Shown here: piece after piece, positions 1 through 64,000 of the stretch | Layout of the letters: every line of letters starts with the position of its first letter | Numbering within the stretch: position 1 is the stretch's first letter | Made by a program: the position numbers and the translations under genes | Notes under the pieces: model-generated | The model's input: only the letters and a program-made list of their open reading frames with translations | What the model was told of the DNA's origin: nothing | Databases searched by the model: none | NCBI GenBank assembly: GCA_027339965.1 | Contig: DAHWNL010000015.1 | Coordinates: 32,001-96,000, forward strand | Direction of reading: 5' to 3' | DNA: 64,000 nt | From: Granulicella sp. | Lineage (GTDB): Bacteria; Acidobacteriota; Terriglobia; Terriglobales; Acidobacteriaceae

Positions 1-114
1 TGGCTCAGGTATGTTCGGTGTAGGTGTAGAGGGCACCATCGACTTCGATGGGCGTTTTCCATGACAATCGGGATCCACGGCGGGCTTGCCCGCTCCATTG
101 CCACCCACGCCGCC

Positions 115-1074
115 TCAATGGCACATCTTCGCCAACTGGTCCTCTGGTTCGTTGGCGTCGGGCAGATTGACGTTGCGAACTTGTGCCTCCAGTTCGAGCA
201 GCAGCCCTCCGCCCGGATAGGCCACCTTGGGATCGACGTTGTACGCTGGGTCCGACTCCGCCTGCGGCAGCGTGACAAACTCGAAACCTCGTTGCCGGAA
301 TAACGCAATCAGCCGGGGCAGCATCCTGGCGTCGAACGCTCCCACATGCAGCAGCAGCACATAAGGAATATCGCGCCCGTAGAGCTGGTGCGAGAGGGTC
401 CGCGAGTAGGTGACGAACTCATCGGCTGTAGCCAGATAACTGCTGGCCAGCGACTCGATTGCGGCATCGTCCTTCTTGACTGCGCAGCGCGCATAGGCGT
501 CGTTCCAAAGGTAATCGCCAAAGTCGATGGTGACCTCCGCAATCCGATAGTGATGGTCAATAAGATAAGAGCGCACCGCTTCGCGTTTGGCCACCGTATT
601 TCCCTCCTCCAGATAAGGGAAGCGGAACCAGCGCCAATCACCCTTAGGGTCCACCTTCTCCAGCAAGGGCTCGTTCTCGGCGATGTTGTGGATATACCTG
701 GCCGCAGATTCCTTGTCCAGCTCGGGATGCGACCAGGTGTGGTTTCCCAGAGCGTCTCCGGCAGCGATCCACTCCGTCAGCAGCTCGGTCTGGTAGGGGT
801 ACTCCGCCGTGCGGAACCCGTTCACAAAGCCGTAGGTCTGCGGCATGTGGTTCTCCCGGAGCACTTTGAGGATGGTCCGGATCGGCTCAGGCCGGTACTC
901 GCCGGGCGGCAGCGGCCCATGCGCCGGCAGGTCATCGAAGGTGAAGGCAACCTGCAGAGGAGCTGGCTTCGGGGTCTTTTGGGCCTGCAAGCCTCCGGGC
1001 CAAAGGGTCAGCAGAAACAGACTCCAAAAGGGGAAGAGAACCGGACGAAGGCTCTCGGGCAAGACAGACTTCAT
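115..1074 (-). CDS. Polysaccharide deacetylase (CE4/NodB family), exported
   Basis: TFDDLP, GNHTWSH, FRFPY and LLLH motifs; signal-peptide-like N-terminus; start taken at MKSVLP. Confidence 0.85.
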   Translation of the reverse strand: MKSVLPESLRPVLFPFWSLFLLTLWPGGLQAQKTPKPAPLQVAFTFDDLPAHGPLPPGEYRPEPIRTILKVLRENHMPQTYGFVNGFRTAEYPYQTELLTEWIAAGDALGNHTWSHPELDKESAARYIHNIAENEPLLEKVDPKGDWRWFRFPYLEEGNTVAKREAVRSYLIDHHYRIAEVTIDFGDYLWNDAYARCAVKKDDAAIESLASSYLATADEFVTYSRTLSHQLYGRDIPYVLLLHVGAFDARMLPRLIALFRQRGFEFVTLPQAESDPAYNVDPKVAYPGGGLLLELEAQVRNVNLPDANEPEDQLAKMCH

Positions 1075-1169
1075 CGATTCAGTGTAGCCTTCCGGCGCTT
1101 TGCAACGCTGTCTGCGGCGGCAAAGCGCCGGAGTTGCTGCGGTAGCGGGCCAGGCACTGACGGCGGCAG

Positions 1170-1217
1170 GGCTTGACAGCTCAGGCGCGGCCAAGGCCGC
1201 GCCTGAGCTGTCAAGCC
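1170..1217. terminator. Perfect 23-bp inverted repeat just downstream of rplT (terminator or stabilising hairpin)
   Basis: ggcttgacagctcaggcgcggcc-aa-ggccgcgcctgagctgtcaagcc; no clear U-tract. Confidence 0.55.
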
Positions 1218-1235
1218 GATGGAAAGAAAATTCGC

Positions 1236-1619
1236 TTAAGCCGCCTCGCGTGTTTTTTGGGCGGCCTCCAGCGCATCCTTGGCCGAGACTGCCAAGGCGG
1301 CAAAGCCCGCCGCGTCGTTGGCGGCGATATCGGCCAGCACCTTGCGGTCCAGGGAGATGCCCGCCTTCCGCAGGCCGTTGATGAAGGTGGAGTAACTCAT
1401 TCCGTTGAGCTTGCAGGCAGCATTGATGCGCACGATCCAGAGCGAACGGAACTGGCGCTTCTTCTGCTTGCGGCCGATGTAGGCAAACTTCAGGCCGCGT
1501 TCCACGGCCTCCTGCGCTGCCTGGTAAAGCTTGGATTTGGTCAGAAAATAGCCGCTGGCGCGCTTTAAAATCTTCTTTCGGCGGTCAGTGCGTTTGGTGC
1601 TCCGTTTGACACGGGCCAT
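1236..1619 (-). CDS. rplT: 50S ribosomal protein L20
   Basis: MARVKR...[16 protein letters not shown]...[18 protein letters not shown] upstream. Confidence 0.98.
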
Positions 1620-1865
1620 GGTGGATCTCCTTTTTTTGTCAGCGCCGCTGGTCTTGCGGGGTCGCTGGTGTTGCTTGCGTCCGAGGGCCGCTTATGATTT
1701 GCTCGGCTTTTTGCTTTTAGCCAGGCTGGAGGTAAGGTTGACCTCTTCACACAGGCTTGCTGCTTCGAATCTCAGTGGGCTCGATCCCGATCCCAGAGGC
1801 CTGTACGCTTGGCGGCCCTTCGCTTCTTCACGGCTCGATTCGAAAACTCCATCTGCTGCAACGCC

Positions 1866-2063
1866 TCAGGCGTAGGGCAGCATGCGTGCGACCTTGGGCG
1901 CATCCGCCTCGGAGACGAGTACGATCCGGCCCAGTTTGGACTTGGTCTGGTTCGACTTTGAGGTGAGGATGTGACGCATCTTCGTCTGACCGCGTTTGAA
2001 TTTGCCCGTAGCGGTCTTCTTGAAGCGCTTGGCTGCGCCCGAGTGGGTTTTTAGCTTTGGCAT
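1866..2063 (-). CDS. rpmI: 50S ribosomal protein L35
   Basis: [21 protein letters not shown]...RMLPYA. Confidence 0.97.
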
Positions 2064-2068
2064 GATGG

Positions 2069-2143
2069 TTCCTGGAGATTCCTGCAAGATCTTAGTAGAT
2101 TTCTGGAAAATCCCGGAAAGTTCCTGAAAATTCCTGTAGGAAT
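2069..2143. repeat. Degenerate ~10-bp tandem repeat (TTCCTGGAAA-like, ~7 units) upstream of rpmI
   Basis: Units such as ttcctggaga, ttcctgcaag, ttctggaaaa, tcccggaaag, ttcctgaaaa, ttcctgtagg. Confidence 0.6.
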
Positions 2144-2204
2144 CGTGCTATTGGACAACGCTATTCAGAATACCATGTTTCGCCCAGAATCCCTGATTTT
2201 CCTG

Positions 2205-2858
2205 CTAGCTTGAAGCGGCATCGCGTAGGCCGGCCGCCGCCGCCCGTTCGTGGGGCTGGGCGATCCGCACCGTCGCCATGCCTGCGGCTTTGGCGGCCTG
2301 AATGCCGATCTCGGCGTCCTCAAAGACCAGGCAGTGCTCGGGCGCAACCCCCAGACGCTGCGCAGCCAGCAAAAACGGGTCCGGCGCCGGCTTGGAACGG
2401 GCATATTCGCCCGCGCAGACCAGAGTGTCAAACAGATGCAGAATCTTCAGCGCCTCCAGCGACCGCACCACCGACTCGCGCGTGCTGCCGGAGACCACGG
2501 CGAACGGAATCCGGCCGTGCTGGAGGTGAATCTGCTCCAAAACCTCCGGTACGGGCTGGAGCTGGTCGATCCATTCATAGTAAAGGCTCTCCTTTCGGTG
2601 GCTGAACTCCGCAATTGGGATGCTAAGCCCATCGCGACGGTTGAGTTCGGCGACAATGGCTGCCACCGGCCTTCCACCCCAGGCGTAGAAGAGATCCTCG
2701 GTAAAGGAGGTGCAGCCGTACTCCTTCAGCGCCTGGGTCCAGGCGATGAAGTGAATCGGCATGGAGTCGGCGATGGTGCCGTCGCAGTCGAAGAGATAGG
2801 CTCGGAAGTCGCCCTCGGGCAGAGTCAGCAGCATACCTGTCCAGTCTACCTGCCGCAT
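2205..2858 (-). CDS. HAD-superfamily phosphatase (YqaB/beta-PGM-like)
   Basis: FDCDGT, KPAPDPF and VFEDA motifs. Confidence 0.9.
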   Translation of the reverse strand: MRQVDWTGMLLTLPEGDFRAYLFDCDGTIADSMPIHFIAWTQALKEYGCTSFTEDLFYAWGGRPVAAIVAELNRRDGLSIPIAEFSHRKESLYYEWIDQLQPVPEVLEQIHLQHGRIPFAVVSGSTRESVVRSLEALKILHLFDTLVCAGEYARSKPAPDPFLLAAQRLGVAPEHCLVFEDAEIGIQAAKAAGMATVRIAQPHERAAAAGLRDAASS

Positions 2859-2878
2859 ACCGGACTCACTTCCCTCGG

Positions 2879-5071
2879 CTACTCCTCCAGCTCCTCCACC
2901 GGGCGCTTGGAGTTGGCGATGATCTTGTCCGCGATGGCGCCGGGGACAAAGTCGTAGTGATCCATCTCCATGCGGAAGCTGCCTTCGCCGCGAGTCATCG
3001 AGGTCAGGGTGGTTCCGTAGCTCAGCATCTCGGCCAGCGGCACCTGCGCGCTCACCACGGCGCGTTGACCCTGCGTCTCCATGCCCTGCACTCGGCCCCG
3101 GCGACTGTTCAGGTCGCCCACCACGGCTCCGGCGGCCGCGTCGGGGATGTCGATCTCCACGCGCATGATGGGCTCCAGCAGCGCCGGCCGGGCCTGCTCC
3201 ATGCATGCCCGGAACGCGAGACGGCCGGCAATCTTGAAGGCCATCTCGCTGGAATCCACCTCGTGGAAGCTGCCGTCAAAGACCGTGGCGCGGAAGTCCA
3301 CCATCGGATAGCCGGCCAGGTAACCACGCATGGCCGTCTCCTGAATCCCCTTTTCGATGGCCGGGACGAACTGGCGGGGGATGGCTCCGCCGAAGATATC
3401 GTTGATGAACTCAAAGCCGGCGCCGCGCGGCAACGGCTCCATGCGGATCTTGCAGTCGCCGAACTGGCCGTGGCCGCCGCTCTGCTTCTTGTGCCGGCCG
3501 TGGCCGGTCGCCGCGGCGCGGATGGTCTCCCGGTAGGGGACTTTGGGGCTCTTGAGCGTTACCTCGGTGTGGTAGCGGCGGCGCAGCTTGGAAACCACCG
3601 CTTCGATGTGCATCTGTCCGGCGCCGGCCAGCAGAAAGTCGTTGGTCTGGGGGTCGCGGTAGAAGCGCAATAGCAGGTCCTCTTCCATCAGCTTGTGCAG
3701 CGCGGGCGCCAGCTTGTCCTCATCCGCGCGCGATTTGGGCTCGATCGCATAGGTCATCGCCGGCTCCGGCGCGGGTACGGCATCGATGCGCAGATCGTGG
3801 CCCTTAACTCCCAGCGTGTCGCCCGTCTGGGTGACGCGCAGCTTGGCCACTACGCCCAGATCGCCGGCGTGCAACTCGGCCACCTCCACCAGCTTCCGGC
3901 CCTGCATCACGCCGACATGGGTCAGGCGCTCCGTCTCTCCACGGTTGTAGTTCTCCATTGAGATCTCATTGCGAATGCAGCCGCTGATCACTTTGAAGAA
4001 AGAGATGCGGCCGGCAAACGGATCCACCAGGGTCTTGTAGACGAAGAGGGTCGCGGGCTGGGCGTCGTCGACCGAGCACAGGATGGTGTCGTCACCGCTC
4101 TCGGTCTGGGCTCCGGCAACAGCCTCCGACGCCCCAGCCGAGGCGCCGCTCCCGCCGGCCTTGCCGTTCCCGCGCGACAGCGCCCCGCGCAGCGTGTGCG
4201 CCGCGATCGGCGGGCGTTCATGCGGGGACGGCACGTACACTTCGATAAAGTCCAGCAGGTGATCCGTGGCCACATTGGACAGGGCGCTGGTGTACAGGAT
4301 GGGGAAGATGCGGTCCTCACGGATGGCCTCATGGATCGCCTGCACCAGGTGCTCCTGGGGAATTGTACCCACGGCGAAGAACTCCTCCATCAGTTCGTCC
4401 TTGCCCTCAGCCACCAGCTCCACCAGAGCCTCATGCGCTGCCTTGGCCTGGGCTTCCAGTTCGGCGGGAATGGGGCCGCGGACGCCGATGCCATCGCTGC
4501 GCGGGGTATAAAGGAATGCCTCCATCGTCACCAGATCCACCACTCCATGGAAGCCCTGCTGGGCAACGATGGGAAGCTGCACCGGAATCACCTGACGGCC
4601 AAATCGCTCGCGCAGCCCTTCCACCAGCAGATCGCGCTCGGCCTTGGAGGCCGTCCTGGCATGATCTGCCTGGTTAATCACCAGCACGCGCGGCAGGTTC
4701 ATCTCCTCCGCGTACTTCCACACCGTGCTCGTGACGCTTTCGACGCCGTTCTGGGCGTTGATCACCACCACAGCCGCTTCGGCGGGGACCATGGCCGCCA
4801 GAGCTTCATAGACGAAAAGATGGAAGCCAGGCGTATCGATCAGGTTGATGCGCGTTCCGTGCCACTCTGCAAAGGCTACGGCGTTGGACATGGTCATGCC
4901 CCGGGCAATCTCTTCTTCGTCGTAGGCGGTCACCGCCCCGCCATTGTCGGTGGGCGTGCGGGCCGTCTTGAGCATCGCGGAGATCAGAGCGGTCTTGCCA
5001 CAGTGTGAGTGCCCGACGAGCGCAATGTTGCGGATATCTGAACTGGCATAACTCTTCATCCCCATCCCCAT
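2879..5071 (-). CDS. Elongation factor G paralogue (EF-G2/FusA2-like)
   Basis: GHSHCGKT, IDTPG, KKQSGGHGQFG, HEVDSSEMAFK and LLEPIM motifs; non-canonical G motifs. Confidence 0.93.
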   Translation of the reverse strand: MGMGMKSYASSDIRNIALVGHSHCGKTALISAMLKTARTPTDNGGAVTAYDEEEIARGMTMSNAVAFAEWHGTRINLIDTPGFHLFVYEALAAMVPAEAAVVVINAQNGVESVTSTVWKYAEEMNLPRVLVINQADHARTASKAERDLLVEGLRERFGRQVIPVQLPIVAQQGFHGVVDLVTMEAFLYTPRSDGIGVRGPIPAELEAQAKAAHEALVELVAEGKDELMEEFFAVGTIPQEHLVQAIHEAIREDRIFPILYTSALSNVATDHLLDFIEVYVPSPHERPPIAAHTLRGALSRGNGKAGGSGASAGASEAVAGAQTESGDDTILCSVDDAQPATLFVYKTLVDPFAGRISFFKVISGCIRNEISMENYNRGETERLTHVGVMQGRKLVEVAELHAGDLGVVAKLRVTQTGDTLGVKGHDLRIDAVPAPEPAMTYAIEPKSRADEDKLAPALHKLMEEDLLLRFYRDPQTNDFLLAGAGQMHIEAVVSKLRRRYHTEVTLKSPKVPYRETIRAAATGHGRHKKQSGGHGQFGDCKIRMEPLPRGAGFEFINDIFGGAIPRQFVPAIEKGIQETAMRGYLAGYPMVDFRATVFDGSFHEVDSSEMAFKIAGRLAFRACMEQARPALLEPIMRVEIDIPDAAAGAVVGDLNSRRGRVQGMETQGQRAVVSAQVPLAEMLSYGTTLTSMTRGEGSFRMEMDHYDFVPGAIADKIIANSKRPVEELEE

Positions 5072-5231
5072 CTCCTTGGCAACGTTCGCTCAGACGCTTC
5101 CGAATGGTCAGCGGCGGAGGCGGTCGCTGCCAACGTTCTCGGAAGACCCATCGTCAACCACGCCATTCTAGATCGCAAATCGCCGGATTGCAGTGCCGCC
5201 TTCTTTGCATGCCCGGCGACGGCTCTTCTGC

Positions 5232-5822
5232 CTATCGGGCCTGCGGCGAAGGCGAAGCGAAGCTGGAAGAAGGCGCGGAGCCGGAAGAGGGGTCTTGGGC
5301 GGAAGCCGGAGCCGAGTCGGCCACGCCGGCCAGAATGTCCCGCAAGCTGTGCAGTTGCGCCGGACTCATCAGCACCACGGCATCCTTACCGCAGTCGGCG
5401 GCAAAGGCGCCACGCCCTTTCAGGAAGGGAGGCACAGTGTCACCCCCCCGCCAGCGCACCCGCCAATCCCCGTTGGGCTCCCGGGAGAGAACGGTAAGCC
5501 TGCCCCCGGGCTGCTTGGCGTCGGCCATGTAGTCGGGTTCGAAGGCACAGGTTCTGACTCCATTCACCGGCTGCCCCATGGACCGGATCTGGCGTACAAC
5601 GAACCCCGTGGAGAGGGGATTCTGCGCCCACTCGGCGATGTTGGCGTCCCCGGGGGCGAGACGGAGAACATCTCCGGCGCGCAGCGGCCAGGGAGGAACC
5701 GCTGCCTTGGGATGATTGAGATCCCCGCCCCAACGGAACCACCACACGCCTGCGGCAACGGCCAGGATGGCGGGAATGAGAGTGCGGAAGATCAACAGCG
5801 GTCCAGGGCGCCGGGTAGACAT
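5232..5822 (-). CDS. Hypothetical membrane-anchored protein
   Basis: N-terminal TM segment; fits between flanking genes. Confidence 0.55.
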   Translation of the reverse strand: MSTRRPGPLLIFRTLIPAILAVAAGVWWFRWGGDLNHPKAAVPPWPLRAGDVLRLAPGDANIAEWAQNPLSTGFVVRQIRSMGQPVNGVRTCAFEPDYMADAKQPGGRLTVLSREPNGDWRVRWRGGDTVPPFLKGRGAFAADCGKDAVVLMSPAQLHSLRDILAGVADSAPASAQDPSSGSAPSSSFASPSPQAR

Positions 5823-5916
5823 GCTCCCGTCGAGGATATCGCAGGGACCCGTCCGGGTGTTGCGCTGCGACGCCGAACATCACGGCTCGGCCAAACGCCA
5901 ATGCCGGCCCTTTGGC

Positions 5917-6372
5917 TCAGGCGTAGATTGCTGCCTCAAACTGCTCTATTAATGCCTGATTCCACTGGTGAGTATGCCTTCGCCAACTCTCGCCTTGTTC
6001 CTGAAGGTAGTTGGGGAAGTCGCTTCTGCAGAAGCTGAGCCGGGCGGCAAAGTCAACGAACGCCTGAGCGGCGCCGTCGATGTAGAGCACGCACTGCTCT
6101 CCGGAGCGCGACCACTGGATGCTGGCCAAGCGCTGCCTCTCCGGCTCAGGCAGGAAGGAGCGGTTGTAGATCAGCATGGCATCCAGCACACTTTGTTCCG
6201 AAACCTCTTGCCCACCCGGCTCCAGAACTCCGTGTACTCGCGGTTGCCGGGAGCGATCGCAGGCGTAAAGATAGCCTGCCGGCCCCTCGTCCTCAAAGAT
6301 CGCCGTCCAGGGAGCCAGCGGGGAGTCGGAGCAGAGAAAGGCGCGGCCCGCCGTAAAGGTAAGAGAGTCCAT
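5917..6372 (-). CDS. DUF2251-like protein
   Basis: IFEDEGPAGYLYA...DAMLIYN...FCRSDFP pattern. Confidence 0.7.
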   Translation of the reverse strand: MDSLTFTAGRAFLCSDSPLAPWTAIFEDEGPAGYLYACDRSRQPRVHGVLEPGGQEVSEQSVLDAMLIYNRSFLPEPERQRLASIQWSRSGEQCVLYIDGAAQAFVDFAARLSFCRSDFPNYLQEQGESWRRHTHQWNQALIEQFEAAIYA

Positions 6373-6585
6373 TCTTCCCAAGTGTAGCGGAGCGGTCCTT
6401 GGCTGCAACTCCAAAACCGGGGAAGCGCAGCCGGGGGGAGGCAAGGCCGCCCAAGCGAAGCAGTTCTGCGTCTCGTTGCCTGCACAGCTACCTGGCCGGC
6501 CACTCCACAAAGCAAGAGCCTACTTCGACCACCTGCGCCGGTCGGCAGGGTCCTTCCTTCGCAATCCGATACACTTGCTCAAAGA

Positions 6586-7791
6586 ATGAGATTGCGTGGG
6601 TTCTCCATCGAGCGGCCGCAACGAGTCGCTGCGCTGCTCCTGCTGGTTCTCCTCGGCCAGTGCCTGTGGACCATCGGTCACCAGCCTTTGGACGCCAACG
6701 ACTTCCGCTACGCTCGCTGCGGGCGAGAGATGTGGGAGCGTCCGTCCATCCTGCAGGGCTACTTCACCACCTGCGGCAACATGAACGGTGACGGCGTGCT
6801 GGCCTACCGGCTGGCCGGCTTTCCTCTCACCGCGCAGCGGGTTCTGTTGCTGAGCATCGACCACCTTCGCAAGCCGGCCGACCGGCTTTACGCCAACGGC
6901 AGCCTCAACGGCACCACCTGGGAGGCGCGCCACGAACTCAGCTTCGTCAAATATCTGCTGCGTCTGCCCTTTGTCCTGTTTGCGGTATGGCTGGGAGGAG
7001 GGTTGTGGTGGGTGGCCAAACGACTGTTTGGCCCCGAGGGCGGAGCGTTCGCCTTGGCTCTTTATGTCTTTTGCCCCACCGTCGTTCGGTACGCCACCCA
7101 TCCGAACAATGAAGTCCTCGCCATGTGGGGCCTCTACGGGCTCATCTATACGTCCATCGGCGTAGGCCACGCCCTGCAGGGGCCAAGCCGAAAGTGGCGG
7201 CCGCGGATCATCCTGCTGACCGTGGCTCTGGGACTGACCGCGGCCGCCCATCTGCTGGCCGGCATCGTGGGATTCCTGGCCGGGATGGCGTTCTTCTTCT
7301 ATACCGCGGACCGGCGGCGCTCTCACGTCTCTCAGATCATGGTCTACGCCGCCATGGGCGCCATGCTGATCGTCTTTGCCGGCTTCAGCTTCAAGCTCTC
7401 AGCCTTTCTCTACGTCTTTATCGGCGGCAGCGCGCGAAGCTGGTTTGGACTCTTCGCGATGCATCGGTTTCTCACCCGACCGGCCAACGCCGGCATCGTC
7501 GTGGCCGCTGCGGTGGCGCTGGTGGTGTATCTGCGCAGCCGGCGCAGCCGATATTTTGGCAATACCGCGCCGATGCTCATGGCGTTGCTGCTGTTTCCGC
7601 TCTACACCACCCAGGTGGTGAGCGCGCCGTGGCTGTGGGCTTTGCCTTTTCTGTTCACCTTTATCGGTGGGGTCTTTGCCGACGCTCTGGAGAGCAAGCA
7701 GCGCAGACTGTTTCTCCTGCTCACCGTGGGCGTGGTGATCACCCAGGCTGCGCTATGCTGGGCCTCCATGGCCGGAGCCTTGTCCGGCTGA
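6586..7791 (+). CDS. GT-C (ArnT/PMT-like) membrane glycosyltransferase
   Basis: Polytopic membrane protein with an ArnT-like layout. Confidence 0.65.
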   Translation: MRLRGFSIERPQRVAALLLLVLLGQCLWTIGHQPLDANDFRYARCGREMWERPSILQGYFTTCGNMNGDGVLAYRLAGFPLTAQRVLLLSIDHLRKPADRLYANGSLNGTTWEARHELSFVKYLLRLPFVLFAVWLGGGLWWVAKRLFGPEGGAFALALYVFCPTVVRYATHPNNEVLAMWGLYGLIYTSIGVGHALQGPSRKWRPRIILLTVALGLTAAAHLLAGIVGFLAGMAFFFYTADRRRSHVSQIMVYAAMGAMLIVFAGFSFKLSAFLYVFIGGSARSWFGLFAMHRFLTRPANAGIVVAAAVALVVYLRSRRSRYFGNTAPMLMALLLFPLYTTQVVSAPWLWALPFLFTFIGGVFADALESKQRRLFLLLTVGVVITQAALCWASMAGALSG

Positions 7792-7946
7792 ACTGCGGAA
7801 GCAAAGCAGTGCGCCAACCGCCGCCTCTTGCCTGGCGCTTCACGTCAGGCTCCGTGGCATGCCGCCGATTGCCACTGGACCCTCACGGTCGGCACCGCCT
7901 CCCTCGTGTAGGCTTTCCTTACAGGGCTCGGCGGCCACTCCGCGAT

Positions 7947-9950
7947 ATGAACCTTCCTCCATCTGTTCTCCCCTGGGGTCATCTCCGCCGCATTGCGGCG
8001 GTTGGGCTCTGCGCCTGCGTTCTGGTGGCCATCTTCGGCTGCAGGGGGAGCGTCAAGGGATTCACCGCGCGCCTGCATCCGCGCCGGGCTACTTCGCCGC
8101 CCAACACCACGGACTACGCCGAGGAACTGGAGCGCCTGCTGCATGCCCCCACACTCGCCCAGTTGCGCTGGCCGGACTATTCCGCCGAGCAGGCCGCGGT
8201 GCAGAAGTTCTATGCGGACCGCGACCATGAATTGGCCTGGACGCGCGGCGGCCGACCGACTCCCTCAGCTCTGGTGATGCTCCATCAGTTTGAAGACGCC
8301 GCCGACAAGGGGCTGAACCCTGAGGACTACGATGCCTCGGATGGAACCGAGGGGCGTTGGGCGGATCGCCTCCAGCATTTGGCGCTGACCGCCCGCACAG
8401 GAGATGACTCCGCTTCCGCTCAGGATGCTATCGCCGGCTTTGATCTGGCCCTGACCATCTGCAGCGTGCGTTATCTGGAGGACCTGCACGCCGGGCGAAT
8501 CAATCCTGAGACGTTGAACTTCGATATCGATGTTCCTGAGAAGCGAGCAGCCTTCGATGTGGCAACACTGCTCAACGATCGCGTAGTTGACGCCTCTGAC
8601 ATTCCCTCGGTCATCCGGAGCGTGGAGCCCCAAAATCCGCTCTACCTGCGGACCGAGGAGGCGCTGGGAAACTATCGCCTGCTGGCCATGGAGGAAAGCG
8701 CAGCGCCGCCGCTTCCGCTGCCGGCCCTGCCTGCGGGCGCGCGGCCAGTGGGCATCGGAGGATGGTACGCCGCACTGCCGCGGCTGTGGGCTCGACTCCG
8801 GTTCCTTGGCGACACCCAGTCCAACTCCCAAGCCAACTCCCCGTCCAGATCTCAGTCCACATCTCAGACCAGCTCGAAGGTCAAAGGCAGCTCGGCCCCG
8901 GATGCCCGTCCGCAACCAACCGTCCCCGACGCCAGATCCTCCGCTTCGGGTGATTCTGTGGCCAGTTCGGCAAGCCGTCCTCCGCGGAGCTACACGCTGC
9001 AGGTGGCTCTGGCGGTCAAGCTCTACCAGAAGCAACACGGTCTGCAGCCCGATGGGCGGCTTGGTCCCGCCACCATCGCCAGCCTGAACACTCCCATGAG
9101 CGTGCGCGTGCAACAGTTGAACGACGCTCTGGAGCGCTGGCGGTGGCTGCCGCAGAACTATCTTCAGCCACGGTTGCTGGTGAACCTTCCCGAGTTCATG
9201 GTGCGCGTCTACGCCCCGGACAACACGCTGGCCTTCAAAATGAAGGTGGTGACCGGTGAGGCCAAAGACCACCACGCAACACCCATGTTTGTCCGGCTGA
9301 TGCGCTACGTGGTCTTCCGGCCCTACTGGAATCTGCCTCCCTCCATCATCCGCAAGGATCTTGTTCCGAATGTGAAGAAGAAGGGGCTGAAGTACCTTGC
9401 CGCCAACGACTACCAGCTCTACCGCGGCAATGGCGCGGTGGTCACTCGCTTCACCCTCCACGATCTGGAGCATCTGCGCTACAACGTGCGCCAGTTGCCG
9501 GGGCCAAAGAATGCCCTGGGACTGGTCAAGTTTCTCTTTCCCAACGCCTATGACGTCTACATGCACTCCACACCGGAGCTGAACCTCTTCAGCCTTACTC
9601 GCCGCGACCGTTCGCATGGCTGCGTCCGTCTGCAAAATGCCGCCCAGATGGCGCTGTGGGTGCTGCAAGGCGACGAGAAGGATCCGGATCAGCCCAGCGG
9701 GTGGGACGCCGACAAGATCGATCTGGCGATGACCGGGCCGCTGAACAATCGCACCGTCAATCTGCGCACGCCGCTTCCCGTGGTGATAGGGTACTTTACC
9801 GCGCTGCCGGATGAGGATGGCACCATCCACTTCTTTGACGACCTCTACGGCTACGACAAAGACCTGGAAGCCGCCCTGGCCAAGGGACGGCCTTATGAAC
9901 ACGCGGAGACGCCGATCCACACGATGCTTGCGCCCGGCGAGACCGAGTAG
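7947..9950 (+). CDS. L,D-transpeptidase (YcbB/LdtD-like, scaffold + PG-binding + YkuD)
   Basis: YMHSTP...SHGCVRL catalytic motif; AVKLYQKQHGL PG-binding motif; NALGLVKFLFPN. Confidence 0.92.
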   Translation: MNLPPSVLPWGHLRRIAAVGLCACVLVAIFGCRGSVKGFTARLHPRRATSPPNTTDYAEELERLLHAPTLAQLRWPDYSAEQAAVQKFYADRDHELAWTRGGRPTPSALVMLHQFEDAADKGLNPEDYDASDGTEGRWADRLQHLALTARTGDDSASAQDAIAGFDLALTICSVRYLEDLHAGRINPETLNFDIDVPEKRAAFDVATLLNDRVVDASDIPSVIRSVEPQNPLYLRTEEALGNYRLLAMEESAAPPLPLPALPAGARPVGIGGWYAALPRLWARLRFLGDTQSNSQANSPSRSQSTSQTSSKVKGSSAPDARPQPTVPDARSSASGDSVASSASRPPRSYTLQVALAVKLYQKQHGLQPDGRLGPATIASLNTPMSVRVQQLNDALERWRWLPQNYLQPRLLVNLPEFMVRVYAPDNTLAFKMKVVTGEAKDHHATPMFVRLMRYVVFRPYWNLPPSIIRKDLVPNVKKKGLKYLAANDYQLYRGNGAVVTRFTLHDLEHLRYNVRQLPGPKNALGLVKFLFPNAYDVYMHSTPELNLFSLTRRDRSHGCVRLQNAAQMALWVLQGDEKDPDQPSGWDADKIDLAMTGPLNNRTVNLRTPLPVVIGYFTALPDEDGTIHFFDDLYGYDKDLEAALAKGRPYEHAETPIHTMLAPGETE

Positions 9951-10124
9951 CGCTGCGCCGGCCGCGGCCGATCTAGGGCGAGACCTCCAGAATGCGGACG
10001 CGCGGATGCGGCGAACATCCTGGAAATGGGCAAAGGCGGCCGGGGATCCAGACCGTTTTTCCCTGTTCCCTGTTCGATTATTCTCAACAAAGTGCAGCCA
10101 ACACAAAACGACGGGATGTGCGGC

Positions 10125-11537
10125 ATGACGATGGCGCTCTACAGCGTACTCCTGGCGCTGGCGCTGGTGCTCAGTTCGCCCTGGTGGCTGCTGCGCATGC
10201 TGACCACGGACCGCTACCGCCAGGGTCTGCGGGAGCGTCTTGGAGGAGTTCCCGCGCGCGTTCTGCACGAGATTCACGGCAGGCGCGTAGTGTGGGTTCA
10301 TGCCGTCAGCGTGGGTGAGGTACTGGCAGCCTCGAGATTGGTCCAGCAACTCGAATCTGCGCTGGATACCGGCGGCGACCGCGCGGCCGGCACGGCAAGG
10401 GTGGTGGTCTCCACCACCACGCGCACCGGGCAGGCTTTGGCCCGGCAGAGGTTCGGGGATAGCAGAGTCTTGTTCATGCCGCTGGACTTCGCTTTTGCGG
10501 TGCGGCCCTACCTGAGAGCGCTGCAGCCGGAGGCGCTGATTTTGATGGAGAACGAGCTGTGGCCGCGCCTGCTGCACGAGTGTGCGCTGCGCCAGACGCC
10601 GGTGGTGGTCGCCAATGCCCGCATGAGCGACCGATCATTTCGCCGCTCCACGCGCCGACTGCTGAAGCCGATATGGACGCGGGTGATGCGCCAGCCCAGG
10701 CTGTGGCTGGCGCAGAGCCAGGAGGATGCGCTGCGGCTGGCGAAAGTGGGGGTTGACGCCGCTTCCATCCAGGTGACGGGAAACATGAAGTACGACACTC
10801 TGGCGCCCCGGCAGAGCGCCATGGCAGACCGGGTGAGAAGGGTTGCTGCGGGAAGGCCCATTGTGATTGCGGGCAGCACGGTGGAGGGTTCCCCCGCAGA
10901 GGAGGAGCCGGTGATCCGGGCCTGGGCGGAGAGGGTCAAAGGACTGACGGGAGCCCTGCTCGTGCTTGCGCCGCGGCATCCGGAGCGGTTTGCATTGGTG
11001 GAGGCGATGCTGCGGCCTTATCGTTACGCCAAGGCGAGCGCGCTACAGCCCGAGGGTTCCAGCGCCACCCAAGCCAGGCCACAGGAGCAGGATGGCAGCA
11101 GCCGCCAGGCGAAGGCGGTAGTGCCGGAGACGCACGCGGAGGCGAATCCGTCCGACGGACTGGAGATCTTCTTGTTGGATACGATCGGCGATCTGGCGGC
11201 GGTCTATGCCGTAGCGGATGTGGCTTTTGTGGGGGGCAGCTTGGTGCGCAAGGGCGGACACAATCCCCTCGAGCCGGCTCAGTTTGGGGTTCCGGTGGTC
11301 ATGGGAGGTTCCTTTGAGAACTTCCGCGATGTGGTGGCCAAGATGCAGGAGGCGGACGCAATCCGCATCGTTCAGAACCAGGATCAGCTCGGGGCGGTTT
11401 TGGCCGAGTTGCTCACCGGCCGTCAGGAGGCGGCGAGGATCGGCGAGCGTGGACGGATGGTCTTTGCGCAGCAGCAAGGGGCCACGTTGCGCGCGGTCCA
11501 GGCGATTCTGCAGGCGATTGCGGAGGGTAGGTCATGA
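10125..11537 (+). CDS. waaA: Kdo transferase
   Basis: WVHAVSVGE, ENELWP, APRHPERF and GGHNPLEPA motifs. Confidence 0.95.
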   Translation: MTMALYSVLLALALVLSSPWWLLRMLTTDRYRQGLRERLGGVPARVLHEIHGRRVVWVHAVSVGEVLAASRLVQQLESALDTGGDRAAGTARVVVSTTTRTGQALARQRFGDSRVLFMPLDFAFAVRPYLRALQPEALILMENELWPRLLHECALRQTPVVVANARMSDRSFRRSTRRLLKPIWTRVMRQPRLWLAQSQEDALRLAKVGVDAASIQVTGNMKYDTLAPRQSAMADRVRRVAAGRPIVIAGSTVEGSPAEEEPVIRAWAERVKGLTGALLVLAPRHPERFALVEAMLRPYRYAKASALQPEGSSATQARPQEQDGSSRQAKAVVPETHAEANPSDGLEIFLLDTIGDLAAVYAVADVAFVGGSLVRKGGHNPLEPAQFGVPVVMGGSFENFRDVVAKMQEADAIRIVQNQDQLGAVLAELLTGRQEAARIGERGRMVFAQQQGATLRAVQAILQAIAEGRS

Positions 11538-12649
11538 CCGCGCGGCGTAGCTGGGCGCAGCCGCTGGTCCCTCTCTATCGCGGGGCCTTGTGGTGTAAAG
11601 ATCGTCTGCGCAGCGCCGGCTGGGTCCGCACGCGCCGGCTGCAGTGGCCGGTGGTGAGTGTGGGCAGCCTCTCCGCCGGCGGAGCCGGCAAGACGCCCGT
11701 GGTGATTGCGCTGGCCGGCCTGCTCCAGGAGGCCGGCTGGACAGTGAGCGTTCTCTCCCGAGGCTATGGGCGGAGTGGGCGCGGGGTCGAGAGGGTTTCT
11801 CCTGGGGCGCAGGATGCGGCGCGCCGCTTTGGCGACGAGCCGGTGTTGATCGCCGAACGGACCGGCCTTCCCGTCTGGGTGGGAGCGGACCGTTACGCCG
11901 CCGGGAAGCGAGCCGAGGCGGAGGCGGGAGAGCAACAGCGCGGCGTCCATCTGCTGGATGATGGCTTTCAGCATCTTCGGCTGGCGCGACAGGTGGACGT
12001 TGTGCTGTTGACCGGAGATGACCTGGAGGACGCGCTGCTACCCGCCGGGAACCTTCGCGAGGGGCTTGCAGCCCTGCAAAGGGCCGATGTGGTTGTGGTT
12101 CGACACGATGAATGGACTGCTGAGGGCCAAGGCGAGAACGAAGCTGCCGCACGCACCGGTCGGCTATCACTGGGCACGCGTGCCTGGGAGATGCTGCGTG
12201 AGCACGGCCATCTGTGGACGGTGCGGAGAAGCCTGCGCTTCCCCGCTCCCCTGAAGGTCTTCGGGGCTGGGTTGCGACCGGTCGCTTTTTGCGCCGTCGC
12301 CCGGCCCGAGGGCTTTGCCGCGATGCTGCAGGAGGCGGGTTGCGGAGTTGTGGAGACGGTTGCGTTTGCGGATCATCATGGCTACAGCGAGGCGGATATC
12401 CGCAGGGTGATTGAAGTCGCAAAGAGCCTGGAGGGTACCGGATTTGTCACCACGGAGAAAGATGCCGTTAAGCTGACCGAGAGGATGCGTGAAGAGTTGA
12501 TGCAATTCGGTCCGTTGATGGTGGTGGCGCTGGATGCGCAGTTCGACGACCCGAGAGCGGTGTTGCGTTCCTTGGAGGAGAAGCTCGAAGATGCCTGGAA
12601 CGGAGAGCGAAAGCCGGCAAGGCAAAGCGAACCGGAGCGGCCACGATGA
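11534..12649 (+). CDS. lpxK: Tetraacyldisaccharide 4'-kinase
   Basis: GGAGKTP, SRGYG, GDEP, LDDGFQH, LPAGNLRE and TTEKDAVK motifs. Confidence 0.95.
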   Translation: MTARRSWAQPLVPLYRGALWCKDRLRSAGWVRTRRLQWPVVSVGSLSAGGAGKTPVVIALAGLLQEAGWTVSVLSRGYGRSGRGVERVSPGAQDAARRFGDEPVLIAERTGLPVWVGADRYAAGKRAEAEAGEQQRGVHLLDDGFQHLRLARQVDVVLLTGDDLEDALLPAGNLREGLAALQRADVVVVRHDEWTAEGQGENEAAARTGRLSLGTRAWEMLREHGHLWTVRRSLRFPAPLKVFGAGLRPVAFCAVARPEGFAAMLQEAGCGVVETVAFADHHGYSEADIRRVIEVAKSLEGTGFVTTEKDAVKLTERMREELMQFGPLMVVALDAQFDDPRAVLRSLEEKLEDAWNGERKPARQSEPERPR

Positions 12650-13713
12650 GAGTCCTGGTGGTTCGCGTAGGCGCGATGGGCGATGTGCTGCACGCCCTGC
12701 CTGCCGTTGCTGCGCTGCGCAAAGAGAGACCGGATTGGGTGTTGGATTGGGTCGTCGATCCTCGCTGGTCGCCGTTACTGGTGAACACCCAGGGCGAGGC
12801 TCCGGTGGTCAATGGCGTCTGGCTGGCCGAGACCAAGCTGTGGTCCAAGCATCCGGCCTCGCTGACAACGCTCCGATCCATCCTGAATCTGCGCCGTGAA
12901 ACCCGGCGCGCGCGCTATGACCGGGTGGTGGATATGCAGGGAACCCTGCGTTCGGCAGTGATTGGATGGATGGCCGGGGCGCGAAAGTTCGCTGGCTACC
13001 GGGATCCCCGCGAGAGGCTGGCCGCCGGGTTCTACCAGCAACACGTGCAGCGCCATGGGCGCCACGTGGTCGAGCAGGGTGCGGCGCTGCTGGGCGAGGC
13101 CTGCGGCGTAGCGTTGGAGTTGGCGCCGGTGACTCTTCCCCATGAGGCATGGGCGGATCTCTGGGCGGCCGAGGTAGCAGGGGATGGGGTGAGCGAGCCA
13201 AGACGCCTGTGCGTGCTGGCTGCGGGAGGCGGGTGGAAGGCCAAACAGTGGCCGGCGGCGCGCTACGCAGAACTGGCTGTCCGGCTGCGTTCGATGGGTA
13301 TGGATGTGGTGGTCAACGCGGCCAGCCAGGATGATCCCGTAGCAGCCGAGGTGGTCGCCGCCGGCGCAGGAGCCGCGCGAGCCGTGGTCTGTGACGTGAC
13401 GGGACTGATCGCCTTGCTGCGCCGCGCCGTGCTGGTGATTGGTGGAGACTCCGGACCGGTGCATCTGGCCGCAGCCCTGGGCATTCCGTTGCTGGCCTTG
13501 TTTGGACCGACCGATCCGGAGAGAAATGGGCCTTGGGGGCCCGGGCGTAGGGTTGTGTTGCGCGATCCAGCCTCCTTGACCAGTTACAAGCACGTCGCTC
13601 ACCTGGATCCAGGGTTGGCAAACTTGTCTGTGAGCGCGGTGCTGGACGGCGCGCAGCGCCTGATAGAGGCCGCTGGGCCAACGGATCTTCCGGATGGGCG
13701 GAGTGGCCTTTAG
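12646..13713 (+). CDS. waaC: GT9 heptosyltransferase (WaaC-like)
   Basis: GAMGDVLH, DMQG and DSGPVHLAAA motifs; coupled to lpxK. Confidence 0.8.
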   Translation: MRVLVVRVGAMGDVLHALPAVAALRKERPDWVLDWVVDPRWSPLLVNTQGEAPVVNGVWLAETKLWSKHPASLTTLRSILNLRRETRRARYDRVVDMQGTLRSAVIGWMAGARKFAGYRDPRERLAAGFYQQHVQRHGRHVVEQGAALLGEACGVALELAPVTLPHEAWADLWAAEVAGDGVSEPRRLCVLAAGGGWKAKQWPAARYAELAVRLRSMGMDVVVNAASQDDPVAAEVVAAGAGAARAVVCDVTGLIALLRRAVLVIGGDSGPVHLAAALGIPLLALFGPTDPERNGPWGPGRRVVLRDPASLTSYKHVAHLDPGLANLSVSAVLDGAQRLIEAAGPTDLPDGRSGL

Positions 13714-13722
13714 AATGACGGG

Positions 13723-14313
13723 ATGGGAGCAACCGGCGAGACCCAAGCCACGGTGCGAACAGGTTGGCAGAGGGTGGCGCGCAGGTTGCGTGTGCCGCTG
13801 GGCTTTGCCGTGGCCGCAGTCTTTTTGATCTTCGCGCGGCCCAGCCGCCAGACGCTGGCCTGGAGTCTGCTATTGGTGATTCCCGGCCTGTGGCTGCGCA
13901 GCTATGCGGCTGGCTATGTCAAGAAGAACGCGGAGTTGACGCGCACCGGGCCCTACGCCTATACGCGCAACCCGCTCTATTTGGGCTCCATGAGCATCGC
14001 AGCCGGCTTTGCGGTAGCGGCGGGACGGTGGTGGCTGGGGCTGTTGCTGGCAGTGATGTTCCTGGCCATCTATCTGCCGGTGATTCTCTCTGAGGAAACT
14101 TATCTGCGGGGCGCATTTGCCTCCTTTGACGAGTATGCGCAGAAGGTCCCCCGGTTGCTGCCAAGGCTCACCCGGGCGCAATTTGTCGAAGTGGAGACGG
14201 AACAGGGCCGATTCTCGCCAGAACGTTACCGGCATCATCGCGAGTACAATGCCCTTATGGGCGCGGCCGCGATCTATGCTGCATTGACCGTGCGCATGCT
14301 GTTGCGACATTGA
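13723..14313 (+). CDS. Isoprenylcysteine carboxyl methyltransferase (ICMT/PEMT) family membrane protein
   Basis: LTRTGPYAYTRNPLYLG...EETYL...YAQKVPRLLP. Confidence 0.85.
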   Translation: MGATGETQATVRTGWQRVARRLRVPLGFAVAAVFLIFARPSRQTLAWSLLLVIPGLWLRSYAAGYVKKNAELTRTGPYAYTRNPLYLGSMSIAAGFAVAAGRWWLGLLLAVMFLAIYLPVILSEETYLRGAFASFDEYAQKVPRLLPRLTRAQFVEVETEQGRFSPERYRHHREYNALMGAAAIYAALTVRMLLRH

Positions 14314-14401
14314 ACCGCCGTTGTCAAAGCTCCAGGGAGATGATGATTTGACGGCCGCTTGGATGGCCCCTTGGCGGGTCTGGAGAGACTCGTTGGCGGG
14401 A

Positions 14402-15277
14402 ATGGGCGGGAGGTTGGTTCTCGTCAGGGTTCCCTGCCTGCTCGGCTGGCGCCCGGCAGCGGCGCTCTCAAGCGCGGCGACTGCAGCGCTAGGGATGCTG
14501 TTGCTTGGCTGGATGCTGCCCCGGCAAGCCAACGCACAGTTTTTTACCCGGCCGGAGCCCCCCGCAGCGCAGCGCCAGATTCCAGTGCTTCAGCCGCCTC
14601 CAACCACATTCACCTATCCAGAGCATGAGACCCTGACCTACAGCGTCGATTGGCGGGTTTTCAAAACCGGGCTAGCTGTCTTCCACCTGGATCAAACGGG
14701 AGGAGTGCTGAAGATCGCGGCGACTGCGGATACGATTGGAGCGGTGAATCTGCTGTTTCCCGTGGTGGATGGCTTTCAGTCCGGCTTCAACGTGAAGACG
14801 GGATGCTCAACGGGATTTGACAAGCAGACGCAGGAGGGCCGGCGCAAGATTGCCAGCGACCTGAGTTTTGATTATGCGAACGGCAAGCAGACCCTGAATG
14901 AGCGCAACCTGGTGAAGGGTACACAGAAGGTCCTGGTCACCAACATCCCCGCCTGTGTCACCGATTCTCTCTCGGCGATGTTCTATGTGCAGTCACAGAA
15001 CCTGGAGCCAGGACAGACGTTTTACTTCCCCCTGGCCGATGCGATGCGAACCGTAACCGTGGGCATGAAGGTGGAGGGCCGCGAGGAGATCACCACGCCG
15101 GCCGGAACCTTTGAGACCATCAAGGTGCAGCCGACGGCCGATGAAGGCGTGGTGAAGAACCGGGGCAGCATCTGGATCTGGTACACCGATGACGACCGGC
15201 GGCTGCCCGTACAGATGCAGGCGCAACTGTTCTGGGGCACCATCACCTTCCATCTGCAGTCAGTTGCCTCAAATTAG
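14402..15277 (+). CDS. DUF3108-like exported protein
   Basis: ETLTYSVDW...TPAGTF...IWYTDDDRRLPV pattern; start uncertain. Confidence 0.75.
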   Translation: MGGRLVLVRVPCLLGWRPAAALSSAATAALGMLLLGWMLPRQANAQFFTRPEPPAAQRQIPVLQPPPTTFTYPEHETLTYSVDWRVFKTGLAVFHLDQTGGVLKIAATADTIGAVNLLFPVVDGFQSGFNVKTGCSTGFDKQTQEGRRKIASDLSFDYANGKQTLNERNLVKGTQKVLVTNIPACVTDSLSAMFYVQSQNLEPGQTFYFPLADAMRTVTVGMKVEGREEITTPAGTFETIKVQPTADEGVVKNRGSIWIWYTDDDRRLPVQMQAQLFWGTITFHLQSVASN

Positions 15278-15401
15278 AAGCGCGCGGAGAATAGGGTGGT
15301 GCGAGGGACTCGCTGGGAAACATTCGTAGCTCCCATTGCGGAGCCAAGGGAGCTGGAGCCAGGGGCTGGAATCTGGGGCGCTTCAATGGAGGAGGTGAGC
15401 C

Positions 15402-15725
15402 ATGAACAACCAAGAGATCGGTAAAGAACCGGATGAGTTGGTAACGATCGCCGTATTTCCCGAGCCGTCAGAGGCGAACCTCGCGCGGTCCGAGTTGGAG
15501 GCAGTGGGGATTCCCGCATTTCTGCAGGGTGAGACGGCCAACAGCATGATTCCAGTGGCATTTGTCTCCCAGTTGCAGGTGTACGCGCGAGACGAAGTTG
15601 AGGCCCGCAAGCTCCTGGAGGCCATGGAGGAGGCTCCAGAGTCGATGGAGTCCGTGACTGCGGCGGAGATCGAGGCCGAGCAGGCCGCGGCCAAGCAAGA
15701 CACTCCAAAGGAGGAAAAGGGATGA
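15402..15725 (+). CDS. DUF2007-like small protein
   Basis: EANLARSELEAVGIPAFL...LQV; GGAGG SD. Confidence 0.75.
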   Translation: MNNQEIGKEPDELVTIAVFPEPSEANLARSELEAVGIPAFLQGETANSMIPVAFVSQLQVYARDEVEARKLLEAMEEAPESMESVTAAEIEAEQAAAKQDTPKEEKG

Positions 15726-16480
15726 GCCGGCCACGCGCCGTCGTCTGTCTCTCCGGCGGCATGGATTCCACGGTCTGCGCGACGCTGGCCGCGCGAGACT
15801 ATGACTGCTTTGCGCTGCACTTCAGCTACGGACAGCGCACCCAGACGAGAGAGCTGCGCGCCTCTCGCGAGGTGGCGCAGGCGATAGGGTTGCGGGATCT
15901 GATGGTGCTGGAAACGGATCTGTTTCGCCGCATCGGGGGGTCTGCCTTGACCGATACTCGAATTGCTGTGCCCAGCGCCGGAGTCGAAGGGGAAGGTTCG
16001 GTGGACAGCCGAGCAGGATCCAGAGAGCGCGCGGCCGAGGAGATTCCAGTCACATATGTTCCTTTTCGGAACGCCCACTTCCTGAGCGCCGCCGTAAGCT
16101 GGGCTGAGGTTTTAGGCGCTGCCAGCGTATTCATCGGAGCTGTGGAGCAGGACAGCTCCGGTTATCCCGATTGCCGGCCGGCCTACTACGAAGCTTTCAA
16201 CGATCTGATCCGGAGGGGCACCAAACAGGGTGAGATCCGCGTGGTGACGCCACTGATTCAGATGAGAAAGCATGAGATTGTGCGGCTAGGAGTTGAATTG
16301 GGCGCTCCGTTGCATGTAAGTTGGTCATGCTACGCAGGCGAAACGGAGGCGTGCGGAGTTTGCGAAAGCTGCGACCTGCGGTTACGGGCTTTCGCAGCAG
16401 CCGGCGCCGATGACCCGATCCCTTACGCAACAGGCGTGGTAACCGGTCGCATTGCAAATGGTGTAAGAAATGCCCGTTAG
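15722..16480 (+). CDS. queC: 7-cyano-7-deazaguanine synthase
   Basis: SGGMDS, TYVPFRN, GYPDCRP and SCY...CGVCESC motifs. Confidence 0.96.
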   Translation: MSRPRAVVCLSGGMDSTVCATLAARDYDCFALHFSYGQRTQTRELRASREVAQAIGLRDLMVLETDLFRRIGGSALTDTRIAVPSAGVEGEGSVDSRAGSRERAAEEIPVTYVPFRNAHFLSAAVSWAEVLGAASVFIGAVEQDSSGYPDCRPAYYEAFNDLIRRGTKQGEIRVVTPLIQMRKHEIVRLGVELGAPLHVSWSCYAGETEACGVCESCDLRLRAFAAAGADDPIPYATGVVTGRIANGVRNAR

Positions 16481-16518
16481 TCGATGCAGCGCATCGGACT
16501 GACCGTGAAAGAAGGACA

Positions 16519-17715
16519 ATGAGGATGATGAGAGCGAAGCGGAGTGCCTTTTTTGCCAGTCTGGCAGGTGTATTGGGTGTGGCGATCTTTGTGGCCACAC
16601 CCGTGTTGGCTCAGTCCGGGGCGACGGTGCATGGCCACGTGTCGAACCCCGCAGGGGAGAACTTTACCCCCGGCGAGGTGCAGTTCACCACGGACATGAC
16701 CGTCCCGTACAAGCAGGCCAAGATCAGCAACACGGCCCAGATTGATGCCAATGGAAACTACACGGCCACGGGTATCAAGCCTGGTCAGTACTTTGTCTAC
16801 GTTGTCCGGGGCAACATCGTTGCCGACCAATTGCAGTTGTCGATCACAGCATCACAGAAAGATGTGACGCTGGATGACGACATGTCGCGCGCTGCATACC
16901 TGAAGGCAATGACTCCGGAACAGCGCAAGCAACTGGAAGAGTACAAGAAGAAGAACGCTGCGGTTGCTTCCGCCAACAAAGTGATTGCCAAGCTCAACAA
17001 GACGCTGGTCTCGGTGCGGGCAGACCTGAAGGCTGCCGCCCCCAACCAAGGTGATGTCAGCAAGGATGTGGATGAGATGAAGCAGGCGGTCGCCGTGAAG
17101 CCGGACGTGGGTCTGCTGTGGCTGACCTACGGCGATACGCTGATGGCGCAGGGACGGCATCTGAGCGCGGCGGACAAGAACGCGGGCAAGTCTCCGGCGG
17201 CTGATCCCGCCGTGACGCAGAATTTCAGCTCCGCCGTGGACGCCTACAACAAAGCAATTACCCTGGAGAAGGCGGCGACCAAACCCAACCCTGCAGCATT
17301 GGGAGCGGACTATAACCAACTCGGCAACGCAATGATTGCCTCGGGCAAGAGCAGTGACGCCATACCCGACTTTGAAAGCGCGGCCGCAGCTGATCCAACC
17401 AATGCGGGCATGTACTACAAGAACGAGGCCGCCGTGATGTACAACGCCGGAAACATGGATGGAGCGCTGGCTGCCGCCAACAAGGCGATCGCCGCGAGTC
17501 CAAACGATCCCTTGCCTTACTTCATCAAAGGTCAAGCCCTGGTGACCAAGGTGACGGTCGATCCAAAGACAAACAAGATGACTCCGCCTCCCGGGTGCAT
17601 TGAGGCCTACCAGAAGTTTCTGCAGTTGGCGCCCAACGATCCCAAGGTGCCTCAGGTGCAAGCGGTCTTGCAGAGCCTGGGTCAGTCGATCAGCAAATCC
17701 TACCGGGCGCACTAA
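16519..17715 (+). CDS. Exported protein with a carboxypeptidase-regulatory-like domain and TPRs
   Basis: Signal peptide, beta-sandwich N-domain, TPR-like helices (YNQLGNA, YQKFLQLAPND). Confidence 0.75.
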   Translation: MRMMRAKRSAFFASLAGVLGVAIFVATPVLAQSGATVHGHVSNPAGENFTPGEVQFTTDMTVPYKQAKISNTAQIDANGNYTATGIKPGQYFVYVVRGNIVADQLQLSITASQKDVTLDDDMSRAAYLKAMTPEQRKQLEEYKKKNAAVASANKVIAKLNKTLVSVRADLKAAAPNQGDVSKDVDEMKQAVAVKPDVGLLWLTYGDTLMAQGRHLSAADKNAGKSPAADPAVTQNFSSAVDAYNKAITLEKAATKPNPAALGADYNQLGNAMIASGKSSDAIPDFESAAAADPTNAGMYYKNEAAVMYNAGNMDGALAAANKAIAASPNDPLPYFIKGQALVTKVTVDPKTNKMTPPPGCIEAYQKFLQLAPNDPKVPQVQAVLQSLGQSISKSYRAH

Positions 17716-17885
17716 GGATCGGAACGTCTACCAAGTGGATCGCCGCAGAGCATGAAGTGGAGATGGACTGTGCAGCGATCCAGCGTGGAGCGTGCCGATC
17801 GCACGCAGGAAGGTTCTCAACCTGGCGGTCGCCCCGGTCAGCAGCTTCTGGCCGGGGCGCTGTCGTCTTGGGGAGGAAAAGTGAT

Positions 17886-19172
17886 TTGGAGAAACTTCCG
17901 GGAATAGATCGGATTCTACCCTTCGAGGAGGCGTTGGCAGTAGTGCTCCGGCACGCGCAGGCCTTGCCGCACCCCCAGGCAGTGGAGGCGCTGGCGCTGA
18001 GCCGCGCTCGAGGGCGGGTGCTGGCTCGAGCCGTTGTTGCGGACCGGGATCAGCCGCCGTTTGACCGCGCGACCAGGGATGGATATGCGGTGCGGGCTGC
18101 GGATCTGGCAGAGACGACATCAGGAGAGCTGCGCGTCGTGGGGTCGCTTCGAGCCGGCGAGACTTGGAAGGGCGCTCCGCTGCGGACCGGCGAGGCCATC
18201 GAGATCATGACCGGAGCAGGACTGCCGGAAGGAGCCGACGCCGTTGTGATGGTGGAGGATACGGCCTGGGGAAACGGTGGCTTGCGCTGGCAACGCGCCC
18301 TGCGAATGGGAGACAACGTGGTGCCAAGGGGCGCGGAGACCAGGGCCGGCTCCGTGGTGCTGGCGCAGGGCAGTCTGCTCGGTGGAGCGGAGATCGGCCT
18401 GGCCGCCAGTTGCGGGCAGGCGAAGCTTGAGGTGTTTGCCCAGCCGAGAGCCGCCATTGCCGCTACCGGCGACGAACTGGTGGAGTTGGATGAGCCCATG
18501 GAGGGTGCGCAGATACGCAACTCCAACAGCTATGCGCTGGCGGCGCTGGTGGAGGCCTCCGGGGGCGTCGCCGAACGGCTGGCCACGGCGCGAGACTGCG
18601 TGGAAGATCTGCACGCCCGGGTCGTCGAGGGCTGCAAGGCCGACCTGCTGCTATTCACCGGCGGCGTCTCGATGGGCAAGTATGATCTGGTGGAGCAGGT
18701 ACTGGAGAGTTGTGGAGCGGAGTTTTTCTTTACCGGCGCTCTGATTCAGCCAGGCAAGCCGATCGTCTTTGGACGGTTGCCCAAGCTGGGCGGGCTGCAG
18801 CGGGGGGAGTGGACGTACTTCTTCGGATTGCCGGGAAATCCAGTGTCGGCGCAGGTTTGTTTTCACCTGTTCGTCGCTCCTATGCTGCGCGCCCTGTGCG
18901 GACGAAAGGAGGTTGCGCCCCTGTTTGTGGAGGCTCGGCTGGTAGAGGCCGTGCAAGGAGGCTCTCGCGTGACGCGGTTTCTTCCTGCCCGGTTGAGTGG
19001 GGCCTGGGATGGAGCCAGAGTGCAGTTGGTGGGTTGGCAGGGTTCGGGAGACGTTGTGGCCAACGCGCGCGGAAACGGCTACGCTGTGCTGCCCGCGGGG
19101 CTACCTGCGAGGGTGACTGCCGGAATAGACGGGTTCGCCGCCGGTGAGACAGTGCGTGTGCTGCTGCGTTAG
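17886..19172 (+). CDS. moeA: Molybdopterin molybdotransferase
   Basis: PPFDRATRDGYA, IMTGA, TGDEL, NSNS, TGGVSMG and GLPGNPVS motifs; TTG start after GGAGG. Confidence 0.93.
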   Translation: MEKLPGIDRILPFEEALAVVLRHAQALPHPQAVEALALSRARGRVLARAVVADRDQPPFDRATRDGYAVRAADLAETTSGELRVVGSLRAGETWKGAPLRTGEAIEIMTGAGLPEGADAVVMVEDTAWGNGGLRWQRALRMGDNVVPRGAETRAGSVVLAQGSLLGGAEIGLAASCGQAKLEVFAQPRAAIAATGDELVELDEPMEGAQIRNSNSYALAALVEASGGVAERLATARDCVEDLHARVVEGCKADLLLFTGGVSMGKYDLVEQVLESCGAEFFFTGALIQPGKPIVFGRLPKLGGLQRGEWTYFFGLPGNPVSAQVCFHLFVAPMLRALCGRKEVAPLFVEARLVEAVQGGSRVTRFLPARLSGAWDGARVQLVGWQGSGDVVANARGNGYAVLPAGLPARVTAGIDGFAAGETVRVLLR

Positions 19173-19335
19173 AGATTTTTCCACGCAGGGTCTCTCCCGG
19201 CGCTACGGCTTTCAGTGGCCCTCTCTTCAAGATTCGGGTCTCCGGAACGCTTGCCTGTCGAGTTGGAATGAAGACTCTGCGACAAGCCCGCCTCGGAAAA
19301 ACCATTTGCACCGGAAAAACGATAGGATGGCCGCT

Positions 19336-19815
19336 ATGAGCGAAAAATTGTCGCACTTCGATGAGGCCGGGCAGGCGCGCATGGTGGATGTGGGCTCCAA
19401 GCCGCCCACCCGCCGGGAGGCCATCGCCAGGGCGTTTGTCGAGCTGAAGGAAGAGGTTCTGGCAGCGCTGCCGCAAAATCCGAAGGGAGACCCGTTGCAG
19501 GTGGCTCGTTTTGCCGGAATCCAGGCGGCCAAGCGGACCAGCGAGTTGATTCCGATGTGCCATCCGCTGGCGCTGAGCTTCGTGAACGTCGAGGCCGGGG
19601 TGGTTGCCGGTGGGGTGGAGATTCGGGCAACGGCGGCGACAGTGGCCGGCACCGGGGTGGAGATGGAAGCCATGACGGCGGCTGCAGTGGCGGCGCTTAC
19701 GGTCTATGACATGACCAAAGCTCTGGATAAGGGCATTCGGATTCGGGAGGTGGCGTTGGTCGCCAAGAGCGGCGGCAAGAGCGGCGGCAAGAGCGGGGAT
19801 TACCGGCGACCGTGA
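19336..19815 (+). CDS. moaC: Cyclic pyranopterin monophosphate synthase
   Basis: LSHFD...MVDV, LIPMCHP, TGVEMEA and YDMTKA motifs. Confidence 0.96.
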   Translation: MSEKLSHFDEAGQARMVDVGSKPPTRREAIARAFVELKEEVLAALPQNPKGDPLQVARFAGIQAAKRTSELIPMCHPLALSFVNVEAGVVAGGVEIRATAATVAGTGVEMEAMTAAAVAALTVYDMTKALDKGIRIREVALVAKSGGKSGGKSGDYRRP

Positions 19816-19916
19816 TCCTGCCGCGCGAGCCATGGCGCAGGCCTATTGTGCCGCAGCCATTCCGTCGCCAGGTTCTGAAAGCCCGGAAAGGGATGACGGC
19901 TGAGACCCTTCCGCAT

Positions 19917-21056
19917 CTACCGAGCGTGGGCCAGGATGAGGCAGAAGGCGCCGTCGGAGTCCTGGAAGCTGCGCCGGGGATGGAAGCCGGCGCGAATGAG
20001 CAGATCGTCCAGGACTCCGCTGCGGAACTTGTAGCTGTTCTCCGTATGGATCGTCTCCCCGGCTGCGAAGGGGATGCGGTGCGGTTGTCCCCCGGCGGGG
20101 ATCTCAATGGTCTGGCGGATGCGACTCTGCAGATGCATCTCGATGCGGCTCTCGGCAGTATTCCATCGAGCGAGGTGCTGGAAGCTGCTGGGAGTGAAGT
20201 TGGCCCCCAGCTCGCGATTGAGACGGACGAGAATGTTGCGATTGAAGGCCGCAGTGACGCCGGCGGCATCATCGTAGGCGCGGAGAATGGTCGAGACCGG
20301 TTTGCGGTTGTTAGGAGCCAGATCGGCGCCGAGCAGAAGAGCGTCCTTGCGCTGAAGGCGGGAGCGTAGACGGACGAGAATCTCTTCTGCCTCGACTGGA
20401 GAGAAGTTGCCGATGCTGGATCCGATCCAGAGAACCAGCCTGCGAGGCCGGAGAGTGGCGCTGAACGAGGATCTCTGTGCCGCGAAAGACCCGTGCGGGG
20501 CAACGTTTTGGGCAGGCTTCAGGGAGTAGTTCCCACTGACGTAGTTGGCGGCCTGGGGTAGTACCGTGAGGCCGGGCATGGCGGCGGTGAGGGCCTCAGC
20601 GGCCTTGGCCATGGCGGTGGGGCTGACGTCGATGGGCTGATAGAGCAGCCGCGGTTGAACTTCGATCGCGGCCTGCAGCAGCAGGCCGGTTTTAGCGGAA
20701 GAACCTGCGCCGAGTTCCGCGATTGTAAAGGGAGTGGGTCGGGGGAGTGGAGCGTCGTGGACGCCGGGAAAGAGAAACTCACGCAGGATCTCCCTGGCGT
20801 GGGCCGCAAGCAGGGAGCGTTCGGTACGAGTGAGATAGTATTCGGGCAATTCGGTGATCTGCTCGAAGAGGTCAGAACCCTGCTGGTCATAGAAGAGCCA
20901 TGGAGGAAGGGATCGGGGCTGGGAGGTGAGTCCGCGGAGAGCCTCGTTACGGATGGCGTCCGCGAGGCTGTTCGGGCTCCCGTCTGGGCTCACGGCTGGG
21001 CCGCCATTTGGAAACACACTCCAAGCAGACTGATTGGCAGAGATCGAAGCCTTCAT
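19917..21056 (-). CDS. egtD: L-histidine N-alpha-methyltransferase
   Basis: FYDQQGSDLFEQITELPEYY, ELGAGSSAKT, GSSIGN, AYDDAAGVTAAFN and HTENSYKF motifs. Confidence 0.95.
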   Translation of the reverse strand: MKASISANQSAWSVFPNGGPAVSPDGSPNSLADAIRNEALRGLTSQPRSLPPWLFYDQQGSDLFEQITELPEYYLTRTERSLLAAHAREILREFLFPGVHDAPLPRPTPFTIAELGAGSSAKTGLLLQAAIEVQPRLLYQPIDVSPTAMAKAAEALTAAMPGLTVLPQAANYVSGNYSLKPAQNVAPHGSFAAQRSSFSATLRPRRLVLWIGSSIGNFSPVEAEEILVRLRSRLQRKDALLLGADLAPNNRKPVSTILRAYDDAAGVTAAFNRNILVRLNRELGANFTPSSFQHLARWNTAESRIEMHLQSRIRQTIEIPAGGQPHRIPFAAGETIHTENSYKFRSGVLDDLLIRAGFHPRRSFQDSDGAFCLILAHAR

Positions 21057-21149
21057 CGTTAACCGACGCCTCGTCGAACAACAGGTTGGGGTGGGGAGAA
21101 GACGGAATCTCGCTCCCGGAGGAGAGCAGCCAATCCCAAGGGAGAAGCC

Positions 21150-22574
21150 CTATGAAGCATCGCGAGCCAGTCGCAAGCCGCTGAACTGCCAACGGGTGGA
21201 GGGCGAAAAGAAGTTGCGGTAGGTAGCACGGATGTGCGCCTCGGGAGTGACGCAGGAGCCGCCGCGGAGAACCATCTGGGAGCTCATGAACTTGCCGTTG
21301 TACTCCCCCAGAGCTCCTGGCAGAGGTCTGTAACCGGGATAGCCGGTGTAGGGCGATTGGGTCCACTCCCAGACATCGCCAAAGAGCTGTTGGGGCTCGC
21401 TGAGGCCGAAGGAGGCGGGTTGGGGATGAAGCTGTCCGGACTCGATGAAGTTTTGGGGGCTCCCTCCTGAGTCTGCCGCCCCCCCTGCAGAGGTTCTGCC
21501 CTGGCGGTTAGGGCCTTCTTCTACCCTGGACGCGACGTACTCCCACTCGAACTCGGTGGGCAGGCGATAGCCGGACCATCGGGCAAAGGCATCCGCCTCA
21601 AAGTAGCTGAGGTGACATACCGGAGTCTCCGAGAGCTGGCCCAGAGGGAGAAGACCACGCAGGGTGAAGACGCTCCATCCGGAGGGCGTGGAGGAGTCCC
21701 CCACCCAGTAGAGGGGGGCCTGCCAGGCGTTGGCCTGGACGGCGTCCCAGCCCTCGGAGAGCCAGAGTTCGGGACGGGCATAGCCGTCGTCTTCAATAAA
21801 GGCGAGATATTCAGCGCAGGTGACCTCGCGCGAGGCCAGATGAAAGGGCGCCAGGTACACGCGGTGACGGGGGGTCTCATTGTCGAAGACGAAGGCATGA
21901 AGCTCATGCGGGTCGAGATTGGCTCCGATCTCCACGATGCCGGGGCGGAGTGGCGACCCCGGGGTGAAGCTGAGCCAAAGCAACGGCGGTGCCATGGCTT
22001 CGGCGAGACCAGCGCCGCTGAGGCCACCGGCGGCGGATTCGGAGCGATGACGAGCGGTGCCGTAGGCCGGGCGGAGCGGGTTGGTGAAGAAAGCGTGCTT
22101 GATGTCGGTAGCTGCCAACTCCAGATGCTGCTGTTCATGCTCGATGCCCAGGACGATGCGGCGCTGGGACTCGTCATCCGGGATACAGCAGAGCAGACGC
22201 TCGATCGCGGCATCCACGTGGCGGCGATAGGCCAGGATCTGCTCCAGAGAGGGTCGGGAGAAGGAGGAGCGCAGCTTCTTCTCCGGCATCTCTCCCAGGG
22301 CGCGGTAATAGGAGTTGAACAGAAAGCGGAAGCGGGGATCAAAGGGCTGGTAACCGGCAATAAACTCGCAGAGGACAAAAGCTTCAAAAAACCATGTGGT
22401 GTGGGCCAAATGCCACTTGACTGGAGAGGCCTCCGAGCAGGATTGCACCATCATGTCCTCCGGGGACAGAGGAGCGGTGAAGCGGAGGGTAGCTTCGCGC
22501 ACGGAGCGGAAGCGGTCAAGCAGCGCAGCAGTGCGGGCGTTCTGGGCGGAGGGATGCATTGGCTGGGTTTGCAT
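21150..22574 (-). CDS. egtB: Ergothioneine sulfoxide synthase (DinB-like + FGE-sulfatase)
   Basis: SPVKWHLAHTTWFFE, FNSYY, HEQQH, GEYNGKFM and YRNFF motifs. Confidence 0.95.
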   Translation of the reverse strand: MQTQPMHPSAQNARTAALLDRFRSVREATLRFTAPLSPEDMMVQSCSEASPVKWHLAHTTWFFEAFVLCEFIAGYQPFDPRFRFLFNSYYRALGEMPEKKLRSSFSRPSLEQILAYRRHVDAAIERLLCCIPDDESQRRIVLGIEHEQQHLELAATDIKHAFFTNPLRPAYGTARHRSESAAGGLSGAGLAEAMAPPLLWLSFTPGSPLRPGIVEIGANLDPHELHAFVFDNETPRHRVYLAPFHLASREVTCAEYLAFIEDDGYARPELWLSEGWDAVQANAWQAPLYWVGDSSTPSGWSVFTLRGLLPLGQLSETPVCHLSYFEADAFARWSGYRLPTEFEWEYVASRVEEGPNRQGRTSAGGAADSGGSPQNFIESGQLHPQPASFGLSEPQQLFGDVWEWTQSPYTGYPGYRPLPGALGEYNGKFMSSQMVLRGGSCVTPEAHIRATYRNFFSPSTRWQFSGLRLARDAS

Positions 22575-23017
22575 AGATTAACTCCAGTTCCGGTTGAATG
22601 CTTCTTCCACTCGATGCGGCGCTGGCAGGAGCGCTTCACAAAGAGCCAACTCTCCAGGAGCGGAGATGCTCGGCGAGCGCGGCGTCGTTGCAATGGCGGC
22701 AGCGCCGAAGCGCGGCGATCAGCGTGTACGGAGATGTGACAAGATGGTGCGCTGGAAGTTCCAAGGAGGTGGTGAGCCGACATTCGAAGGAGACACAGCC
22801 ATAGCTCTACCTGGTTCGAAGATCGAGGTCAAGAGATCGATAGCGTGGGCAACCATCGCGGAGCCGTTGGAGTCGCTCAGGAAGGGCTGCTCTCAGATTC
22901 CAGTTTACTGAACCCTGCCGGGAGCAAGTGAGAATTTTTGATGCCACATGCGTCTTCTGCGCGGCGATGCCGTCTTTGAAGTTATGGAAGCCGAACCGGC
23001 GGGAGAAGGAGCTTGAG

Positions 23018-23782
23018 ATGCGTTGCGCAGTGAGAGATGTGTTTCTGGGGATTTTGGCAATCGGCCTGGCGGCAGGACCAGGCGCCAGGGCGCAGGGCGG
23101 CGGGCAGGGATCGTACCGTGGCCGCGGCCCGTTTGCCGGGATGCAGCGCGAGCGTGGGGAGGTGACGGCGATCAACGGCGACACGCTGACCGTGACGACG
23201 GATGAGGGAAGCACCATCCAGGTGGTCACCACCGCAAATACCCGAGTGATGAAGGGGCGCGGGGAGATGATGAAGGTCGCCGACCTCAAAGCCGGCGATG
23301 GAGTGATGGCGGCCGGGATGCTGGATGCCTCCACGCATACGCTTCATGCCGCAGTTTTGTTTGTTGTGGATGCGGCCCAGATGCAGGCTATGAAGGAGAA
23401 CCTGGGCAAGACGTACATTGTGGGGCGGGTGACGGCCGTGGATCTGGACAACGCGCGGATGACAGTGGAGCGAACGGACCATGTGTCACAGACGATCGGG
23501 TTCGATGAAACGACCTCCTTCCGCAGGGGTGGCCGGATGGTGGGAGGGATGTTCGGAGCCGGGCCGGGCGGAGCCGGTTCAGGCCGATCGGGTGCGGCAA
23601 CTCCCGAGCCGGGCGGCGATAGCATCACGCTGGCCGATATCAAGGTGGGCGAGATGGTGCGGGGAACAGGCTCGGTCAAGAATGGAATCTTTGTACCAAC
23701 GGAGCTGGTGGTCATGGAGCGTGGACGACGCAGAGAGGGAGGCGGAGCCATGGGTGGAAGCGCTGCGCCGGTTCCGCAATAA
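23018..23782 (+). CDS. Exported protein with repeated OB-fold-like (DUF5666-like) domains
   Basis: Signal peptide; two G-x-V-T-A...L-x-D-(L/I)-K-x-G repeats; Gly-rich linkers. Confidence 0.7.
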   Translation: MRCAVRDVFLGILAIGLAAGPGARAQGGGQGSYRGRGPFAGMQRERGEVTAINGDTLTVTTDEGSTIQVVTTANTRVMKGRGEMMKVADLKAGDGVMAAGMLDASTHTLHAAVLFVVDAAQMQAMKENLGKTYIVGRVTAVDLDNARMTVERTDHVSQTIGFDETTSFRRGGRMVGGMFGAGPGGAGSGRSGAATPEPGGDSITLADIKVGEMVRGTGSVKNGIFVPTELVVMERGRRREGGGAMGGSAAPVPQ

Positions 23783-23919
23783 GGCCGGCTACAAGTTGCC
23801 GAGCCCCCTGAGAACGAAGGGCAACTGACTGCGCAGTGTGGATCAGGTAAAGAAACATTCCATCCTCGGTGAGCTGCTGGCGGAACAGCGACGATCCACC
23901 AGCGGAAGGAGACGTCTAC

Positions 23920-26900
23920 GTGGAGGCGTGCAAGATCAAAGCGACCGTCAGTGCAGCGATGGGGCTAACGGTGAGCATCATGGGGTTGCTGCTGCATGGC
24001 GCCGCAGTTCTGGCCCAGAACCCGGCTGCCCAGACTCCAGCCGTTCAGGGCTCGGCTGCGGCCGGGCGCGCCGTTCTCCAGCGCAGCTCTGCGCAGCTCA
24101 CCTCTGCGGCGTCACGCAGCGCGGAGCCTGCGCCGCTCCAGGGCGTGCCCGCCAACGAAACTGCCGGCGGAGCCACTTTACCTGAGGACGGCAATCAGGG
24201 TGGGACCATTCAAGGCCGGGTGGTCGCCGGAGCCGTGGCCAAGGGCAGAGGAGTTCCCCTCCCCGGGGTCGCGATGACAGCGACCAACACGCTGACCGGA
24301 CGGAAGTATGCCACCACCACGGATATCGATGGCAAGTACGCGATGGCGATTCCGCGCAATGGGCGGTACGTGGTACGGGCCGATCTGATGGGCTTCGCCA
24401 CGGCCACGCGGGAGGTGGTGCTGAACGGAGTGGAGGCGCAGGCGGCAAAGCAGGGAATCAGAGTTCTGCCCGCGGTGACCGACTTTGGCTTGCAACTGGC
24501 GAGCCAGGTGGAAGAGGCGACCAGGCGAGAGGAACCGAACAGTAGCCGCAGTGCCGGATCTGGAACCCAGGGGCTCAGCCTGAGCTTGAGCAGCGAAGGC
24601 GGGCTGGATGCCACCATGGGCGAGCAGAATGCGGGTGTGGCTCTTCCAACCATGTTGGGAGCGGGCGATGAGGCGGAGGATTCTGTGACGGTGAATGGCG
24701 TTACCGGCGCGACCAACGGGTTGGCGAATCTCAGCGAAGAGGAGATTCAGCAGCGCATTCAGAACGCCATTGCGCAAGCTCGCGCCAGCGGCATGCTGCC
24801 AGCTGGAGGAAATCCCGCCACTGTGGCCGCCGGGGCGCTGGGCGGCATGATGGGCGGACCCGGCTTCAGGAGCGGACCTGGAGGCGCCGGCGGGAGGCCG
24901 GGAGGCTTTGGCGGCTTTGGCGGCTTTGGCCGCGGAGGATTCCGGAACTTCAATCCAGCGCAGCCGCATGGAAGCATCTTCTATCAGACCAGTAATGCGG
25001 CGCTTAACTCGGCCCAGTGGTCCCCTGATCTTCAGCCACAGACCAAGCCTTCCTCGTACACCAACAACTTTGGCGTGACGCTGGCCGGGTCGCCGTACAT
25101 TCCAGGGTTGATCAAGCCGAACATCAGCCAGTTCATGTTTTTGAATGTGACTGGACAGAAGAATCTGAACGCCTTTCTGGGCGGACCATCGCGGGTTCCC
25201 ACGGCGCTGGAGCGCCAAGGAAACTTCTCCCAGTCGACCCAGGTTGTCAACGGCGTGACGGTGCCGGTGGAGATCTACGATCCGAAGACCGGCCTGCCGG
25301 TCACGGACAATAATCTGGCCAACGCGACCACGCCCATGTCCGCCCAGGCGCTGGCGCTGTTGCAGTACTACCCGGCGCCGAATATCCCAACCAATGCGGA
25401 AGGATATAACTACGAGACGATCTCCAACGCGGGCAACAACCAGATTGCGATCAATACCCGCTATGTGCGCACGGTGGGGGGCATGGGCGGTTCGCCCTTC
25501 GCCTTCTTCCGGCAGAGGAACTCGAACCTGCCTCCATCGCTGAGGCAGAACATCAACCTCGCCTATCACTACTCGCACTCGGCCAGCGATCTGCGCAACA
25601 TCTTTCTTCCTCTGGGAGGAACCACGGCGACCGACGGCAACCTACTGAGCGCGGGATACACGTTAGGCTACGGGCGGTTCACCAACCACGCCACGGTGAC
25701 CTGGAACCGGCTGAACACCCAGACCCAGAATTACTTTACGAACACCTCCAATGATCCCTCCACGACGGTGGGCTTGACGATTCCAAATGCGGGCGGTGGG
25801 CTGACGGCGACGAAGTTCTATAACGGTCTGCCGACGCTGAACATCTCCAACTTTGCCACGCTCTCCAATACCACACCCACTCTGTTGACGAACCAGGCCA
25901 TCAGCATCTCCTACTTTGCGGCCTATCGTCATAGCAAACACAATCTGCGTATGGGATTTGACGTTCGGTGGGTACAGGCGAACGAGATCGGCAGCAGGGA
26001 TCCGCTGGGGCAGTTTACTTTTTCCGGTTACGCGACCGAGAGCCCGGCCGACCAGGCCCGAGGAAGTCGGGCGACGACTGGTTCGGGGTTTGCCGATTTT
26101 CTGCTGGGACTTCCGCAGAGTACAGCGATTGAGTCGCTGCTCAACAAGATTTATCTGCGCGAGAACGTTTTCGACTGGTTCGCTACGGATGACTTCCGGG
26201 CAGCCTCCAATCTGACGTTGAACTACGGGGTGCGGTACGAGTATTTTGCGCCCTATACCGAGAAGAACAACCGGATCGTCAACCTGGATCACAATGCGAA
26301 CTTCACCGAGGTGGATCCCGTAGAGCCAGGCGGCACGGGAACGTATGAGGGCAAGTTTCCGGCGGGGCTGATCAATCCAGACCGCACGATGTATGCTCCT
26401 CGGCTGGGTTTTGCGTGGCGGCCGACGGGAGCCTCCAACCTGGCCAACGGCAACAACGTGATCGGGGAGTTGGTGGGCAAGCTGCTGCAACACTGGGTGG
26501 TGCGCGGCGGATATGGCATCAACTACAACACCGGGCAGTTTGGGACCATCGCCAGGTCGCTGGCCTACCAGCCGCCGTTTGCCATCACGCAGACCAACGA
26601 TATCCCAGTCGCCAGCAGCGGGAATCCAACGCCGTCCGCCACCGGATGCGTTACCACCACTCCAACAACAACGGCTAATATGACGCTGGGTAACGGCTTT
26701 GGTTGCTCCACGGCGGAGTTGGTGGAGAACGATTATGCGGTGAACAAGAACTATCGGCTGGGGATGGTGCAGGCTTACAACCTGAATCTGCAACGGACGC
26801 TGCCGTTGCAGATCGTGATGAACCTGGGCTACAGCGGGGCAAAGGGAAGTGGTCTAGACGTTGTGGGCTCACCCAACAGCACCCCGGACGGAGTCCTGAC

Positions 26901-27663
26901 GCCCGGGATCTCCCCCTTTTCTTATGAGACCTCGGTGGCGGGATCCCATGCCAACTCGCTGGTGGTCAGCTTTCAGAAGCGGCAACAGAAGGGGATCTCG
27001 ATGGGAGTCACTTACACTTATGGGCATTCGATCGATGATGCGTCTTCCGTAGGCGGCTCAAGCGCCACCAGTGTGCAGGACTTCCGGAAGTTGTATCTGG
27101 AGGAGGGGAACTCATCGTTTGACATACGCCAGAGCGCCAGCGGCAATTGGCTCCTGGAACTTCCCTTCGGGCCCAACCGGAGGTTCTTCAACCAGGGCGG
27201 GTTCTGGTCGCGCGCACTGGATGGATTTTTACTGAGTGGGACGTTCACGTTCTCGACAGGTCAGTACTTCACTCCGTCCTACTCGGGCAGTCAGGCCGAG
27301 GCTGCTTCCGGCGGTCTGTTCACGCTGCGACCGGACCGAGTCTTCAGTGCGCCAATCAACGGAACGGGCAGAGTGAATGACTTCTTCAACAAGGCTGCCT
27401 TCACGGCTCCGGCGGGAGAGTATGGGACGGCTTCACGCGATTCCATTGAGGGGCCAGGCACCGTTTCCGTGGATGCATCGCTCTCGCGGCTCATGCAGTT
27501 CGCCGGAACCCGCTCCCTGGAGATGCGAGTGACAGCCGATAACGTCTTCAATACAGTGCAGTACAACCAAATCGATACGACGGAGAACTCGGCGAACTTT
27601 GGCGAGGTAACCAGCTCGGCTCCCATGCGGTCCTTGCTGGTCCAGGCACGCTACAGATTCTAG
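23920..27663 (+). CDS. TonB-dependent-receptor-like OM protein with a carboxypeptidase-regulatory-like N-domain
   Basis: ~1250 aa; LTLNYGVRYEYF, APRLGFAWRP and VVRGGYG motifs; C-terminal F (ARYRF); start uncertain. Confidence 0.9.
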   Translation: MEACKIKATVSAAMGLTVSIMGLLLHGAAVLAQNPAAQTPAVQGSAAAGRAVLQRSSAQLTSAASRSAEPAPLQGVPANETAGGATLPEDGNQGGTIQGRVVAGAVAKGRGVPLPGVAMTATNTLTGRKYATTTDIDGKYAMAIPRNGRYVVRADLMGFATATREVVLNGVEAQAAKQGIRVLPAVTDFGLQLASQVEEATRREEPNSSRSAGSGTQGLSLSLSSEGGLDATMGEQNAGVALPTMLGAGDEAEDSVTVNGVTGATNGLANLSEEEIQQRIQNAIAQARASGMLPAGGNPATVAAGALGGMMGGPGFRSGPGGAGGRPGGFGGFGGFGRGGFRNFNPAQPHGSIFYQTSNAALNSAQWSPDLQPQTKPSSYTNNFGVTLAGSPYIPGLIKPNISQFMFLNVTGQKNLNAFLGGPSRVPTALERQGNFSQSTQVVNGVTVPVEIYDPKTGLPVTDNNLANATTPMSAQALALLQYYPAPNIPTNAEGYNYETISNAGNNQIAINTRYVRTVGGMGGSPFAFFRQRNSNLPPSLRQNINLAYHYSHSASDLRNIFLPLGGTTATDGNLLSAGYTLGYGRFTNHATVTWNRLNTQTQNYFTNTSNDPSTTVGLTIPNAGGGLTATKFYNGLPTLNISNFATLSNTTPTLLTNQAISISYFAAYRHSKHNLRMGFDVRWVQANEIGSRDPLGQFTFSGYATESPADQARGSRATTGSGFADFLLGLPQSTAIESLLNKIYLRENVFDWFATDDFRAASNLTLNYGVRYEYFAPYTEKNNRIVNLDHNANFTEVDPVEPGGTGTYEGKFPAGLINPDRTMYAPRLGFAWRPTGASNLANGNNVIGELVGKLLQHWVVRGGYGINYNTGQFGTIARSLAYQPPFAITQTNDIPVASSGNPTPSATGCVTTTPTTTANMTLGNGFGCSTAELVENDYAVNKNYRLGMVQAYNLNLQRTLPLQIVMNLGYSGAKGSGLDVVGSPNSTPDGVLTPGISPFSYETSVAGSHANSLVVSFQKRQQKGISMGVTYTYGHSIDDASSVGGSSATSVQDFRKLYLEEGNSSFDIRQSASGNWLLELPFGPNRRFFNQGGFWSRALDGFLLSGTFTFSTGQYFTPSYSGSQAEAASGGLFTLRPDRVFSAPINGTGRVNDFFNKAAFTAPAGEYGTASRDSIEGPGTVSVDASLSRLMQFAGTRSLEMRVTADNVFNTVQYNQIDTTENSANFGEVTSSAPMRSLLVQARYRF

Positions 27664-27701
27664 AGCCAGAAGCGCAAAGGGAAGACGGCAGAAGGAGACA
27701 G

Positions 27702-29873
27702 ATGCGGCGAATCGTGGCATCGGCGTTGGCGATCATGATGGGTCTGGGCCCCGGCGCAGGATCTGCGTTGGGCCAGGGAGCGGGGCAGACGGCGCCGAGC
27801 CTGGCCCCCACGCAGAGTTCGGCGTCCGCGCAGACGGTGCAGAAGATGGGCGCCGGAACCTTCCGGATGAAGGTGAGCACAAACATTGTGCTGACCAATG
27901 TGGTGGTGCGGGATCGGAAGACAGGCGAGGTGGTGAAGGGGCTGAAAGCCAGCGACTTCCATATCTACGAGAACAAACGGGAACAGAAGATCATCAGCTT
28001 CGACTACGAGAACGTGGACCATGCAGTCACGCTGGCCGAGCAGACAACGGCTGAAGGAAGGATGTCTGTGGCGGATCTGCTGAACGGAAACTATGTGGCC
28101 GATCAGAAGATGTTGAAGAATCATCGCCTTATCGTGATCTTCTTCGATCTGAGCTCGATGCAGGATGAGGATATCGATCGCGCAGTGGACGCCGCTGAGC
28201 AGTACGTGAAGACCCAGATGCGGCCCGCGGATCTGGTGGCGCTGGTGAGCATGTCGACCGGGTTATCCCTGGACCAGGACTTCACCTCCAACAAGACAGC
28301 GCTGCTGCACGTGCTGGCCAATTACAACGGTACGGATGAGACCGGTTTCTCCAACGGCACCACCGGTTCCACCAGCGGAACGCCCGATGATTCGGGATCG
28401 TTTGCCGCCAACGACACCGAGTTCAACAGCCTGAATACGGACCGTGAGTTGCTCGCCATTCGCGCTATCGCCAAGAGCCTGGAGAAGACGGCGCAGCGCA
28501 AGTCCATGCTGTACTTTTCTGGCGGGCTGACCAAGAATGGCATTGAAAATGAGGCCAGCCTGAGGGCCGCAACCAATGAGGCGGCCAAGGCGAACATGGC
28601 CATCTACTCTGTGGATGCGCGGGGACTGCAAGCTCTCTCCCCGCTGGGAGATGCAACCCAGGGAAGCCTGCGCGGCAACTCAGCCTACAGCGGCGCAGCG
28701 GCGACGGCGCAGTTCAGCTCGAACTACAGCTCGCAGTCGACGCTGAGCACACTGAGTACGGACACCGGGGGCAAGGCATTCTTTGATGCGAATGACTTCG
28801 CTCCCGCCTTTGAGCAGGTTCAACACGATACGGAGGCCTATTACATTCTTGGTTTCCGGTCAACGAACCCGAAGATGGATGGCTCCTATCGGCACCTGCT
28901 GGTGAAGGTAGACCGGCCGGATGTGAAACTGGAGTACAGGTCTGGATACTATGCGGCAGCGGACTTCCGGCACCAGAAGAGCGAGGACCGAGAAGAAGCC
29001 CTGAACGAACAGATGCGCAGCGACCTGCCGGCAACCGATGTAGCGGTGTATCTGCAGGCGCTCTACTTCATGGAGGAGCGAAACATGTACTCCGTCCCGG
29101 TGAGCCTGATTGTGCCGGGCTCCCAGATTCCGTTTGTCAAAGGCGGCGACCGGGACAAGGCCGCGCTGGACATCTTAGGACAGGTGAAGAACGCTGAGGG
29201 CATTGTGGTTGGCAACGTGCGCCAGACGGTGAGGTTGGCCGTGAACCAGTCGCAGCAGGTTCGGCAGAAGAACATCGAGTACACGACGAACTTTAACCTG
29301 GCGCCGGGGCACTATCATTTGAAGTTTGTGGTGCGCGAAGATCAGACGGGAAACATGGGAAGTTTTGAGACCGATATCCAGGTTCCGGATCTGAAGAAGG
29401 CTCCGTTGAAGATGAGTTCGGTGCTGATCGCCAGCCAGAGAGTGCCCGAAAAGGACAAGTATGGCCAAAACCCGCTGGTGCGCGACGGTCTGGAGTGGGT
29501 ACCCAATGTGGCGCATGTCTTCCGCCAGGGGCAGCATCTTTACGTCCTGTACGAGGTGTATGACCCGGCGCAGGAGAAGGGTGCGCGGAAGGATCCGATT
29601 CGGGTGCTGACCAGCATCGAGTTCATGCGCAAGGGCACCAGGGTCTATGAGACACCGGTGGTGACAGCGCAGAAGGTGAATGATCCGGTACATAACGCGG
29701 CGGTCTTCCAGTTTGATGTTCCGGTAGAGCAGTTGAAGCCGGGAACCTACATCTGTCAGGTCAACGTGATTGACGATGCAGCGGCCAGCTTCAGGTTTCC
29801 GCGCCTGGCGCTGAAGGTGGAATCGACGGCCGCGCCAGCGCCCGCGGTAGCCGGGGTGGTAGGGACAAAGTGA
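27702..29873 (+). CDS. Acidobacterial-type VWA domain protein
   Basis: VVVRDRK-GEVVKGL-ASDF, FFDLSS, IYSVDARGL, TGGKAF and YYILGF motifs; signal peptide. Confidence 0.88.
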   Translation: MRRIVASALAIMMGLGPGAGSALGQGAGQTAPSLAPTQSSASAQTVQKMGAGTFRMKVSTNIVLTNVVVRDRKTGEVVKGLKASDFHIYENKREQKIISFDYENVDHAVTLAEQTTAEGRMSVADLLNGNYVADQKMLKNHRLIVIFFDLSSMQDEDIDRAVDAAEQYVKTQMRPADLVALVSMSTGLSLDQDFTSNKTALLHVLANYNGTDETGFSNGTTGSTSGTPDDSGSFAANDTEFNSLNTDRELLAIRAIAKSLEKTAQRKSMLYFSGGLTKNGIENEASLRAATNEAAKANMAIYSVDARGLQALSPLGDATQGSLRGNSAYSGAAATAQFSSNYSSQSTLSTLSTDTGGKAFFDANDFAPAFEQVQHDTEAYYILGFRSTNPKMDGSYRHLLVKVDRPDVKLEYRSGYYAAADFRHQKSEDREEALNEQMRSDLPATDVAVYLQALYFMEERNMYSVPVSLIVPGSQIPFVKGGDRDKAALDILGQVKNAEGIVVGNVRQTVRLAVNQSQQVRQKNIEYTTNFNLAPGHYHLKFVVREDQTGNMGSFETDIQVPDLKKAPLKMSSVLIASQRVPEKDKYGQNPLVRDGLEWVPNVAHVFRQGQHLYVLYEVYDPAQEKGARKDPIRVLTSIEFMRKGTRVYETPVVTAQKVNDPVHNAAVFQFDVPVEQLKPGTYICQVNVIDDAAASFRFPRLALKVESTAAPAPAVAGVVGTK

Positions 29874-30200
29874 CCCGATCGAGAGTGCGGCTCCGCCCGA
29901 GCTCCGATCATCTTGCGCCCGGAAATTGCTATGCTCACCGGGGAGGCGTTTGAGGGAGAAGCAGGAGCCGGGTTGAAGACCCGATGCAAGAGTCAGAAAC
30001 GCGCTCTTGGGCTGCGCGAGCAGCGGGGCCCCACATCGCAAAAGGCGAGAAGCAGGATGCCCACCATTCACCGCTGGGCAGAGAGTCTGCAGGCGGGGTC
30101 CGGCCGGCCCGCTAACCTACCAAAACTTGGAGCTGAGAAAGCGTCAGCAGCCGTACACTGTGCTAAGCCGAAGATTGGCGCAAGGCAAGGAGGGTCTCTC

Positions 30201-31226
30201 GTGAAATGGTTCCGTCTGGGCACTGCTGGGCTTTCGGGCCTGTCTCTGGGGTTGCTACTGGCTTCTGCCGGAGCTGGGGCGCAGACCCGCCCCTCATCCC
30301 GTGCGGCGGCAGCAAAGTACCGCACCAACTTCATGGTCTATGACGTGCGGACAAAAGCGACGCAGAAGCTCTTCTCGCTGGAGGGAGAGTGGCATGCTCC
30401 CAACTGGAGCGCCGATGGGCTGTTCTTTATCTCTGACATGGGCGGATCCCTCTATCGCATTCCATTGCAAGGCGCCAACCGAGCAAAGCCGGAGAAGATC
30501 GATGCGAACTCCAAGCTGACCTTCACCAACGACCATGCTCTTTCCTGGGATGGAAGGCGTATCGGCGCTACCGCGATCAGGCTTCCCATGCCGGCGCATG
30601 CTCGCGGCGCGGCGGGCCTCGCCAATCCAATTCTGCTGATGGACAGTGATGGGAGCTCCGTACGAGAGATTCGTCCGGGCTGGATGCATGGCTGGTCACC
30701 CGACAGCAAGTACCTGGCCTGCACCGAGACCCTGGGGCGTGGCTCCCATATCTATCGCATCCAAGCGGATGGAAGCGACGCATTGCAGATGACCTCAGGC
30801 AACACCAGGGACGACGGACCGGAGTACTCCGCAGACGGCAAGTGGATTTATTTCTGTTCCAACCGCTCCGGCAAGTGGGATGTATGGCGCATGCCCGCCA
30901 GCGGCGCGGGGCCAGGAGACAAACGGGCACAGCAGATCACGCGCGGCTCCGACACGCAGGACTGGTTTCCACACCTCTCCCGGGATGGCGAGTGGCTGTA
31001 TACCGTCTCCTACCCGCCGGATCAGCCGGACCATGGATACATTGGGGAAGGCATGAAGATCAAGCTGCTGCGGCTCAAAAACGGCCTACCTGCAAAAGGC
31101 TTCGAACTGACGACGGTGCGAAGTTTTTTTGGTGGCCAGGGATCAGGCAATACCAGTGGCTGGTCTCCAGATTCGAAGAAGTTCGCCTGGACGGAGTACG
31201 TGAAGGTGTCAGCGTCGACAAGATAA
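30201..31226 (+). CDS. TolB-like beta-propeller (PD40 repeats) exported protein
   Basis: APNWS, NDHALSWDG, HGWSPD, DDGPEYS and WFPHLS repeats. Confidence 0.85.
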   Translation: MKWFRLGTAGLSGLSLGLLLASAGAGAQTRPSSRAAAAKYRTNFMVYDVRTKATQKLFSLEGEWHAPNWSADGLFFISDMGGSLYRIPLQGANRAKPEKIDANSKLTFTNDHALSWDGRRIGATAIRLPMPAHARGAAGLANPILLMDSDGSSVREIRPGWMHGWSPDSKYLACTETLGRGSHIYRIQADGSDALQMTSGNTRDDGPEYSADGKWIYFCSNRSGKWDVWRMPASGAGPGDKRAQQITRGSDTQDWFPHLSRDGEWLYTVSYPPDQPDHGYIGEGMKIKLLRLKNGLPAKGFELTTVRSFFGGQGSGNTSGWSPDSKKFAWTEYVKVSASTR

Positions 31227-31286
31227 TCGCATTTCCAGACGCGCCTGAACCACAGGCCCACGTGAGCTAAGCTCCAAGGAGAGATT

Positions 31287-32246
31287 GTGAAGATTGGCGT
31301 CTTTACCCCACTGCTTTCCGAGCTTCCGTTATCCGGCGTTTTGCGCAAGCTGAAGACGCTGCAGATCGAGACGGTGGAACTTGGTACAGGCAATTATCCC
31401 GGGGATGCTCATTGCAAGCTCTCCATGCTGGAGAGTCCATCCGAGTTGCGGAAGTTCCAGAGCGTTCTCGCCGACCATGGTGCGACCATCAGCGCGCTCA
31501 GTTGCCACGGCAATCCGTTGCACCCCGTCCGCGAGCGCGCCACGCATGACCGGGAGATCAGCCGGAGAACGATTCTTCTTGCCGAACGGCTTGGGATTCC
31601 GGTGGTCGTCGAGTTTTCAGGATGTCCGGGAGATTCGCCGCAGGCGACGGCCCCGAACTGGGTGACGTGCGCCTGGCCTCCGGATTATCCCAAGGTTCTG
31701 GAGTGGCAATGGAGCGAGGTAGTCGCTCCCTACTGGAGCAACCATGCAAAGTTTGCCGCGGAGCATGGGGTCAGGATCGCCATCGAGATGCACCCGGGAT
31801 TTGTGGTCTACAGTCCAGAGACGCTTTTGAAGCTGCGCGCCCTGGCCGGGACCGAAGTTGGCTGCAACCTTGATCCCAGTCATCTTTTCTGGCAGGGAAT
31901 TGATCCGATCGCCGCCATCGGCGCTCTGCGCGGCGCGATCTATCACGTCCATGCCAAAGACACGCAGATGTATCGTGGCAATTTGGCTGTAACCGGCGTG
32001 CTGGACACCAAAGCCTATACCGATGAGCAACGCCGCGCCTGGATCTTCCGCACCTGCGGTTATGGCCATGGGGCGGAGTGGTGGAAGGAGTTCGTCTCCA
32101 CGCTGCGTCTCTACGGCTATGACGGCACGCTCTCCATCGAACATGAAGACAGCCTGCTCTCGCCCGAGGAAGGGCTGACCAAGGCGGCGCGGTTCCTGAA
32201 CGAGATTGTGATCTCCCAACCGGCGGCAACGGCGTGGTGGGCATAG
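31287..32246 (+). CDS. Sugar phosphate isomerase/epimerase (TIM barrel)
   Basis: IEMHPG, DPSHLFWQG, HVHAKD and SIEHED motifs. Confidence 0.9.
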   Translation: MKIGVFTPLLSELPLSGVLRKLKTLQIETVELGTGNYPGDAHCKLSMLESPSELRKFQSVLADHGATISALSCHGNPLHPVRERATHDREISRRTILLAERLGIPVVVEFSGCPGDSPQATAPNWVTCAWPPDYPKVLEWQWSEVVAPYWSNHAKFAAEHGVRIAIEMHPGFVVYSPETLLKLRALAGTEVGCNLDPSHLFWQGIDPIAAIGALRGAIYHVHAKDTQMYRGNLAVTGVLDTKAYTDEQRRAWIFRTCGYGHGAEWWKEFVSTLRLYGYDGTLSIEHEDSLLSPEEGLTKAARFLNEIVISQPAATAWWA

Positions 32247-32400
32247 GCACCGCGCTGCAAAAGAGAAGAAGAATGGATGGGGACAGTGGCCGCCCGGCGG
32301 GCTCGATTCGATAGGTCTCCCGAGAGGTTCTCAGACCCGCCGGGCTGATCGAGATCACGGCCGGAGTCTGGAGTCTGCCTGTTGGCCGGCCCACTTTCGC

Positions 32401-32619
32401 TTACTTGTAAGGACAATGCCGGCAGCCGGTGTTGCAGCAGAAGCCTCTGCGCAGGTGGTAAGCGGCGGTGAAGACCAGATAGGGACCCTCCATGTAAAAG
32501 TCTTCCGGCAGAAGAGAGGGACCTGGCGCGCGAACACCCAAATCCCCGGGCACTGCCGATGGCCGCGCGGCGGAGATCGCGGATTCTGCCTGCTTGATAT
32601 CCTCACCGCAATCGCTCAT
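32401..32619 (-). CDS. Small Cys-rich protein (DUF5522-like)
   Basis: DFYMEG-LVFTAAYHLRRGFCCNTGCRHCPY. Confidence 0.75.
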   Translation of the reverse strand: MSDCGEDIKQAESAISAARPSAVPGDLGVRAPGPSLLPEDFYMEGPYLVFTAAYHLRRGFCCNTGCRHCPYK

Positions 32620-32695
32620 CGCTCGTCTCGGAAAGCTCGGCACATGGCTGGGGGAAGCCTGACGGCTCACCAGAGTCTTTATTGTATCCGCGCGA

Positions 32696-34006
32696 TCACA
32701 GCCGGGGATCGAGTGTTGAAGGGCCTCGGCGGAGCGGCGGCACAGTTCGCTGCGCGCATCCGACCAGGCCGAGGAAGCGGTTGGGAGCGAGTCCCGCGCC
32801 GGGAAATATCAGGTCGAGATTCCTGGCTCCCATCGTCTGCGTGACCAACTCGGCCAGCACTTGGCGATAGTCGGTGGTCAGCGCCAGATCGCGCCCCTGA
32901 TTGAGCTGCTCGTTGCTTAGGCCCGGCCAGCGGCCGTAGACCTTACCGCCTTTTACCTGCCCGCCGAGCACGAAGATGGCGTTGGCGTGTCCGTGGTCGG
33001 TGCCGCCGGTACCGTTTTCTCGAGCGGTGCGGCCGAATTCAGACAACGTGACAAGGGTGACGTTCTCGGAGCTGTCGCCCAGGTCGCGCCAGAAGGCCGC
33101 GATACCGTCAGAGAAGTCGCGCAGCCGGTTGGCAAGCTGACCCTGGACGCCCCCCTGCGCCTGATGCGTGTCCCAGCCCAGAATATCCGTAAAAGCGGCC
33201 TCCACGCCGAGATTGGCCTTGAGCAATTGCGCAATCTGCCGCATGGAGCTTCCAAACTCGCTGTTGGGATAGTTGGCTCCGTTGGCGGGTTGGTAGCGCA
33301 CAGGGTCCGCGGCGCGTAGCATCTTTACCGCGTCGAAGGTCTCATCGCCGGCGGCGCGCAGAAGTTGATCGCCGGTTTCGGCATACATGGCCTCAAAGGC
33401 CTGGGCAGCCGGCGAGAGTGTGGGTCCACGGCCAGCCACGGCGAAGCTGCTCAGGTTGGCGATGGCGATGGCTGGTACGCGTCCCATGAGCGTCAGCGGA
33501 ACTTCCGATCCGAGAGCTAGCGCGCGAAAGGCGGTGTGGGGTTCGCCGCAGCAGGCATCCTGCGCCTGAAGCGCGCGGTTCAGCCAGCCGTCGCGGGTGC
33601 TTTTTACATCCGGGGTGCCCGCCTCCATATAATCCTGGGCGTCGAAGTGCGAGCGGTTCATGCTGGGAGATCCTGCGGCGTGCACAATGGCCAGGTGTCC
33701 CTGCTGATAGAGCGGCTGGAAGGACGCCAGCGCCGGATGCAGGCCGAAGAAGCCGTCCAGGTCGAGCACCTGGTTCTCCGCAATGGCGATGGTTGGGCGC
33801 ATCGCATAGTAGTTCTTCTCGCGAAAGGGAACCACGACGTTCAAGCCGTCGGCCGCGCCTCGCTGGAAGACGACGACCAGACGCCGGCCAGGAATGGCCG
33901 CGGCAGCCTGGGCGAGCACACTGCGCACCAGGAAGCTGGGAATCGTCGCTGTGCCAGCCACGGCGAGAGCGCCGTGGTGCAGGAAGAAGCGGCGGGTGAT
34001 CGGCAT
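32696..34006 (-). CDS. DUF1501 family protein (Tat signal)
   Basis: TRRFFL, RGAADGLN, RSHFDAQ, GWDTH, SEFGRT and GTDHG motifs. Confidence 0.9.
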   Translation of the reverse strand: MPITRRFFLHHGALAVAGTATIPSFLVRSVLAQAAAAIPGRRLVVVFQRGAADGLNVVVPFREKNYYAMRPTIAIAENQVLDLDGFFGLHPALASFQPLYQQGHLAIVHAAGSPSMNRSHFDAQDYMEAGTPDVKSTRDGWLNRALQAQDACCGEPHTAFRALALGSEVPLTLMGRVPAIAIANLSSFAVAGRGPTLSPAAQAFEAMYAETGDQLLRAAGDETFDAVKMLRAADPVRYQPANGANYPNSEFGSSMRQIAQLLKANLGVEAAFTDILGWDTHQAQGGVQGQLANRLRDFSDGIAAFWRDLGDSSENVTLVTLSEFGRTARENGTGGTDHGHANAIFVLGGQVKGGKVYGRWPGLSNEQLNQGRDLALTTDYRQVLAELVTQTMGARNLDLIFPGAGLAPNRFLGLVGCAQRTVPPLRRGPSTLDPRL

Positions 34007-34036
34007 GTCTTGATCTCCTTTTTTATCCCTATCTGG

Positions 34037-36061
34037 CTAACGGCGCTGGAAGTCGGGCGATCCGATCAAGAGCCCGGCCAGCAGCGCATCTTCTCTCGTG
34101 CTCGCGATCGGCGGCGCAGCTCGACCGAAGCGCGGCCAATCGGAGACCGGCCGCATCTGCGTACCGTTCCACAGAGTTCCGGTCCGGAACTGCCGGAGCA
34201 CCGCGGCGCGTGTGGTCGCGCTGGCGCCTTGCGGCAACAGCATCGATTCGAGCCAGGCTTCTTCCTGCGCGGGGCTGGGATCGTCCGTCGCGGCGGCCCC
34301 TGCCGTGGTTGACGCCGGTCTCGACCAATCTACTTTGATCCCTGGGAGCCGATTCGACGCTAGCAACAGCGCAAAGTTCATGCGATCCGTCAGGTCACCC
34401 GTGTTCACCCAGGCCGCCGACGTCCAGTCATAGCCGTTCGGCTGGACGCATCCGTAGACGGGCATTCCCATTAAGCGCAGCTCATTGATCAGCGGCGCGT
34501 AATTCGTGATGTCGGCGCCGCTGGCTCGCACCGCCGAGACGATGTACTCGAGCGGGGTCTTCACCTTGGCGAGTTCATCGGATTCGGCCCAGAACTCCGG
34601 CGAATGGAAGAGCGTTTTCAGGACCGCGGAGATGTCTCCGTTGCTGGAAAGATAGGTCTTCGCCATGCGCTCCACCAGGCTTTGGGGCGGGTTATCGCTC
34701 ACGAAACGCACGGCCAGCTCGCGGCAGAGCATGTGTGCAGTTGCGGGGCGGGTGGCAAGCATGTGCAGCAGCTCTTCGCCCTCCCTCTCGCCGTTCTGCT
34801 TGATCTTGAATCCCATCACCTTTTTCGTACCCGGCTCATGGCGGTTGGAAGTAAAGAGGAAGCCGCCGCCGAACTGCGGATGGTCCACGGTCCAGCCGGT
34901 GAGCACCTTGGAGGCCGCGATGACGTCAGCCTGCGTGTAGCCGCCGTTAACGCCCACCGTGTGCAGCTCCATCAGCTCGCGGCCGTAGTTCTCATTGATG
35001 CCTGGGGGATCTTGATGTTTGCCGTTCGGCCTGCGCCATGCGCTCTCCCTGAAGCGCTCAGCGGCCAGCGAGTGCGGGCCTACACTCTCCGCGTTGTCAA
35101 GGTAGATCAACATGGCCGGGGTATGGGCCACGGCTTCCAGCAGGTCTTCAAAGTGACCCAGAGCGTAGGGTCGGATGGCGTCGCGCTCGTAGCCGACAAG
35201 GTAGTAGGGCATCTGCTCGGTCTTGTGCAAGTAGATGTTGAAATGATTCAGCCAGAAGTCCGTCATCACTTCGAGCAACTGTGCGTTGGAGTAGATGTCA
35301 CACAGCAGCCGGCCGGCGAGAAGCTCCTGGACGACAAGTGACTCGGGTCCGGCCAGCGCTTCCGTCATCTCCCGTTGTTGCGGGCTCATACCCGCAACCA
35401 ACTCCGCCCGCTGAGGCGGTCTCAGCGCTCTCATGAAGGCGTCAAACGATGGCTCACGAATCGACGCCAACTGCAAGAGACGTTGGCCGGGAGGCAACGA
35501 AAGGGTCTGGCGGATGCTCTCCGGACTGACGAGGAGCAAGGCCTGATCAGCGGCGGCCGGCGCAGACGGCGCGCGATAAGGAGCCTGAACGGCAAGCCCC
35601 TGCTGCCTCCTGCGGATGCGATAGATCTGATTCGCATAGATCGCACGCTCGATGGGGTCCGCGGGGATCTCCACTTTGCCATTCATCGCCAGGCGCAACA
35701 CCGCGTCGCTGGGGTAGCGAGCGATCAGCGTCTGGACGCCTGATTGCAAGCCGGGGTACTGCGCCAGGCGTAGATCCAATGCGGACTCATCGAGCATCCG
35801 GGGATGCAACTGCTCTGTGAACCAATTTTCCAGCCCTTGGGCGCGCACCGCCTCCAGGTCGCCAGGGCGCGGGCCGAAGGTGAAGCGGTTCAATGCTTGC
35901 AGTATCCGCGCCTCGCTTTGCGGCTGGGCCGGACCAGGCACGGGCCGCGCGAACTTCTGGTTCAAGGACGCCTCCGCCGGCGTCTGTGCCTTCGACGGAG
36001 ATGCTGGAAGAGACAGAAGAATTGCGAGAAGGAGGGCGAGCGGAGGCCTCACAAGATTCAT
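34037..36061 (-). CDS. DUF1800 family protein
   Basis: LNRFTFGP, FWLNHFN, YLDN, NENYGRELMELHTVG and SPDFQRR motifs. Confidence 0.9.
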   Translation of the reverse strand: MNLVRPPLALLLAILLSLPASPSKAQTPAEASLNQKFARPVPGPAQPQSEARILQALNRFTFGPRPGDLEAVRAQGLENWFTEQLHPRMLDESALDLRLAQYPGLQSGVQTLIARYPSDAVLRLAMNGKVEIPADPIERAIYANQIYRIRRRQQGLAVQAPYRAPSAPAAADQALLLVSPESIRQTLSLPPGQRLLQLASIREPSFDAFMRALRPPQRAELVAGMSPQQREMTEALAGPESLVVQELLAGRLLCDIYSNAQLLEVMTDFWLNHFNIYLHKTEQMPYYLVGYERDAIRPYALGHFEDLLEAVAHTPAMLIYLDNAESVGPHSLAAERFRESAWRRPNGKHQDPPGINENYGRELMELHTVGVNGGYTQADVIAASKVLTGWTVDHPQFGGGFLFTSNRHEPGTKKVMGFKIKQNGEREGEELLHMLATRPATAHMLCRELAVRFVSDNPPQSLVERMAKTYLSSNGDISAVLKTLFHSPEFWAESDELAKVKTPLEYIVSAVRASGADITNYAPLINELRLMGMPVYGCVQPNGYDWTSAAWVNTGDLTDRMNFALLLASNRLPGIKVDWSRPASTTAGAAATDDPSPAQEEAWLESMLLPQGASATTRAAVLRQFRTGTLWNGTQMRPVSDWPRFGRAAPPIASTREDALLAGLLIGSPDFQRR

Positions 36062-36254
36062 GGTTGCTCTCCTGGCGGGGAGGTCCGCGAGATCGCACAG
36101 CGGAAGAAGCCTCTCTGAGGGTACAAACGGCATTTCAGGGGGAAAGTTGCGGAGCGAACGGCTCAAATGCCGGCCCTCGGGGTCTTGGCTCAGCCGATCC
36201 GAGTCTTCAGGGAGTGTCCCAAGAGCCCGAGAGTCCCCATCCGATTCCACTCTT

Positions 36255-36333
36255 CATTCCCATAGGCGCCCGGCATTCCCAGAGGCGCCCGGCATTCCCA
36301 GAGGTGCCCGGCATTCCCAGAGGGGTCCGGCAT
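36255..36333. repeat. 19-bp tandem repeat, ~4 copies
   Basis: cattcccataggcgcccgg / cattcccagaggcgcccgg / cattcccagaggtgcccgg / cattcccagaggggtccgg. Confidence 0.9.
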
Positions 36334-36445
36334 CTTGCTTTTGCGAGGTGGGAGCGAGACAATCCCCTGAGTCCCTGTATCGCAATGCGGGCCTGCTGCG
36401 CTATACTTCGGGTGCAGTAAAAAGGCATACGTCCGAGGTCTCCCA

Positions 36446-36757
36446 ATGAAGAAGCTAGTCACTGTTCCTGTCCTTGCCCTCTCCTTTCTCTCCACCAGCG
36501 CGATGGCCCAGACCTTCAAAGGCGTCGTATCGGACTCCATGTGCGCCCACAACAATCTGGCCAAAGCTTCCACCGCCGCCCATGCCGCCTGCGCCAAGAA
36601 GTGCATCGGGATGGGATCTCCTGCGGTTCTGATCGTGGGAACCAAGGTCTACAAAGTCTCGAATGCGAGCAAGTTGAATGCCTATGCGGGCAAGACGGTC
36701 ACCGTCAACGGCTCGCTCTCGGGCAACACCATCACGGTGAAGTCGGTTAAGGACTAG
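36446..36757 (+). CDS. Small exported Cys/His-motif protein
   Basis: Signal peptide; SDSMCAH...HAACAKKC. Confidence 0.8.
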   Translation: MKKLVTVPVLALSFLSTSAMAQTFKGVVSDSMCAHNNLAKASTAAHAACAKKCIGMGSPAVLIVGTKVYKVSNASKLNAYAGKTVTVNGSLSGNTITVKSVKD

Positions 36758-37196
36758 TCTTCCTCTGGTCTGCGGTGGGGCTGCCGTACGCAGCCGCGCC
36801 GGCCTGCTGCTCAAGCCATGTGCCGCAAGCCCCGCTGCATCACTCGGCAGCGTGCCGGTGTAGTGTGTACACCCGACGGCAGGTTACCCACGATCTGTGC
36901 CAGGCGAATCGGGCGCGGCTCTACCATCCCTTGGGTCTCCCAACCTGAAATCTGGGTTTGGGCGGAGTAAGTGTGATTGCCGGGGGACACAGCCCTTCCA
37001 AATCTCTCTTTTCAGACGCTTGTGTTCAACTAAGATGATCTCCAAGAGTAGACTCACGAGCAGGTTCTCGGGAGGAAGCGCCTGAAGAGAGCGAAGAACG
37101 TCTCTTGCCGGGAAGCAACACTCTCCCCCGAGCCCGTGGGTTGCAGCCCAACGGTCGCCCCCGTCCGGAAGGCTGTTTCTTCGCCAAGGAGTCCGA

Positions 37197-37790
37197 TTGA
37201 AGAACGGTTACCGCATCCTGACAATGCTTTGCTTCGCTTTGATGGGCAGCTCGCTCGTGTATGCTCAGGCGATTCCCGCTGCGGTTCGGCCGCTGAACTT
37301 CTCAGTCTTCGGAGGCGCCACCGGAGATTACACCGGTCTGGCCGGCGGCAGAAACCTTGGCATCACCGCGGGAGCCGACATGGGCTTCCGCCCTTATCAT
37401 CTGTTCTACTTCTCCGTCGAGGCTCGTGGAACCTATCCCGTGGATCAAGGCAGCATCGATGGCCAGGAGAACTTCCTCTTCGGGGGCCGGGTGCAGCGCT
37501 ATTACAACCGCTTCCGACCCTATGCGGACTTCCTTTATGGCCGCGCCAAGATCAATTATGTGAATGGCGGTTATCCCAATCCCGGGGGAACGCTCCTCTT
37601 CATCAGCTCCATCTCAAACGTATTCGCCTTTGGTGGCGGACTGGACTACGTCCTGACCCCCCACTTTGATCTCAAGGTCGACGCCCAGTTTGAGCACCTC
37701 AGTACGCCGGTCACCACCAGCGGTGCCATCTACTCCAAACCCATCACGGTGGGTGTCGTCTACCACTTCGGAGATCCCGCGCTGCCCTGA
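37197..37790 (+). CDS. Small outer-membrane beta-barrel protein
   Basis: TTG start after AAGGAG; signal peptide; RPYADFLYG, FGGGLDY and VGVVYHF strands. Confidence 0.8.
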   Translation: MKNGYRILTMLCFALMGSSLVYAQAIPAAVRPLNFSVFGGATGDYTGLAGGRNLGITAGADMGFRPYHLFYFSVEARGTYPVDQGSIDGQENFLFGGRVQRYYNRFRPYADFLYGRAKINYVNGGYPNPGGTLLFISSISNVFAFGGGLDYVLTPHFDLKVDAQFEHLSTPVTTSGAIYSKPITVGVVYHFGDPALP

Positions 37791-37916
37791 CGCGCCCCTG
37801 CGGCGGAAGGTTCACCCGGAGACGCGCCCGCCACCTCCGCCAGGCTCTGCAAGTGTTTTAGCCGCAAGCCCTCTGCGCCAGGGATGAGAGGGCCGTTTGC
37901 CGCCGGGACTGCGACT

Positions 37917-38228
37917 CTAATAGCGCGTCACCACCTCACGATGCCGCTCCACCCACCAGCAGGGGTTATACCCCTCCTGAGGGTAAAGAGAGCGGCTGCA
38001 CGGCTGCGCAAACGTTCCGGTTGGGAAGTAATCCAGCTTTCCGCCCTTGAGGCCGGCAGCGGTGTACGTCTTCACGATCACGGATCCCATCCCTCCGCCG
38101 CGCGCGACTCTTCCTCTCCAGATGGCCCAGTCCAGCGGGTACAGCATGGCAGCCACCAGCAGCACAATTCCTATCCCGCGCAAAACCACCAGGAAGACAA
38201 ACTTTTCGATTACCAGCTCTTGCTCCAT
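37917..38228 (-). CDS. Hypothetical membrane-anchored protein
   Basis: N-terminal TM; C-terminal PC...PCWW. Confidence 0.6.
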   Translation of the reverse strand: MEQELVIEKFVFLVVLRGIGIVLLVAAMLYPLDWAIWRGRVARGGGMGSVIVKTYTAAGLKGGKLDYFPTGTFAQPCSRSLYPQEGYNPCWWVERHREVVTRY

Positions 38229-38321
38229 CCTCGCTCCGCTTTCTCATGGCGCCGACGCCCGTCCGCGTCGCTGGAGCCTTTCTCTCCCGCAGCCATCGAG
38301 CCAAGGAAGAAGCCTCTCGCC

Positions 38322-39230
38322 TCAAAGATTGAATAACTCGCGTAGCCGTTTGGTCTGCGACCGGCTCACCGGCACCTCAGTCTGCTTGCGATCGTCCATG
38401 CGCAACTGATAGCTGGACTTGAACCACGGCACCACTTCACGGATGTGCTGAATGTTCACCACATAGGACCGGTGCACCCTCCAGAACTGCTCCGGATCCA
38501 GTTGATCGGTCAACTCCTCCAGGGTTCTGCAGTTGGAGTCCCCCTCCAGCGTCTTGGTCACCACCGAGATTCTTCCTTCGCCGATCGTGGCAAAGCACAG
38601 ATCCTTCTGATCCACCAGCAGCAACCGGCTCTGGGCCCGTAACACCACCTTGCCGGACCGTCCCTGGCCATTGGGACCCGCTCCCGTCACACCGGAGGTG
38701 GCGATCGCCGCCTGCTCCTCCATCATCTTCAGCAGTGCATCCAGCTTGGCCTCCGCGCCCGCCATGCGGCTCTGGACCCGAAGCCCATCCGGAGGTTCTC
38801 CGCGGGCTTCTCTGCTGCCGGAGCCTGCGCCGCCAGATCCCTGACTCTCGGCGCAACGCTCCCGCACCTTCTCGATCGTTCGCTGCACTCTCTTGCTGTC
38901 AAACGGCTTCAGCAGATAATCCACGGCATTCACTTCGAAGGCCTTCACCGCATATTGGTCAAAGGCGGTAGCGAACACGACCTGTGGGAGTCGCATCTTG
39001 CGGTCCAGCGCCATCAACTTCTTCAACACCGCGAACCCATCCAGCCCGGGCATCCGCACATCCAGAAAGATCACATCCGGCTTGTGCATGCGAATCAGTT
39101 CCACCGCCTCGATGCCGTTACTTCCATGGGCCAGAACGGAGATCTCTCCCTCTCGATCCAGCAGATACTGCAGCTCTTGCCGGGCCAACGGTTCATCGTC
39201 GATAATCAGCGCGCTGAGCGGCATCGCCAT
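38322..39230 (-). CDS. LytTR-family response regulator
   Basis: IIDDEP, FLDVRMP, AVDYLLKP, FWRVHRSYVVN and VSRS motifs. Confidence 0.93.
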   Translation of the reverse strand: MAMPLSALIIDDEPLARQELQYLLDREGEISVLAHGSNGIEAVELIRMHKPDVIFLDVRMPGLDGFAVLKKLMALDRKMRLPQVVFATAFDQYAVKAFEVNAVDYLLKPFDSKRVQRTIEKVRERCAESQGSGGAGSGSREARGEPPDGLRVQSRMAGAEAKLDALLKMMEEQAAIATSGVTGAGPNGQGRSGKVVLRAQSRLLLVDQKDLCFATIGEGRISVVTKTLEGDSNCRTLEELTDQLDPEQFWRVHRSYVVNIQHIREVVPWFKSSYQLRMDDRKQTEVPVSRSQTKRLRELFNL

Positions 39231-39479
39231 AGACTCGATTAAAACAAAGGTTGCTCTGTGCCGAACAGAGCAACCATGCCAGAGGCGCCCTTCAGCCTGG
39301 GCCGCCCGGCGCCCCTCGACCTTGCACGCGACGCGCCGTGTCAGGGCCATGATGAGGCTCCAGAACTTCGGGTTCCCGCAGCCATTCGCCTCAGATCAAC
39401 TGGAGCCGTCAACCGGCGCCATCCAATAGCAGCGGCTCGGCTCACCCCTGAAACTTGGTCGGCCAATCCTATAACCGCT

Positions 39480-40052
39480 TTAGTCACTGTACGCGCGCAG
39501 CCGCATGGGGGCCCCATCTTCGGCCAGGTCATGCCCGCAACAGGTGCAGAAGGCATCGGTGATCTTCACGCCGCGGTGGCACCGCCCACACACCGGGGAC
39601 AACTGGAACTGGCACTGCGGGCAGAAGTGGTAGCTCGACGCAATCATGGTGGAGCAGTTGGGGCAGCGCGACAGCACCGATTGCCGCAGCAGAAAGTACA
39701 CCACCGCCCCAATCCCGCCAGGCAGCAGAACGCACACCAGCATCCACAGCCCAACCGACATCCCGCGCCGCCTGGCGTCACGGCTGACATAGCCCAGCAG
39801 CAGGGCGTAGCTGGCCGCCAGAGAGCCCCACGCGTAGCCCATCATCAGCCGCAGCGGCAACAACTCGTGTCTGTGGTGGGGCATCACCGCGTGGAAGATG
39901 TACTGCATGCCGGCGAAGAGCAACAATGCCAGAACCATGGACCAGCGCGGAATCATGCGCAGCTCTTCATCTCCCGCGGCTTCCGGATCCTTCTTGCTCG
40001 CAGCCAGGTCTTTCCTCCCGGACAGTCTGCCGGAGAACATCTCTGGTTTCAT
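39480..40052 (-). CDS. Membrane protein with a double zinc ribbon
   Basis: 3 TMs plus four CxxC (CPNC, CPQC, CGRC, CTCC). Confidence 0.8.
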   Translation of the reverse strand: MKPEMFSGRLSGRKDLAASKKDPEAAGDEELRMIPRWSMVLALLLFAGMQYIFHAVMPHHRHELLPLRLMMGYAWGSLAASYALLLGYVSRDARRRGMSVGLWMLVCVLLPGGIGAVVYFLLRQSVLSRCPNCSTMIASSYHFCPQCQFQLSPVCGRCHRGVKITDAFCTCCGHDLAEDGAPMRLRAYSD

Positions 40053-40480
40053 GGCTGCACCTCGTTATCATTGCCCGGGTTGTCACCCGGCGGATGATTG
40101 CGCCCTCGCCGGAACCATGCCAGCCCAAGGATTCCGGCCGTCACCGGCAACGACCAAAGCAGCAGGACCATCAACTGACCACTGGCCCCCGGACATCCGT
40201 TGGGGGTGGATTCATAGCCATCCAGCATGCGCCAGATCGCATAACAGCTTGTGATCATCAGCGGGGAGAAGATCGCCAAAGGCACCCACAGGCTGCGGAA
40301 CCTGCGCCGCTGCTCCCGCAGGTTCATGGCCTGTTCCCGCACCACCCGGTGCGTCCGGTTCACCATCGCGCCCCGCGCGGCCGTCGTCCTGAAGGCGTCA
40401 GGCAGCGCCTGGGATGCGCCGTATTCCTGTCTTGCCGGCGCCGCTGCGTGAGACCTGAACTGGGAGGGAGCGGAACTCAT
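40049..40480 (-). CDS. Two-TM protein, putative anti-sigma factor
   Basis: 4-nt overlaps with the sigma gene and the next gene; two TM segments. Confidence 0.55.
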   Translation of the reverse strand: MSSAPSQFRSHAAAPARQEYGASQALPDAFRTTAARGAMVNRTHRVVREQAMNLREQRRRFRSLWVPLAIFSPLMITSCYAIWRMLDGYESTPNGCPGASGQLMVLLLWSLPVTAGILGLAWFRRGRNHPPGDNPGNDNEVQP

Positions 40481-41139
40481 ACCCGCACCTCCGCAGAACC
40501 CGCCCTGGCTCCCAGTCCGCGCCCTCCGCCGGCGCGCAGCTTCAGCAGCTCCGGCTTCAGCGCAGCCAGTCCTCGATACAGCCGGGACTTCACCGTCGAC
40601 AGTGGCACCCGGGTCAAAGTGGCAATCTCATCCAGCGACATCTCCTCATGGAAGCGCAGCATCAGCACCTCGCGATAGGCCGGCTCCAGGGTCAACAGCA
40701 CGGTGGCCACCTCGAACGCATTCTCGCGGCACGCAAGCTGCTCGAAGGGGCTTGGACCCTCCTGCATCATCTCCAGCGGCCAGGAGTCGCGCTCTTCACT
40801 CTCCTCACGAATCTCATCCAGAGACGCCATGGTGCGCTTCCGCGATAGATCGATCACCAGATTCCGCGCAATGGCGAAGATCCAAGTGTCGAACCTCGCC
40901 TTTCCGTTATACTGCGAGCCGCGTTTCAACACGCGAATCCAGACCTCTTGAAACAGATCTTCGGCCACCTCCCGCCGGCTGGTAAGGAACATCAGATAGC
41001 GCATCAGACGGTGCTGGTAGGTCTCAATCAGGCGGTCCAGCAGCTCGGGATCCTGACGCTTCAACCCGCGAGCGATCGCGGCGCTCTCGCGCTCGATCTG
41101 CCTGGACGCCTCGGTCGTCAGTACGCTGGAGATTCTCAC
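40477..41139 (-). CDS. ECF sigma-70 factor
   Basis: AEDLFQEVW, TWIFAIARNLVID and TVKSRLYRG motifs. Confidence 0.93.
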   Translation of the reverse strand: MRISSVLTTEASRQIERESAAIARGLKRQDPELLDRLIETYQHRLMRYLMFLTSRREVAEDLFQEVWIRVLKRGSQYNGKARFDTWIFAIARNLVIDLSRKRTMASLDEIREESEERDSWPLEMMQEGPSPFEQLACRENAFEVATVLLTLEPAYREVLMLRFHEEMSLDEIATLTRVPLSTVKSRLYRGLAALKPELLKLRAGGGRGLGARAGSAEVRV

Positions 41140-41461
41140 TTTATATTATGGACGTCTTCTGCGGTCAAAAAGTCTACGGAAGAATAAACCTTTATTTTAG
41201 AACAAGCTTCCTTGCGCCAGGCTGCCGGAACAGGCTCCCGGCAGGGCCAGCCAGAGATCCCCTGCGAAGCCGCCCCACAGCGTCTTCCTCCGCTCCCTCC
41301 CCTGCTCCCGGCAGCCTGCCTGCCGACGCGCCAAGCACTGGGGCACATGTTCCCATCCGCAGTTCACGGCTTCGGACCCTGGCCTGCTGAAGAGCCGGGA
41401 CTGAAATGCTGCTAACCTTTAGGAAATGCATAGTAGATGCATGGCCGCGGCAGCAGAGCGC

Positions 41462-41551
41462 GGAGGGATGTGTGAGTGGTTGAAACAGGCGGTCTTGAAA
41501 ACCGCTTAGCCTTAACGGGCTACGGGGGTTCGAATCCCTCTCCCTCCGCCA
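41462..41551 (+). tRNA. tRNA-Ser (TGA)
   Basis: GGAGGGA/TCCCTCC acceptor stem, gcggt-cTTGAAa-accgc anticodon arm, long variable arm, GTTCGAATC, encoded CCA. Confidence 0.97.
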
Positions 41552-41579
41552 CAGTTCGTTCTGGTGGCGATCCTTGAAG

Positions 41580-41617
41580 CCTGATCAGACTCCTGATCAG
41601 GAGCCTGATCAGGAGTC
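41580..41617. repeat. Three cctgatcag units forming a 14-bp inverted repeat downstream of the tRNA
   Basis: gactcctgatcagg-ag-cctgatcaggagtc (41588-41617). Confidence 0.65.
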
Positions 41618-42130
41618 GGCCAGGCCCTGGCGGGTCCGCGCCGAGCACGGATGCTTCCTGATTCGGTCATGGAGACAGATCGTCTCCTCAGTTCGCTCCC
41701 CGGCTCACGCAGCAGCGCACCCACCATCCTAACGGGTGGCGGCTCGATCTCTCGCGCGGAAGCCTTGCCCGAAGCAGCTCTCCGCCCCGGGCTGAAGTCA
41801 AACCAGGCCTGGATTCAGCTGCGGCATAGCGCAGCTAAACGGCAGGCAGAGAGCCAGCCGTCCTCCTGCTCAGCGGGCGGACAAGAAAGCTGCGATCAGA
41901 CTGAAGTCTTCCCGGCTACTCAGGCGGAGACGCCCGCGCCACAGCCGCCGCCTCGTCCCCTCCGCTGCGAAGGCTCCCTGCAGGGAAGTCCCTTCCCTGC
42001 CTCTCCGCACCCGCCCACAATGTGACCCAAAATGGGACAAGGCAGCTTTGGGGAGTTCGCAGATTTTGTGCATTCAGAAAAGATGAATCGGTTCCAGCAA
42101 AACTTGCGAGGGAAGAGTCAAGGGCAACCC

Positions 42131-42214
42131 TATGCAAAGAATTGCATAGTTCTCGACTTTTTCATCTCGCAAGTAATTGATTTAACAATACTAGCGTTTG
42201 GCGCTTCAGGTGCA
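42131..42214 (+). promoter_or_regulatory. Sigma54 promoter with an IHF site and upstream palindrome
   Basis: TGGC-gcttcagg-TGCA (GG-N10-GC) at 42199-42214; CAAGTAATTGATT matches the reverse of IHF WATCAANNNNTTR at 42170-42182; TATGCAA-N4-TTGCATA at 42131-42148. Confidence 0.7.
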
Positions 42215-42357
42215 TATTGTACGGTCACAACGATGTTCTCAACCGTCGTGCTGCACATCCGCACACATGCGCACTCCGGAGGGGAACGTCCTTGAAAAGC
42301 AAGCCGCAACGCAACAAGCACGAGCCGCGAAAGCGGAACGCAATCAGGAGGAAAACG

Positions 42358-42969
42358 ATGAGAACTCTTTCGAAGTTATTGGTACTGGCAGCGGCAGTCA
42401 CGGTCTCGACCTCGCTGGCCTATGCAACCACAATCGGTGCCGGCAGTATCAGCATCGGGCAATATAACGCGGAGTACAACAGCACCAACAACACCGTCAG
42501 CTTCATGTCTGGCGGAACGTCCGGCTATTCGGCCACGGCTAATGACGGTTACGGCAGTCTGATGGGCTACGACGGTGGCTCGGTCACCTTCAATGGCGAT
42601 GGGAGCGGCACCTACACCTTCAACCTCAGCACCACTGGGGCGCTGAGCCAAAGTCCACTGCTGACCATAGCCACTGCCACCTCGACCTTGACCTACGATA
42701 TGACCGGGGTCACTATGATCTCCAACAGCGGTGGAGACATCAGCATCAACACCATGGGAGATTTTTGGGAAACAAGTGGGAGCACGGTCACGGGCGGCCC
42801 GACTGTCGGCTCGCTTGACCTGACGACCCAGGGCACGAACATGCAGCTTACGACCTACTCCGGCACTGCCGCCATCGCACCCGAACCCAGCAGTCTGCTG
42901 CTGTTTGGCACCGGCCTCCTTGGCGCGGCAGGAATTGCACGGCGGAAGTTCGCGGGCAAATTCGTCTAG
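42358..42969 (+). CDS. PEP-CTERM sorting-domain surface protein
   Basis: Signal peptide, Ser/Thr/Gly-rich body, APEPSSLLLFGTGLLG..ARRK tail; AGGAGG SD. Confidence 0.93.
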   Translation: MRTLSKLLVLAAAVTVSTSLAYATTIGAGSISIGQYNAEYNSTNNTVSFMSGGTSGYSATANDGYGSLMGYDGGSVTFNGDGSGTYTFNLSTTGALSQSPLLTIATATSTLTYDMTGVTMISNSGGDISINTMGDFWETSGSTVTGGPTVGSLDLTTQGTNMQLTTYSGTAAIAPEPSSLLLFGTGLLGAAGIARRKFAGKFV

Positions 42970-43155
42970 CTGTTCCGTCTTCCGCGGGTCATGCAGGTAA
43001 GCCTCCAGGGCTCGCCTGCTTGCTCCCTCTCCATGGTTGCGCAAGCGACCGGCTTCATACCCATGGAGACGGTCGCGGCTAGTGCTTTTGCGGCGGTAGT
43101 GTCCATCTTTATGAGCACTTCTGATCTTCCAGGCATTCCAGAATCGGTTGGATGA

Positions 43156-43204
43156 AAACTGCTTCGCTGCAGGCCCCTCTTCGGGGCCTGCAGCGAAGCA
43201 GTTT
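43156..43204. terminator. Perfect 22-bp inverted repeat between convergent genes
   Basis: aaactgcttcgctgcaggcccc-tcttc-ggggcctgcagcgaagcagttt. Confidence 0.6.
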
Positions 43205-43373
43205 CCGTCTAGCAGAAGGCTCTTTGCGGACACTGCCAGGCGATCAACCCACGCAGAGGCGAGTGCGGGGCTGGGAGCTCCCCACTCGCTGTCGCCGGCA
43301 AAGCGAGCCGCAGAGTTCAGAGCGCGTGGTACGCACACCGTCCGTGGCTTGCAACCATCGTCGGCGAGCGGCG

Positions 43374-44435
43374 CTACTCGACCTCAAAGGTCCAGGTGGT
43401 CACGCTCGTGTACTCTTCCCCTGGCTTCAACACCGAGGAAGGAAAGTTGGGATGGTTCGGCGCGTCCGGAAATCTCTGCGTCTCCAGGCACAATCCGCTC
43501 CGCTTCCCAAAACTCACCCCTGACCTGCCCACCAGCGTTCCATCCAGGAAATTGCCTGAGTAAAATTGTATCCCCGGCTCTGTCGTCTGGACCCTGAGCA
43601 CGCGGCCTGAACTTGGCGCAAATAGCTTTGCCGCCTGCCGCAGCTCCCCCACCTTCCCCCGCACCACCCAGTTGTGGTCGTACCCCCGCCCGTTGACGAG
43701 TTGCTCGTTCGGCTCCTCGATCCGGGCTCCAATACGCATCGGCGTGCGAAAGTCAAAGGGCGTGCCTTCCACTGTGGCGATCTCTCCGGTAGGAATCGCC
43801 TCTGCGCCGGCGACCGGCGTATAAGCATCCGCCTCCAGCGTCAGATCATGCCCCAGAACCGTCCCCAAGGCCTCGCCGTCAAGATTGAAGTAGGTGTGGT
43901 TGGTCAGGTTCACCACCGTCGTCTGGTCGCTCCTTGCGAAGCTGGCCATGCGCACCACGTTGTCCTGCAAGGTATAACGCACCCGCACCCGGAGCGCTCC
44001 GGGAAAGCCCTGGTCGCCATCCGGACTGAGCAGGCTAAACTCTACGCCGTCCGGCACGCCGACGGCCTCCCAGTGGCGCTGATCAAAGCCTTCTTTACCC
44101 CCATGCAGCATGTTGGGGCCGTTGTTGATCGTGGTCTGGACCGTTCTTCCCTCCAGCTCGAACCGCCCCTTTGCGATGCGATTGGCGAATCGCCCCACCA
44201 TCGTGCCCAGATACGCATTGCGGCCTTCCACATAAGGCTTAAGCGCATCGTAGCCGAGCGTTACGTCGTCCCACCGGCCTTTTCGATCCGCTGTCTTGAG
44301 CCCCACCACGCGCGCGCCATAAGTGATCAGCCGCAGTTCGACCGCTGCGCTCTTCAGCGTGTAAACATGCACCGGATCGCCACTGGCGAGCGTCCCAAAA
44401 ACCTCGCGCGTCACCTGCGTTCTTTGCTCTACCAT
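43374..44435 (-). CDS. galM: Aldose 1-epimerase
   Basis: GRFANRI, LHGG, NLTNHTYFNL, GYDHN and CLETQ motifs. Confidence 0.93.
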   Translation of the reverse strand: MVEQRTQVTREVFGTLASGDPVHVYTLKSAAVELRLITYGARVVGLKTADRKGRWDDVTLGYDALKPYVEGRNAYLGTMVGRFANRIAKGRFELEGRTVQTTINNGPNMLHGGKEGFDQRHWEAVGVPDGVEFSLLSPDGDQGFPGALRVRVRYTLQDNVVRMASFARSDQTTVVNLTNHTYFNLDGEALGTVLGHDLTLEADAYTPVAGAEAIPTGEIATVEGTPFDFRTPMRIGARIEEPNEQLVNGRGYDHNWVVRGKVGELRQAAKLFAPSSGRVLRVQTTEPGIQFYSGNFLDGTLVGRSGVSFGKRSGLCLETQRFPDAPNHPNFPSSVLKPGEEYTSVTTWTFEVE

Positions 44436-44588
44436 CCTCTCAGCATAACCCGCGGCTTTCGATCAGCGCACGCGCAGAGACGGGCGAGGGCGGGTCCGGT
44501 CTGCCTTGGCCCCGTTCTCGGCAGCTTAGTCGGGCAGCAACAGCATCCACTCGATCCGCCTGGGCGGACCGCGCGGAGGCATCCTGCT

Positions 44589-44861
44589 TCACATCAGACG
44601 TTGGATTGCATCTTGAACGTACAGGCCGAGGATGGCCACGGTCAGCGCTCCAATCACCCACAGCGTACCTACCAGATAGGGTCTGATCTTCTCTAGCTTC
44701 CTCTGGATTTCGCTCTGTTCCCGAGCTTCCAGGCTGGTCGCCTGATCGAGGAAGATCTGGTCTTCCTCATAGCGCGTCAGCGTTCCACGGTACCCCAATA
44801 GAATCAACAAAATAGCGGCTACAACCCCCCACACGATCCACAACACAGGCAAAACGGTCAT
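44589..44861 (-). CDS. Small two-TM hypothetical protein
   Basis: MTVLPVLWIVWG...YEEDQIFLD...TM; GAGGT SD. Confidence 0.65.
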   Translation of the reverse strand: MTVLPVLWIVWGVVAAILLILLGYRGTLTRYEEDQIFLDQATSLEAREQSEIQRKLEKIRPYLVGTLWVIGALTVAILGLYVQDAIQRLM

Positions 44862-45207
44862 GCGACACCTCGATGCATTCGAATTTGAGCCACCCTCCCG
44901 AACCGAACAGGCAAAGTTTCCCGACATGAATAGGCAGGTCAGATGAGGCGGTTCGCCAGCATCATAGTCCTGTTGTGGCCCGGTTGGCTGTACAATTTTC
45001 ACGTTCCCCGCGCTTTGTGGTTCGCCCAGGGACACCGAATCCTGGAGTCGCACCACCTGACTGCCCGGGAGATCCTCTGCTTTCCGGGTCGGCGGGGGAG
45101 ATCCTGCCCTTGTCCTTGGCTCCGAACCGCACAGACCGGCCGCGCTCTTCATCCTCACGCAAGCTCACGCAAGGTGAAGAGGGATGCCTGCAGCCCTCCG
45201 GTCGCGA

Positions 45208-45323
45208 TAAAGCGTTTTCAGTGCAGGTGTAACGCGACGCCTCGACCTCCATGGGCGTTTTCCCCAATGAATACGCCACTGCACGCCCTCTCCGGCGTAC
45301 CCAGCAACACTGAAAATGATGAT
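45208..45323. mobile_element. MITE-like element copy 1 (~116 bp)
   Basis: ~80% identical (by eye) to 63502-63616; terminal IR ttttcagtg...cactgaaaa. Confidence 0.65.
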
Positions 45324-45537
45324 GATCGTCCTCTGAACTTTACGTGACAGGAGACGAACGAGGCTTCGATGCCGTGCCGAGCCTCGTCTGGCAGGGAGGG
45401 TACAGGCTTTGCTGCGCTGTTCCATCTCTGTGCCCTGACCTTGACGAGCGTCTTCCCGGTTAAAGCCCCCCCCCCCCGGCAAGTCGGGCCCGGGCAGCAC
45501 CATACACTCAGGGAAAGCTGTAGCCCCGGCCAGCTCA

Positions 45538-45981
45538 CTACCAGCGCACCGCCAGCAGACGTTCGTCCTCCTCCTCACCCGCCGTGATCTCAATCTCCGC
45601 ATCGGCCTGTTCCATCACGCTGGCGAACCGGTGACCCCACTCCACCATCAGCAACCCATCAGCCGCCTCAGCCAGCTCCCACAGGCCGATGGAGTCCAAC
45701 TGCCGCTCCTCCTCCAGCCGGTAGAGATCCAGGTGGATCAGCCGGGTCTGCTCACCCGCATATTCATGCACCAGGGTGAAGGTCGGGCTGGTCACCTCGC
45801 GGGCATCAGCGCCCATGGCCGCCGCCAGGCCCCGAACCAGGGTTGTTTTGCCCATACCCAGATCACCCCGCAGCACCACCAGCATGGGCGTTCTCAGCAT
45901 GCCCGCCAGCAGATGGCCCAGCGCTATCGTCTCCTGCGCGCTGCGGCTGCGCAGCCGCCTCTCCTGTGTCCATTGCTTCAT
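45538..45981 (-). CDS. tsaE: tRNA threonylcarbamoyladenosine biosynthesis ATPase
   Basis: GDLGMGKT, TSPTF, HLDLYRL and VEWG motifs. Confidence 0.95.
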   Translation of the reverse strand: MKQWTQERRLRSRSAQETIALGHLLAGMLRTPMLVVLRGDLGMGKTTLVRGLAAAMGADAREVTSPTFTLVHEYAGEQTRLIHLDLYRLEEERQLDSIGLWELAEAADGLLMVEWGHRFASVMEQADAEIEITAGEEEDERLLAVRW

Positions 45982-47666
45982 GGACTACTCCGAGCCGTGC
46001 CCACAGGCAGCAGAGCGCCGTCCTCGATAAACGTGTCCTTGAGCGCTGCTCCCGACAGCCAGGTGAAACCATCCGCGTCCACCAGCCGGGCGCGGAAGGC
46101 CTGCCACAGATGGCTTACCGTATCCGTCGCCAGCACGGTGTGCTCCTCCTGCGCCTGGCAGGCGAAGTCTCCGGCGAGACCATGGAGAAAGACCGCTGCT
46201 TCGACTGCTTGCGCCGCGCTCTCTGCGGCGTACTGCCCTAACAGCGCAGCGATCATGCCGGTAAGAACGTCTCCGCTGCCACCTTTGGCCATGGAGGGAT
46301 TTCCCGTGGTATTCACGGCCACGCTGCCATCGGGATGCGCCACCAGCGTTCGCCAGCCCTTGAGCACCAGGGTGACGCCGTGCTCCAGCGCAAACCTCCT
46401 CGCCAGACCCACGCGGTCCGCCTCGACCTCCTTGACCGTCATCCCCGCCAGGCGCGCCATCTCGCCCGGATGGGGGGTCAATACGATGGTGCGCGGCTCA
46501 CCCCTTTCGGCGGCAACCTGCGCCGCCCGCTTCAGCAGCGCCGTCGTCCCGGCGAACGCATTGAGTGCATCCGCATCGATGACCATGGGCAGGGTCACCC
46601 GCTCCACAAATCTTCGCACCCACTCCGCCGTGGAGCCCTCCTGCCCCAAACCTGGCCCAATCCCTACCACCGAGATCCCCCACAGAAAGCTGGACAGGGA
46701 TGGCTGCTCCAAGGTCTCCAGGGCCAGCCCTCCCGAACCTTCCGTCGCTAACGGGGCGAGCATCAACTCGGACGCCACCGAAGCGACGACCGGCACAATC
46801 TCCCGCGGAACCGCCGCGGTCACCAGTCCTGCTCCGGCGCGCAAGGCGGCCAAGCCGGCCATCGACGGAGCGCCCGCCTTGCCAAACGATCCCCCTAGCA
46901 GCAGAACGTGACCCATCCGTCCCTTGTTTGTATCGATTGCTCGCGGCCTCTCCGCGATCGCCTTGGCGCGTCCGCTCCAATGCAGGCCAGCCGACGACTG
47001 GATCGCCTCCGGCGGCGTCCCGATCCCGGCCACCACCACCGGGCCGAAGGTCCTCCCCTCGGTCAGGTGTCCAAACATATGCGCCAGCTTGGGAGCCGCA
47101 AACGTCACGACAGCGTCGGCGCGGAAGGCGCCCGGCGACCGAATCTGCATGGAGTCGGCATCCCAGCCGCTGGGCAGATCGACGGCAACCACTATCACGC
47201 CGTTGCCGGCAAGCATGCGCTGCGCCTCCGCCGCCAGGCCTCGCAGCGGAGGCTTGAATCCGGTTCCCACCACGGCATCGATCACCAGAGCCGCTCCTCG
47301 CAAGGCCTGCTGCAAGGACTGAGCTTCCGTGACTTCCAGAAACTCTAGGTCTTGCTCCTCATCCCGGCGGCGCAGAAAAGACGCCAGCGCGAAAGCCGCT
47401 TCACCCTTGACCTCACCGGCCCTGCCCAGCAGAGCCACGCGCACCCGATGCCCTCTCTCCGCCAGGCGCAGCGCGGCCACGAGGCCGTCGCCGCCGTTGT
47501 TGCCTCTGCCGGCGAGCACCACCACCAGCCCATCGGGGCTCACACGCCGCTCGCAGAAGAGAGCCACAGCGGCACCCGCATGTTGCATCAGGGTCTGCGC
47601 GGATACACCCGCCTCCACCGACCGCCGGTCGGCTTCCCCCATCTCTTCCGCTGTAAGAATCTTCAT
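45978..47666 (-). CDS. nnr: Bifunctional NAD(P)H-hydrate epimerase/dehydratase
   Basis: GRGNNGGDG, DLPSG, GPGLG, DADAL, TPHPGE and GSGDVL motifs. Confidence 0.93.
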   Translation of the reverse strand: MKILTAEEMGEADRRSVEAGVSAQTLMQHAGAAVALFCERRVSPDGLVVVLAGRGNNGGDGLVAALRLAERGHRVRVALLGRAGEVKGEAAFALASFLRRRDEEQDLEFLEVTEAQSLQQALRGAALVIDAVVGTGFKPPLRGLAAEAQRMLAGNGVIVVAVDLPSGWDADSMQIRSPGAFRADAVVTFAAPKLAHMFGHLTEGRTFGPVVVAGIGTPPEAIQSSAGLHWSGRAKAIAERPRAIDTNKGRMGHVLLLGGSFGKAGAPSMAGLAALRAGAGLVTAAVPREIVPVVASVASELMLAPLATEGSGGLALETLEQPSLSSFLWGISVVGIGPGLGQEGSTAEWVRRFVERVTLPMVIDADALNAFAGTTALLKRAAQVAAERGEPRTIVLTPHPGEMARLAGMTVKEVEADRVGLARRFALEHGVTLVLKGWRTLVAHPDGSVAVNTTGNPSMAKGGSGDVLTGMIAALLGQYAAESAAQAVEAAVFLHGLAGDFACQAQEEHTVLATDTVSHLWQAFRARLVDADGFTWLSGAALKDTFIEDGALLPVGTARSSP

Positions 47667-47948
47667 CGCCGCCTGCCTTGGAACCGGGCCACAGTTCCTG
47701 TGCCTTAAGAAGCGAAGAAGCCGCAGGATGGCCATTCCTGGAATGGGGAAAATCTCTTGGAGGACGTGCCGCTGGGCGCAGCGGCTCCGCTTCCGCCTCA
47801 TCCCCCTTATAGCGCAGGTTCCGCGGCATCGTCGAGAAGCCTCTCCGTGCGCGCCGGAAGCCAGCCAGGAGGAGGCCCAGCGCTCGTCGTCTCGCCTGAC
47901 TACACTTCCAAGCGTCCTCATCCCGAAAGAGTCTTCCGGCGTAGGGCG

Positions 47949-49148
47949 CTATCGCCGCGCATCGGCCACCGTCTCCGTACTCGTCTGTGGAAACACGTTG
48001 TGTTCATACAGCGCGCGGTAAAAGACTCCCGTCATCTCCGCCGCCTTGGGTCCGGAGAGAAGTCCGCCGCCTTTGAGAAAGATCACCGTCACCACTGGAC
48101 CGGAGGGCGCTTGGCCATAGCTCACAAACCAGCCAAATCGCATTCCATCATCCGAACAGGTACCCGTCTTGCCAAACACCGGGAACTGTACAAAGCTCTT
48201 GCGCAGCGACCGTGCGGTGCCGTGGGTGAAGTCCACGGCTCCGGCCATGCCCGGCAGGATCTGCGGGATCACCTTCTGGATATCCAGCACCCGCTTCACC
48301 TTGGGCTGAAAGTTCTCCACTTCCTGCCGAGAGGCCGGATGCTGCAGGTAGTAAAGCGTTCCGCCATTGGCGATCGCGCTTACCAGAGCTCCCAGTTGCA
48401 ACGGTGTCATGGAGATGCTCTCGCCAAAAGAACACATTCTGCCCACGCCACCATCCACCGCCGGCAGAGCCACGTCGGGATACACCCCCAGATGCTCTCC
48501 CGGGATGTTGTACCCGGCCAGCTCGCCCAGGCCAAATTCGTTGGCATAATGCTTGACGCGTTCAAACCCCATGGTGCGGCCCAACACTTCAAAGTAAAGA
48601 TTGATCGAGCGCGCCAGGGCGTGAGTCAGGTCCACGGAGTAGTTCCCACCCAGATTGACCGGCGTATCCGCCTCGACCAGGCCCTCTTTCAGCGCCGCCA
48701 GCGCCACCGCCAGCTTGATGGTCGAACAGGGCTCCGCGCCGGCGCTCAAGGCCAGCTTCTGGTTGACCATCGTCAGAATCCGCCCATTCATCGGATTGAT
48801 GGCCACCACGGTCCCATTCATGCCGTCCAGAGCCTGAATCGCCGCCGCCCGCGCCACCGGATCCTCCCCGGCGGTCACGTCTCCCGCGGTGAGAGTCTGA
48901 ATGTCGGCAAAGTTGCTGCCAATAAAACGCTGGGCGTAGAGATGCGTCGGATGGCGCCGCCGGTAGCGCACGCGCGCCAACTCGGTCTGACGGCCGGCTG
49001 CGGAGCCGCGCAGCGCTCGCCGATGCACGGTCGCCGCAGAGCCGTGCCGGTGCTTGTGCCGCACCGTGGAAGTCCTCGCCTGGGCTCCCCAGCAGCAGAC
49101 CAGCCACAGCAGCAATACCGGCAACCGTTTTGCGATCCGTTCCATCAA
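47949..49148 (-). CDS. Penicillin-binding transpeptidase-domain protein
   Basis: SxxK (STIK), SxN (SIN) and KTG motifs; signal peptide. Confidence 0.85.
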   Translation of the reverse strand: MMERIAKRLPVLLLWLVCCWGAQARTSTVRHKHRHGSAATVHRRALRGSAAGRQTELARVRYRRRHPTHLYAQRFIGSNFADIQTLTAGDVTAGEDPVARAAAIQALDGMNGTVVAINPMNGRILTMVNQKLALSAGAEPCSTIKLAVALAALKEGLVEADTPVNLGGNYSVDLTHALARSINLYFEVLGRTMGFERVKHYANEFGLGELAGYNIPGEHLGVYPDVALPAVDGGVGRMCSFGESISMTPLQLGALVSAIANGGTLYYLQHPASRQEVENFQPKVKRVLDIQKVIPQILPGMAGAVDFTHGTARSLRKSFVQFPVFGKTGTCSDDGMRFGWFVSYGQAPSGPVVTVIFLKGGGLLSGPKAAEMTGVFYRALYEHNVFPQTSTETVADARR

Positions 49149-49414
49149 CTCTCTGTCTCAGTGGCTTGCTTGGTTCAAGGTTCTTTGCCAATGCTGTTCC
49201 GGTGGCATGCCTCCGGTTCCAGATCAGCTTCCGCCCAGGCGGCACGATCCGCAATCAGCAGCCCAACCGGCGCCGGCAGGCCAACCATGATCTTCGCCAC
49301 TCAACCTTGCCGTTCAACTTCCACCCCTTTTCAGGGGTCACGCATGGCCACCGAGCTTGCCGGAGAGAAGCGCCCTGGAGTGAGTCCGAGCCGTGCCGGG
49401 CTCCGGGCTCCGGG

Positions 49415-51355
49415 CTATGGTTTGCGGCGCAGAAACGCCGGAATATCCAACTCATCATTGTCCCCGGGAGACTCTCCGGCATAGCCCGAGAATGACGGCA
49501 CTTTGGCGCTCGGCCACTGCGGCCTGGCCGGATCCTCCGCCGGAGCCGGAACCAACTCTTCCTTTGGTTTGCGGAAGAAATCATCATCGAATACCGAAGC
49601 CTTTACCGGCAACAACTCCCCGGAGCCCTCTCCGCCAGCATTTCGAGAATCCTGAGCCTGCTCGACCGCCGTCTCGATGTCAGCGCCCGCGGTCATGGGC
49701 AAAAGCTGCTCGGCATGCGGTCCGGAGACCGTCGGCGCAATGTGCTCGACGACGACCGGAATGGGCGCAGATCCGTCGGCCTGGGTGGGCGGGGAATCCG
49801 GTGCCAATGCGGCATGCGTAGCCGCCTCTATCTCCGAAGCCCCTGCTGGAACAGACGCATCGAACGTCTCAAAGTGGGCTTCCGGATTGGGAACGAACTC
49901 AACCCGTACGCTCTGGTCATGCCAGGCCTGCTGCCGGGCTGTCTCATAGTAGGACGAGACCGGGAAGGGCGCTCGGGAACCCTGCGCCGCCGTGGAAGCT
50001 GGGGTTCCAAGAGAGATGGCCGGGGCGGAGACAGACATCGACGACGCAACGAAGCCCGCGGAGGCTGGGTTTACCTGCGCCTGAGGATCGGGCGCAGAAC
50101 CGCCGCGCGGCGCCTCCTCCGTGGCTCGCTCACTGGCGAAGCGAATGCTCGGCTGGAGCGCCGGCGAGGAGTAGACCACCGGCGGCGCGGGAGCAGTCTC
50201 GCGCGCCTGCCTGGGCTCTTGGGAGTTGGAGACCAGCGGCCGGGCGACGATCCGGGGTGGTAGAACGTCATGCTGCGCGGTAGGCAGCGCCGAGGCCGCC
50301 ATCATGCGCTCCCGTCGGGCCGGCATCGCCTCCCGGAATCCAGTTGCGATCACCGTGAACTTCACCTGATCCCCGAGCGCTTCATCCTGCACCGCGCCGA
50401 AGATGATGTTGGCGTCCTCGTGAGCCGCCTCCTGAATGATCGAAGAGGCCTCAATCACCTCGCTCAACTTCAATCCGCTGGAGCCCGTAATGTTGATCAG
50501 GATGCCGCGCGCTCCATCAATGGCTCCAGCCTCCAACAGCGGTGACGCGATGGCCGCCATCGCCGCCTCACGCGCCCGGTCCGGACCGGACCGGACGGCC
50601 GTTCCCATCACCGAGTACCCCATCCCCGCCATCGTCGTCTTGACGTCGGCAAAGTCGCGGTTGATCACCCCGGGGATGGTAATGATGTCGGAGATTCCTT
50701 GCACGCCCTGGCGCAGAATGTCGTCGGCAATCCGGAAGCTCTCAAAAAACCCAGCGTCCTTGGCGGTAATCAGCAACTTGTCATTGGGAATCACGATCAG
50801 CGTATCCACCGACTCCAACAGCTCCTGCAAGCCGCGCTCCGCCTGCATCGCCCGGCGTTTGCCTTCAAAGGCAAAGGGCCGGGTGACCACGGCGATCGTC
50901 AGCGCGCCCATCTCGCTGGCCAGGGAGGCGATCACCGGCGCGGCACCGGTGCCCGTGCCTCCACCCAACCCGGCTGTCACAAAGACCATGTCGGCGCCCT
51001 CCAACGCTTCAATGATCTTGTCGGTATCTTCCAGGGCCGCATTCCGGCCCACGTCCGGATTGGCGCCGGCACCCAATCCGCTGGTCAGCTTGACGCCCAA
51101 CTGCAGCTTGACCGGAGCATTGGATCCCTCCAGCGCCTGCACGTCAGTATTCGCCGAGATGAACTCAACTCCTTCCACCTGGGCTTCGATCATCCGATTG
51201 ATCGCGTTGTTTCCACCACCGCCCACGCCAATCACCTTGATGCGTGCGTTGCGGCGCGTCTCTTCCTGATATTGAATCCGGAGGGGTTCCGTCTGGCGAA
51301 GATCGTACGCATCGGAGCGCTTCACGCCCAACGGGTCTTCTGGCAGGTTATACAT
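49415..51355 (-). CDS. ftsZ: Cell division protein FtsZ (long C-terminal linker)
   Basis: [24 protein letters not shown] and C-terminal LDIPAFLRR motifs. Confidence 0.97.
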
Positions 51356-51544
51356 AGGCGTCTCTCCTTGAGCGGTGGTGAATCTCTTTGCTCCATTCTC
51401 CACGGCGGCGCGCCTGAATCGCACGCCTAAGCTCCCTCCTGCGTCGACGGAAAGAGCCAGCCGATGCCTGCCAGTCGTTCCAGCGTCCCACAACAGCAAC
51501 TGCCCGGCCTTATCCTTGGCCGGTTGGAGCGGAAGCCCGCAGAT

Positions 51545-52207
51545 CTACGGGGTGGGCATATGGATGACCACGGAAGCTCCAATCTGCTCCACTCCCACGG
51601 AACTTGGCCCGTCCACTGTGGCCCCGCTGCTGCCGAAACGGTTCATATTGCCAAGGCCCAGCTCGATCGGCCGCAGATCCAGCCAGGACGCCAGGCGCAC
51701 GGAGGTGCCGACAAAGCCCTCATACATGATGAAGTTGTCTTCCAGCCGGGGCAAAGGATAGACGGTGGTCAGGCTCGATCCGAAGGGTAGAGTGGCGTTG
51801 CTGCGCGCATACCCGGCCGAAAACTGCACGTATGGGTTCAACCAGAAGTAAGGTCCGTGAATCGATCCTTTCAGACCCAGCAACACGTCGTCCAGCACTG
51901 TCGTGTCGTTTCCTCCCGCCGAACTGCTCGCCGACTTGTAGGAGTGCAAGGTGCCCCCGCGGAGATCGACCCCCAAGCGCACGGGACCGATGTTGCGAAA
52001 GTCGTAATAGGCGCCCATCAGGAGCCCCTGAGGATAGACTTTGCCATTGGGGTCGGAGCACTGATGCTGCGGATCAAAGCAGGTAATGCCGGTAATTGGG
52101 GTGGACTGATAGCCGAGATACACACCCACCTGCGCCCGTGCCGCCCGGGCGCACCCCAAACCCAGCAACAGGGAGAAAGCAACTGCAACGCTTCTGCAAA
52201 ATCTCAT
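51545..52207 (-). CDS. Putative small OM beta-barrel protein between ftsA and ftsZ
   Basis: Signal peptide ending ARA-Q; amphipathic strands (NPYVQFSAGY, GASVVIH). Confidence 0.65.
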   Translation of the reverse strand: MRFCRSVAVAFSLLLGLGCARAARAQVGVYLGYQSTPITGITCFDPQHQCSDPNGKVYPQGLLMGAYYDFRNIGPVRLGVDLRGGTLHSYKSASSSAGGNDTTVLDDVLLGLKGSIHGPYFWLNPYVQFSAGYARSNATLPFGSSLTTVYPLPRLEDNFIMYEGFVGTSVRLASWLDLRPIELGLGNMNRFGSSGATVDGPSSVGVEQIGASVVIHMPTP

Positions 52208-52265
52208 ATCCCCTTAGTCTAAAGCAGTTCTCCTTCCCTCAGAACTCGGCAAATAACAGAAGCAC

Positions 52266-53492
52266 TTAGAAACTGCCCGCAAAGATCGACTTTACCTTCT
52301 GAACCCACCCCAGGTCCTCGCTGTCCTTGTTGATTTGGGTCCGATGGGTGTAGAGCAGCATGCCAATCGCGGCGGAAAACTCCGGCCGCGCCAGCTCCGC
52401 GGGCATCCGGCTGAGCGGCACTGGGTAGCCGATCCGCGCCGGCACGCGGAGCAGGCTCTCCGCATGGTCCAGCATGCCCGCCAGAAGCGCTCCGCCGCCG
52501 GTAAAGACACATCCCGCCCCCATGGCGTCCAGCACGCCGCCGGAGCGCAGGTTGTCCCGCAGCATGGTCAGCATCTCGCGCGCCCGAGGCTCCAGAATCT
52601 CCGCCAGAAACCTCTGCCGCACCAACCGCGCGGACTGCCCGCCGGAGGCCAGGTCGCCCCCCACCTCAATCTCATTGAGTTGAGGAACGGCGGTCACCAC
52701 GCAGTTCCCGTACAACTGCTTCAACCGCTCGGCCTCCTCTACACCCACGTGCAGCCCAACCGCCAGATCATTGGTGAAGTGGTCGCCGCCGATGGGCAGC
52801 ACCGCAGTGTGCGCCACGCTGCCCTCAAAGAACACCACCAGCTCGGTGGAACTCGATCCAATGTCCGCCACGCAGACGCCCAGCTCACGCTCATCCGCGG
52901 AGAGCACCGCTTCGGCCGCCGCGATACCCTCAAAGACCGTATCCACCACCTCCAGCTTGGCTCGGTTGGCGCAGGTCACCACGCTCTGCGCCGCGCTGCC
53001 GGAGCAGGTGGAGAGGTGCAGGCAAACCTCCAAACGGTTGCCGACCATTCCCACCGGGTCGTGGATCCCGCCTTGATCGTCCAGGATGAACTGCTGGGGA
53101 AGCAGATGCAGCACCTCGCGATCCGGCGCCAGTCCGATGCTGCGCGCCCGGTCGATCGCCGAACGCACGTCCTCGCGCGAGATCTCCTTCATACGGCTGC
53201 CCATGCTGATTCCGCCCTGCGAGTTCACCCCGCGCACATGCGGTCCGCCGATGCCCACCACCGTATTTTCAATTGGAGCCTTAGCGCCCTTCTCAGCCCG
53301 CAGCGCCGCCGCATCAATCGCCTGGACGGCGAGTCCAAGGTCTGAGATCACTCCCCGCCGCATGCCGCGGGAGGCCTCCACGCCATGGCTGCGATACCGC
53401 AGGACGCCATCCACCAGCTCTGCGACCAGAACGCAGCTCTTCGAGCTTCCTACGTCCAGTACGGTAATCAGATTGTCCGTCTTCGAGTTCAT
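52266..53492 (-). CDS. ftsA: Cell division protein FtsA
   Basis: LDVGSSK, DIGSSST, GGDHFTNDLA and TGGGA motifs; C-terminal amphipathic helix. Confidence 0.96.
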   Translation of the reverse strand: MNSKTDNLITVLDVGSSKSCVLVAELVDGVLRYRSHGVEASRGMRRGVISDLGLAVQAIDAAALRAEKGAKAPIENTVVGIGGPHVRGVNSQGGISMGSRMKEISREDVRSAIDRARSIGLAPDREVLHLLPQQFILDDQGGIHDPVGMVGNRLEVCLHLSTCSGSAAQSVVTCANRAKLEVVDTVFEGIAAAEAVLSADERELGVCVADIGSSSTELVVFFEGSVAHTAVLPIGGDHFTNDLAVGLHVGVEEAERLKQLYGNCVVTAVPQLNEIEVGGDLASGGQSARLVRQRFLAEILEPRAREMLTMLRDNLRSGGVLDAMGAGCVFTGGGALLAGMLDHAESLLRVPARIGYPVPLSRMPAELARPEFSAAIGMLLYTHRTQINKDSEDLGWVQKVKSIFAGSF

Positions 53493-54967
53493 GGAGTCAC
53501 TCCGTAGCTGCCGCCTCCGGAAGCGCCTGCGGCTCTGCTCCTGACAGGGGTTCCAGAGGCACCCCCAACCGCGCTGCGCCGGCTCGCTTTCTCACTCTTC
53601 GCCCTAGCCCCTTCGTTCGTCCGGCTGAGCGAAGCGCGATGGGCTCGGGATAACTCGGCAAAGACGCGCTCATTGGCGGCGTCAACTCCGGAGCCCGCAG
53701 CTCTCTTCTTGCCGCGTGCCTTGGCCGCCGGTCTCTGCGGAGAGGAAGGTACGGCCGGTCTCACCCTCCGCGCCAGGGGCATAGCTGCCCGGCCAGCCAC
53801 TGCCGGCCCCACACCCGCCGCAGCCTCCTGCGCCACGCCGCCTGCGGCCGCTTCCCCGCTCCCTTGCATTCCCAACACAATCTGTCCCTGATAACGCATA
53901 TCCACGGAGGCCAGCTTTGGATAAGCTTGTCTCCACTCCGGCAGGTGCTGCTCAAACTCCTGGTACCGTTTGAGAAACTGCTCCTGCCCGAAGTGCACCA
54001 GAACATCAGACCCACCCGAAGTGATCAGAGCCCGCAGATCCTCTGCATCCGAGATATCCACCTCGCTTACGGAATCCGTCAGATGCTGTCCGGCGCCGTC
54101 CAGCGCCCTCATAAACTGAAGATACATCTGAATCTTTGCCGCCCGGTCCGCGGCAGGCTCCTGCGGCGTGACTCCTGTGAGCACGGGAAAGGAGTAGCGT
54201 GGATCCCCAGCCGCCTCCGGCGGCATGTCCAGCAGAACGCCGCTGGAGTCCACCAATCCGATCTCGGTTCCCTGGCGCACAAACGCCACCGGGACCCGTT
54301 CGACGATCTTGACTCGCAGGACGTCGGGGAGAAGACGCATCACAGTCGCATGGGCCACCCACGGCAACTGTTCCAGCGTGGTTCGCCGCTCGGTCAAGGG
54401 CACGCGAAAGATGCTCCGCTCCAGATCCGGGGCAAAGATACTCAAAACCTGGTCCCGCGAAAGGTGTTCGGCGCCCACAATCTGGACATCGTCCGAGGTC
54501 GCCAGCACAAACCGCGGGTCGCGCATCAGGTAAGCGCGCGCAGCCAGCCAGGCCATCAAGAAGGCGGCCAACAGAACAAAGGCCAGCGAGGCAAAGACAA
54601 TCCGGCCTCCGGTGCTGCGCGGCAAGCCGCGCAGCCGCACCCTCAGGCTTCCCCGTCGGGGAACATACTGCTCTTCCTCGGCGGCTCCATGGGCGGATGC
54701 CGTGGACCCCGTCCCGCACGTATCATCGCTTTCAACCCCGAGACCGCGCTGATAAGCGCCGGCGGGAGCGGGAGCGTTCCGGCTGGATGAGGGGGAGCGC
54801 TCTTCCGATGGTCTCGCCGAGATATTTCTATTCCTCCACTCCAGGCTTGGCCCTTCAGGTTCCTGACCCGCGGACGCCGGGGCAAGACTCTCCGCGGGCG
54901 CCATCAGCACCCCGGAGAGCAGCCCGGAGTCATACTCAGACCCGCGCTTGGAACCTGTCTTCCTCAT
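53489..54967 (-). CDS. ftsQ: Cell division protein FtsQ/DivIB
   Basis: TM + POTRA (LPWV..V.R.LP....I.ER.P), VDMRY; coupled to ftsA; start uncertain. Confidence 0.9.
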   Translation of the reverse strand: MRKTGSKRGSEYDSGLLSGVLMAPAESLAPASAGQEPEGPSLEWRNRNISARPSEERSPSSSRNAPAPAGAYQRGLGVESDDTCGTGSTASAHGAAEEEQYVPRRGSLRVRLRGLPRSTGGRIVFASLAFVLLAAFLMAWLAARAYLMRDPRFVLATSDDVQIVGAEHLSRDQVLSIFAPDLERSIFRVPLTERRTTLEQLPWVAHATVMRLLPDVLRVKIVERVPVAFVRQGTEIGLVDSSGVLLDMPPEAAGDPRYSFPVLTGVTPQEPAADRAAKIQMYLQFMRALDGAGQHLTDSVSEVDISDAEDLRALITSGGSDVLVHFGQEQFLKRYQEFEQHLPEWRQAYPKLASVDMRYQGQIVLGMQGSGEAAAGGVAQEAAAGVGPAVAGRAAMPLARRVRPAVPSSPQRPAAKARGKKRAAGSGVDAANERVFAELSRAHRASLSRTNEGARAKSEKASRRSAVGGASGTPVRSRAAGASGGGSYGVTP

Positions 54968-55124
54968 CTCCGCCTGGCCCTGAGCAAGGCCGCGGAAAAT
55001 CGCCTTACTCTCCACTATAACGGGACGAAGCCACCCGGCTGCGGCCGTCCACACCGGGGTATCGCCTCAGGAACGCTCCCCTGGTGAATACGTTCTTGCT
55101 GCTTGAAACTCAGAGCAACCTGCC

Positions 55125-56222
55125 TTACCGGTTCCGCGGTCTGTCCGCATCCCGGGTCTTTACCAGATTGTCGAAGTCCAGGGATATCTGCACCAACTCC
55201 CCAGGCCTTTGCGCCTTCGGCTGCTCGCGCTGAAGCCAGGCGGGCAGGTCCACGCGCCACAACCGGGCCACGGCGCTGCCGACCCACATCGACCCCCGTA
55301 GTACATGCTTGGCCTTGAAGGGGCCTGCCAGGCGCATCTCGCTGATCCAGTGGGCAGCCGCGCTGGCCGAGCAGCCGCATTGGGTGCAGTCGGGATCGCC
55401 GCCAAAGACGCAGGGCTCAATGCGCGTGGAAAGATCGGCGGAGTAGTTTTTGGAGAGACGCGAAAAAGTGCATTGCCGCGGGGAGGCAGGCGGGTGCCGC
55501 AGGGCCTGCGCGAAGCCTTCCCCGGTGAGCAGTTTGGGATAAAGTGTGCGGAGGCGAGGCAGTTCACTGGTGACCCGCCGGCGCTGCTCGGCGGTCAACC
55601 GCTCCTGGCTATGCTCATCGCGCTGGGGCGAGTAAAGGCTGACCCAGATGTGGCTCACCTCCGGACGCTCGCTCCAGAAGCGTACGTACTCCTCCAGATA
55701 GCCGTCGCGCGTCAGCATCTGCGCGGTGATGGTCCAGTGAACGTTGATGCGGCGGCCGGCGATGTTCTCCAAAATGCGCTCGTAGGTTGCCGGATGCCGG
55801 CGCACGTCATGATGCTCCGGCAACCCATCGATCGAGACTGCCGCAGTGAAGTTGGGAAGGCTCATCCACTCCACGGGAATCGGGATGATGCCGCTGGTGA
55901 CCACCATGGCGTGCATGCCCCGAGCGGTAATCCAGGGCAAGATGCGGCTGAGCTCACGGTGGCGCAGCATGGGTTCGCCGCCCACCAGTGTCACGTGCAG
56001 CGGCCTGTGGCGACGGACCAGACCGAGCACGCCGCTGACCAGTGCGTCGCCGCGCTTGTCGCTCAGATCACGCAGCGTCAGCCCACCGCCCAGATGTTCC
56101 TGGCCGTACGCGTAACAGCCAGGGCAGCGCAGTGGGCACTCGCGGGTGATCTCGATGGACAGCATGGGGGTGCTGCCCGCAAGCACTCTCCCCCATGACT
56201 TCAAAACATCCGAGGTGCGCAA
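55125..56222 (-). CDS. Radical SAM protein with a C-terminal Cys cluster
   Basis: CPLRCPGC, GGEP, SIDG; C-terminal C..PC...DCTQCGC. Confidence 0.9.
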   Translation of the reverse strand: MRTSDVLKSWGRVLAGSTPMLSIEITRECPLRCPGCYAYGQEHLGGGLTLRDLSDKRGDALVSGVLGLVRRHRPLHVTLVGGEPMLRHRELSRILPWITARGMHAMVVTSGIIPIPVEWMSLPNFTAAVSIDGLPEHHDVRRHPATYERILENIAGRRINVHWTITAQMLTRDGYLEEYVRFWSERPEVSHIWVSLYSPQRDEHSQERLTAEQRRRVTSELPRLRTLYPKLLTGEGFAQALRHPPASPRQCTFSRLSKNYSADLSTRIEPCVFGGDPDCTQCGCSASAAAHWISEMRLAGPFKAKHVLRGSMWVGSAVARLWRVDLPAWLQREQPKAQRPGELVQISLDFDNLVKTRDADRPRNR

Positions 56223-56458
56223 CCCGGAACCTCAAGGGCGCCCCGCAAACCGGCAACAACGTGCCATTCGCGGTCGCACAGCCGGCCCATTTGCCAGGCA
56301 CGGCTCCAGCGCCAGACACAGATTTGCGTTCTCGGCCCCACGATGCAAAGATCGGCTTCCGGCCGGCTACCCTCTATGATATCGCTTTTCCATCTTCGGC
56401 AGACGGGAAGATCCTGCCGCAAGCAGGTCTTCCGAACACGCTTGCTCGCTGTCCACCA

Positions 56459-57871
56459 TCAGCACTTGTGCTCATCCCCGTTTTCGTCCGGGCATCCCAT
56501 CGCACTCGGTGAAGAGTTGGGTGCGGGCGGCAGCGAGGAAAAGCTCATGTAGATGCCCTGCCTGGGCCGCAGGATCACCATCGCCCGCTCCGCAACGTCT
56601 TGTCCAGGCTCTAGATAAAGATCGTAATGGCGCAGGAGAACGCTAAGAATCATCAACATCTGGAAAATGGCATAGTTGGCCCCGATGCAGCTCCGCGGTC
56701 CCCCTCCAAAAGGCAGATGCGTAAACGGCGTCTGCTGCTTGATCTGCTCCCTGGCGAAGCGCTCCGGATTGAACTTTTCGGGACTCGGCCAGTACCGTTC
56801 TGCTCGATGGGCGCCATACACATAGACGATGACCATCGAACCGCGCGGAATCACGATATCTCCAACTCGATCCTCGGCCATCGCCATGCGGTCAATCATC
56901 CAGAAGGGAGGATAGAGACGCAGTCCCTCCTGGATGACCTGGATGGTGTACTCCAGCCGGGCGATCTCCGCGTAACCCAGAGGCGCCGCACCCAGCACGG
57001 AGTCCAGCTCCCGCCTCACGCGCCGCAGGCAATCCGGGTGCGTGCTCAATAGATACAAAAGCCAGGAGAGGCTATTGGACGATGTTTCATGGCCGGCCAC
57101 CAGAAGCTGCATGCTCTCGCTCAGCAACATCTGGTCACTCATGCCCTGCCCATCGCTGTAGCGGGCATCCATCAGCGTCTGCAGAAGGTCGTGCCCGGGC
57201 GGCTGGCCCCGCCGCTGGCGAATGTACTCCAATAGAACGCCGTCGGCGCGCTCTCGCATCTGCTCGTGTTTGCGCAACTGGCCGGAGACCGAAAACCAGG
57301 GGTTCAGATATGGCTCGATCGTCTGGCGAACGATGAACTCCTGAATGGTGGAAATGGAGTGGCTGACCAGGCCAATGTCCTCACTCTTCAGACGAGCGCC
57401 AAAGAGCGAGCGCGCCACCATCGCAAAGGTCATCTTCATCAGGTGAGGGTGGATGTCCACCGGACCAAGACGAACCTGGCGGTCAAACTCCGGCAGAGAC
57501 TCCTGCAACGACTCCTGCATGATGCTCCCCAGCGCCTCCAACTGCTTGCGATCGAATCCCTTCTGGATCAACCGCCGCTGCGTCCGCCAAGCCTCTCCGT
57601 GGGTGGTCAGCAGACCTTTGCCCAGAAAGTGGCCCATTCGCCTGACCTGGATGTGCGACTTCTGATAGTTCTCTGCGTTGGTCTTTAGAACATGCTGCAT
57701 CACCGCAGGTTCGCGCGTCAGCAGAGCTTTCTTCATGCCCCCTAGATAGAACCAGAAGGTGTCGCCATAATGCTCCGTGTACTTTGAGAGAACGTCGATG
57801 GGATTGCGCGCCATCGCGCGCGAGTCCAGAAGGGAGCGAAGCCGCGAGGCCCCCGGGGCGGAGGAGGGCAA
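56459..57871 (-). CDS. Cytochrome P450
   Basis: AGHET (I helix), EGLR (ExxR), PERF and FGGGPRSCIG heme motif; TTG start after AAGGAGG. Confidence 0.96.
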   Translation of the reverse strand: MPSSAPGASRLRSLLDSRAMARNPIDVLSKYTEHYGDTFWFYLGGMKKALLTREPAVMQHVLKTNAENYQKSHIQVRRMGHFLGKGLLTTHGEAWRTQRRLIQKGFDRKQLEALGSIMQESLQESLPEFDRQVRLGPVDIHPHLMKMTFAMVARSLFGARLKSEDIGLVSHSISTIQEFIVRQTIEPYLNPWFSVSGQLRKHEQMRERADGVLLEYIRQRRGQPPGHDLLQTLMDARYSDGQGMSDQMLLSESMQLLVAGHETSSNSLSWLLYLLSTHPDCLRRVRRELDSVLGAAPLGYAEIARLEYTIQVIQEGLRLYPPFWMIDRMAMAEDRVGDIVIPRGSMVIVYVYGAHRAERYWPSPEKFNPERFAREQIKQQTPFTHLPFGGGPRSCIGANYAIFQMLMILSVLLRHYDLYLEPGQDVAERAMVILRPRQGIYMSFSSLPPAPNSSPSAMGCPDENGDEHKC

Positions 57872-58007
57872 ACTACACCTCCTTCAAGGGCGATTGTTTG
57901 AGAGAACCGAACCATAACCGGCCAGTGTCACAACTGAATTGGGGCGCCATAGGGAAAGATCCAGACTCCGCGAATGTCGGTTCGCGCCTTTCTTTGTTCT
58001 TCTGTCT

Positions 58008-59144
58008 TCAGTCTGCCTGGCCGAGTTGTCTCAAGAGCATCAGATGGTGACGGATGGCCCCGGCCATGGTGCGATTCTGCCGGTAGGGTATGCCAAACTC
58101 GGCGGCTGTCTGCGCGACGATGCGGGTGAGAGGAGCATAGTGGGTGTGGCAGACGTAGGAGCACAGATGGTGCGCCACATGGTGGTTCAGCCCACCCGTA
58201 AGCCAGCCCACAACCGGGTTCGACGTTGCATAGTCGGCGGTGGTGGCAAAGATGTGATAGACGCCGTTCTCAAACTCATCGCGGCTGGCGGGAAAGTGTG
58301 TGCTTGCCACCGTATGGGTGGTCTGAAAAACTAGCGCCACGCTCAGCCCGACGATCAGATGCACCAGCAGGAATGCCCCGGCCACCAACCACACTGACCG
58401 GCCCAGCACCACCACAGGCAAGATCAGCATGTAAGTGACGTAGAGCGCCTTGCCCATCAATAGGGTGGCGTACTCCCGCGCCGGATGCCGGGCTCGCCGA
58501 AGGTACTCGTGGCTAGGAAAGAAAAAGCACTCGAAGTCGCGCACAAAAACGTAATCCAGAGAGAAGACCGCGTAAAGACCCAGCGCGTAGATATGTTGAA
58601 ATCGCTGCGCCCGGGTGCGCGGCTCATGCGGAGTAAAACGCAACAGTCCTCTTCCCGTCAGTGCATCGTCCTCCCCGTGGATGTTGATGCAGGAGTGATG
58701 CCCGCGGTGGTGCAGAATGCGCCACATGTAAGAACTGATGCCGCAGAGATCAAAGACATAATTCAGTGTCTTGTTGACCCAGGGGCGGGACGAGATGGCG
58801 TTATGGTTGCTGTCGTGAGCGATATTCAGCAGCAGGAAGGTCTGGGCAAGCCCGCCTAAAACGTAGAGAGCCACAAAGGCTCCCGGTCCCATCCTGACGG
58901 CATAAATCGCGATCCAACTGCCTGCGAGCAACGCCATTCCAGCGACAATCTTGACCCACATGGTCCGGTTAGCCTTGGGAGAGATGCCCTGACTGGTAAA
59001 GTACTGTTCCAGACGCTGCCGCAAGACTTTGGGGAAAAGGGCGCGGCCCGCTGCATCGACCGGAGAGTCGCCGGCTATCGCTCGCGCCGGGTCACGGTCA
59101 ACAGCTTCATCGCCGGTGCGCTCGCGAATCACCAGGTCCTCCAT
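58008..59144 (-). CDS. Membrane fatty-acid desaturase (delta6/linoleoyl-CoA-desaturase-like, no cyt b5 fusion)
   Basis: His boxes HDSNH, HHRGHH and HHVAHH; TM segments. Confidence 0.92.
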   Translation of the reverse strand: MEDLVIRERTGDEAVDRDPARAIAGDSPVDAAGRALFPKVLRQRLEQYFTSQGISPKANRTMWVKIVAGMALLAGSWIAIYAVRMGPGAFVALYVLGGLAQTFLLLNIAHDSNHNAISSRPWVNKTLNYVFDLCGISSYMWRILHHRGHHSCINIHGEDDALTGRGLLRFTPHEPRTRAQRFQHIYALGLYAVFSLDYVFVRDFECFFFPSHEYLRRARHPAREYATLLMGKALYVTYMLILPVVVLGRSVWLVAGAFLLVHLIVGLSVALVFQTTHTVASTHFPASRDEFENGVYHIFATTADYATSNPVVGWLTGGLNHHVAHHLCSYVCHTHYAPLTRIVAQTAAEFGIPYRQNRTMAGAIRHHLMLLRQLGQAD

Positions 59145-59416
59145 CTCCTCCGCGGTTATGGGTACTGTCTGCACGCAGGACGTCACAGTCCCCTCGCAAC
59201 CCCAACTTGCTCCAAATTCCATCCGGCCTCCCCGCAAGATCGGCGAACAGGGTGCGGACAGGGCAGATTATAACCCCGCAGTCCAAGTTTGCGACGGTAG
59301 CGCAGCGCCCGCGCTCCAAGCAAGACCGGAGTCGCAAGCCTCGGTAGATCCTCACCCGGCGGAGAGATGGCCGTGAGCAGACAAGGCAGGCATGACGGAG
59401 CGTTCATCTTGAGCTG

Positions 59417-59505
59417 GAAATCCTGAACTGGAAATCTTTGGACGGGCAATCCTGGCCCCGCAATCCTGGCCCCGCAATCCTGGACCCGCAGTCCTGGACC
59501 CGCAA
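59417..59505. repeat. 14-bp tandem repeat, ~6 copies
   Basis: gcaatcctggcccc x2, gcaatcctggaccc, gcagtcctggaccc plus two degenerate gaaatc units. Confidence 0.85.
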
Positions 59506-60126
59506 ACATGATGGGCAATTGCGCTCTGCTATCCTTGGCCAATGGCTCGTGCTGTCACCATGAAATGGCTCATTTCCTTGCCACTCCGCTGCTGTGCCGC
59601 GTCGGCTCGCCCAGCTCTCGCGCTCTCTTGTCGCGACGGCTGCGGGCTCTGGCCATGGAAATCACGCGCGTGCAATATACTGGAGACTTCAGCGCTCAAC
59701 CGTTGATCTTTAAGACCCAATTCCGAGCCCGAAAAGAAGCAGGACCTGCCCCAAAGGTGGAGCGGAGATCGAGAGTTCAGGTATCTTTTTCCATCAAAGA
59801 AGGGCATGCCCCCGCGCCGCGCTTGAACAGATACGGTCGGTAAGTTGCTTCGCGGGCACAGCCACAGACAAACAGAATGGGCTGGCAGAGAGAAGGTCAC
59901 TGAGTGGTTGCGCGAGAGTTCCCACTCCAGCCTTACCCTGACAAGAGGCACCGATCATTGAGAATCCGGAGTTTGGCCGCCCGGATTCATTCTGCAACAT
60001 GGGCTGTTGTACGGCTGGGCAGAGGCTAGGACTCTGGCTCTTTCCATGCCCAGGGAGATGTCTTGGACACCAGCGCCAGATGCTGATCGCTATCAACCCA
60101 ACACGGGAGGTCGTCACGGACCGATT

Positions 60127-63100
60127 ATGACGTCGATTTTGGACACGCTGGACCGACTGGGAGCCGAGCACCCGCACAAACGTCTCTACTCTTACCTTGA
60201 CCCGCACGGAAAGACGCTGGAGAGCTACACGTATGCGTCCTTCCTCCGCCGCACCAGGGCCATTGCGGAGCACCTGCTGAAGGACGGCCGCTTTGCCCCG
60301 GAGCAACGGCTGCTGCTGGCCTACCCGCCGGGGCTGGAGATGATCTGCGCCTTCTTCGGCTGCGTACGCGCCGGACTGGTTCCGGTGCCGGTGTACCCAC
60401 CCAGCTCGCGCGGCTTCCAGAGCGCCCTTTACAAGATGGTCCACATCGCCAAGGACTGCCAGGCCGCCGGAGTGCTGACCAACGAAGAGTACTACGCATC
60501 GCTCAAGACCAACCTGGCCAGAAGCGGCGTCTGCGCCTCGGGAGTGGACGTCGATTTCATCTCCGGCCTGGCCTGGATCCCAACCGAAGGGTTTGTCGAA
60601 CCGATCCGCGCAGAGTTCTCCGCCGCGGCTTCGCGGACCCTTTTTCTGCAATATACCTCGGGCTCGACCATGGACCCCAAAGGAGTGGTGGTCTCCCACG
60701 AGAACATCCTCCATACCAGTCCGCTGGTCATCGATCATCCGGATCCCGTGGTGGTCTCTTGGCTGCCGCAGTATCACGATATGGGCTTGATCGGCTGTTA
60801 CCTGTATCCGGCGCTGCAAGGCGGCACGGTCTACGGCTTCTCGGCTACCGACTTCATCCAGCGCCCCATCCTCTGGTTTGAGACCATTACTCGCTATCGC
60901 GCCACAGCATCGGCCGCACCCAACTTCGCCTACGACTACTGTCTGCGCGCCGGCCGTCTCTCCAAAGAAAGCCTTGCAGAGTGCGATCTGAGCTCACTGA
61001 AGATTCTCATGTGCGCTGCCGAGCCGGTGAAGCCGGAGACCTTTACTCGCTTCCTGGAGACCTTTGAGCCTTTCGGATTGAAGGCGACGAGCTTCTACGC
61101 CGCATACGGCCTGGCGGAGAACACGCTGGCTGTCTCCCTGGACGGCCGCTCCATCCTCTCGGTACAAAAGCACGCGCTGGCGCTGGGCAAGGCGCGGATG
61201 ACCACCGAGGTCTCCGAGATCGAAGCCTCGGTCCAGGTGGTCAGTTGTGGAACTCCGCTGCCCGGCATCCAGGTGAGGGTCGTCGACCCGGAGCGCCACG
61301 TTGCGCTGGAGCCAGGACAGATTGGCGAGATCTGGATTGCGGGCCAGGGCAAGTGCCAGGGCTACTGGAACAACCCCGAGCTCACGTTGAAGCAGTTTCA
61401 CGCGCGACTGGTGGACGACAGCCCCTTTGACGATGGGTATCTGCGCACCGGCGATATGGGCTTCTTCCATCGTGGCGAACTCTTCGTCTGCGGCCGGATC
61501 AAGGACATGATCATTCTGCGCGGCCAGAACTACTACCCGCAGGATATTGAACGCATCGTGGAGCGAACCTCAAGCCTTCTGCGCGCCCATTGCGTCGCTG
61601 CTTTCCAGATCCACGAAGCCAGCGAGCCGGCGCTGGCCATTGTGGCCGAGGTGAAGAACCCCAGTGTGCTTCCCGATGCGCGCAAGATCGCCACCGAGGT
61701 CCGCAACTACCTGAACGTGGAGGTGGCGCTGATCTGCTTCATTGCGCCCCGCGCCATTCCCCGAACCAGCTCGGGCAAGATCATGCGCCACAAGACCAAG
61801 CAGATGTGGCTTGACGGCCAGTTCAAGGTTCTCTCCGAGTTCTCCCGCGAGAAAGACTCCGGCGCCGCTGCGGCGGCCACTACGGCGCGCTCCTCCTTTG
61901 ACGCCATGAAAGCGCGTTACAACCTGACCGGCATGGAGCCCTACAACCTGGTGGAAGCCGGACTGGATTCGCTCGACCTGGTGGTCTTCATGCATGAGCT
62001 GAAGGAATTGCTCAAGGACAAAGGTGCTGAGATCCTCGCCCGCCAGATCGATGTTGGCGTGATTCAGCGCGTCAGCGTGGCCGAGATCTTCCTGCTGGCC
62101 GAGCAGTTGGAGAGCGCTCCCGAGGAGGCTTTGCTGCATCTGCGCCAATCCCTAGCCACCTTCCGCGAAGAGCAGCAGGCAGCCGAACGAACCCTCATGC
62201 TCCAGGACAGCAAGCTCGCCTTCTCGCCCCGCACTCCCGCGCCGCTGCCCGAAGTTGTCATCCCGGAACATGTGCTGCTCACCGGCGGCACCGGATTCAT
62301 CGGCCCGTTTTTGATGAGGAGCTTGCTGGAGCAAACCCATGCGCGGATCTGCGTGCTGGTGCGCGCCGCTGACGAAGAGCAGGGCCGGCAACGGCTGCGC
62401 GCGGCCATGGAGTCGATGGGCCCATGTTCCTCGGCGCTGATGCGTAGCTTCGAAAGGCGCGTGACGCCTCTCTGCGGCGACCTGGGTCATCGCAACCTGG
62501 GCCTGAGCGACGAGACGTGGAACCGGTTGGCCAAGGAGGCCGACACCATCTTCCATAACGGCGCCACCGTGAACTACCTGTTCAACTACGACCGTATGCG
62601 CGAAGCCAACGTGATGGGCACGAACGAGGTTCTGCGTCTGGCCTTCGCTGGGCGCCCCAAGGAGTTCAATTACGTCTCCACCACCTTCGTCTTCGGCTGG
62701 GCGGTAAAGAAGGTTCTGCGGGAGACCGATCACAACCAGGATATGGAGTTGCTCGACTTCGGCTACAGCCAAACCAAGTGGGTCGCCGAACAGGTAGTGG
62801 CCGACGCCCGCAGCAAGGGCCTTTCCACCCGCATCTTCCGCCCCGCGCTGGTCAGCCCTTCGGTCTCCGGCGGCGGCAACAACTTCGATATTGCGGTGCG
62901 CCTGGTCGCCTTCATGATCAATCACGGAATCGGCGTCGATGCTCTCAACCAGGTGAGCTTTGTTCCGGCGGACATTGTGGCCGACAATATCGTGGCCATC
63001 GCCACCACACCCGGCACGGCGAACCAGACCTACCACGTCACCCGCGACGATTACTCCAACATGCTCGACATCACCGGCCTGATCACCCGATCCACCGGAC

Positions 63101-63399
63101 GGCAGTTCGAGATCTTCAGCCTGCGCGATTTTGTGCCGGAGCTGATCCGGCGCTGCCGCAAGGAGGATCTGCTCTTCCCGTTGCTAGACTTCCTGGTGGG
63201 CTCGGTGGAGAACATCTCCGCGATGGAGTTCAAGCGTTACGACAGCTCGGCTTATCAGGCTGCCCGCGACGCCTCTGTCTGCGGAAGGCCGGATCCATCC
63301 CTGGAAGAGACGGTGAATGGCATTCTGAAGTTCATGCACCGCAAGGGCATCATCTCGGTGGCTCCGCACGAGGTGAACGAGCCCATCGAAGTGGCGTAG
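60127..63399 (+). CDS. Fatty acyl-AMP ligase-ACP-thioester reductase (A-T-R) multidomain enzyme
   Basis: LQYTSGST, WLPQYHDMGLIG, YGLAE + FAAL-type insertion, LRTGD, PRTSSGK; GLDSL (Ppant Ser); TGGTGFIG and YSQTK reductase motifs. Confidence 0.93.
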   Translation: MTSILDTLDRLGAEHPHKRLYSYLDPHGKTLESYTYASFLRRTRAIAEHLLKDGRFAPEQRLLLAYPPGLEMICAFFGCVRAGLVPVPVYPPSSRGFQSALYKMVHIAKDCQAAGVLTNEEYYASLKTNLARSGVCASGVDVDFISGLAWIPTEGFVEPIRAEFSAAASRTLFLQYTSGSTMDPKGVVVSHENILHTSPLVIDHPDPVVVSWLPQYHDMGLIGCYLYPALQGGTVYGFSATDFIQRPILWFETITRYRATASAAPNFAYDYCLRAGRLSKESLAECDLSSLKILMCAAEPVKPETFTRFLETFEPFGLKATSFYAAYGLAENTLAVSLDGRSILSVQKHALALGKARMTTEVSEIEASVQVVSCGTPLPGIQVRVVDPERHVALEPGQIGEIWIAGQGKCQGYWNNPELTLKQFHARLVDDSPFDDGYLRTGDMGFFHRGELFVCGRIKDMIILRGQNYYPQDIERIVERTSSLLRAHCVAAFQIHEASEPALAIVAEVKNPSVLPDARKIATEVRNYLNVEVALICFIAPRAIPRTSSGKIMRHKTKQMWLDGQFKVLSEFSREKDSGAAAAATTARSSFDAMKARYNLTGMEPYNLVEAGLDSLDLVVFMHELKELLKDKGAEILARQIDVGVIQRVSVAEIFLLAEQLESAPEEALLHLRQSLATFREEQQAAERTLMLQDSKLAFSPRTPAPLPEVVIPEHVLLTGGTGFIGPFLMRSLLEQTHARICVLVRAADEEQGRQRLRAAMESMGPCSSALMRSFERRVTPLCGDLGHRNLGLSDETWNRLAKEADTIFHNGATVNYLFNYDRMREANVMGTNEVLRLAFAGRPKEFNYVSTTFVFGWAVKKVLRETDHNQDMELLDFGYSQTKWVAEQVVADARSKGLSTRIFRPALVSPSVSGGGNNFDIAVRLVAFMINHGIGVDALNQVSFVPADIVADNIVAIATTPGTANQTYHVTRDDYSNMLDITGLITRSTGRQFEIFSLRDFVPELIRRCRKEDLLFPLLDFLVGSVENISAMEFKRYDSSAYQAARDASVCGRPDPSLEETVNGILKFMHRKGIISVAPHEVNEPIEVA

Positions 63400-63501
63400 G
63401 AGCGCCAGGAACGCTCTTGGAAGCGAGGCAGCCACGCCAGGCCGCCGCCAACGCCTTGCGTCTTCACCAGCCGCGGCACCCGCCGGCGAAGACGCGCTGG
63501 C

Positions 63502-63616
63502 TAAAGCAGTTTCAGTGCAGGTGTACCCAATGCCTCGACTTCTATGGGCGTTTTCCCCAATGAAAACGCCACTGTAAGCCCTCTTCGGGACACCCATCAA
63601 CACTGAAAATGCCATA
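63502..63616. mobile_element. MITE-like element copy 2 (~115 bp)
   Basis: Homologous to 45208-45323; TA-ended imperfect TIR taaagcagtttcagtg...cactgaaaatgccata. Confidence 0.65.
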
Positions 63617-63706
63617 AAGCAGCGCTTGACTCGCGGGGTTTTTCATCGGCGTTCGGGCCGGATCCGGCACAGCGGCTCTCGCCTCGTGATCAAGGGGGGC
63701 CGTAAT

Positions 63707-64000
63707 TTACTGCTTGCGGAAGACCAACGTCTCTGCGAGGTGCTGTCCGGTCGGCAAGGTTCCTTCGTCGGTCATCGTCATCCGGCGTCCATCAGCGGAG
63801 ACAATATAGCGGGCTTTCTCCGTCGCCTGGCCGTCGCGGCGATAGATCTCGTCCACGGTGCGAGCATTCACCAGCGAAAGCTGCACCGTGTCATTGCGCG
63901 AGTTCTGCAGATCATACTGCCGGCCATCCAGGCGCGCGTCATAGCGAAAGCCCGAGGAGAATTGAACCCCGCCACGGCCATCCGATTCAATCTTCAACAC
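63707..64000 (-). CDS. C-terminal part of a hypothetical beta-rich protein (runs off window)
   Basis: Open frame to the window edge; VSADGRRMT...VFRKQ lipocalin-like ending. Confidence 0.6.
   Translation of the reverse strand: MLKIESDGRGGVQFSSGFRYDARLDGRQYDLQNSRNDTVQLSLVNARTVDEIYRRDGQATEKARYIVSADGRRMTMTDEGTLPTGQHLAETLVFRKQ

Follow-up and report, generated by a model that had tools for sequence, protein, structure and literature searches.

Gene content of the locus

The window, by which we mean the whole stretch of 64,000 nucleotides that was analysed (G000:C47:32001-96000), contains the genes of a cytochrome P450, a desaturase-family protein and a three-domain protein, here called ATR, at the positions given by an earlier sequence-only reading of this DNA. 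With two further genes at and beyond the window end they form the arrangement listed below.

56459..57871, minus strand: cytochrome P450, 470 aa (PF00067, E 1.4e-82)
58008..59237, minus strand: membrane di-iron desaturase-family protein with three His boxes (PF00487)
59238..60126: divergent intergenic region with a GGAGG ribosome site before ATR, the remainder poorly conserved
60127..63399, plus strand: ATR, 1090 aa, with predicted FAAL (1-575), carrier (about 590-665) and thioester reductase (715-1035) domains
63707..64000, minus strand: secreted tandem barrel protein with two FABP/calycin-like repeats, only the 3' end of its gene lying within the window
G000:C47:96633-98978 (L001:10634-12979), plus strand: MmpL/RND transporter (PF03176), wholly outside the window

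The barrel-protein gene runs on to about G000:C47:96534 and encodes a protein of about 260-275 aa. As the genes for the MmpL exporter and the putative lipid carrier lie wholly or largely beyond the window, they were outside the sequence-only reading. Strands and motifs confirm its statement that ATR diverges from a three-His-box desaturase and a P450. The ATG start of ATR at 60127 is preceded by a GGAGG that relatives share, and the desaturase probably begins 60-100 bp further downstream than 59237 in its own reading direction.

Conservation and distribution of the cassette

A scan of GTDB contigs revealed at least 674 ATR relatives, of which the best 80 were taken as loci. These closest relatives are kin rather than independent samples, so that the counts attest a stable unit and not independent trials. 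The best 80 of at least 674 come mostly from Acidobacteriaceae and other Terriglobia; the desaturase was present in 76 of them, the P450 in 73, the secreted protein in 75 and MmpL in 75, with constant gene order and orientation across the cassette loci, and short contigs account for most of the missing partners. Flanks of 3.2 kb or more on each side were available for 67 of these loci, and 65 of the 67 showed the complete five-gene set. The two exceptions are L008, which lacks the desaturase, and L069, which lacks the barrel and MmpL genes; the same two genes are missing from L148 and L169, both metagenome loci, and the absence covers 3.3 kb for L069 and 3.3-7.5 kb for the three loci together. 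MmpL was found in 72 of the 73 loci whose downstream flank is 3.2 kb or longer (again from the best 80 of at least 674). The flanks are variable: the P450 side gave 57 groups from 66 loci, the MmpL side 50 groups from 69.

Of 401 family genomes, 27 encode both ATR and the P450 and none encodes only one of them; the 27 belong to 13 of 116 genera. Close copies of ATR and of the desaturase likewise share one set of 8 among 401 phylum genomes. The genomes counted here are kin as well, so that these numbers too speak for a stable unit and not for independent trials. The sequence-only reading had made its proposal depend on co-occurrence of the genes in other genomes, and the counts for the 67 loci and for the family genomes show that they do co-occur. 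The P450, desaturase, ATR, barrel protein and MmpL genes are thus a cassette that moves as one unit through soil Acidobacteria; its cultured carriers include Granulicella sp. S190, Granulicella sp. S156 and Tunturiibacter gelidiferens X5P2.

A radical SAM gene (55125-56222) with fts genes, and downstream genes for a polysaccharide deacetylase and a glycosyltransferase, were rejected as members, since among the best 80 of at least 674 loci they adjoin the cassette only in L003, a near-identical relative. Across 81 loci, no further conserved cassette gene of at least 90 aa was found, a size limit that shorter genes (e.g. rubredoxin) would escape, and no conserved regulator was detected among genes of this size. 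None of the five proteins contains a KS, C or TE domain, and no electron-transfer gene lies inside the cassette; ferredoxin-type domains are encoded elsewhere in the genome. A promoter and terminator scan of the cassette region revealed sites no more numerous than in shuffles, and alignment of 28 intergenic sequences showed conservation only of the ribosome site and of a weak promoter-like stretch.

Domain structure of ATR

Domain searches matched AMP-binding at residues 13-414 and NAD_binding_4 at 718-955. All 11 solved structures matching the A domain at E < 1e-60 are FAALs; the best sequence match was the Ols FAAL (7R7E/F/G) with 36% identity, and the Legionella FAAL 3KXW was also among the best. 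The top five structural matches of the predicted fold were FAALs as well. These matches identify the A domain as a predicted FAAL and not as a FACL or NRPS A domain, although ATR scored below the cut-offs of the curated NCBIfam FAAL families (PRK09192 327 vs 600; FadD32 286 vs 975). According to the accessible part of a study of this family (PMC8460268), FAALs are marked by a FAAL-specific insertion, a FAAL-specific helix and a proline-lined pocket. In ATR, residues 336-372 align to the Ols, Legionella and FadD23 FAALs with no more than small gaps, the stretch FIQRPILW corresponds to FLQRPFRW, and P88, P91, P92 and P214 are unchanged in 34 of 34 sequences. We take these stretches to be equivalent to the named insertion, helix and pocket, respectively. 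Gly233 occupies the position of Ala229 in the Ols FAAL, where an Ile mutant gave the palmitoyl-bound structure; by sequence, this position is compatible with a long-chain substrate.

The carrier motif GLDS is located at residues 612-615 (Ser615 codon at 61969-61971), and Ser615 is kept in 41 of 41 distant ATR members. Pfam PP-binding scored 15.3 bits (E 0.025) in this region, below the cut-off of 20.8, with the match centred on the serine. The AlphaFold model displays helices at 590-597, 615-631 and 643-663 with a pLDDT of about 62-77, which suggests an atypical carrier domain, namely a helical bundle with the GxDS serine opening helix II. No Sfp-type PPTase was found in the source genome (98.9% complete), an AcpS-type enzyme being the only PPTase found. 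The motif GLDSLD resembles that of fatty-acid-synthase ACPs, so that priming of ATR by AcpS would be possible.

The reductase domain scored 244.8 bits with TIGR01746, above the cut-off of 213.35, and its Rossmann (TGxxGxxG), S/T and YxxxK motifs are intact in 38 of 38 tree rows. It is nearest to the MxaA R domain (E 1.4e-53), and far weaker matched by CAR R domains (E 2e-27). The second-best match was 8V1X (E 1.5e-44). We assume that MxaA R is an alcohol-yielding reductase and that 8V1X is an aldehyde-releasing PKS reductase; with the latter as second match, sequence alone leaves alcohol vs aldehyde unsettled. The earlier description of a single fusion of about 1090 aa joining a FAAL, a carrier with GLDS and a reductase is borne out by the domain matches, TIGR01746, the FAAL structures and Ser615.

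The wider ATR family and the P450

A profile search revealed about 45 full-length ATR representatives (50% clustering) among the best 150 matches. Metagenome searches with distant ATR queries gave 80 loci, 52 of them of cassette type at 74-81%. The ATR tree comprised 38 rows: 10 from the cassette, 20 non-cassette metagenome sequences (the near-full-length ones from 28 non-cassette loci), 7 from distant Acidobacteriota and 1 from Ralstonia. The cassette clade groups with L201, and the two together have a seven-locus sister clade (support 0.999; G+C of the seven 0.38-0.68). In all seven, a P450 of the same family lies directly downstream of ATR, and three of the seven contain Sulfotransfer_3. 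In one of them, L184, the gene just upstream of ATR encodes an Sfp-type PPTase, which supports a functional carrier domain; relatives of the L184 P450 carry names from Fluviicola, Crocinitomicaceae and Bacteroidota. L201, the closest outgroup (60%), contains Lgt and PAP2 and no P450. Among the remaining 21 tree rows, PAP2_3 adjoins ATR in 10 and an Lgt-like gene in 10, several others being on short contigs; in L128 a different desaturase and a sulfotransferase are located near ATR. Ralstonia megaplasmids (107 records) encode full-length ATR homologues at 36-38%, and PAP2_3 adjoins ATR in both Ralstonia loci inspected. By sequence and gene context, ATR, the core enzyme of the cassette, belongs to a wider family that has different lipid-tailoring partners in other bacteria.

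The cassette P450 has ExxR and the haem Cys, and LLVAGHETS was found in 73 of 74 cassette copies. It is 38-45% identical to the P450s directly behind the sister-clade ATRs and at most 33% identical to plasmid P450s. Since the sister clade has the same P450 family directly downstream, the P450 rather than the desaturase is the older partner of ATR.

Sulfotransferases and PAP2-type enzymes require a hydroxyl acceptor, and such partners of related ATRs favour an alcohol as the ATR product. Neither a sulfotransferase nor PAP2_3 was found in the source genome and both types are absent from the cassette, so this argument is borrowed from relatives.

The barrel protein and the MmpL transporter

No Pfam family matched the secreted barrel protein. 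Its N-terminus, judged by eye from the alignment, is signal-peptide-like; the protein has an internal repeat (E 3e-5) and its model is almost entirely beta. Structural comparison of the first repeat gave FABP-family chains in the top eight rows (Z 8.2-8.9, rmsd 2.3-4.1, 89-97 residues), the best Z of 8.9 being barely above the usual background of 7-8. Foldseek with the barrel model revealed weak matches only, and one atlas cluster of the protein carries the name lipocalin-like. MmpL matched PF03176 with E 5e-63, and its best solved relative is MmpL3. The Asp-Tyr motifs of its two MMPL repeats are kept in 68 of 68 and 66 of 68 copies. The kinship with MmpL3, both Asp-Tyr motifs and the modelled barrel fold make export of a hydrophobic product by MmpL with the barrel protein as carrier likely.

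Proposed pathway

On balance, and with modest confidence, we consider it likely that the cassette converts a fatty acid into a long-chain fatty alcohol that is both hydroxylated and unsaturated, and likely that it exports this product. Each chemical step is predicted from the domain identities and the co-occurrence of the genes. By the chemistry of known FAALs, the FAAL domain would adenylate a free fatty acid and load it onto Ser615 of its own carrier, which may be primed by the AcpS-type transferase. With NAD(P)H, the SDR domain would then reduce the thioester to the aldehyde and further to the primary alcohol, a presumed four-electron outcome. Before or after release, the P450 would add a second oxygen, probably as a hydroxyl, and the desaturase-family protein a double bond or a related oxidation. 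MmpL would carry the lipid over the inner membrane, and in the periplasm it might be taken up by the tandem barrel protein. The product is likely an accessory envelope, surface or signalling lipid.

Several observations stand against an exported alcohol: the weak carrier score, the incomplete loci L008, L069, L148 and L169, the P450-less L201, and a cassette that has no electron-transfer gene.

The desaturase-family protein and a possible acetylenic product

The desaturase groups with bacterial acyl-CoA desaturases at 27-40% identity, and no solved structure related to it by sequence was found. A Gln in the third box (QxxHH) is the mark of front-end desaturases. The cassette enzyme does not carry this Gln although its relatives retain it: the third box is HxxHH in 74 of 74 cassette copies, and Gln is present in 21 of 22 non-cassette relatives. 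The stand-alone sister L107 likewise has the His. In box 2, Asn is replaced by His, and the cassette clade sits on a long branch. By sequence, the Gln-to-His change may indicate another regiochemistry or another reaction.

Both box changes and the long branch would suit an enzyme acting as acetylenase, conjugase or epoxygenase, with an alkynol or a comparable bioactive alcohol of oxylipin-like type as the product, and patchy spread and a dedicated exporter suit a bioactive compound. FAAL, desaturase and ACP are the minimal alkyne module according to the accessible part of PMC9098870. Against this, the cassette has a single desaturase, no thioesterase and, among genes of at least 90 aa, no rubredoxin. 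In addition, the nearest annotated relatives are ordinary acyl-CoA desaturases (38%), and the desaturase of the sister-clade locus L184 has a plain Q-box (QIEHH). We consider this possibility, which comes near the idea of the sequence-only reading, unlikely, and an alkyne keeps some probability because the third His box is altered.

Other possible fates of the ATR product

The exported fatty alcohol also has to be weighed against a hydrocarbon: ATR would release an aldehyde, the P450 would oxidatively decarbonylate it to an n-1 alkene and MmpL would export it. Insect cuticular hydrocarbons are made by a parallel route of desaturase, reductase and CYP4G. The tight and old pairing of ATR and P450 and the eukaryote-like P450 (LUT5, CYP3A4 and CYP4B1 are among its best solved matches) are consistent with this, and a lipid carrier and MmpL would fit a very hydrophobic product. 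However, the sulfotransferase by three of the seven sister-clade ATR-P450 pairs needs a hydroxyl, which hydrocarbons do not have, and the P450 I-helix motif is the canonical AGHETS, so that we regard the decarbonylation as quite improbable.

Similarly low is the probability that ATR provides the alkyl alcohol from which membrane lipids of the ether or phospho-headgroup type are built, with the oxidases tailoring the chain. Here the PAP2_3 and Lgt-like genes next to distant ATRs count in favour, and Acidobacteria form alkyl ethers by routes that are incompletely known, as far as the accessible parts of PMC10087280 and 10.64898/2026.06.23.733905 state. The cassette itself has no acyltransferase, PAP2 or Lgt, its genome has no detected PAP2_3, it occurs in only a minority of the family genomes, and the domain order of ElbD, the known ether-lipid enzyme, differs.

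A role in detoxifying or scavenging external long-chain acids from plants, mosses or lichens, which would be reduced, oxidised and pumped out, would agree with the free acids accepted by FAALs, with the patchy spread and with P450 and MmpL proteins being frequent in lipid handling. We consider it very unlikely, since carrier-bound reduction spends ATP and NAD(P)H in a biosynthetic logic, FAALs divert acids from CoA activation (PMC8460268, accessible part) and the cassette has no detected conserved regulator.

Comparison with known systems

The predicted fatty-alcohol cassette resembles polyyne clusters (jamABC; mas, col, pgn, cay) in a FAAL that loads an ACP, a membrane desaturase and a hydroxylating oxygenase. 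The polyyne core is given as FAAL-2xFAD-ACP-FAD-H/TE-Rd in the accessible text of PMC9098870. In contrast, the cassette has one desaturase, a fused carrier, a reductase replacing the thioesterase, and MmpL with the barrel protein; the polyyne rubredoxin is missing among genes of at least 90 aa, and a smaller one would escape. CARs (NF041592) share the A-T-R order and reductive release, whereas ATR scores 142.9 bits vs a cut-off of 1300, its A domain is a predicted FAAL and its R domain is nearer to MxaA R. Myxococcus ElbD (BGC0000871, ether lipids) likewise handles a fatty acid with a ligase, a carrier and a reductase. Its order is reductase, synthetase, thiolation and acyltransferase according to the accessible part of PMC9426513; unlike ElbD, the cassette enzyme is A-T-R, has no acyltransferase and has other partner genes.

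The cyanobacterial Ols provides the best solved match of the FAAL domain, and a sulfotransferase also occurs in ATR sister-clade loci; ATR differs in having no KS, AT, KR, sulfotransferase or TE domains and in its predicted reductive release. In the heterocyst glycolipid aglycone route, the HglB ACP-reductase reductively releases a long-chain envelope polyol, and in mycobacteria a FAAL-initiated lipid is moved by MmpL with a barrel-type lipoprotein carrier. Unlike these routes, the cassette contains no PKS and no glycosyltransferase, and oxidation would be by P450 and desaturase. By analogy, it would combine reductive release of the CAR or HglB type with the tailoring logic of FAAL systems.

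FAALs fused to alpha-aminoadipate-reductase-type domains are described as a rare architecture by Patil et al. 2021 (PMC8460268), whose accessible part presents the same kind of fusion as ATR with no function, product or gene context. Our literature search, in which subscription papers that may bear on novelty were thinly covered, found no description of the cassette or its product; it is absent from the accessible parts of PMC10087280, 10.64898/2026.06.23.733905, PMC10219277 and PMC10088813. It is a discrete cassette for probable lipid synthesis and export, which combines enzymes of known types and is apparently undescribed in the literature found.

The undescribed lipid pathway proposed by the sequence-only reading hence holds in part: the genes are real and co-occurring, release is predicted to be reductive, and the set is apparently uncharacterised. 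Its two leanings found no support. For polyynes, the cassette lacks the core set of three desaturases with thioesterase and rubredoxin (among genes of at least 90 aa); ElbD-type ether lipids are countered by another domain order, the missing acyltransferase, the patchy spread of the genes and the presence of an exporter.

Implications

Tentatively, and with more doubt than for the exported alcohol itself, ATR could be the central enzyme of a so far unrecognised platform that spans several phyla and makes long-chain alkyl alcohols, with lineage-specific finishing. On such a platform, Acidobacteriaceae may export an alkynol, epoxide or polyol made by a His-switched desaturase with new chemistry, Bacteroidota-type and other loci may yield diol sulfates by P450 and sulfotransferase, and still other loci may attach a phospho-headgroup by PAP2_3.

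Acidobacteria abound in soil and peat; to our knowledge, few specialised lipids have been characterised from them. The compact cassette is conserved strictly and occurs in named strains that are in culture, so that its product is directly findable. The natural Gln-to-His desaturase offers a test of what the third-box residue governs, and the predicted single-polypeptide fatty-acid-to-alcohol enzyme, which would bypass CoA, would serve as a biocatalyst. If the multi-phylum platform holds true, it would represent a new secreted lipid class in abundant soil bacteria and would offer a genetic origin for long-chain diols and alkyl sulfates that are so far unexplained.

Genes flanking the cassette

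Downstream of the five-gene cassette (P450, desaturase, ATR, secreted tandem-barrel protein and MmpL), 17 of 81 loci carry a HAD-family hydrolase gene (L043:18284-19357 and 16 others), which may be an accessory gene or reflect shared ancestry. The cassette loci L008, L010, L061 and L077 have a common gene group nearby; judged by eye, it resembles a type III PKS accompanied by a methyltransferase. A radical SAM gene was rejected as a cassette member, being without linkage to the cassette in relatives:

Window 55125-56222, (-) strand: radical SAM gene, upstream of ftsQ-ftsA-ftsZ

Relatives of the cassette enzymes

The I-helix motif of sister-clade P450s (L168, L184, L192, L193) reads AGNETS, AGNESS or AGSETS, whereas cassette P450s have AGHETS at the same position. 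The cassette desaturase has a stand-alone sister, in which His likewise replaces Gln in the third box; its 4 kb locus contains no cassette genes.

L107 (G266:C118:257775-258830): desaturase

ATR copies in three records appear split or frameshifted, which may represent sequencing error or decay:

G326:C1:3368953-3371314
G712:C6:178150-180868
W01:509296-512543

Cassette-type ATRs (75-78%) were also detected at L070 and L056; the titles of these assemblies name Janthinobacterium lividum and Candidatus Dormiibacterota, which may reflect either misbinning or transfer.

Other lipid-like loci

A second lipid-like locus in the source genome, as read from ORF translations, combines an SDR reductase-like gene and an acyl-CoA-ligase-like gene with a hydrolase, a glycosyltransferase and components of an ABC transporter:

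L098:4025-11676 (G000:C81): second lipid-like locus

A further gene set, a candidate route to alkyl or diol sulfates, is found at the sister-clade locus L184 and also at L149, L193 and L128:

L184:563-8150: PPTase, ATR, P450, sulfotransferase, desaturase

At L083, L086, L087, L089, L092, L093, L131, L132, L134, L138 and L201 (the nearest outgroup to the cassette clade), ATR is accompanied by a PAP2_3-family gene, and at many of these loci also by an Lgt-like gene. The pairing is spread over distant bacteria, including Ralstonia megaplasmids, and we met no description of it in the literature searched for the cassette. The ATR and PAP2_3 loci form a putative lipid module separate from the five-gene cassette.
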